A stretch of DNA of 25,713 nt. It comes from a virus. Lineage: Duplodnaviria; Caudoviricetes. Positions 1 through 25,713 of this stretch are shown here, piece after piece (the first letter of the stretch is position 1; every line of letters starts with the position of its first letter). The position numbers and the translations under genes were made by a program. The notes under the pieces are model-generated. The model had not been told where the DNA came from and did no database searches. It saw only the letters and a list, made by a program, of their open reading frames with translations. The stretch is taken from the IMG/VR virus record IMGVR_UViG_3300007640_000209, positions 1 through 25,713 of that record; one strand, 5' to 3'.

Positions 1-2250
1 CTTACCCGTCCCATCCATATAAACAGTCATACCATTGCCGCTTCTAGGGGAATTGCACCGTTCAAACATCGTTATACCGGTGCCATTGGTTTTAAACCAA
101 CCCATATAACAGAAGTCACCCGTCCCAAAATCAAGGTCCGAGTTATACGGCTGCTCAAGGTAGTTGCTGGTAGAGAACCCACTGTAGGCCACCAGATCAG
201 CGCCCGTTGCCACGGGGGTGCGGGTCACAGTGCCAAACACCTGTAAGCCATTGCCGTTCACGCTGCGATCTTCGTCTGCTAGGCGTACTGAGATGTTGTC
301 TAATGTAGACGAATCGCCAGCGCCAGAACCTTCCCGAATAGACAGATAAACAGTTGTGTATGAACTCACGTCAATAGTAACGGCCTTGGTACCAGTGGTA
401 GTACCAGTAAACTCTAAGTAACCTATGTTTGGAGTAGAAGAACTAGCCCCTGATCCTGTTGCCAAGCCGACTCTTGCGGTACCTACATCTACGGCAGTAC
501 GCTGTGCAGAAATGGTAACTGTATCTATGCCTGTGACATCTAGGCTTTGCCAAGCACCCATCCACACAGAGTTTGTGCCTTGTGTTATAACAAGTTCCCC
601 GCTTACGATGGCAACAGTTCCACCCGAAGAACTCCCAAGATCAGTTGTCCAAGTACCTGATAACGCAGAACTAAAATCCCCATTCGTCACCAACTCACTA
701 CCAACCAGATCGGTGTCATCGGTATCGGACAGGAAGGCACCCTTGATGTCGCCGTTCATCCAGCCTGTGTTGTAGTCGGAGGTAATCCAAGCTGTGCTGC
801 TTTTGCTGTAGTCAGCAGGGTTAAAGTCTACGGCAGTCAGCCCTGCATCGTTAGCACCTGTCGTTCCGATGTATGTACCCGCCGTCTTGGTGTTTAAATA
901 GCCTAAATAGGCTGGCGTGTCGTCATTACTAAATCCACTATCGTAATATTCAATATGTCCGTTTGATGGAGATATAGTTTCGTCTGAAGATGGGATGTAA
1001 TCATAATACCAAACAGCACCAACATTAGAATTTCCAATAACAAGGTAACCATTATTAAAGTCTACACTGGCTGTTTGAGCAGATGATGTCCTTGTAATAT
1101 CAACAACCGTCCCATCATCCTTAATCACACTCACGCCGCCAGCCGTCGCCACTGCAATCGTAGGCACAGGAAGCCCAGTCGCAGGGTCAATCGGGGCGTT
1201 GGGTAGCACGGTCATGGCTACGTCGTTGACTGTGTCGTTAATGATAGCACCAAATGGATCAGTGCCATCCCAAAGATCAATATCAGACACATTGCGACTT
1301 ACGATGCCACCACTCCTGTATCCAGAAACAGTCGCTGCGGTGCTTTCACGATACATCAGTGCCGTGTCTGAGGCAAAAGATATGTCGATAATTCCACGCA
1401 AAGAGTTTCCAGTGACCAAGTGACCGTTCTTCATCATCACGGAAGTTGGAGTATAAGACCCACCATTAATGTGAGCCATGCGAGCAATACTGCCACCTAG
1501 GAATATCATCCACATCGGTAGCGCAGGATCATCACCATCATAAATAACAATCTGATCAGCCTCAGCCACAATCACAGCAACCGCAGGGAACTCACGGCGA
1601 GAACCACGGGTCGCAGTGTTCAAGGTCTCGTTATACCAGCTTGTAGCTTGCGTGCGCTTACGCCATGCACCACCGTCGCTGTCCTTCGAGGTGTCGTAAA
1701 CGAATACGTCAACGGCAGTGTCGGCTTTGGAAGCGGCGATGGCTGCTAGATCAAAACTGTCAGTAGTTGCAGCCCCATTTACAGTCAGCCCATCGCTGGT
1801 GATAGTGCCAGTGACGTCTACGCCTGTGTTGGTGGTGGCGAGTTTGGAGGAACCATCGTAATACAGATCAACAGCGCCATCTGCTGTAGCACGAAGCATA
1901 TTCTCATCGTTATGCTTTGCAATAAACACCTGACTGTCGGACGTTATACGAAGGTTTCCATCACCATTGTCTCTGACATAACTATTCGACCCATCATGGT
2001 AAATCTGTAGGTCAGCCCCATCGCCGAATGTGGCTTTGTCGTTGTCACCGAAGGACAAGTTACCAGTCATGGTATCGCCAGCCTTGGCAACAACCTCAGA
2101 TGCTTTGGCCAAAGGATGCCCGCCAGCCGTAGAGCCATCGTGGACAACTACAGTATTCTTATCAGTATCAATCGTGATCTCAGCTTCAGCGCCAGCAAAA
2201 GTAGAATGCTGAAGAGTAGTCCCACGGCGTCGTTTAATTTGAGTGGTCAT
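1..2250 (-). CDS. Receptor-binding/tail fibre protein with Mtd_N (major tropism determinant N-terminal) domain, a marine-phage fibre segment and a LamG-like domain; 3' end truncated by the window edge (>750 aa)
   Basis: Not in the ORF track because there is no stop inside the window. Translated by hand: 750 open codons from the ATG at 2250, which overlaps the upstream TGA (ATGA). N-term MTTQIKRRRGTTLQHSTFAGAEAEITIDTDKNTVVVHDGSTAGGHPLA is Mtd_N-like. Later segments include DLQIYHDGSNSYVRD, DTSKDSDGGAWRKRT, ELVTNGDF and YLEQPYNSDLDFGTGDFCYMGWFK (LamG-like). Confidence 0.9.
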   Translation of the reverse strand, partial: MTTQIKRRRGTTLQHSTFAGAEAEITIDTDKNTVVVHDGSTAGGHPLAKASEVVAKAGDTMTGNLSFGDNDKATFGDGADLQIYHDGSNSYVRDNGDGNLRITSDSQVFIAKHNDENMLRATADGAVDLYYDGSSKLATTNTGVDVTGTITSDGLTVNGAATTDSFDLAAIAASKADTAVDVFVYDTSKDSDGGAWRKRTQATSWYNETLNTATRGSRREFPAVAVIVAEADQIVIYDGDDPALPMWMIFLGGSIARMAHINGGSYTPTSVMMKNGHLVTGNSLRGIIDISFASDTALMYRESTAATVSGYRSGGIVSRNVSDIDLWDGTDPFGAIINDTVNDVAMTVLPNAPIDPATGLPVPTIAVATAGGVSVIKDDGTVVDITRTSSAQTASVDFNNGYLVIGNSNVGAVWYYDYIPSSDETISPSNGHIEYYDSGFSNDDTPAYLGYLNTKTAGTYIGTTGANDAGLTAVDFNPADYSKSSTAWITSDYNTGWMNGDIKGAFLSDTDDTDLVGSELVTNGDFSSALSGTWTTDLGSSSGGTVAIVSGELVITQGTNSVWMGAWQSLDVTGIDTVTISAQRTAVDVGTARVGLATGSGASSSTPNIGYLEFTGTTTGTKAVTIDVSSYTTVYLSIREGSGAGDSSTLDNISVRLADEDRSVNGNGLQVFGTVTRTPVATGADLVAYSGFSTSNYLEQPYNSDLDFGTGDFCYMGWFKTNGTGITMFERCNSPRSGNGMTVYMDGTGK

Positions 2251-4004
2251 GCTGCGATGCTCCCATAGTCGGCGGTTGTTCCTGCCGCGTCAGTAATCAA
2301 TCCAAAATCCTGCAAGTAAGACAGGCTTTCAATCAGTGAAATAGCTTCATTAGCTGCAACACTAGCAGCAGTCGTTGCCGTTGCTGCTGAAGATGCAGCA
2401 GATGTTGCGCTAGATGCCGCATTTGTTTCTGAAGTAGCAGCCGCAGATGCAGAAGAAGAAGCCGCAGTAGCACTAGACGCAGCAGCAGTAGCACTAGATG
2501 CAGCAGCAGCAGCATTAGACTCAGCGTCAATAATTGCAGCTATATTAGTAACTACAGAAGTTATGTCCGAAGTGATCGCAGCGACAGCGTTAATGTTTGT
2601 TGAGTTAGAGTTTACAGAATTAACATTGCTAATGTTGCTGGCCACAGATGTGATTGTAGCAGTGTTGTCAGCAACAGTTGAGATGTCAGTAAGGTTGTCA
2701 GTTGCAATAATAATGTCTTCAAGATTTGAAGAAACATTTGTAATCGCAGCCTCAAAGAAAGCAACATTAGAAATAGGACCTATATTGCCAGCAACAATAT
2801 TAATGTTTGAGATATTACTTGCAACAGTGTTTACACCAGTGATGCTTCCAGCAACCGTTGTGACATTATATGCAGCACCAGCCACAGTGTTAATGTTAGT
2901 AGCATTAGTGTTTACGGTAGCAATAGCGCCAGTGATTCCAGCAACAGTGGAAACCTGAGAAGAAATACCAGCCACAGTCGAAACATTGTTAGCAACGCCA
3001 GCAACAGTGCCAATGTCAGCCAACTCAGCAGCAACAGAAGTAACATCAGTCAAACGAACAGCAACGTCATTCACATCGTCGATGCTATTGCCAACCAAGT
3101 TCACATTGCCAATGTTGGTGTGAACAGTGCCAACCTGAGTCAAGGATGCGTTAACAGCATTAACAGCAGAAATACTGCCAGCAACAGAGTTTACTTGCGC
3201 AATGCTGCCAGCAACCGTGCCAACATTTGAAATGCCAAGAGCAACAGTATCAATGTTGTCTAGTTTCCCAGCAACAAGAGTAACCTCGCCAAGCGAGTCA
3301 GCTACGTCATTAACATCGGAAATCGATGCGCCAACAGCGCCAATATTGTTATCGCCGCTTAGATCAATGGCAGCAATCTCAACGTAAGCAATGTTGTTCG
3401 AAACATTGGTAATGTCCGAGCCCTTGTCGCCCAAGTTGCCAAGAGCAGTGCGAACATCGTAAAGCGCGCCAATCTCTGTATCTAACGCAGCAAGCGTAGA
3501 AATATCGGCAGACAAAGAAGCAACAGTGCCGACTTCAGCCGCATTCAAAGTGGCTTCAACAGCCCCAGTGCTAGAGTTAAAGCCAAGGACTTTGCCCTTG
3601 CGGCTGTCTAAAGAAGGAAGAGCAATCGGCGGGTTTACTTCATAGTCGTTGACCTGAACAGCACGGCTGGTGCGATCATCCAAGTCAGCCAGCATAGTCA
3701 CAATGCGGTCTAGCTGGTCGTCGATAGAAGTAGAGTTGTAAGTTGCAGTAAGATCAGTGGTGCGCTCAAGCGGAGTGTCACGAACAATAACGACTTCATC
3801 ACTCAGCGTAGCGCCACTGTTTAGAGTAATGTTGCCAGTAGCGCCGCTGCCACCAGAAACACTGTAAGCACTGGTAACTGACCCGTTAATGTAAACGGTC
3901 AGATCAGTAGACGCATAGAAAACAAACGGAACAGCAAAGACTGTTTGTCCTGCTGTTGCAGTGTAAGCTATCCGTGGGTTGTTCTGCGATACATTGATTG
4001 TCAT
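2247..4004 (-). CDS. Tail fibre/adaptor protein: T7 gp17-like N-terminal anchor, 27 ten-residue repeats, Ala/Ser-rich coil, C-terminal DFG/DYG motifs
   Basis: N-term YTATAGQTVFAVPF...DLTVYING...VVIVRDTP resembles the T7 tail-fibre anchor. Decad repeats such as VAGSITGVNT. Ends LQDFGLITDAAGTTADYGSIAA. SD GAGGTG upstream. Confidence 0.85.
   Translation of the reverse strand: MTINVSQNNPRIAYTATAGQTVFAVPFVFYASTDLTVYINGSVTSAYSVSGGSGATGNITLNSGATLSDEVVIVRDTPLERTTDLTATYNSTSIDDQLDRIVTMLADLDDRTSRAVQVNDYEVNPPIALPSLDSRKGKVLGFNSSTGAVEATLNAAEVGTVASLSADISTLAALDTEIGALYDVRTALGNLGDKGSDITNVSNNIAYVEIAAIDLSGDNNIGAVGASISDVNDVADSLGEVTLVAGKLDNIDTVALGISNVGTVAGSIAQVNSVAGSISAVNAVNASLTQVGTVHTNIGNVNLVGNSIDDVNDVAVRLTDVTSVAAELADIGTVAGVANNVSTVAGISSQVSTVAGITGAIATVNTNATNINTVAGAAYNVTTVAGSITGVNTVASNISNINIVAGNIGPISNVAFFEAAITNVSSNLEDIIIATDNLTDISTVADNTATITSVASNISNVNSVNSNSTNINAVAAITSDITSVVTNIAAIIDAESNAAAAASSATAAASSATAASSSASAAATSETNAASSATSAASSAATATTAASVAANEAISLIESLSYLQDFGLITDAAGTTADYGSIAA
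2526..3335 (-). repeat. 27 in-frame 30-nt (10-aa) degenerate repeats inside the tail fibre
   Basis: From VGASISDVND to VVTNIAAIID: 270 aa in exact 10-residue register. GCAACAGT-like units recur in the + strand DNA. Confidence 0.9.
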
Positions 4005-4011
4005 AAGTCAC

Positions 4012-4041
4012 CTCTCTGCCATGACATGACACGGCAGAGAG
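4012..4041 (-). promoter_or_regulatory. 12-bp stem-loop overlapping the tail-fibre ribosome-binding site
   Basis: Minus strand CTCTCTGCCGTG-TCATGT-CATGGCAGAGAG (one G-U pair). The 3' arm runs into SD GAGGTG. Confidence 0.65.
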
Positions 4042-4048
4042 AAAACCA

Positions 4049-4060
4049 TCAACGCACAAA
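4049..4060 (-). promoter_or_regulatory. Late-promoter/activator motif copy 1 (TTTGTGCGTTGA), upstream of the tail fibre
   Basis: One of four same-strand copies of TTGTGCGTTG; intergenic. Confidence 0.7.
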
Positions 4061-4077
4061 GTAACTAGGACATAATG

Positions 4078-7000
4078 CTAGTCTAAACTTTTAGACAAAT
4101 CCTTAATCATTTGTTCAGAATGATCTTTCCACCACATCGATTGAGTGAACGGCAACGTGTAGTAAAAATTAGTTAAGGCTTCGCTGTATTCTCCACGAGA
4201 AACATTGCCGCCAATGTCCAAGAAGTCTTTGATCTGGCTTGCCGGGGCTCCAAGAACAGTTGCAGCAGCCTCTGCGTAACCCGGTTTTCCATAGAATCCT
4301 AAGCGAACAAAGTCGTTGTCAGGATTGTTTAGATCAAGCTGAACAGCAGCACGCAAACCAGTCATGGCAATGTCGCCATAGATTGCGGAAATGCCGCTAC
4401 GCTCAACAGCAGCCATGAAACGCTGGTCGTAGTCCATTTCTTCCCAAGCCCACTCAGGAGTGCGGGCCTTTGCCAGCAAGTATCCAAAGCCGAGCATAGT
4501 AGCAAAACCACCAAAGGCATTTTTAATCTGACCTTGGGCAGTAGATTGAATAATGTTTGTCGCCGCAGACATCGGCCAGTTGTAGAAAACAAAAGGCAGA
4601 GTCATTACGCCACTTTCCATAACAGCGTAGCCCGGGAACTTTTTGTCTTCCTCAATATCAGGGAAAATCTTACGAGCAGTTTTGATTGGAAAGAATATCT
4701 TGCCATCAGCATACTTAAAGCGAGTGGCAGGCGACGAAGACAAGATTGTGTTTTGGATATTGCTAGCAACAGCAGACCTAAATCTAGCAATCGTGTCAGC
4801 AGATACACCAGCTTCAGCCCATTGCTCTAAGTTGCCAATGAAAAGACCAGCCTTTGTTTTAGTTAAAGGTGCCTTTGTGGCTATCTCATCAAGCGCAGAA
4901 ATAGGTAAGCCGTATCTCAAAGCCTTGTTTAACTGATATTGCGAAGCAGTGCCCTTAGATACATTCATTGCAATTTCAGCAAACTCATGGATGGACAAAG
5001 TGCCAGTGAATGTTTTCATGCCAACAGTCATTGGGCCAAGGCCGTTCAAAACAAAACTTGTTGACTTGATCGTATTCCACTTGTTGCCAAGAGCACGGAC
5101 ATTGCTGTTCTCAATGGTGTCTAGCTGCGTAGTGCCAAGCGACAACTCAGCAGCTTCACCAATAACCGACTGAATTTGTCCAAACTGTTTGCGATATTCA
5201 ACGCTGTCTATTGCAGACGCAGCACCACGAACAATGTTCTTAAAGCCATTCTCCATAATGATCTTTGGAACGTCGCCAATAGTAGTTACACCAGACGATT
5301 GCAGATAGTTTACGCTAGTAAACTCCTTCAAAAACTGGACAGTTTTGTTAGTAAATGTAGTTGGGTCAGAGACAACATCGTTTGTTACTCGCTCAAACAA
5401 ACTGGTTGTCTCTTTGCGAAGCTGGTTTGCTTTCTTCAAACTCATACCGTTGTCGATAAGATCATCAACCAATTCATCCATAAGGTCTTCATAGGTTCTG
5501 TTGCCAAACATCTTCGAAAACTCAACCTTTTGAGAATTTCGAAGCATGTATCGACGCATAACGTCCGTTACGTCAGTGTTGATAAAGTCCAAGACTTTGG
5601 CGTTTGGAATGTTAAGAACACGGCTTGGCATCCGTTGGCTTCTAAACGCTGAAGAAGACTTTTGGCCGGGCTCTGAAGTTATAGATTTTATGTATGAGTC
5701 AACAAAACGATCTTGTGCCTCAAGATCGCCAGTCATGTCCTTGGGCTTCCACAAGCCGCTCTTGTTGTCATACTCAACACCAAAAGGGTTCTCGCGAACA
5801 TACTCAGTGATGATCTTTCGAAACATCTTCTGGCCTTTTTCATCTTCTGAGATTTTGTCGGCCAAAAACTCGCGAGTGTAATAAGGCTCACCATTGCCAG
5901 TTGGCTTGAATTTGCTGTTAGTTATAAACTCAAGGCTTGCTTGCAATTCATCAACCTCTTCTTCAAGGCGCTGAACCTTTGCAGTGTAATACTCTGTTGA
6001 GTCTGCATAGTTTTTTGAAATAGCGTTTTGGAGTTTTCCCCTAGCTTCCTCTAAACGCATCTCTTTTATAGCTACGCGCGAAGAAACAAAGTCACGAGAA
6101 CCCAAAACACCAACAGCTTCTGCCTCTTCAGCAAAATCACCAAACACTTTGGTCATTAACTCGGCAGACTTTGTTTCTTGAGGTGTCATAGCCGCGCCAG
6201 TAATGCGCTTAATGTTTACATTCCGCAGCCATGCCTCAAAGCTATCATCAGCTTTTGTCAACTTGCGCAAAATGTTTGAACCAAACCCAGCGTCAGTAGC
6301 CTCTTTCCAAAGTTTTGCTTGCTGTCGCTCATATCCAATAACATCTGCCACACGCGCAGATGATCTTTGATAAAGGCTAGGCTTAATTGTCATGCCAACC
6401 AAGTGACCGTTAAGCAAAAGCGCAGAGTCGTTGGCAATCTCAAGCGTTGTTCGCTTAAAGTTGTTCAACGCTTGCGCCAATTTCTTAGGCGTTTTCTTCG
6501 TAATCGGTTCACGAAGAACGGTCTTTAAGGACGTTGGCATTAACTTATCAAGCGGGTCAGCCATGCTTGATACAACATTCCAAGGATCAATTTCCATCTG
6601 ATCTACAACACCCTTGTCGAGCCTACGAAGAGTAAGTTCATCAAGGTATGACTTTTTGTCAGACTCAAAACCAGAAATCCTTGTTAGGATTGATTCTTCA
6701 GAAACACCCTCAAGTTCTGGGGCACCAGACTTTATTCTTTGAAGTGTAGCATTTAAGCCCATAATTTCTTCGTTGGCATATTGAATGCCAGTCCGAATAT
6801 CTATGTCGGTAAACTCTGCATATGGCCGTGATGCAGGCGGCTCTGCTAAGAGGATTTGGTAGTTCTTCTCGAAGTGGCGCATCTCAGTAATTGTTTGAGC
6901 GTGCTCACCCAGTCTATTGCGCGCGTTAGAAAGAAGAAGAGCGCCAGCTTTAGAGCCGCCAGAAATACCTGCTGCAAACATTCCGCTAAACAATACAGCG

Positions 7001-7509
7001 CCACCAGTGTTTACCATTCCTTCAATCGGTTCAAATCCGGGCATGGTTGACCGAAGGAGTTCAATGCCACCAGTTGTTGCGCCTGCAGTGGCAGCAGTAT
7101 TAGCCACCGTTGCCAACATAGTGCCGCCCTTCAAAATGCGGAACATTGGAACAATAGCTTCTGGTGTTGGCGCACCGCCAAAAAGGTTTTGGCTAAATGT
7201 TGCGTTAGCAAAAATCTTGTCGTCGATTTTTTCTTGGTCAAGAGTTTGGCTAATAAGGTCTGCCTCTTCTTGAGTGGTAGCAAAGAGATAGTCGTCAGAC
7301 CTGTCAGCATGGCGCTCAGGAACGTCTTGAAGTTTGAACGATTGCTTTGGGCGATCATCTTTGGTGAAGTCTAATTTCGCTTTGTTATACAGATAACCAA
7401 CGGCACTCTTAATGCGTCGGTTAGCTGCATAAGTTACATCAATAGTTTCAGGTGTTGGTTCAAAGATACCAGAGCCTTTAACCGGGACTTCGCGAAAGAC
7501 ATCATCCAT
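4078..7509 (-). CDS. Large internal virion/ejection protein (T7 gp16 positional equivalent)
   Basis: 1143 aa, helical composition, third of three genes between tail tubular B and the tail fibre. C-terminal VERSG...VLGAPAS...TLPFTQSMWW is typical of such proteins. Confidence 0.7.
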   Translation of the reverse strand: MDDVFREVPVKGSGIFEPTPETIDVTYAANRRIKSAVGYLYNKAKLDFTKDDRPKQSFKLQDVPERHADRSDDYLFATTQEEADLISQTLDQEKIDDKIFANATFSQNLFGGAPTPEAIVPMFRILKGGTMLATVANTAATAGATTGGIELLRSTMPGFEPIEGMVNTGGAVLFSGMFAAGISGGSKAGALLLSNARNRLGEHAQTITEMRHFEKNYQILLAEPPASRPYAEFTDIDIRTGIQYANEEIMGLNATLQRIKSGAPELEGVSEESILTRISGFESDKKSYLDELTLRRLDKGVVDQMEIDPWNVVSSMADPLDKLMPTSLKTVLREPITKKTPKKLAQALNNFKRTTLEIANDSALLLNGHLVGMTIKPSLYQRSSARVADVIGYERQQAKLWKEATDAGFGSNILRKLTKADDSFEAWLRNVNIKRITGAAMTPQETKSAELMTKVFGDFAEEAEAVGVLGSRDFVSSRVAIKEMRLEEARGKLQNAISKNYADSTEYYTAKVQRLEEEVDELQASLEFITNSKFKPTGNGEPYYTREFLADKISEDEKGQKMFRKIITEYVRENPFGVEYDNKSGLWKPKDMTGDLEAQDRFVDSYIKSITSEPGQKSSSAFRSQRMPSRVLNIPNAKVLDFINTDVTDVMRRYMLRNSQKVEFSKMFGNRTYEDLMDELVDDLIDNGMSLKKANQLRKETTSLFERVTNDVVSDPTTFTNKTVQFLKEFTSVNYLQSSGVTTIGDVPKIIMENGFKNIVRGAASAIDSVEYRKQFGQIQSVIGEAAELSLGTTQLDTIENSNVRALGNKWNTIKSTSFVLNGLGPMTVGMKTFTGTLSIHEFAEIAMNVSKGTASQYQLNKALRYGLPISALDEIATKAPLTKTKAGLFIGNLEQWAEAGVSADTIARFRSAVASNIQNTILSSSPATRFKYADGKIFFPIKTARKIFPDIEEDKKFPGYAVMESGVMTLPFVFYNWPMSAATNIIQSTAQGQIKNAFGGFATMLGFGYLLAKARTPEWAWEEMDYDQRFMAAVERSGISAIYGDIAMTGLRAAVQLDLNNPDNDFVRLGFYGKPGYAEAAATVLGAPASQIKDFLDIGGNVSRGEYSEALTNFYYTLPFTQSMWWKDHSEQMIKDLSKSLD

Positions 7510-7511
7510 AC

Positions 7512-10500
7512 TTAGTTATTCCCTGCTGGAGCCACAGAACCAAACGCGCCAAAATCAGACGGGTCAGTGTTCGTTGGGAGAACAAACTTTTTGGTTAGAT
7601 CGGGCATTTCTATGCCTTTTGCTTTCAAAGCGTCACGCAAAGTAAAGGTAACACCAGTTGCTTCAATGAGCCCGAGTTCATTAGCCACAAGCAGTTGATA
7701 CTTCGGGCTGCTTGGCGTTGAGTCAAAAGTTTCCCCATAGAGAATCCTACCCTCTCCGCCACGAGCGCGTGCAATCTGATCGCTGATTGTCATTTTGCCA
7801 GAGACTGTTCGAGCGGTATCTTCAGCAAGTTCGCCAATGTAAGATGCGCCACGATAAAAATCTTCGATAGCTACCTTCGAAGCTGGCTCAAAGTAAACAT
7901 TTTCCAAGCCATTGCTTTGGATAAGTTGAGGAATGTATGCCTCAACAATATCAATTCCGCCTTCAACATATCGATCAGGCGAGAAGCTAGACGAAGAACC
8001 CCTGCCCCAACCGCTATACATATTGTTGTTCTGGACGTATTCACTGTCCAAAACATTCTGCAAGTTTTGCTGCAGCTTTGCGTTAAGCGTTGGAATGCCA
8101 GCCATTACTACAGCTAGGTTAGCAAACTCATTGATTTGTTCTGGGCGAATGCCTTCCAAGTCTGCAGCCAAAGAAGAAGGGTCTTCATACTTTTTGTTTG
8201 TGCCAACATAGACTTGCTTGTTGACCAGTTCTTTGTCCGTCGAAACAAGCCGAATTTGGTCGATAGCAGCCTGCATTACTTGCGCTTCCATGCCTGCCGG
8301 AAGTTTCTGAACGGCCTGAACAATCATAGTAAACTTACTAGCGTCAGAGCCCAGCGATAGCTTGGCCCCAGCAGTTAGCTTTATGTTGCCGTTAGAGTCT
8401 TGGAAAAACAAAAGTCCATTTGCCCTTTGAGCAAAAGACATCATTTGGCTTTCTGGCAAACCGCCACTCATAAATGCAGACGTTGCGCTTACAATCGACT
8501 CAGGCAAGATGCCGCGATTGTTCATAATGTCGCTTAAAACTTCCACATCTTTATCAGACAGTTCGGGCTTATACATCAGGTCTGATATTTGAGGAACGCC
8601 ATGCTTGTCTTTGAGAATGTTCTCATAAGCAATCCGCCCATCAGTCTTAGACGCGCCGACTGTATATGAGCCTTTGTCAATCAAGCCAAAATCTGACTGC
8701 TTCTTGTTATACTGCTCAGTCAAAGCACGGCTGTTGTTTAGTTTTGTGTAAACACTAGAAACCGAACTCGCCAAAGCTGCTCTGTCAACAGAGACTTCTT
8801 TGCCGTTGACGATAACGCTTCTCTGAGTCAGATCATTGAGGAACTCTTTTTGCTCGGGCGGCAATGAAATGCTAACGTCTGTCCCACTAAGATATGCGCT
8901 CCAGTTTGAAAGCTGTTTAAGAGACAGGTCGTCTTGCTTAAACGAATTCATCTCACGAGCAACGTCTTCCGAAACAGACTTATTAAGAGCCTGAAGAGCA
9001 AAACTTTCAACCGTAGCTGGGTCTTGGTCCATCTCACTAGCAAGTCGCGTCAACCTAGAAACAGACTCATTTAGGTTTTCAGAATTAACGCTGGTCACAA
9101 TAGTGTTGGCTTGCGTGACAAACTCTTCATTGCGGCGCGACTTAACTAACTGATCTCGCTGTGCCTTAAGATCACCAAGCGATTCAGGCATTGAGTCAAC
9201 GCTACGAAATGACTTTTTGAAACCTGCAATGGCGTTGTCTATTTCTTCAATAGAGGCATTGGGGCTGCGTATCAGGCTAGCAAGATCAACCTTTGCTGCG
9301 CGCATACCTTGCTTTAAGGTATTGGCCTCGTGGTTGATGCCAGTCTCAACGCCAGCAAGAATGTCAGAAACAGCGCCAGATAATGCGTCACCATTTACAG
9401 AAACAAGCTGTGTTGAAACGACATCATAAACAGACTGTCCAAGCAAGCTACGCAAAGCGGCTTTTGAAGCGGCTGTTTCTGGGTTTTTTAAGATGTCACG
9501 ATAAACTTCAAGTTCTTGTTTGGTCGCGCCATTTTGAATGGATTTGTTGATCTCTCTTGAAATAGCGCCCTTAGCAAGCTGAATTAACCCTTCGTTTGTT
9601 TCCTTTTCAATCTTCAACAATTTATCGGCACTAACGAAGTTAGGGTCTAACCCATCATCCAATGCAAGCAGCCGTTTCTTTTCTTGCATTATGCTAAGTG
9701 GATCACCAGTAAAGCCTGCGCTGAAAGAACTGCCCTCATTGTTAAGTTTTGTTTGCTCAACAATCCTTGCATCCGCATCGGCCTTGTTAGCTTCTTCCGA
9801 TGCTTTCAGTGCAGCCTCATCACGTTTTTGCTGGGCCTCAATAGATGAAGAAATATAAGTCGCACTCTTTTCTGCGGCAGCAAACTCTGGCTTTAGAGTT
9901 TCTGCAATCTCTGTGTAGTCAATTCTCTCGTCTACATCGAAAGCAACTTCCAATGAAGCAATGAACTCTTTGCCCTTGGCATTAAGCAGAGAATAAAGAG
10001 CAGGGTTTTTCCCATCGTTGAGAACCTGATAAATAAGACCAGCCTGAGAAGACAATGCAGGGTCTTGCATCTTGCCAGAAACAGCGCCACGCAAATATGA
10101 CTCACGTATTTCTTTGCCGCGTTTTGTCGTTACGTCAGGGGCACTTGCGCCAATAGCCTGAGCATCTGCCTCAACAGCGCGAAACTCTTGAGTTGTTTGA
10201 CCAAGAGCAAAAGGCGAACCACTTAACCCAGCGTCATAGGCACTACGCTTTGCAGCATCATGTCTGCGCGCGGCTTCGGCTTTAGCTTCAGCTTGCATCC
10301 GCTTGATCTGAGCAACATGCAAACGAGTGCGACCATCGCTTAGATGTTCAGCGCCGTGGTCAACAATAACTTGCTTATAGTAACCAGAAGCATCACCGCT
10401 GAGGCCAGACAGGTATTCAGAGAAAGCCTTCTCAAATAGCTTTGGTGCGTTGGGAGATTCCCCAAGACGCGCCATAAGTTCTGATTTCTTAGCAGAAATG

Positions 10501-10823
10501 TTGTCTACGATTGCGCCTTCAAACCGACGAAGAGCAGCACGCTCAAAGGCATCACGAGAAAACCTACCCATGTCTTGAGCAAGCTGCATTGCCATGGGCA
10601 CTTTGGTATCTGGATCAAGCTGCGTAATCGAAGACAGTGGCGCTTCCGCAGCAGCAATTTCACCTCGCTCAATAGCATCGCCTTTAGCGATCTCATATTG
10701 ACGAGAATAAATTTGGTCAGCTAGGCCAACCACTTCTTGAGCAATACCTTGGTTATAAGGGGCTACCCGGTTTACACCGATAGGCTGGATTCCGAACTGT
10801 CGCTGACTACGTTTAACTGCCAT
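7512..10823 (-). CDS. Internal virion/ejection protein (T7 gp15 positional equivalent)
   Basis: 1103 aa, Ala/Glu/Lys-rich helical. N-term MAVKRSQRQFGIQPIGVNRV. Synteny and TAATG coupling. Confidence 0.65.
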   Translation of the reverse strand: MAVKRSQRQFGIQPIGVNRVAPYNQGIAQEVVGLADQIYSRQYEIAKGDAIERGEIAAAEAPLSSITQLDPDTKVPMAMQLAQDMGRFSRDAFERAALRRFEGAIVDNISAKKSELMARLGESPNAPKLFEKAFSEYLSGLSGDASGYYKQVIVDHGAEHLSDGRTRLHVAQIKRMQAEAKAEAARRHDAAKRSAYDAGLSGSPFALGQTTQEFRAVEADAQAIGASAPDVTTKRGKEIRESYLRGAVSGKMQDPALSSQAGLIYQVLNDGKNPALYSLLNAKGKEFIASLEVAFDVDERIDYTEIAETLKPEFAAAEKSATYISSSIEAQQKRDEAALKASEEANKADADARIVEQTKLNNEGSSFSAGFTGDPLSIMQEKKRLLALDDGLDPNFVSADKLLKIEKETNEGLIQLAKGAISREINKSIQNGATKQELEVYRDILKNPETAASKAALRSLLGQSVYDVVSTQLVSVNGDALSGAVSDILAGVETGINHEANTLKQGMRAAKVDLASLIRSPNASIEEIDNAIAGFKKSFRSVDSMPESLGDLKAQRDQLVKSRRNEEFVTQANTIVTSVNSENLNESVSRLTRLASEMDQDPATVESFALQALNKSVSEDVAREMNSFKQDDLSLKQLSNWSAYLSGTDVSISLPPEQKEFLNDLTQRSVIVNGKEVSVDRAALASSVSSVYTKLNNSRALTEQYNKKQSDFGLIDKGSYTVGASKTDGRIAYENILKDKHGVPQISDLMYKPELSDKDVEVLSDIMNNRGILPESIVSATSAFMSGGLPESQMMSFAQRANGLLFFQDSNGNIKLTAGAKLSLGSDASKFTMIVQAVQKLPAGMEAQVMQAAIDQIRLVSTDKELVNKQVYVGTNKKYEDPSSLAADLEGIRPEQINEFANLAVVMAGIPTLNAKLQQNLQNVLDSEYVQNNNMYSGWGRGSSSSFSPDRYVEGGIDIVEAYIPQLIQSNGLENVYFEPASKVAIEDFYRGASYIGELAEDTARTVSGKMTISDQIARARGGEGRILYGETFDSTPSSPKYQLLVANELGLIEATGVTFTLRDALKAKGIEMPDLTKKFVLPTNTDPSDFGAFGSVAPAGNN

Positions 10824-11272
10824 TATTTCAAGTCCTGATAATCCATGCCGAATTTAAGAAGTGTTTTTGCAGAACCTAGATACGCTCTTGTCATGGCCTC
10901 TTTGCCACGAATGCGCTCGTCTATAGCTTGTTGCTTCAGCTTCAGTTGATTGAGAGTTGTCATCATAGAGATGTCAGAAATGTCTTTGCCCAAAGTATAC
11001 ATTTCTTTTTTGCGATAGGCTTGAGCAGAAGGGTCGGAAACATCACGGCCAAATGCCGCAAAGGTAGCGTTTGCTGAAGCCATAGTTTCCTTAAATGACT
11101 CACGGATGCGATTGCCTTGATCAACACCTTGAGCCTTAACCAACAAAGATTCAGTTTCAATATTGTAGGCGTTTAATGCGGCTGCATCTTTTGCACCTTT
11201 GCCAGCAATTATTTGGCCACCAACGCTAAGCAGGGTGCTGCCAGCCATTAGTGCTAAGGTAATTGGGCCCAT
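10823..11272 (-). CDS. Small internal virion protein (T7 gp14-like)
   Basis: 149 aa with hydrophobic Gly/Ala N-terminus (ITLALMAGSTLLSVGGQIIAG); lies directly after tail tubular B. Confidence 0.7.
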   Translation of the reverse strand: MGPITLALMAGSTLLSVGGQIIAGKGAKDAAALNAYNIETESLLVKAQGVDQGNRIRESFKETMASANATFAAFGRDVSDPSAQAYRKKEMYTLGKDISDISMMTTLNQLKLKQQAIDERIRGKEAMTRAYLGSAKTLLKFGMDYQDLK

Positions 11273-13470
11273 TATACGATCACCTCCGAAACAAAGCCGT
11301 TGACCTGCAACGGAAGGGGTTCATTTTGGCTGATAGTTACTTTCGGATCACGTCCGTAACCAAGAAGCCTAATCTCTTTTTTGCCAGTAAATGCAGAGTT
11401 TAGAACAACAGCACGATTGTTTACCTTAACCGAACCCGTGTTCCGTAAGTCAGCAACGACGCCAAAGATACCACGAATGTCGCCAGTCACCGGGCCATTG
11501 GCAGCAGAAGCGTCAACAGGATTGCTCTCAATCACAGCATTGAAGGCAATACCAGCATGGGCAATTCCGCTAAAAGGAGGAAGGTAAACGCTGGCTGTTC
11601 CGCCATTATCTACAACAGTATACTGGCCATAGTATTGCGTGCCATCTGTATTGACGACATCAACTACATCACCAACATCATACTCTGCGCTTACATCTAA
11701 GTAATTAGCAGTAATTGTCCCGCTGACATAACGATCTAATCCAATGTCACCGTCAAACTCGCACAGCACAAGACGACCATCTGGCGTCCAGATATTGGCG
11801 AAGACGCGCTCATGGATACCACATATAGAACAGAAGTTGCCATCAGTAGTAAATCGAGTCCAAGATGCACGACGCTCAGCACGGTTTGAGTTGAAGACAG
11901 CAAGATCGCCGTTGCCGTTACTCATCAACGCATAGGACTCAGCGCCGCCAAATGCACCATGAGAAACAGTCATGCACTTAGGGTCGACAATCAAATGAGA
12001 AGCTGTGGTTGAGATTGCTGTCGAGGTATAGGCATCTTCAGTGTCAGTGTAGAGATACTCTCGAACAACAGTCCCGCCATTCTGAACAAAGATAGTAGCC
12101 CCATCAATAGAAACAGGCTGTGTAAACTCACAGCCAAATGGAGTTTGGTTTCTAATCTGGGCATTCGTTGGAGTGATTGCCTGATTGAGATAAGTCGGAA
12201 CATAGAGTTCAGAAGACGCGCCAAAGATTTGTAGGTCCCGGTTTGAAATCATGTAGCGGATTTCATTGACCTGACCAGTTGCAGTTACCAAAGCAATCGA
12301 CTCATCATCTGCAGCAGTGCCAACATCAAAGTTAAAGAAGCTGCCAATCTTAGACAACCACACGGCGTCAGGCTGAGCAATCGTTCCGCCAAAACAAAGA
12401 CGGTTTTCATGGAATATTACAGCAGCAGGATAGCCTCGAACCGCAGAGAAAGCCTGCTCGGACCAGTCAGCAGTTGGCGCATGTGTTTGTAGCTTTACAT
12501 AACCGCCGCCATCTTCTGACGAAGATGCAGCGCCGCCCGCAGTAAAATACCAAGTGTTCTCATCAATGATGCCAGCAACAGTGCGTGTGCCATTAAGGTT
12601 GCCAACATTAATTCCACCAGTTGCCGCAGCATCTTCAATGATAACAGTCTCGCCGCCTCCGTAGCCATGGTTAAAGTGAGTTACCTCAACAGTTGCGCTG
12701 CCTTCAGTAGTCCTGAACGGGTTTAAGATACTCAATCGGATGCGCAAAATATCCACAACATTGCCAATGACTGTAGTTGAGGAAATATAAGTAGTGATCT
12801 CAATCTCTGAATCACCATAACGAACAACAGTTCCAACATGGTCTGTTGTCCAGTGTGGATTGCTAGTCGTTAATGCAATGATCCCAGTTGTGCCCGAAGG
12901 ATCAAGCGTAGTTCCAAACGCTTGGAATGAGGAATACGGCTGGAATACAACATGACCATCTAGCCGCTCGTCAAAGCTGAAGGGCGTGATTTCAAACGTA
13001 GTCAGGCTAGTGCGAATAATCATTCGAGGCATAAACAACGGATGGCAGACAAACATCACGTCGCCATACTGAGCAACCGTATATTGCTGCAAGTATTCCT
13101 GATCGAATGGCAGAGCGTCTGAGTTGGTATCTAGAGTAATTGTATCAACAAGCGTAACAACATTGTTGATTTGATCTAGATAAAAACAACGAACCTTCTG
13201 GTGCTCAATCGAAATCAAGTATTGCTCATCATCCGAGAAAGCAAACTTAACCAAGTAAGATTGGGCAGGGTATGTTGGATTGAAGGTTAGCCCATAGTCA
13301 TAAAGAAACTTTAGGCCATAGCGCTTCTTTACGCTGCCTTCAGCCATAACAATCATGTTCTCTAAGCTACTAGCTGACGCAGAATAAACAGGGCTATCAG
13401 TCCGCATGGATAGGGAACCGCTAACCTCACCAAACTGAAAGCTGTTTTGTGGAACCCTAATCTTCTGCAT
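11272..13470 (-). CDS. Tail tubular protein B / nozzle (T7 gp12-like)
   Basis: 732 aa. Starts QNSFQFGEVS...LENMIVMAEGSVKKRYG; contains GYPAAVIFHENRLCFGG and VWLSKIGSFFNF beta-propeller motifs. Confidence 0.9.
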   Translation of the reverse strand: MQKIRVPQNSFQFGEVSGSLSMRTDSPVYSASASSLENMIVMAEGSVKKRYGLKFLYDYGLTFNPTYPAQSYLVKFAFSDDEQYLISIEHQKVRCFYLDQINNVVTLVDTITLDTNSDALPFDQEYLQQYTVAQYGDVMFVCHPLFMPRMIIRTSLTTFEITPFSFDERLDGHVVFQPYSSFQAFGTTLDPSGTTGIIALTTSNPHWTTDHVGTVVRYGDSEIEITTYISSTTVIGNVVDILRIRLSILNPFRTTEGSATVEVTHFNHGYGGGETVIIEDAAATGGINVGNLNGTRTVAGIIDENTWYFTAGGAASSSEDGGGYVKLQTHAPTADWSEQAFSAVRGYPAAVIFHENRLCFGGTIAQPDAVWLSKIGSFFNFDVGTAADDESIALVTATGQVNEIRYMISNRDLQIFGASSELYVPTYLNQAITPTNAQIRNQTPFGCEFTQPVSIDGATIFVQNGGTVVREYLYTDTEDAYTSTAISTTASHLIVDPKCMTVSHGAFGGAESYALMSNGNGDLAVFNSNRAERRASWTRFTTDGNFCSICGIHERVFANIWTPDGRLVLCEFDGDIGLDRYVSGTITANYLDVSAEYDVGDVVDVVNTDGTQYYGQYTVVDNGGTASVYLPPFSGIAHAGIAFNAVIESNPVDASAANGPVTGDIRGIFGVVADLRNTGSVKVNNRAVVLNSAFTGKKEIRLLGYGRDPKVTISQNEPLPLQVNGFVSEVIV

Positions 13471-14048
13471 TAGCTACGCCTTTGGGCAATAAACTTAGAT
13501 GTGTTTAGCTTACGAGTGGTCTGCTGTTGCGAGTCAAGACGACGCGCCTGAGACATAAGCATAGCAGCCTTTTGCTCCATTAACTGAGCAAGCTGGCCAT
13601 CTCGTGCAACAGATAGCGCCATAACCGCAGCCATCGAATACTCCACAGCTACAGTGAAGTAAGAAGGCCAGTTCACTTCTTCAGCGCGAAAGATGTAGTC
13701 AGCTACCACCACATCATTCTCAGAAGCATCGCAATAAATCATGTCGCCATAGATCGTGTAGATCAAAGGCATCTCGTCAACAGTCACAGCATTAACCATC
13801 AAGCAATCGCTTGGAAGCTGATATGCTGCATCGAAGCGACCAGTCGGCGCATTAACCAAGCGGTTAAGCTGAAACTGATTGGTGGCAAAGCGCCACCGGG
13901 TATTGGTCAAAGCAGAACGCGCAATGTCTTCATACATTGCCTCCGCAATGTCTGCTTCAACAGTTCCTTCAGCAAAAGATGAAATAGGATTAGCGCCGAT
14001 TAAAATCGACGCCCGTGAGCAGATATGAATGGCAGTGGTTGCGCGCAT
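13470..14048 (-). CDS. Tail tubular protein A / adaptor (T7 gp11-like)
   Basis: 192 aa. ICSRASILIGANPISSF...WRFAT...AYQLPSDCL motifs; follows the capsid gene. Confidence 0.9.
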   Translation of the reverse strand: MRATTAIHICSRASILIGANPISSFAEGTVEADIAEAMYEDIARSALTNTRWRFATNQFQLNRLVNAPTGRFDAAYQLPSDCLMVNAVTVDEMPLIYTIYGDMIYCDASENDVVVADYIFRAEEVNWPSYFTVAVEYSMAAVMALSVARDGQLAQLMEQKAAMLMSQARRLDSQQQTTRKLNTSKFIAQRRS

Positions 14049-14075
14049 GAAAGTTCGGGGGGCCGAAGCCCCCCG
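14049..14075 (-). terminator. GC-rich C(UUCG)G hairpin after the major capsid gene; probable leaky terminator or processing/stability element
   Basis: CGGGGGGC-TTCG-GCCCCCCG followed by AACTTTC (weak U tract), just after the double stop TAA TAG. Confidence 0.7.
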
Positions 14076-14081
14076 CCCCTA

Positions 14082-14891
14082 TTAGTTGTTGTCGAGGACT
14101 TCGTAGATGCCGTTGCTGTCAATAGCAACTGCACCCATCGACATCATCGACGTGGCAAGGTGTGCGACCTTCTCAGGAACATAGTTCACTTCAGTCTGCA
14201 CATCGGCGTTGATGCCCAAGCCAACAGCGGTGGTGTGGTAGGCAAAGTTCTTGCCGCCAGCAACAGCCGAGGTCGAGAAAATCTTGAAGCCCAAGAATTC
14301 CTTCATGGTCATGCCGCCTGCGAAAGGCAGGTTCTGAGGACCAACGTAATCGCTCGAAGCGAATTCGTTGATGTTGAACAGATCGGCAAAACCAGCAGGC
14401 GACATAGCGATGTAACGCTGGCCATCTTCTGGAATGTCTGCCGAACCAAAGGTTTCGAACAGGGTCAGCAGGTCTGCTTTGCCCAGAGCGCCTGTTGCAT
14501 CTGCGATCTGAGTTGCGTTTGCACCAGCGTCCATAGCTGCAACGATCAGAGCATCGGTCTGACGACCCAGAGCAGCAGCAGCCGAGGTGGCAACAGCCTG
14601 ACGCTCGTTGATGTTGATCTTCAGTTCGTCCAGCTTGTCGATGTATTCGGCTGCATAGTAGTCGGCCATCGTTGCTTCGACGTTGGTGTGCGCCAGTTCC
14701 ATGGTGCTCACGTTGCCGTTGCGAGTTTTGGTCGATGCGGTGCCAGTGCCGATCTTCTGGAAGCGTGCCTGCGAACCAGTTACGTTCGACGAACGAACAG
14801 TGTTGCGCAGTTTCGAGCCCATGCGCTGATACGCAAGGTGCACTTCGGTTTCGAATTGTTTGATAAAGGCTTGATCGATTGTGTTAGCCAT
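14082..14891 (-). CDS. Major capsid protein
   Basis: 269 aa, MANTIDQAFIKQFETEVHLAYQRMGSKLRNTV... is typical of alphaproteobacterial podophage capsids. Strong C-ending codon bias, SD AAGGA, synteny. Confidence 0.92.
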   Translation of the reverse strand: MANTIDQAFIKQFETEVHLAYQRMGSKLRNTVRSSNVTGSQARFQKIGTGTASTKTRNGNVSTMELAHTNVEATMADYYAAEYIDKLDELKININERQAVATSAAAALGRQTDALIVAAMDAGANATQIADATGALGKADLLTLFETFGSADIPEDGQRYIAMSPAGFADLFNINEFASSDYVGPQNLPFAGGMTMKEFLGFKIFSTSAVAGGKNFAYHTTAVGLGINADVQTEVNYVPEKVAHLATSMMSMGAVAIDSNGIYEVLDNN

Positions 14892-14920
14892 CTGAGTTGT
14901 CCTTGAAGAAGTTGCTGTTG

Positions 14921-14991
14921 AACGGGTATCCGTTACTTCACTTCAGCGAGGGTGTCCTCTCGGGCCTCTCAGTGCATCACGGGCCGTGATG
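14921..14991 (-). promoter_or_regulatory. Structured 5' leader of the capsid gene with two nested GG-C-CC / GG-AYAC-CC internal loops
   Basis: ACGG-C-CCGT...ACGG-ATAC-CCGT encloses GAGG-C-CC-GAGA-GG-ACAC-CCTC. Confidence 0.6.
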
Positions 14992-15472
14992 GTCCTGAAT
15001 CAACATCACCATACCAGTAATTACAACGCACAAAATGCACCGTCCGCATTCCACGGTTATCTTCTTGGATAAACTGTGGCTCAAATCCCAGATGAACAAG
15101 CCAGTTATGAATGAAACTGTGTTCATCCCACACGATTGCATCGATCTGATCGTAGAAGTTGTGATAGAAATTAATGACTGTAGGCGACATTCTAACAAAC
15201 CGACGCCAATATTTCTTAACGTCCCGAGAAAACATAACCCAGATCACGCCTTCATAAATGCCAAGGGCCGCAACAGGGCGGCCCTCAACAGTTATTACAT
15301 GGCATAGATCATCGTTTACTGCGTCAAGCAAACTTGAAAGCGGGTCTTCTTCATAGAGAACTTGAAACTCTCTAAGGTTCTGCGGGCTTAGATTGTTGCA
15401 GAACGGAATGACATGCTTCTCTTCCATCTTCCTGAATTCAAAAATGTCATACTTGAACAAAGGCTTAGCCAT
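14969..15472 (-). CDS. GNAT-fold protein, T7 gp13/DUF2833-like (probable start 15472, MAKPLFKY..., 167 aa)
   Basis: NLSPQNLREF...VEGRPVAALGI...GVIWVMFS...AIVWDEHSFIHNWLVHLGF pattern. ATG overlaps the scaffold stop (ATGGCTAA). Confidence 0.7.
   Translation of the reverse strand: MAKPLFKYDIFEFRKMEEKHVIPFCNNLSPQNLREFQVLYEEDPLSSLLDAVNDDLCHVITVEGRPVAALGIYEGVIWVMFSRDVKKYWRRFVRMSPTVINFYHNFYDQIDAIVWDEHSFIHNWLVHLGFEPQFIQEDNRGMRTVHFVRCNYWYGDVDSGPSRPVMH
15024..15034 (-). promoter_or_regulatory. Late-promoter/activator motif copy 2 (TTTGTGCGTTG), ~130 nt upstream of the capsid ATG
   Basis: Exact motif embedded in the 3' end of the gp13-like gene. Confidence 0.65.
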
Positions 15473-16217
15473 AGAGTTTACGGAACCCTTCTTCGACCTG
15501 CTTGATGAAGTGTGGATCACGACGCGCAGGGTTATGATAGCGATCATCCTGCATCATTTCTTGAAGGCTTGCCTCAGTAATCTGACTGCTGCTCGAAGTG
15601 TTCCCAGAGAAAGAACCATCCTTCATGTTTTCCATAATGATCTCAAGAGCCATAATACCTTCTGCGCTTTCGCACATACGCTCAATAGCTGGCATTACTT
15701 CGCTTGGGAAAAACTTGCTGGCAAACATGCTGGCAGCTTCAACGCGGGCAGAAGCGTTGTCACCAAGACGCGCAGCTTCAGCCTCCAAGTCAGGCATCTG
15801 TCCCTCAACTGCTTGAAGATACATCTCAATGCCTTGCTGAAACTCTTCTTGGCTGTAGCCATTTTCAAATGCGTGCTCTGACCACCAGCGCATTAGTTCG
15901 CTATCAACCGCAGACTCAGGGTCAACATTCTCTGGAAGCTGGTAATCTCCTGCGCTTTCAGGGCGATCTCCGTATGCTTCTTGCTGAAGTTCATCAAGGA
16001 TAGACTTGCGAAGGTCTTCTTCTTTAGTGCCCAGCTTAGACTCAAGCGCCTTGTATGCTTTGGCCAGTTCTTCTGGGCTGCTGTATTTCTCCGGTAGCCA
16101 CTCCGGTCGGTCTGTGGGAGGAGGAATTGAACCTTCCAAAGTGGCTTCCGTCGAATCAAGGGCGGATGCTGAAGCGCCCTGATCTTCTGTGTCTTGTGAA
16201 ATCAGCGAGTCGTTCAT
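15465..16217 (-). CDS. Capsid assembly/scaffolding protein (T7 gp9-like)
   Basis: 250 aa, acidic. RPEWLPEKYSSPEELAKAYKALESKLG motif; C-term MMQDDRYH...DPHFIKQVEEGFRKLYG. Confidence 0.88.
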   Translation of the reverse strand: MNDSLISQDTEDQGASASALDSTEATLEGSIPPPTDRPEWLPEKYSSPEELAKAYKALESKLGTKEEDLRKSILDELQQEAYGDRPESAGDYQLPENVDPESAVDSELMRWWSEHAFENGYSQEEFQQGIEMYLQAVEGQMPDLEAEAARLGDNASARVEAASMFASKFFPSEVMPAIERMCESAEGIMALEIIMENMKDGSFSGNTSSSSQITEASLQEMMQDDRYHNPARRDPHFIKQVEEGFRKLYG

Positions 16218-16471
16218 TGTTTGCTCCTGTGTGCATGTGCGATGCGCTGCTCAATAAGGCCAACGATATAACGCTGACCCTCATGATGGCGCAACTCCTC
16301 CGAAACCACATTAGGCCCATGCACCATCTCAATGGTGATCGAACGCAGATAACGCAGAAACTCCTTTCCAGATGGACTGGAAAAGAGTTCTGCTGCAATC
16401 ATACTAATCTGTAGGTCGCGCTCTTTCGTGCGCTGTATTCCGTCGATTCCAATATTAACGCGGTTGCTCAA
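16214..16471 (-). CDS. Small protein between portal and scaffold (Bbp19-like)
   Basis: 85 aa. LFSSPSGKEFLRYL...LRHHEGQRYIVGLI motif and position. Confidence 0.75.
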   Translation of the reverse strand: MSNRVNIGIDGIQRTKERDLQISMIAAELFSSPSGKEFLRYLRSITIEMVHGPNVVSEELRHHEGQRYIVGLIEQRIAHAHRSKQ

Positions 16472-17984
16472 CTGCCATACCTTGCTGTTGCTGCGCCATC
16501 TGCTGCGCTAATGCAGCTATTTGTTTACGCTGTTCTTCATCGCGAATCAAGCGTTCAGGCACACCAAATTTCTTAGCAAGGTGAACGGCGGTTTCCTCAC
16601 CGTCAATAAGTAGCTGCAACATCTCAGGACCAAACACACCACCCACCAGTTCAAGGAAACGCGCTACACTTGAAATATCTTGATTAGCTTGAGCCTGCGC
16701 CAATGGCGACGTGGGCTTAATCTTTACCTCACGACCATTGACTGTTGGAACCTCAATGCGGCCCTGCTTCTTCAAGATGTAGATAACACGCTGAAGAACA
16801 GGCTGGACTAACTCAGACTGAAGACGACCAAAGGCAGCGCCCATGCGACGACTAAGATCAGCCATGCGCTCAGCAACCTCAGTTGCAGTCGCTGGCGTTT
16901 TGTCTGGGTTGCCAAGCATGTCGTTGTATAACGCCTTCTTGATATTCAGGCGCATGTCGCTAAGAACAAGCTGCGCTACATCAAAGCGCCCCGCTGCTTG
17001 GATTGGCTGCAAGCCAGACGACCCCATTGCCTTTGGAATGATAGAGCCCGGCACCAACTGAATGGTATCTGGGTTAATCACGCCATCATCTTCCATCTGG
17101 TAAATCCCAGAGATAGCCATCTGCGCATTCTCTAGGATAAGTTCGATGGTTAGGTTTGTTGTCTTGATTGCAGACAGTGCGTTAATTAGTGGACCGCGAC
17201 CATAAACTTCACCCGCGCATTTGCTCCAGCGGAAACAAACAAACGGGTTAGAGCCTACACCCTTCATTTCTTTTTGGTGCAGGATTGTCTGCGTGCGCTG
17301 GCAAATAGCGTAGTGCAGATACGCTTCTTCATTGCGCTTAGAGTAATCACGGCACACTACTTCCAAAACGTCAGTGGTATTGTCCGTAGACATCATAGCC
17401 ATAACCTTTGGGTCAAACTTGCCCTTGGGATACATTAGCTGAAGATGCTCAAACGGAACCTTCTTGCGCTCACGATAAACGTGGTCGATGCGATCATCTG
17501 GCCCAGTGTCCAGAACCACATGCGGCAAAGGGATTGCAGAGAAGACAATAGGGTTTAGTGCGTCACCCTCCTCAACTGCAAGAACGCCAGTGCCAACGGC
17601 CAAGTCCAAGAAGGACTCATGCACTTCTTGGCCGAAGTTTGAGTTCTGGATAATTTCAAACACATACTCTGTGACTTCATCCAGTTCATTATCAACTTGG
17701 TCACGTTGTTCTGGCGGCACTTCGCTGCCAGAAGTCAGGTCAGCCCAACGGGCAAAGTTAGGAACAATGCCATACTGCAAACGGCTGGCAAATTCCTGAA
17801 CGCCAACAACGGCAGTCTCGTCAAAGATTTTATCATCTCGACGCTGGCCTGCCGTTTCTGCGTAAAAGGATTCACGCTGGGGAAGCGCATACTCATAGCA
17901 CTCCTCAAACAACGGCACCCAGTTTTCTCGGAAGGCTTTAGCCTTCTGATACTTCGAGAGATATTTCTTTGCGATGGAGTCCAT
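16455..17984 (-). CDS. Portal / head-to-tail connector (T7 gp8 / BPP-1 Bbp21-like)
   Basis: 509 aa. ECYEYALPQR, FRWSKCAGEVYGRGP, TATEVAERM, GRLQSELVQP, SPLAQAQ motifs. Confidence 0.93.
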   Translation of the reverse strand: MDSIAKKYLSKYQKAKAFRENWVPLFEECYEYALPQRESFYAETAGQRRDDKIFDETAVVGVQEFASRLQYGIVPNFARWADLTSGSEVPPEQRDQVDNELDEVTEYVFEIIQNSNFGQEVHESFLDLAVGTGVLAVEEGDALNPIVFSAIPLPHVVLDTGPDDRIDHVYRERKKVPFEHLQLMYPKGKFDPKVMAMMSTDNTTDVLEVVCRDYSKRNEEAYLHYAICQRTQTILHQKEMKGVGSNPFVCFRWSKCAGEVYGRGPLINALSAIKTTNLTIELILENAQMAISGIYQMEDDGVINPDTIQLVPGSIIPKAMGSSGLQPIQAAGRFDVAQLVLSDMRLNIKKALYNDMLGNPDKTPATATEVAERMADLSRRMGAAFGRLQSELVQPVLQRVIYILKKQGRIEVPTVNGREVKIKPTSPLAQAQANQDISSVARFLELVGGVFGPEMLQLLIDGEETAVHLAKKFGVPERLIRDEEQRKQIAALAQQMAQQQQGMAVEQPR

Positions 17985-18229
17985 TATCCAAACCTACTAA
18001 GGAAGCCCTGACCAGACTGAGCCATAATCATGCTGCGACGACCAGTGCCGCCACGACGACCTTTGCGCTCACTGCTTGCAGTAAGCGCTTGGCTAATATC
18101 TTCGCGCTTTGCTATCGCTCGTTCTTGAATAGCTTGCTGCTTTACTTCTTCTGCTGCTACGCGCTGGGCGGCCGCTGCCTCTGCCTCCGCTGCTTTAGCA
18201 TCATCGTTTGAAAACCAACGTCTGCACAT
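17984..18229 (-). CDS. Small virion protein preceding the portal (T7 gp7.3-like position), probable start MCRRWFS (81 aa)
   Basis: SD AAGGAGA precedes the ATG at 18229. Met-Cys start, Ala/Gln-rich helix, basic GRRGGTGRRSMI tail, TAATG coupling to the portal. Confidence 0.7.
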   Translation of the reverse strand: MCRRWFSNDDAKAAEAEAAAAQRVAAEEVKQQAIQERAIAKREDISQALTASSERKGRRGGTGRRSMIMAQSGQGFLSRFG

Positions 18230-18280
18230 ATCTAGTCTCCTTTTGCTTACTGCTTTGGAAGCACGAACACCTTTCCATAG

Positions 18281-18290
18281 CAACGCACAA
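18281..18290 (-). promoter_or_regulatory. Late-promoter/activator motif copy 3 (TTGTGCGTTG), between terL and the portal module
   Basis: Exact 10-mer 4 nt after the terL stop, followed 15 nt later by CGTGCT. Confidence 0.7.
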
Positions 18291-18294
18291 TTCG

Positions 18295-19818
18295 TTAGAG
18301 GCGCGCCCAGAGCCCTTGCCTGCGCTGCTTCTTTGGCCCCTTGTTAAACACATCGAAGTCGCGCTTGGCAACCGTAGGCTTGGCTGGCTTCTGGCTATTC
18401 ATAAGCGCCCTGCCTTCACCAGCGCCCAGCATTAGATATTGCAGTGCATCGTGGATGTGGCTGAACATATTCTTATCGGGCTTATCGGCGTAGCGTTCAC
18501 CGCTAACCTCCATGCGCTTGTAGGCATACCCGCCCTCGAAGCCTTTGATTAGCATAGAACAGCGACGGTCTAAAATAAACGCAGGCTTGCCCTCAACCAT
18601 CTTCATTAGCTGAGAGGAGACAGCTTCCAGTCGAAGATCGACCGAGTTCGAGTGCGTAGGGAATGCGCGCAGTCCAGCGCCGCGAAGTATCTGAAAAGGA
18701 GTTGATTCGTCAGTCTGTGCCCTAAAGTCACCAGCAGGGTCGCCATAGATATAGACATCAGAACAAGCAGAGAAGCGTGAGGATAGTTCATTTCTCAGCA
18801 CCTCGGCAAACCTGACAATACCCATATCTACGGCCACGATCTCAGATTGGATCAACCAGCGGCCACGCACTTTCTGACCAATCGCCGCTGCTGGCGTCAA
18901 GCCAAAGTCTACGCCAACATACACAGGAAGCCCCGCAGCAATCGGGATTTCTTCCTTGGCGATATGAGCGTCTGGTGCAAACATTGGATACACTGGCTTC
19001 CCGTCCTGAACATGACCGAGCCTGTTCATTACATAAACATCGATCCATGATTTTGTCTTACCCTGAATTAGGTTTGGATAATAAGACTTCATCATGTTCC
19101 GCTGGTTCTCAGCGTCAGGATTAGGCTTATATCCTTCGATCTCACCTTCTTCGTTGCGCGTCTCGACCATGCCCGATGGCTGGGTAAAGAACTTCCAGTT
19201 ATCTGGCGTCACCAGCATCTTGGCTTGTTCGCGCGGGATGTGGTCCGGGATTGGAACCTCACCAGCCATGATGGGCCACCAATGATCTTCTTCAGGCGCG
19301 TTGGTATCGGCAATAACACCAGTCCAAGAAGGACCGCCATCACGCATAGAAGGATAACGGCCAACACGCATCGTGCAGGCATCGATAATACTTTTAGGAA
19401 TCTCTCGCGCTTCATTGATCCAGATGCCTGTCAATTCCAATGACAGCAGCTTCTTGACATCTTCAGGGCGGTCTAAGGCTAAGAAGATAACCTCAAGATC
19501 AATGTCGCCCTTCTTGATATGGTGGGTGTAAGGAACCGACCAAGTGAACTTGCCCCAGTCATTCTCTGGGAACCAGTCAAGCCAAGTCTTAATCGTAGTG
19601 GTTCTTAGCTGCGGGTTGGTATTACGAATAATGGCCCAGCGGCTTTTGCGTTTGCCATCTGGGCCCTTCTCTTGCTGCAATGCGCGGCGGAACACCTCGA
19701 CACAACAGCCAACCGACTTACCGCTACCAACCGGACCGCGTATTCCTCGGAAGAACGTATCGTCCTTCATAAAGTCTTTCAGGACATCGCCATCCGGTTT
19801 GTATTTGAACTCAATCAT
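18295..19818 (-). CDS. terL: Terminase large subunit
   Basis: 507 aa. Walker A GPVGSGKS, Walker B GIWINEARE, coupling motif DTN, RNase H-fold nuclease VGVDFGLTPA ... SHIHDALQY. Confidence 0.95.
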   Translation of the reverse strand: MIEFKYKPDGDVLKDFMKDDTFFRGIRGPVGSGKSVGCCVEVFRRALQQEKGPDGKRKSRWAIIRNTNPQLRTTTIKTWLDWFPENDWGKFTWSVPYTHHIKKGDIDLEVIFLALDRPEDVKKLLSLELTGIWINEAREIPKSIIDACTMRVGRYPSMRDGGPSWTGVIADTNAPEEDHWWPIMAGEVPIPDHIPREQAKMLVTPDNWKFFTQPSGMVETRNEEGEIEGYKPNPDAENQRNMMKSYYPNLIQGKTKSWIDVYVMNRLGHVQDGKPVYPMFAPDAHIAKEEIPIAAGLPVYVGVDFGLTPAAAIGQKVRGRWLIQSEIVAVDMGIVRFAEVLRNELSSRFSACSDVYIYGDPAGDFRAQTDESTPFQILRGAGLRAFPTHSNSVDLRLEAVSSQLMKMVEGKPAFILDRRCSMLIKGFEGGYAYKRMEVSGERYADKPDKNMFSHIHDALQYLMLGAGEGRALMNSQKPAKPTVAKRDFDVFNKGPKKQRRQGLWARL

Positions 19819-20153
19819 TTCATATCACGAACACGGCCAACCTTGGCACTAAGACGCTTAGAAAGGGCAACTGCCTTGGCTGGGCTGCCAACAACAACAT
19901 AATCTTTCCGCAGTCTTGCTTGAGCAAATGCTTGTTCATCATCCAGTTTGCGCAGCTTACCACCAAGCATACGAATAGTAGGATAGACAATTTCTTTGCC
20001 ATCCAACTCGGCAGATGCAGTGCGCATAGTCTCTTGGTCTTTGGTTGTTGGAGTGCTCTTGTTTAAAGCACGGCGCAGCCAGCCGGGGACTTTGCCATCT
20101 GGCGTTTTAGGAAGCGGGCCAGCCCCCGCCATAGGCTTCTGTCCTTTAGGCAT
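19815..20153 (-). CDS. Hypothetical basic phage protein (MPKG start)
   Basis: 112 aa, SD GAGGA, ATGA coupling to terL. ELDGKEIVYPTI motif of a small phage protein family. Confidence 0.75.
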   Translation of the reverse strand: MPKGQKPMAGAGPLPKTPDGKVPGWLRRALNKSTPTTKDQETMRTASAELDGKEIVYPTIRMLGGKLRKLDDEQAFAQARLRKDYVVVGSPAKAVALSKRLSAKVGRVRDMK

Positions 20154-20165
20154 GACCCAATCCTC

Positions 20166-20345
20166 TTATTTTGTATACTTAAACGCGTTCTTGCGAGCAG
20201 AATTTTTCTTCATTTCTTTCAGCTTGTCTAGCATATCCATCAACTCACGATCACGCTCTGTGCCGGGGCGAGGGTTTGAAAGAAGAAGAGAACTTGCCTT
20301 GCGGCGCTCAGCAAGAGTTAGTGGGCGTCCAGTTCCTTTGGGCAT
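20166..20345 (-). CDS. Hypothetical basic protein, 59 aa (MPKGTGRPLTLAERRKASSLLLSNPRPGTERDRELMDMLDKLKEMKKNSARKNAFKYTK)
   Basis: Below the ORF-track cutoff; translated by hand. TAATG coupling with the upstream gene; fills the gap. Confidence 0.75.
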   Translation of the reverse strand: MPKGTGRPLTLAERRKASSLLLSNPRPGTERDRELMDMLDKLKEMKKNSARKNAFKYTK

Positions 20346-20545
20346 TATCTTAATCCTTTGTCTACACCGAAACGAATCATGCGCTCGGCAATCTCTGGGC
20401 CAAAGCTATCAATCAGCTTGTCGCACTCTTTGTCAGTGACGAAAGCCTTGCCGTGCTTAGCTTCGACGTGCGCAAAGTGAACCTTACGCACAATACCGCG
20501 AAGCAAGTCTCTGTCTTGCCGGGAAAGCTGAGAAGAAAAAGCCAT
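20345..20545 (-). CDS. Hypothetical phage protein
   Basis: 66 aa, coupled on both sides (TGATG / TAATG). Confidence 0.8.
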   Translation of the reverse strand: MAFSSQLSRQDRDLLRGIVRKVHFAHVEAKHGKAFVTDKECDKLIDSFGPEIAERMIRFGVDKGLR

Positions 20546-20790
20546 CAGGGAACCTGCTTGGTATCCATCTTGTTCGCATTCTTCAGCAAAGCCTGCTGTC
20601 GCATTGCGATCTTGCGGCGCATCGCCTTAACATTAGAAGGCTCGTTTTCACCAGTATAGCCAGTGGTATAAGCCTTGAAGAGGCTCTTTACCTTCTGCAA
20701 CTTGCTTTGCGTCGTTGCATTCTTCAACTGAGTTTCCAACGCGCCCATCTTTGCAAGCGCGCCTTGACGCGGGTTCTGTCCTTTAGGCAT
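20545..20790 (-). CDS. Hypothetical basic protein (MPKG start)
   Basis: 81 aa, Lys-rich, tightly packed in the operon. Confidence 0.75.
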   Translation of the reverse strand: MPKGQNPRQGALAKMGALETQLKNATTQSKLQKVKSLFKAYTTGYTGENEPSNVKAMRRKIAMRQQALLKNANKMDTKQVP

Positions 20791-20793
20791 TGC

Positions 20794-21003
20794 TCAATCC
20801 CATGCTGTTGCGCCTTTCGGCTTTGGTTCTGGCTTCTTTCTAGGCAGCTTAGGCTTAGAAGAAGGGGTGATCGGTTTCTTCTGTTCAAACCAAACGAGAG
20901 GGCGGGACTCGGCGGTGCGGGTAGCACCAGTGTAATACCTGCCAGCTAACTCATGCGTCGGGCCATCATACACATCATCCGTATGCTTGATCTTCCAAGC
21001 CAT
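20794..21003 (-). CDS. Hypothetical phage protein
   Basis: 69 aa. YDGPTHELAGRYYTGATRTAESRPL core plus Pro/Lys tail; TAATG coupling. Confidence 0.75.
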   Translation of the reverse strand: MAWKIKHTDDVYDGPTHELAGRYYTGATRTAESRPLVWFEQKKPITPSSKPKLPRKKPEPKPKGATAWD

Positions 21004-21263
21004 TATGCTTTCCCCGCATTTTTGTTGCGCTTGATAGAACGATTGGCAGCTTTGCTTAGAAGACGAAGGTTGGACTTGCTGTTGTTCTTAGGATTGCCAT
21101 CCTTGTGGTCAACGTCCTTGCCATCGTTCCTCTTAGCAACGCCAGCCTTCTCAAGTGCATAACGAGCCCGCTTTCGAGCGCGGTTCTTGTCAGCACGGGC
21201 CTTGTCATACTTACCTTCGCCATTCATCGAATAGTCGCGAACGTAATTCTTACCGCTAGGCAT
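21003..21263 (-). CDS. HNH endonuclease (packaging region), probable start MPSGKNY (86 aa)
   Basis: DGKDVDHKDGNPKNNSKSNLRLLSKAANRS HNH-type motif. ATG overlaps the upstream stop (ATGCCTAG). Confidence 0.85.
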   Translation of the reverse strand: MPSGKNYVRDYSMNGEGKYDKARADKNRARKRARYALEKAGVAKRNDGKDVDHKDGNPKNNSKSNLRLLSKAANRSIKRNKNAGKA

Positions 21264-21438
21264 TGGAATAATCCACATTCAACATAGTGGTCCGGCGCTC
21301 CTGTCCAGTCCGAACACGTCCATACTTAGGCTCGCGCTTCCTCTTCTCGCTCATGCTGAGAGAAGGAAGAGGCTCTGCCTTCGGCTTGATCTGCTGATAC
21401 CGCTCTTCAGCAATGCTGGCTGCGCTACGTCCACACAT
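21256..21438 (-). CDS. Small basic protein with Met-Cys start
   Basis: 60 aa, SD AAGGA, operon packing. Confidence 0.65.
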   Translation of the reverse strand: MCGRSAASIAEERYQQIKPKAEPLPSLSMSEKRKREPKYGRVRTGQERRTTMLNVDYSNA

Positions 21439-21441
21439 ATC

Positions 21442-21735
21442 TTAATCCTTCTTTGCTTTGTTCCGCTTGCTAATAGCCCTAGCCTTCGCTTTAGCATCAG
21501 CCTTGGAACTAGCGCCCCATGCCCTTAAGCTAAGAAGAAGACGCGTCGGCCGACCCTTCTCATCACGCTCAGGCCCATTCATATTCCCCATGCGCGCCAA
21601 GAAACTAGCACGACGAGGATTGTCACCACTCTTAACAGGAGGCTTCAATGTCCCCTGCTTATAGGAAGCGCGCCCCTTGGCGTTCAAACCACCTTTAGGG
21701 TTCTTCCCCTCCTTGCGTGTCCACGCTGGTGTCAT
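21442..21735 (-). CDS. Small basic phage protein, DUF6321-like (probable start MTPAWTRKEG, 97 aa)
   Basis: AWTRKEGKNPKGGLNAKGRASY...RRASFLARM...PTRLLLSLRAWG signature; SD GAGGAG. Confidence 0.8.
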   Translation of the reverse strand: MTPAWTRKEGKNPKGGLNAKGRASYKQGTLKPPVKSGDNPRRASFLARMGNMNGPERDEKGRPTRLLLSLRAWGASSKADAKAKARAISKRNKAKKD

Positions 21736-21817
21736 GACCAACACTCCTCAATGCAACCTTAGCCTTGCTAGTATCAGACTTCTTAGCAACTTCAGGCTTC
21801 TTACTATACTTTGACAT
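21695..21817 (-). CDS. Possible 40-aa basic peptide MSKYSKKPEVAKKSDTSKAKVALRSVGHDTSVDTQGGEEP
   Basis: SD GGAG with good spacing to the ATG at 21817. Overlaps the next gene by 41 nt. Confidence 0.5.
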   Translation of the reverse strand: MSKYSKKPEVAKKSDTSKAKVALRSVGHDTSVDTQGGEEP

Positions 21818-21901
21818 ATCTTTCTCCACACTTTTTGAGCGGACCTTTTGGGGAAAAAATACGAGACTGGGACCACTTACAGTCAACAACCGCACGGTTT
21901 T

Positions 21902-21950
21902 CCCCCCACCCCCCTGCTAGGGACACCCTACTGCAAACTTTCCCGGGAAA
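21902..21950. other. C6-A-C6 tract, TAGGG-ACA-CCCTA inverted repeat and 12-bp palindrome TTTCCCGGGAAA next to the terS stop; candidate packaging/terminus signal
   Basis: Read directly from the sequence; function inferred from position. Confidence 0.45.
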
Positions 21951-22328
21951 CTAACCAAGGTCAATGCTTACCCGGATGTCGCCAGCCACCTGTATCTGGC
22001 TGCGATCTATCGGCTTGAACCCAGCGCGGTCTAGCAAATCCTGTGCCGCTTGCAGCTTGACATACTCGCTCTTGCCGTTCTTAGCCAGCCCTGCCACTGT
22101 CCCGACAGCCATAGCTGCGTGCTGACTAAATGCCTCTGCTGTCACCTGCATCAGGTATTGCTGCACGTGCGGAGTCTTCATCGCTTTCCATGCGCTAGTC
22201 CTTCCGCTGTTGCCCGGCGCGTATCCGGCTTCCTCTGCAGCTTTCGTCAGGTTTCCACCGTTGGCAACATACGCTTCCACGAGGTTACGCTGTCTTCTCG
22301 TTATTGGTCGCATTGCTGGAACGTTCAT
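21951..22328 (-). CDS. terS: Terminase small subunit
   Basis: 125 aa. ITRRQRNLVEAYVANGGNLTKAAEEAGY...KAMKTPHVQQYL HTH (Terminase_2-like); VKLQAAQDLLDRAG; SD AGGAG. Confidence 0.88.
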   Translation of the reverse strand: MNVPAMRPITRRQRNLVEAYVANGGNLTKAAEEAGYAPGNSGRTSAWKAMKTPHVQQYLMQVTAEAFSQHAAMAVGTVAGLAKNGKSEYVKLQAAQDLLDRAGFKPIDRSQIQVAGDIRVSIDLG

Positions 22329-22344
22329 TAGTGTCTCCTAACTG

Positions 22345-22367
22345 CCCCCCTCTCCCTCTCTCCCCCC
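22345..22367. repeat. Homopyrimidine mirror repeat CCCCCCTCTC-CCT-CTCTCCCCCC in the terS leader
   Basis: 23-nt pure C/T tract with 10-nt mirror arms. Confidence 0.7.
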
Positions 22368-22368
22368 G

Positions 22369-22407
22369 TTGATAGCACGTCTCTAAACCCCTGTGTCAAC
22401 GCACAAA
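22369..22407 (-). promoter_or_regulatory. Late-promoter motif copy 4 fused to a sigma70-like promoter: TTTGTGCG-TTGACA-N17-GCTATC
   Basis: The motif's TTG is the start of a perfect TTGACA. CGTGCTATCAA lies downstream, ~45 nt before the terS ATG. Confidence 0.75.
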
Positions 22408-22507
22408 CGTGAGGCGTAGAGCCCCCTTCTGGGTCTCTTCGCGTTTATTTGGGCAGAGAGGTGGGTGCCACGCTCATTCCTAGCGCCGTGCTAATGCTAC
22501 TCCGTGC

Positions 22508-22520
22508 CATTGATACAATG
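22508..22520 (+). promoter_or_regulatory. Extended -10 (TG-A-TACAAT) inside palindrome CATTG-ATA-CAATG; candidate rightward early promoter/operator
   Basis: TGnTACAAT at 22511-22519; no good -35. Confidence 0.45.
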
Positions 22521-22639
22521 TGCCTGCTGTTAACCGGGCCTAGTCAGGCCCGGGCAGGCAGGGGGAGACACGGCCTGTCTCCCCCTTGCGCCTAGGGCGC
22601 ACCCCCGCTCGACGAGAATAAATAGTGGCCTAAAGGCCA
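22521..22639. other. Cluster of short GC-rich hairpins
   Basis: TGCCTGC..CCGGGCCT-AGTC-AGGCCCGG-GCAGGCA; GGGGGAGACA-CGGCC-TGTCTCCCCC; TGCGCC-TAG-GGCGCA; TGGCC-TAAA-GGCCA. Confidence 0.75.
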
Positions 22640-22651
22640 AGATGAAAGGTG

Positions 22652-22895
22652 ATCCTCTGGACGAAAGCCGTCCGAGGGGGGCGGGGACATTCGCGTAGAC
22701 GGGGTAGAACCTGCTGGCAATGACGGATAGTGACACCCTTCTCTTCTCTGGCATTTGCTGTTCCGTGCCACTCCTGCGTCGGGCACGGGCAAATGCTGGC
22801 AGCAGGGGCCCGTCACGATCCTATGCCAGCAGAACCTACCCCGTCTTCTCGATGTCCCCATCCCGCCCCCCTCGGTCGCCTTCCGACCGGAGGAT
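22652..22895. repeat. ~244-nt imperfect inverted repeat (rod-like hairpin); candidate ssDNA promoter/single-strand origin or structured RNA
   Basis: Successive paired blocks: ATCCTCTGG/CCGGAGGAT, CCGAGGGGGGCGG/CCGCCCCCCTCGG, GGGGACAT/ATGTCCCC, AGACGGGGTAG/CTACCCCGTCT, CTGCTGGCA/TGCCAGCAG, GGAT/ATCC, GTGAC/GTCAC, GCATTTGC/GCAAATGC, CCGTGCC/GGCACGG; terminal loop ~22770-22781. Confidence 0.9.
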
Positions 22896-22951
22896 GCGGG
22901 ATGAAAAAATCAAATGGAAATGGCTAACGCCCTAAATGGAGAACCTAGATC

Positions 22952-23434
22952 ATGGCTAAGCAAATCACAGACACAAAGGCAATGGAGACAATCAACAACG
23001 AGGCCCGCGCAATCGACAGCGCGCCCACCACCTCGGATGTAGTGGAATTCGCAGCCGATGCAGCCGCAAATATCGCCGCTGTTTTCGGCACCAACGACTA
23101 CCAACTAGAGCGTATCGCCCGCCAGTTCGTGCAGTCCGCCGAGTATCTGCTACGCTACAAAGCAGAGGACGTGACCGCCCAACACGCCAAAGTTATCGAG
23201 GCCGAACAGGCCGTGCTGGATAACCGGGCGATGGCAGAAACCACGCTTGCACGCAGCCAGACCTTGCTTGAGGCAAAGCAGTGCGAGGAACGCGACCTTG
23301 CCCTTTTCCGCAAGGCAATGATCAGCGCCTACGAAGGCGTCACAGGCAAAGCCTACGAAGCCTTGCCAGTGAAGAAGGCAGCGCCCCGCGCAGAAACACC
23401 GGCCGAGCGACTAGCCCGACTGAAACGCGCATAA
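22952..23434 (+). CDS. First early gene; helical hypothetical protein
   Basis: 160 aa, SD GGAG, biased codon usage, followed by hairpin GGGCGGC-ACCTA-GCCGCCC. Confidence 0.85.
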   Translation: MAKQITDTKAMETINNEARAIDSAPTTSDVVEFAADAAANIAAVFGTNDYQLERIARQFVQSAEYLLRYKAEDVTAQHAKVIEAEQAVLDNRAMAETTLARSQTLLEAKQCEERDLALFRKAMISAYEGVTGKAYEALPVKKAAPRAETPAERLARLKRA

Positions 23435-23443
23435 CCTAACAGG

Positions 23444-23746
23444 GGGCGGCACCTAGCCGCCCTCGCCGCGCGAAATAGAATCCGGCTAGTCGCCGGATGC
23501 ACAGGATAAACTGCCAGAACCTAGAGGGCACACGACTCCTGACCTCACACGCTACGCGGTCAGGGGCTTTGCCCCCGACACCCCCAGCAGGGCCATGCTG
23601 CCCCTTGCATCCCTTGCCCGGTGCTCACAACCAACGTGGGTTTCACAACCGATAGGACCAGAACCGCCGGCGTCCCGCCGGGCGGGAAGCCAGGAACACG
23701 TTAGGGACTTTACTACGGTGAGATTGTGGTGTGCGGCTTGTCCGCA
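23444..23746. other. Second structured intergenic region with tandem G-run/C-run/C-run motifs (23563-23613) and several hairpins
   Basis: GGGCGGC/GCCGCCC; ATCCGGC-TAGTC-GCCGGAT; CTGACC/GGTCAG; GGGGC-TTT-GCCCC-CGACA-CCCCC; TCCCGC/GCGGGA; TGCGG/CCGCA; direct repeat TCACAACC x2. Confidence 0.7.
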
Positions 23747-23781
23747 AATGTTTTCAACAATTCAACTCATGGAGAACCAAA

Positions 23782-24009
23782 ATGAAATACAGTTACACTG
23801 ACATCAACGACGTTCAAATCAACATCACCTTTTCGCTTAACGACGTTCAGCGTTTGCGTGATTGTGTAAGGGACTTTGAACCTGAAGAACACAAATGGAT
23901 GTTCAAACAATTCAAAGAAACTCTCAAAGAATCGGAGTTAAAAGCTGCCGAGGCAATGGACCTTGAAGCAAGGCATATCAAACGGGAAAACAAAGATGAA
24001 ACCAATTAA
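23782..24009 (+). CDS. Hypothetical early protein (probable start MKYSYTD, 75 aa)
   Basis: SD GGAG (ATGGAGAACC) before the ATG at 23782. Confidence 0.75.
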   Translation: MKYSYTDINDVQINITFSLNDVQRLRDCVRDFEPEEHKWMFKQFKETLKESELKAAEAMDLEARHIKRENKDETN

Positions 24010-24151
24010 TCTTATCCACACACCAGACAACTGGGAAGAAATCATGGAGTGGATTCATCGCCACGCCCCAGAAGATCGTGCTCACCTTGTCACTGCTGCT
24101 GGCATGGCATGGAACCTAGCACTCAAAGCAATGGAGAACGAAAATGTATGA
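23996..24151 (+). CDS. Hypothetical early protein (probable start MKPINLIHTP, 51 aa)
   Basis: Short overlaps with both neighbours. TPDNWEEIMEWI...TAAGMAWNL looks globular. Confidence 0.7.
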   Translation: MKPINLIHTPDNWEEIMEWIHRHAPEDRAHLVTAAGMAWNLALKAMENENV

Positions 24152-24992
24152 CTTCACACCCCAAGCATGGGAATTTCCCGTCGAATCACAGCCTGTTTTT
24201 GACCAGCTAGGCAATCCTATTCAGGGTAGCCAAGCTGTTGTGCGCACTGACACCAATGAAGTGCTCGGTGTGCATGGCTCACGCTATCGTGTGCTTAGCC
24301 ACGATGATGTGGTCAACAGCCTAATGGATGCAGTCAAAGAGTCTGACCTTAGCAGTGACTACAAACTCAAGGTCAAGGTAATCGAGGGTGGTCGTAAACT
24401 TCGAGGTGAAATCTTATTTAATAATATCACCATCGAACCTGCTGTTGGCGACATAGTTCAGTATCGCATCAGCTTCTTCAATAGCTATGATGCAAGCTGG
24501 TCTTTCTCTCAAGCAGCAGATGGCCTGCGCTTGTGGTGTCTCAACGGATGCACAACGCCAATGGGCACTGGCCGTTCTGTCTTCAAGCACACGCAGTCAA
24601 TCAACGTCGAGGGCAGTGCTAAGAAGATAGCTGGTGGGCTCGACACGTTTATGAATAACCGTGAACTGTGGCAGAACTGGATGTCGGTGCATGTCACTGA
24701 CCACATGGCCGAAGCATTCTTCAAAGCAACGATTGCCAAGACAGCATCACGTCAGCAGCTAGTGATGAAGACCAACGAGAAGCAGCTTGAGAATCTGTTG
24801 GCTATCTGGACAGCAGAGAAAGCGCAACTCGGCTCCAACAAGTGGGCTTTGTATAACGCCATGACTTACTGGGCTACGCATACTCAAGACCTCAAGAACC
24901 CAGACGTTGCACGTCGCAATCGCGAAGACGCAATCGCCAAAGCAATGAAGCATGACCGCTTCGAGAACCTAGAACTAGAAGGAATCTTCTAA
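24144..24992 (+). CDS. DUF932/DUF945-family protein
   Basis: 282 aa. AVVRTDTNEVLGVHGSRYRVLSH, FFNSYDAS, RLWCLNG, KHT and WALYNAMTYWATH are the family motifs. Confidence 0.88.
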   Translation: MYDFTPQAWEFPVESQPVFDQLGNPIQGSQAVVRTDTNEVLGVHGSRYRVLSHDDVVNSLMDAVKESDLSSDYKLKVKVIEGGRKLRGEILFNNITIEPAVGDIVQYRISFFNSYDASWSFSQAADGLRLWCLNGCTTPMGTGRSVFKHTQSINVEGSAKKIAGGLDTFMNNRELWQNWMSVHVTDHMAEAFFKATIAKTASRQQLVMKTNEKQLENLLAIWTAEKAQLGSNKWALYNAMTYWATHTQDLKNPDVARRNREDAIAKAMKHDRFENLELEGIF

Positions 24993-25207
24993 TGCATACC
25001 ACACCTCGCATGACTCGTGCTCATTACGAGTTTATCGCAGACACCATTGGGCCACTCGTATCGTGGCCCTCTCACCTACATGTAGTGGCTGACGAACTGG
25101 CAGCTACTAATCCTAGGTTTGACAAAGAAAAGTTTCTGCGTCGTGCAGTCAAAGCATGGGAAGATCGACATGACATTCAAGAAATTGACGACGAAATTCC
25201 ATACTGA
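24992..25207 (+). CDS. Small conserved phage protein (MTRAHYEFIAD...NPRFDKEKF type)
   Basis: 71 aa, TAATG coupling. Confidence 0.8.
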   Translation: MHTTPRMTRAHYEFIADTIGPLVSWPSHLHVVADELAATNPRFDKEKFLRRAVKAWEDRHDIQEIDDEIPY

Positions 25208-25328
25208 ATCATGTCTAGCTTGCGGTGGTGATGGAGGAAGAGTCCATCCCACCCAAGGCGGCTGGGAAAAATGCACTGTGTGCAGCGGCACTCGTAAAAT
25301 TATACAGATCAAAGTGGAGAGCGAATAA
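25170..25328 (+). CDS. Small zinc-finger protein with DnaJ-type CxxCxGxG repeats (52 aa)
   Basis: CLACGGDG ... CTVCSGTR. Confidence 0.7.
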   Translation: MTFKKLTTKFHTESCLACGGDGGRVHPTQGGWEKCTVCSGTRKIIQIKVESE

Positions 25329-25505
25329 ATGCCAAGCCATACTGATTTTAACGATGTCTTAGCCAAGATCGACAGGCACATAGACCACACCATGAACCAC
25401 ATCATTTCTCTTGGCCTTAATGCAGGCGACGAGCGACACTTCATCAAAGTGCTTGAGGATTTGTATCACGATGTCGAAGTATCTCTGGGAGTATATGATG
25501 AGTAA
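25329..25505 (+). CDS. Hypothetical 58-aa His/acidic protein (MPSHTDFNDVLAKIDRHIDHTMNHIISLGLNAGDERHFIKVLEDLYHDVEVSLGVYDE)
   Basis: Below the ORF-track cutoff. SD GGAG upstream; ATG abuts the previous TAA. Confidence 0.7.
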   Translation: MPSHTDFNDVLAKIDRHIDHTMNHIISLGLNAGDERHFIKVLEDLYHDVEVSLGVYDE

Positions 25506-25668
25506 GCTACCTGAAGGCAGACAAGCCCTAAAGAACCCAACAGTCTGGCTTGTGCATGAAGATCAGCTAAAGATTTACAACGAGGGCAAAGTGGTTGCGT
25601 CTATACCTGACCACCAATTCCTCAAGATCATTGCACGATTGTCCTCGTATCTTGACTACAGAGATTGA
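25498..25668 (+). CDS. Hypothetical protein (probable start MSKLPEG, 56 aa)
   Basis: SD GGGAG at 25487-25491; overlaps the upstream stop. Confidence 0.7.
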   Translation: MSKLPEGRQALKNPTVWLVHEDQLKIYNEGKVVASIPDHQFLKIIARLSSYLDYRD

Positions 25669-25669
25669 T

Positions 25670-25687
25670 TGCTGCATCTATGCAGCA
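25670..25687. promoter_or_regulatory. Palindrome TGCTGCAT-CT-ATGCAGCA, candidate operator downstream of TTGACT
   Basis: 8-bp perfect arms. TTGACT at 25652-25657. The palindrome ends on the A of the next ATG. Confidence 0.55.
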
Positions 25688-25713
25688 TGAAATCATATCT
25701 GCAATTACTCGAA
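25687..25713 (+). CDS. Start of a truncated ORF MKSYLQLLE..., possibly a leaderless HTH regulator
   Basis: Only 9 codons are visible and there is no SD. Identity is inferred from promoter/operator context. Confidence 0.4.

What the first reader, a model, noticed from the sequence alone, without database searches (positions are those of the whole stretch)
22400..25207. Early region organised like a conjugative-plasmid leading region
Seen: Frpo-like rod, three sso-like G/C-run motifs, two long structured spacers, strong repeated RBSs and a DUF932 gene, all next to terS. Known: DUF932 genes and ssDNA promoters occur in plasmid leading regions, although DUF932 is also common in phages. Unverified recollection: the 160-aa protein's C-terminus (ERDLALFRKAMISAYEGVTGKAY) resembles a helical segment of proteins in alphaproteobacterial conjugative elements. 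Inference: if packaging starts near terS and runs leftward, this block is the first DNA ejected. It would then be a phage leading region for immediate anti-defence or takeover expression, possibly involving a single-stranded phase. This is the best candidate for an undescribed system in the window.
Basis: inference. Interest (0 to 1): 0.72.

Follow-up and report, generated by a model that had tools for sequence, protein, structure and literature searches.

The report
Plasmid-style single-strand promoter in phage
A tailed double-stranded-DNA phage carries, in front of its likely first-expressed genes, a long DNA fold-back that is predicted to fold best on the template strand and likely acts as a promoter only when that DNA is single-stranded, a trick known from conjugative plasmids and untested in such phages.

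Summary
The rod at 22652-22895 is real (z about -8 to -10). It lies between terS and the first early gene of a 35-kb podophage related to Pelagibacter phage Hodr. Relatives keep a rod here, in several unrelated sequence types. In 58 non-redundant relatives it folds better on the template strand (54/58; coding control 20/58). DNA-type GNA mini-hairpins fall on that strand 39 to 1. A paired -35-like box precedes an unpaired -11 A or bubble. The relatives' rod tip matches DNA beside the transfer origin of rhizobial plasmids (31/31 nt); this window's rod does not. DUF932 or ArdC follows, never both (47, 11, 0 of 96 loci). Best reading, about 55%: an Frpo-like single-strand promoter for the first genes. 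Not shown: any single-stranded phase, genome-end position, promoter activity or anti-defence function. The 160-aa protein belongs to a helical-hairpin family found only in phages here; the recalled plasmid link was not found. The second spacer and the sso-like motifs are weak. This scan proposed the same idea on other phage DNA (e1-8686067, e1-9788554, e1-9703416).

The parts
21951..22328 (-). terminase small subunit, start of the late operon
   Evidence: PF03592 E 9e-7, PHROG 2538; 42% to Hodr terS
22345..22367 (.). 23-nt C/T tract just upstream of terS; conserved family signal, function unknown (packaging/terminus or late-leader candidate)
   Evidence: about 340 IMG/VR stretches hold it exactly (estimate); terS beside it in 74 of 80 loci
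22394..22399 (-). TTGACA pointing at terS: candidate -35 of the late promoter (inferred)
   Evidence: TGTCAA in 36 of 58 relatives, 13.5-fold over background
22400..22651 (.). cluster of short GC-rich hairpins
   Evidence: z -3.6 (plus) / -5.2 (minus)
22652..22895 (-). 244-nt imperfect fold-back rod; candidate single-strand promoter on the template strand
   Evidence: (DNA -83.2 minus vs -77.6 plus)
22715..22720 (-). TTGCCA, -35-like box (5 of 6 to TTGACA) on the non-template arm; TTGACT/TTGACG in homologous rods
22692..22697 (-). TACGCG, 17 nt after the -35-like box; only 2 of 6 to TATAAT, its -11 A is predicted unpaired
22770..22782 (-). rod apex: C(GCA)G triloop flanked by GA/GA, a DNA-type mini-hairpin on the template strand (approximate limits)
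22859..22903 (+). alternative hairpin that would cap the 5' end of a transcript starting near 22862 (predicted +1)
   Evidence: inverted repeat I7; leader fold
22952..23434 (+). first early gene, 160 aa, antiparallel helical hairpin; member of an unnamed phage family that holds this slot in relatives and in Hodr
   Evidence: no Pfam/PHROG hit
23435..23781 (.). second spacer: terminator-like and small hairpins, short motifs resembling plasmid DNA (23549-23613); weak
23782..24009 (+). 75-aa ORF, unknown
   Evidence: RBS at 23771
23996..24151 (+). 51-aa ORF, unknown; a similar sequence occurs in relatives
24144..24992 (+). DUF932 (YubP/YgeB family) gene
   Evidence: Pfam E 2e-16; in 47 of 96 relatives' loci
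24992..25207 (+). 71-aa ORF, the most widespread small early gene of the family, unknown
   Evidence: 63 of 96 loci

Best explanation
The 244-nt fold-back in front of this phage's likely first early gene is predicted to fold best on the template DNA strand and likely works as an Frpo-type promoter that host RNA polymerase would read only when this stretch is single-stranded, which would drive a burst of the 160-aa protein and possibly the small ORFs and DUF932 behind it. Shown: the rod, its conserved position, the strand bias, the box-and-bubble geometry and the cargo. Inferred: the far arm supplies the non-template strand (-35-like box in duplex, unpaired -11 A). The in-place copy carries mismatches, or an extra hairpin in relatives, so the rightward promoter would not exist in duplex DNA. 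Transcription would start near 22862 with a 5' cap hairpin. Least supported step: the single strand would arise by 5'-to-3' resection of a genome end lying left of the rod (host nucleases or the phage's YqaJ exonuclease), which leaves this 3'-ended strand; conversion back to duplex would switch the promoter off.
For: Position: a rod precedes the first-gene family in the relatives examined and in Hodr (63 WC pairs), in several unrelated sequence types. Strand: template fold more stable in 54 of 58 as DNA and 44 of 58 even with RNA parameters. ORF1 coding controls 20 of 58; bias exceeds own shuffles in 51 of 58; unpaired template bases are 66% purine. In a strand-neutral alignment, mismatches read on the coding strand are pyrimidine-pyrimidine 438 vs purine-purine 151, and A-C 164 vs G-T 101, unlike a selected mRNA structure. 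DNA vs RNA: GNA mini-hairpins 39 template vs 1 coding; shuffles mean 17, max 29; middle base free, outer pair covarying. Such mini-hairpins are far more stable in DNA than RNA (passages of PMC13037366; the RNA comparison there is for the 4-nt-loop form). Geometry: in 43 of 58 relatives TTGC[GA]A is fully paired and followed by a purine-rich bubble at about -10 to +2; its template copy lies 84-95 nt from the ATG in 42 of 43. In the window and 7 homologous rods the -11 A is invariant and unpaired, and predicted +1 opens a 5' hairpin. In the window's subfamily the rod ends 30-60 nt before the ATG, so it does not hide the RBS. Plasmid link: a relative's rod tip hits intergenic DNA of rhizobial plasmids (best E 8e-6, 31/31). 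All 6 inspected hits lie about 160-200 nt past a TATCCTGCC motif, and 4 of the 6 sit beside annotated mobC/relaxase genes. F's element before klcA shares the tip motif and the bias and resembles, by eye, candidate Frpo' 4 of PMC11541004. Cargo: DUF932 in 47, ArdC in 11, both in 0 of 96 loci; ArdC in Hodr. F's Frpo1 drives ygeAB (PMC9849209 passages), and the second gene there is DUF932. The complete genome encodes a YqaJ exonuclease.
Against: No single-stranded phase, genome end or transcript start was observed. Contig ends near the terS tract are 9 of 27, p=0.09. The -10 hexamers are non-consensus (2 of 6 in the window), and I chose the box assignments after seeing the folds. The window's own rod has no plasmid match and is not hit by the model of the relatives' rods. 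Its own strand margin is modest (-83.2 vs -77.6); a coding control in the window showed a similar margin (-60.9 vs -54.0). In its subfamily the template strand wins only 9 of 14 (five by more than 5 kcal/mol), and mini-hairpins split 5 to 5. The true F Frpo1 and Frpo2, cut to 260 nt, showed no template preference, so the energy test is not diagnostic of Frpo. The 58 rods are related, not independent. In most relatives the rod base pairs with the RBS and start codon, which also fits RNA-level gating. In the rhizobial plasmids, by the recalled RP4 nic convention, the better-folding strand is the retained donor strand. That fits a priming site as well as a promoter. In duplex DNA, TTGCCA-17-TACGCG could be a plain leftward promoter towards terS.
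Confidence: 0.55

Rival explanations
1. The rod is a single-strand initiation signal (ssi/sso type): RNA polymerase or primase makes a primer on the folded template strand to rebuild duplex DNA after resection or during rolling-circle replication; gene expression is incidental.
For: Same strand bias and mini-hairpins. Mini-hairpins mark primase sites of G4 and ssiA (PMC13037366 passages). The title of Masai and Arai 1997 gives Frpo both roles (reference list). The plasmid copies sit beside a nic-like motif, apparently on the retained strand (orientation recalled). No DNA polymerase was recognised among the ORFs listed or scanned.
Against: Fixed distance to the first ATG (84-95 nt in 42 of 43), a 5' cap hairpin and a strong RBS point to an mRNA. 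Some relatives appear to have a second small rod before a further gene (L005, L014).
Confidence: 0.2
2. The rod is an RNA structure: a leader of the first early mRNA that gates the RBS or is cut by RNase III, or part of an antisense/late RNA.
For: Folds strongly as RNA (z -8.6). The rod base pairs with RBS and ATG in most relatives and in Hodr. There is an alternative local hairpin, as in RNA switches. A/T-rich promoter-like motifs lie upstream in relatives. A minus-strand RNA would share the strand bias.
Against: On the mRNA strand A-C exceeds G-U, and pyrimidine mismatches dominate. DNA-type mini-hairpins sit on the other strand. No Rfam match. The RBS is outside the rod in this window.
Confidence: 0.12
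3. The rod extrudes as a cruciform from supercoiled duplex DNA (N4-like activation by supercoiling and SSB), giving the same hairpin promoter with no true single-stranded phase.
For: GNA-capped hairpins occur in N4 early promoters (figure legend in PMC13037366). It needs no genome end.
Against: A 244-nt rod with many mismatches and bulges should extrude poorly (inference). No virion RNA polymerase was recognised, though the 1103-aa ORF has no family hit.
Confidence: 0.08
4. The rod is part of the packaging or terminus signal beside terS, or a product of template switching with no function.
For: Always adjacent to terS and the conserved C/T tract.
Against: Shape is kept while sequence is replaced. 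Distance is fixed to the ATG, while terS-to-ORF1 distance varies from 333 to 1023 nt. Compensatory changes in 7 of 19 consensus pairs.
Confidence: 0.05

Closest known systems
Frpo / ssi single-stranded-DNA promoters of F and ColIb-P9 leading regions (PMC9849209, PMC11541004; passages and supplement 7 read)
   Same: Long stem-loop on the template strand upstream of small genes; -35-like box in duplex with mismatches at the -10 region; DUF932 among the downstream genes; a tip motif shared between relatives' rods and F's element before klcA.
   Different: It is in a virulent-looking dsDNA podophage with no oriT or relaxase seen. No sequence similarity of this window's rod to Frpo1/2. The -10 is non-consensus. 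Genes would point away from the entering end, so ssDNA must arise another way.
Unnamed hairpin just past the nic-like motif of rhizobial mobC/relaxase plasmids (L149-L154)
   Same: Up to 31/31 identical tip with relatives' rods, same orientation to the downstream gene, mini-hairpins on the same strand (19 vs 0).
   Different: Similarity is limited to about 30-40 nt. It is absent from this window's rod. I found no description of its function.
Pelagibacter phage Hodr (OQ414635)
   Same: terL 65% identical; same terS | rod | first-gene family layout; cultured, so it is the test system.
   Different: Low GC, different rod sequence that pairs with its RBS, ArdC instead of DUF932.
N4 early hairpin promoters
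   Same: Template-strand DNA hairpin with a GNA-type loop in front of early genes.
   Different: N4 uses short hairpins and a virion RNA polymerase (details recalled); here a 244-nt rod with sigma70-like spacing and no recognised phage polymerase.
LUZ24-like and phiKMV-like phages with nicked virion DNA (PMC3517423 passages)
   Same: terS is weakly similar (about 31-32%) and lies near the record end in UFV-P2 and phiIBB-PAA2; nicks are a known source of single-strand character in podoviruses.
   Different: The tf nick consensus is absent from this genome; the role of the nicks is unknown.

Membership tests
Frpo/ssi ssDNA promoter | Long stem-loop on the template strand upstream of the genes served | tested here: met
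Frpo/ssi ssDNA promoter | Canonical -35 and -10 boxes rebuilt in the stem | tested here: inconclusive
   -35-like 5 of 6 at 17-nt spacing; -10 only 2 of 6, with unpaired -11 A
Frpo/ssi ssDNA promoter | Sequence similarity to known Frpo/ssi elements | tested here: not met
   window rod has no significant PLSDB hit; model R1 does not hit the F leading region; only relatives' tips match plasmid DNA
Frpo/ssi ssDNA promoter | Transcription by host RNA polymerase from ssDNA but not dsDNA | not testable with these tools
   needs in vitro transcription
Conjugative leading region | Adjacent oriT/relaxase and transfer as a single strand | tested here: not met
   complete 35.3-kb phage genome; no relaxase or T4SS family among the 22 window ORFs and 10 further ORFs scanned or recognised in the ORF list
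Conjugative leading region | Enrichment for anti-defence/establishment families | tested here: inconclusive
   DUF932 (family 3 in PMC11541004 supplement 6) or ArdC; no SSB, Psi, MTase or TA family among 47 early-ORF representatives scanned
Conjugative leading region | First DNA to enter the cell | tested here: inconclusive
   contig-end tests and assembled contigs cannot place the termini
Rolling-circle plasmid sso | CS-6/RS-type motifs in a structured non-coding region (motif names recalled) | tested here: inconclusive
   one TAGCGT at 23549-23554 (minus); plasmid hits E 0.09 or worse
N4-type hairpin promoter | Virion-packaged RNA polymerase | tested here: inconclusive
   none recognised by Pfam/PHROGs; the 1103-aa ORF is unassigned
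Known structured RNA (Rfam 15) | Match to a covariance model | tested here: not met
   best E 0.33, far below gathering scores

The most novel reading that the evidence does not exclude
A widespread family of small aquatic podophages, including a cultured Pelagibacter phage, has a programmed single-stranded phase at the entering genome end. It uses plasmid-type single-strand promoters, in part sharing sequence with plasmid oriT-adjacent elements, as a sensor that fires the first gene and ssDNA-protecting or anti-restriction cargo (ArdC or DUF932) when the end is resected, and shuts off on repair.
Probability: 0.3. Interest if true: 0.88.

Novelty: new variant of a known kind. Interest (0 to 1): 0.68.

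Why it matters
Host-polymerase single-strand promoters are known from conjugative plasmids, where DNA arrives single-stranded. Finding their design fixed before the first gene of a family of dsDNA tailed phages would imply an unrecognised single-stranded step early in infection and a timing switch tied to DNA-end processing. It is directly testable: the element is a 250-nt oligonucleotide, and Hodr is a cultured member. The strict either/or of DUF932 and ArdC also gives a lead on DUF932, one of the largest uncharacterised plasmid leading-region families. I found no paper describing this in six searches, which cover only CC-licensed PMC and bioRxiv.

Tried and rejected
Plasmid/ICE homologues of the first ORF: none by tblastn of 3 family members against PLSDB. 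One of those also found none among GenBank phages. The one genome hit is a phage contig in an archaeal MAG; that scan used a single peptide pattern, so distant bacterial members could be missed. Function from fold: AlphaFold gives a helical hairpin (pLDDT 83). Foldseek PDB has no E<0.001; VIA-align hits are generic two-helix matches, Z 11.3 and lower; BFVD gives two uncharacterised phage proteins; the Atlas gives unnamed clusters. A Gam-like role was considered and has no support. Rfam: nothing. Genome ends: contig-end clustering not significant; assembled contigs of 4 runs show no joint, inversion or informative depth step. IMG/VR's 'direct terminal repeats' label for G001 reflects a circular assembly, not mapped termini (my reading). 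Nick-site idea: the tf consensus is absent from the window and the rest of the genome scanned; the TACTA-type motifs enriched in relatives are absent from this window's spacer. Consensus sigma70 scan: nothing in the spacers. Consensus fold of 20 aligned rods recovered only the tip and the 5' hairpin (19 pairs); the long stems align too poorly for a covariation test. MEP301 has a different layout around terS and was dropped as a comparator. The 15-nt match between spacer 2 and F lies in the opposite orientation and was found post hoc; not counted. File 5 of the PMC11541004 supplements (scanned figures) could not be read; it may bear on box positions in Frpo.
Full report
Setting. The window is 25.7 kb of a podophage. 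The 3.4 kb tested are identical to a 35,292-nt IMG/VR record classed as complete (G001). It has a T7-like virion module, terL and terS on the minus strand. The rest of the genome has an HTH initiator-like gene, a YqaJ exonuclease and a lysozyme. The closest cultured phage by terL is Pelagibacter phage Hodr (65%). The host is unknown; an alphaproteobacterium is my inference. The finding covers the divergent junction between terS and the plus-strand early operon.

Observation. The rod at 22652-22895 is far beyond chance (z -8.1 DNA, -8.6 RNA, 0 of 200 shuffles). DUF932 and the repeated GGAGAAC RBS are confirmed. The second spacer is only mildly structured (z about -2.4), and its plasmid hits are not significant. 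No Rfam family matches.

The first gene. The 160-aa ORF has no Pfam or PHROG hit and folds as an antiparallel helical hairpin with only generic structural matches. A profile search gave 188 representatives. A profile built from 116 of them, leaving out the 14 with a BLAST hit to the window's protein, still scores it at 42 bits (500 shuffles at most 9.6) and Hodr's first ORF at 63 bits. The set was seeded with the window's protein, so some circularity remains. The main branch has 158 viral stretches against 1 hit in 185,579 genomes, itself a phage contig. Three members have no PLSDB hit.

The rod is a family feature. Relatives found through terS, the first gene or a rod motif have the layout terS, C/T tract, rod, first gene, small ORFs, DUF932. 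The rods come in several unrelated sequence types. Hodr has one of 63 Watson-Crick pairs. Of 112 loci with the main branch's motif, 110 had enough upstream DNA, and 58 remained after removing near-duplicates. These are related, not independent.

Which strand and which molecule. The template strand folds better in 54 of 58 as DNA and 44 of 58 as RNA. Coding DNA of the same loci does so in 20 of 58, and the bias beats each rod's own shuffles in 51 of 58. Read on the mRNA strand, mismatches are pyrimidine-pyrimidine 438, purine-purine 151, A-C 164, G-T 101. GNA mini-hairpins lie 39 to 1 on the template strand (shuffles mean 17, max 29), with a free middle base and a covarying outer pair. PMC13037366 (passages) reports that such motifs are much more stable in DNA than RNA and occur at single-strand initiation sites. 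Against this: the window's own margin is 5.6 kcal/mol, and a coding control in the window shows 6.9. In 14 loci of its subfamily the template wins 9, five clearly, and mini-hairpins there split 5 to 5 in 10 loci. F's Frpo1 and Frpo2, cut to 260 nt, show no strand preference, while F's element before klcA does.

Promoter geometry. On the template-strand fold, 43 of 58 relatives have a fully paired TTGC[GA]A followed by a purine-rich unpaired zone where an open complex would lie. Its template copy is 84-95 nt from the ATG in 42 of 43. The window reads TTGCCA, 17 nt, TACGCG. Seven homologous rods printed from 11 loci given (the others were duplicates or lacked the pattern; the seven form two or three groups) read TTGACT or TTGACG, share a GGTTCT internal loop, and have an unpaired A at -11, as the window does. 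In each, the predicted +1 opens a hairpin that would cap the transcript. The in-place copy is mismatched (ATGCCA, TTCTCG) or interrupted by an extra hairpin, so the rightward promoter would exist only in the fold-back. The -10 is otherwise non-consensus, several subfamily rods do not fit this pattern clearly, and the assignment is an inference.

Plasmid connection. The window's rod has no plasmid match, nor has its homologue L174. A relative's rod (L054) hits 237 plasmid records at E up to 10; the best of the 30 rows listed are its tip in rhizobial plasmids (E 8e-6, 31/31). I opened 6 of the 237. All lie about 160-200 nt past TATCCTGCC, which I recall as a MOBP nic motif. Four sit between mobC/relaxase and a parA-like gene. 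The model of the phage rods hits these six tips (E 4e-6 to 0.013) but not the window, Hodr's rod or F. By the recalled nic convention the better-folding strand in those plasmids is the retained one, which favours priming or donor-side transcription there.

Cargo. Among 96 loci, DUF932 occurs in 47, ArdC in 11 and both in none; of 70 loci reaching the end of the block, 23 have neither. Hodr has ArdC. DUF932/DUF945 is family 3 of the leading-region list of PMC11541004 (supplement row), and F's Frpo1 drives ygeAB (PMC9849209 passages), the second being DUF932. ArdC in an unrelated pelagiphage is already noted (bioRxiv 10.1101/410191, passage). No other anti-defence family was found in 47 early-ORF representatives.

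Genome ends. Not resolved: 9 of 27 contig ends fall within 250 nt of the tract (p=0.09), and assembled contigs are uninformative. If an end lies left of the rod, the template strand presents its 3' end there, which is what 5'-to-3' resection would expose. That is the reverse polarity of F-type transfer and is the least supported step.

Verdict. A real, conserved template-strand DNA fold-back that most likely works like an Frpo promoter (0.55), with a priming signal as the main rival (0.2). It is not a member of the Frpo sequence family, and the block is not a conjugative leading region. Literature searches (listings only) found no description in tailed phages. Earlier notes of this scan reached a similar idea on other phage DNA; they are not independent evidence.

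Noticed in passing
window 22345-22367: An exact 23-nt C/T tract sits 12-59 nt (most cases) upstream of terS across the family; about 340 IMG/VR stretches hold it, terS beside it in 74 of 80 checked. Candidate packaging or late-leader signal.
   Followed up: partly
L149-L154, about 5880-6110: A conserved, apparently undescribed hairpin 160-200 nt past a nic-like motif in rhizobial mobC/relaxase plasmids, with mini-hairpins only on the strand that seems to be retained in the donor (19 vs 0).
   Followed up: partly
L142 6496-6758 (F plasmid, before klcA): A third template-biased stem-loop in F's leading region with TTGCAT and a mismatched TAAGAT; resembles candidate Frpo' 4 of PMC11541004 by eye; not named in the passages I read.
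   Followed up: partly
L168 and L170, about 600-950 nt after the first-gene start: What reads as terS lies downstream of the first gene on the opposite strand, a rearranged junction (seen as an antisense frame; not tested by BLAST).
   Followed up: no
L041, L045, L052, L057 and others, between terS promoter and rod: Repeated TGACGT(T/A/G)ACGTCA-like palindromes and TACTA(C/T/A)A motifs, candidate regulator sites; absent from this window's spacer.
   Followed up: partly
L010 left arm of rod: By eye, the left arm mirrors the first about 40 nt of the first gene, a short form of the kilobase mirror copies noted elsewhere in the scan.
   Followed up: no
L141 (PBGS01000047.1): A phage of this family is deposited inside an archaeal MAG, likely misbinned.
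   Followed up: yes
window 19815-21744: A run of about eight small basic late ORFs between terS and terL, including DUF6321 and an HNH gene; several share an upstream repeat and MPKG-like starts.
   Followed up: no
window 7512-10823: 1103-aa late ORF with no Pfam or PHROG hit, in the slot of an internal virion protein.
   Followed up: no

Follow-up and report, generated by a model that had tools for sequence, protein, structure and literature searches.

A folded minus strand beside the terminase gene as a putative Frpo-like promoter for the first early gene of tailed dsDNA phages

What does a long imperfect inverted repeat do immediately in front of the first early gene of a tailed phage? The window analysed here, a stretch of 25,713 nucleotides (25.7 kb) from the IMG/VR record IMGVR_UViG_3300007640_000209, carries the genes for the terminase small subunit (terS), terL, a portal-type connector, the capsid and the tail on its minus strand and an early arm on its plus strand, and the imperfect rod at 22652..22895 stands between the two arms. 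Inverted repeats, folding and relatives indicate the rod and predict the minus strand as its folding strand. We consider it probable (about 0.6), on the basis of sequence comparison, that the rod is an Frpo-like promoter which the host sigma70 RNA polymerase would use only on folded minus-strand ssDNA. The geometry of the fold is seen by sequence comparison; polymerase binding, the start site and silencing in duplex DNA are inferred.

No inverted repeats in the window are longer than the two arms of the rod, which is also the top self-complementary stretch there (score 202, against a median of 58 and 106 for the next). Either strand folds as a rod under both DNA and RNA parameters (z -8.1 to -10.0), and none of 200 shuffles was equally stable. 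These data bear out the long inverted repeat described in the initial annotation, and its box positions were also confirmed. The predicted -35 hexamer TTGCCA (22715..22720, minus) and the predicted -10 region TACGCG (22692..22697, minus) lie in the arm that would be non-template, opposite a broken gene-facing copy at 22823..22851 (plus) that reads ATGCCA (22823-22828) and TTCTCG (22846-22851) and whose minus strand is the predicted template. ATGCCA opposite TTGCCA occurs in this genome and in the relatives L061 and L460. In the folded minus strand at 37 C, position -12 (22697) is paired with a probability of 0.97 and -11A (22696) with 0.00, and -9G is likewise unpaired. A 5-nt bulge in the template arm (22857..22861, plus) would hold the start, with +1 at 22858 by counting and A22860 as the nearest purine, and the rod ends 56 nt before the ATG of gene 1 at 22952. 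A sigma70 consensus scan of 22200-23800 returned 0 promoters, a nucleotide search of 22300-23500 against 50,697 phage records returned no match, and Rfam gave nothing at gathering score in seven loci and only sub-threshold matches in the window. G-T pairs occur on both strands in this genome, as noted before (5 on plus and 4 on minus in a strand-neutral alignment), so the choice of strand needs the relatives.

The neighbourhood of the rod is constant on its left side. TerS (21951..22328, minus; PHROG 2538, E 2e-14), the first gene of the late arm, is the fixed left neighbour and lies divergently upstream of gene 1 in all 69 loci with at least 900 nt of upstream sequence. TerS and the late genes have a predicted ordinary duplex promoter, TTGACA-19-TATCAA (22369..22399, minus), and their leader would begin with a conserved polypurine tract reading G6AGAGAG3AGAG6 on the minus strand (22345..22367), the sole match to this pattern in the window. 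The complements of the -35 box (TGTCAA) and of the tract (CCCCCT) were found in 54 and 55 of 59 loci, compared with 4.3 and 10 in shuffles, respectively. The leftward TTGACA with a 19-bp spacer and TATCAA recurs in many higher-GC members, and Hodr and L251 have a 17-bp spacer and TATACT. The tract adjoins this promoter on the transcribed strand, and several contigs end inside it; it may serve as a pac site or to prime from an R-loop or G-quadruplex.

The right side was read from a 35,292-bp IMG/VR record, which is completely identical to this genome over 22300-23500. Its early arm (~8 kb, largest ORF 282 aa) encodes gene 1, a DUF932 protein, HTH proteins, a RusA-like nuclease, an O-like initiator (PHROG 270, E 3e-36), an SSB-like protein and a RecE-like exonuclease. 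The scan of early-arm ORFs gave no match to a polymerase, primase, helicase, integrase or HUH protein, and neither a relaxase nor a phage RNA polymerase was found among the ORFs scanned. The largest late ORFs examined encode 1143 aa (an internal virion protein) and 1103 aa (no match). Among cultured phages, Pelagibacter phage Hodr comes closest (TerL 65%, capsid 53%); it grows on Pelagibacter HTCC1062 and has a 500-nt rod at the equivalent place as well as an ArdC gene. The host of this genome is probably an alphaproteobacterium. The early arm of Hodr encodes the ArdC-like protein (L039:13573-14457; PF08401 and PF18818), and that of this genome the DUF932 protein (24144..24992, plus; PF06067, E 2e-16). 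The ArdC family is known from plasmid leading regions. No clear prophage was found among the 66 genome loci listed, in which the close matches are short MAG contigs, probably of co-binned viruses.

To follow the rod across relatives, we started from 115 terS loci (L001-L026, L046-L123 and L244-L254), leaving out 10 terS loci at 34-35% and 55 distant genome matches. Ten loci with less than 500 nt upstream were removed and this genome and Hodr were added, and the resulting 107 loci were reduced to 80 non-redundant ones. A rod, scored where self-complementarity exceeded the best of eight shuffles by 20 points, was present between terS and the first early gene in 58 of these 80, Hodr included; L024 and L111, whose sequence slices were faulty, were removed from all later counts. 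In 59 loci the distance from the rod centre to the downstream gene 1 is 80-200 nt. The phage family is widespread, with ~2100 IMG/VR stretches matching the terS patterns and 571 of the 599 scanned confirmed. No comparable rod was found in MEP301, in Vibrio phage 1.257.O or in five folded terS loci at 34-35%. The pattern TTCGCAAG-N15-45-CTTGCGAA matched 120 loci in viral contigs. A separate pattern, made for the subtype in the window, matched 120 loci in metagenomes, two of which were rods beside terS, one of them identical to this genome. The rod is conserved in shape and not in sequence. Its type tracks the gene 1 family rather than terS: L009/L047, L010 and L011 have common terS-proximal sequence and differ in their rods and first genes, and rod and gene 1 appear from these sequences to have been swapped as one module. 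Some rods run well into gene 1 (Hodr L039:12034-12539, L084, L087, L117, L119 and L249), where the left arm is a non-coding mirror of the gene start. Long mirrors of this kind would suit a promoter on ssDNA, as they would supply gene 1 with a non-template strand.

Within this variable sequence, one hexamer stands out. On the reverse complement of the left arm, TTGCGA is present in 33 of the 59 loci, compared with at most 13 for the best hexamer in 100 shuffles, and in 44 of the 59 within one mismatch, including the TTGCCA of this genome. A loose search of the 34 loci without the TTGCGA anchor recovered TTGACG or TTGACT at the equivalent place in seven, with leaders of 45-49 nt. A site that alternates between TTGCGA, TTGCCA and TTGACG behaves like a -35 box. 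By the hexamer searches, a clear hexamer-plus-bubble was not found in ~27 of 78 loci, Hodr included.

We then anchored 28 cluster representatives on the hexamer alone. Mean pairing was 0.84 at offsets 1-24, 0.51 at offsets 25-37 and 0.78 at offsets 39-48 (p 2e-4 against random anchors, a value that overstates independence because the loci are akin to one another). An open complex spans -11 to +2, to which offsets 25-37 from the hexamer correspond. Mean pairing across the relatives is 0.79 at -12 and 0.25 at -11A. An A is found at -11 (offset 25 or 26) in 22 of the 28 representatives and is unpaired in 16 of them; it is predicted to be paired in L061 and L460, the closest relatives of the window type, and an A deeper in the bubble is about equally frequent (19 of 28 at offsets 32/33 and 36/37). 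The mismatched -11A proposed at the outset is therefore common and not universal.

A MAFFT alignment of 22 rods fell out of register in the spacer, so covariation was assessed by the anchored comparison. Stem segments are only 31-35% identical between genomes, and yet they match their own opposite arm better than those of other genomes in 25-26 of the 28 representatives; the bubble does so in 14 of 28. Conservation in relatives, which the initial annotation had named as a check, therefore holds for the rod, the TTG hexamer and stem covariation and fails for much of the -10 region. The -10 consensus is approximately CANGCA, with -12T in 4 of 22 relatives, -7T in 2 of 22 and only -11A common, and the canonical -10 box that characterizes the Frpo/ssi class was not found in the relatives. 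The absence of -7T is usual in Alphaproteobacteria according to the accessible text of PMC8407463, consistent with the initial remark that their -10 boxes often lack the final T; the absence of -12T is not accounted for by this habit. So poor a -10 argues against canonical sigma70 use. It would also speak against a plain leftward promoter, which weakens the original caveat that the element is simply that in duplex DNA, and it fits a bubble that replaces melting.

The template arm has a further feature. It carries 11-26 extra bases in 39 of 44 loci. These usually follow offset 9-11 and usually form a side hairpin, and they upset the spacing of the gene-facing copy in duplex DNA; this genome and L061 have no such insert. 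In the parts of the ssDNA-promoter literature that we examined, there was no precedent for a three-way junction within a promoter spacer. L362, L377 and L389 show a variant junction, in which GTTCGC/GCGAAC-type helix branches on the template side replace or add to the main stem. A held-out set came from the gene 1 search, 65 of whose 80 loci were removed as overlapping, redundant or short, leaving 15. The hexamer was present in 8 of the 15, with pairing of 0.87, 0.50 and 0.83 in the three segments, and these eight loci had the side insert in 8/8, leaders of 40-45 nt and an A at -11 in 4/8. A sigma54 promoter was also considered and rejected. Its consensus has a GG-to-GC spacing of 10, and the spacing here, judged by eye, is 8-9.

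The relatives also allow the strands to be told apart. Isolated G-T pairs, counted as mismatches flanked by three pairs on each side, number 80 on the minus strand and 13 on the plus strand (40 versus 3 loci), and the minus strand gives the more stable fold in 51 of 59 loci. The bias could be explained by selection on the fold or by C-to-T change on exposed ssDNA, both of which point to the minus strand. As to the molecule, GCGNAGC occurs 32 times on the minus strand, in 21 of 78 loci, where shuffles give 12.6 +/- 3.8; the plus strand has 12 copies, compared with 8.2 in shuffles. None of the minus-strand copies is in this genome, many are found away from the rod and a few share bases with a TTGCGA. 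In the available text of PMC13037366, GCGNAGC mini-hairpins are described as far more stable in DNA than in RNA and as occurring at G4, ssiA and N4 sites. We regard the enrichment as moderate evidence, from sequence counts, for a DNA fold. GNRA stems on the minus strand (22, against 22.2 in shuffles) are not enriched. For cUUCGg the counts are 11 against 7.1 on the minus strand and 25 against 9.9 on the plus strand, where CTTCGG equals CCGAAG on the minus strand. For gCUUGc on the minus strand they are 58 against 12.7, with overlap with the conserved CTTGCG and with side-stem motifs.

The alternative that survives best, though we judge it unlikely, is that the rod works as minus-sense RNA, either as an open-promoter mimic that sequesters host polymerase or as an antisense RNA to gene 1. 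6S RNA is a rod with a bubble placed like the open complex. The phage rod shares this placement but differs in having no Rfam match, a conserved TTG hexamer and a fixed downstream gene. The G-T bias and the bubble geometry would fit such an RNA equally well, the RNA fold is strong (z -10) and gCUUGc is enriched on the minus strand, albeit with the overlaps given above. On the other hand, none of the seven loci has an Rfam match at gathering score, GNRA stems and cUUCGg are not clearly enriched on the minus strand whereas GCGNAGC is, the late promoter lies to the left of the rod, which places the rod outside the late transcript, and a decoy needs no fixed distance to a 5' stem-loop and ribosome-binding site. 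The structured RNA that the initial annotation called a live alternative thus keeps the wobble bias and the bubble in its favour and loses ground on the known RNA families and motifs.

Returning to the ssDNA promoter, its predicted product has the features of an mRNA leader. Counted from the hexamer, +1 falls within a few bases of a conserved 5' stem-loop, a median of 42 nt before the ATG. The equivalent stem-loop is present in most of 39 folded loci (44 anchored loci minus five off-register anchors), and here it spans 22859..22903 (plus) and would form the 5' structure of the transcript, whose leader folds with -36.8 kcal/mol (z -2.9). The ribosome-binding region is unpaired with a probability of 0.64 in the predicted short transcript and 0.24 in read-through RNA, and is more open in the short transcript in 37 of the 39 loci. 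The two exceptions include this genome, in which the leader measures 94 nt and the ribosome-binding site GGAGA (22938..22942, plus; identified by sequence) lies outside the rod (0.54 vs 0.57). Gene 1 (22952..23434, plus, 160 aa) has no Pfam or PHROG match and only weak similarity to the commonest gene 1 family of the relatives, which is modelled as a helical hairpin (pLDDT 83.7). Only unnamed atlas clusters were found for gene 1, and homologues numbered 4 for the protein of this genome and 98 for the family of the relatives. A fold search with the latter model gave no specific match, only generic helical hairpins (best Z 10.4), and a match to the TraM fold (Z 9.5) was not taken as meaningful. 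A Gam-like or anti-SOS role for gene 1 is unsupported, as the protein has no family and only generic fold matches.

Based on these features, we propose how the rod may work. As the sequence comparison shows, the left arm of the folded minus strand provides the TTG hexamer in a paired stem that holds to -12, followed by a mismatch bubble from about -11 to +2, downstream of which pairing resumes. Polymerase would bind the -35 hexamer and the ready-made fork and would need little -10 sequence beyond -11A. The right arm would then be copied into an mRNA with a 5' stem-loop and an open ribosome-binding site. In duplex DNA, the gene-facing copy would be dead because of the side hairpin or, in this genome, because of ATG in place of TTG and the loss of -11A, and the outward copy would not be strong enough to melt. 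Like Frpo transcripts, this mRNA could also act as a primer for the plus strand. Relatives favour most of what the initial annotation had read from one genome, namely the folding minus strand, the left arm as non-template, a start near 22858 and a broken duplex copy.

The source of the ssDNA is the least certain step. We favour 5'-to-3' resection from the terS-side end, be it an entering end or one cut during packaging, because the minus strand would then remain as a 3' tail. It would also be exposed, as lagging template, by a replication fork moving leftward. The RecE-like exonuclease, SSB-like protein and O-like initiator of the early arm and the ArdC of Hodr may count in favour of a promoter on ssDNA. 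A cruciform, the other route suggested initially, is improbable, since extrusion would cost ~+213 kcal/mol relative to the duplex, and the gain from supercoiling, estimated by formula, is at most ~170 kcal/mol on a 35-kb circle. The DNA of the Rhodobacter gene transfer agent is taken up as a single strand through competence proteins, and nothing found here supports such uptake of the phage DNA. A bolder version of the proposal, which we hold to be possible but doubtful, is that in these marine podophages the host first reads the genome as its minus strand: delivered single-stranded or resected from the entering end, this strand would fold into a pre-melted promoter, from which gene 1 would be expressed and the complement primed, with single-strandedness as the start signal, as in a conjugative plasmid.

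A priming role also underlies the next alternative, in which the fold would serve chiefly as a single-strand origin where RNA polymerase primes the plus strand, with gene 1 expressed from another promoter. Single-strand origins (ssos) primed by host polymerase are a known class, as the accessible text of PMC4595007 describes, none of the ORFs of the ~8-kb early arm exceeds 282 aa and those scanned gave no match to a primase, helicase or polymerase, and under a loose pattern 45 of 59 loci have tandem TACTAHA repeats, lacking a -35, on the left side of the rod. However, the leader length, the 5' stem-loop and the open ribosome-binding site point to an mRNA, an O-like initiator was found instead of an HUH initiator, and the TACTAHA repeats are missing from this genome; such an origin as the main function is therefore quite unlikely.

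Very little weight falls on a packaging or genome-end signal for the adjacent terminase. The rod always adjoins terS and contig ends cluster at the C/G tract beside it (~6 of 10 among short terS loci, 2 of 17 among loci with a truncated gene 1), but they do so at the tract rather than at the rod, and the rod type goes with the gene 1 family and not with terS (L009, L010 and L011). Homopolymer tracts also break assemblies. Hardly more than marginal, too, is the idea that the rod belongs to the leader of a plus-sense mRNA and switches translation by masking the ribosome-binding site of gene 1. Such a leader would explain the occlusion in read-through RNA (0.24 vs 0.64), the extension of the rod beyond the ATG in ~50 of 59 loci (a rough measure) and the excess of cUUCGg on the plus strand, but wobble pairs favour the minus strand (80 vs 13), no conserved rightward -35/-10 lies upstream of the rod, the site is outside the rod in this genome and the plus CTTCGG equals the minus CCGAAG. 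Similarly remote is the view that the rod is merely an inverted duplication whose arms template switching keeps in step, a by-product not selected as a promoter, since arms that track each other within genomes, rods that mirror part of gene 1 and a G-T bias that C-to-T change on exposed ssDNA could yield without selection are set against a bubble and side hairpin at fixed offsets from a conserved hexamer, which copy correction would erase, and arms only 31-35% identical between genomes.

The ssDNA promoter proposed here has its closest counterparts in conjugative plasmids. In the accessible parts of PMC9849209, PMC12672017 and PMC11541004, Frpo and the class 1-3 plasmid promoters are stem-loops that rebuild -35/-10 boxes and are off in duplex DNA, and the transcripts of plasmid ssDNA promoters can prime conversion according to the available text of bioRxiv 10.64898/2026.01.09.698686. 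Compared with what these sources give for Frpo1/Frpo2 (ssp1) of plasmid F, ssi1-3 of ColIb-P9/pESBL and classes 2-3, the phage rod is likewise a large template-strand stem-loop upstream of first-expressed genes, in which folding would rebuild -35 and -10 positions pointing at the gene, and it is also predicted to be off in duplex DNA and to have a possible primer role; as judged from the relatives, it also shares with them that the strand which folds is the one serving as template for the gene downstream. In contrast, the rod lies beside terS in tailed dsDNA phages, with no oriT, leading region or relaxase found, and has a non-canonical -10, a conserved bubble and a template side hairpin, a comparison made with the published text on the plasmid promoters. 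By analogy, the phage rod would work like Frpo but is not a member of the Frpo family, as no leading region, relaxase or canonical -10 was found.

Two other systems share part of this design. The minus origin of M13 is folded ssDNA that host RNA polymerase reads as a promoter. The RNA-polymerase-dependent ssos of rolling-circle plasmids and ICEBs1, as covered in the accessible text of PMC4595007, are likewise orientation-specific folded ssDNA read by host polymerase, whereas the phages have no HUH initiator found and the predicted product has a 5' stem-loop, a ribosome-binding site and a gene. The promoters of the N4 virion RNA polymerase, in the parts of PMC13037366 available, resemble the rod as template-strand DNA hairpins with GCGNAGC mini-hairpins in a dsDNA phage, but the N4 stem has only 5 bp and is read by a single-subunit polymerase of the phage itself, compared with a rod of 200-500 nt and a sigma70-type hexamer here. 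Host-polymerase promoters on folded ssDNA are described, in the papers examined, for conjugative and rolling-circle elements and ssDNA phages, and a survey of titles and abstract openings, in which subscription papers were sparsely represented, turned up none for tailed dsDNA phages. If the proposal is correct, an ssDNA stage would control the first gene of a widespread family of tailed dsDNA phages, through a type of promoter that has its bubble built in, needs hardly any -10 sequence and is silenced in the duplex by a side hairpin. A cultured phage, Hodr on HTCC1062, and a template of only 244 nt make the claim directly testable.

Several further features were seen around the rod. A TACTA(C/A/T)A motif lies between the terS promoter and the rod in relatives such as L046, L055 and L059 and is absent from this genome; it is often tandem, with 9-11 nt spacing and without a -35 upstream, and looks like iterons or operators. 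Reading TACTAHA as a rightward -10 was rejected, as no -35 consensus lies upstream. In this genome, short GC-rich hairpins cluster immediately left of the rod (22530-22640), and AGAACCT occurs at 22706, 22831, 22940 and 23516, four copies in 820 nt around the rod compared with eight on the plus strand of the whole window. In the late arm, a small HNH nuclease gene (21003-21278) lies between terS and terL, and a tail protein at 2247-4004 contains 10-residue (30-nt) repeats and an Ala/Ser-rich segment.
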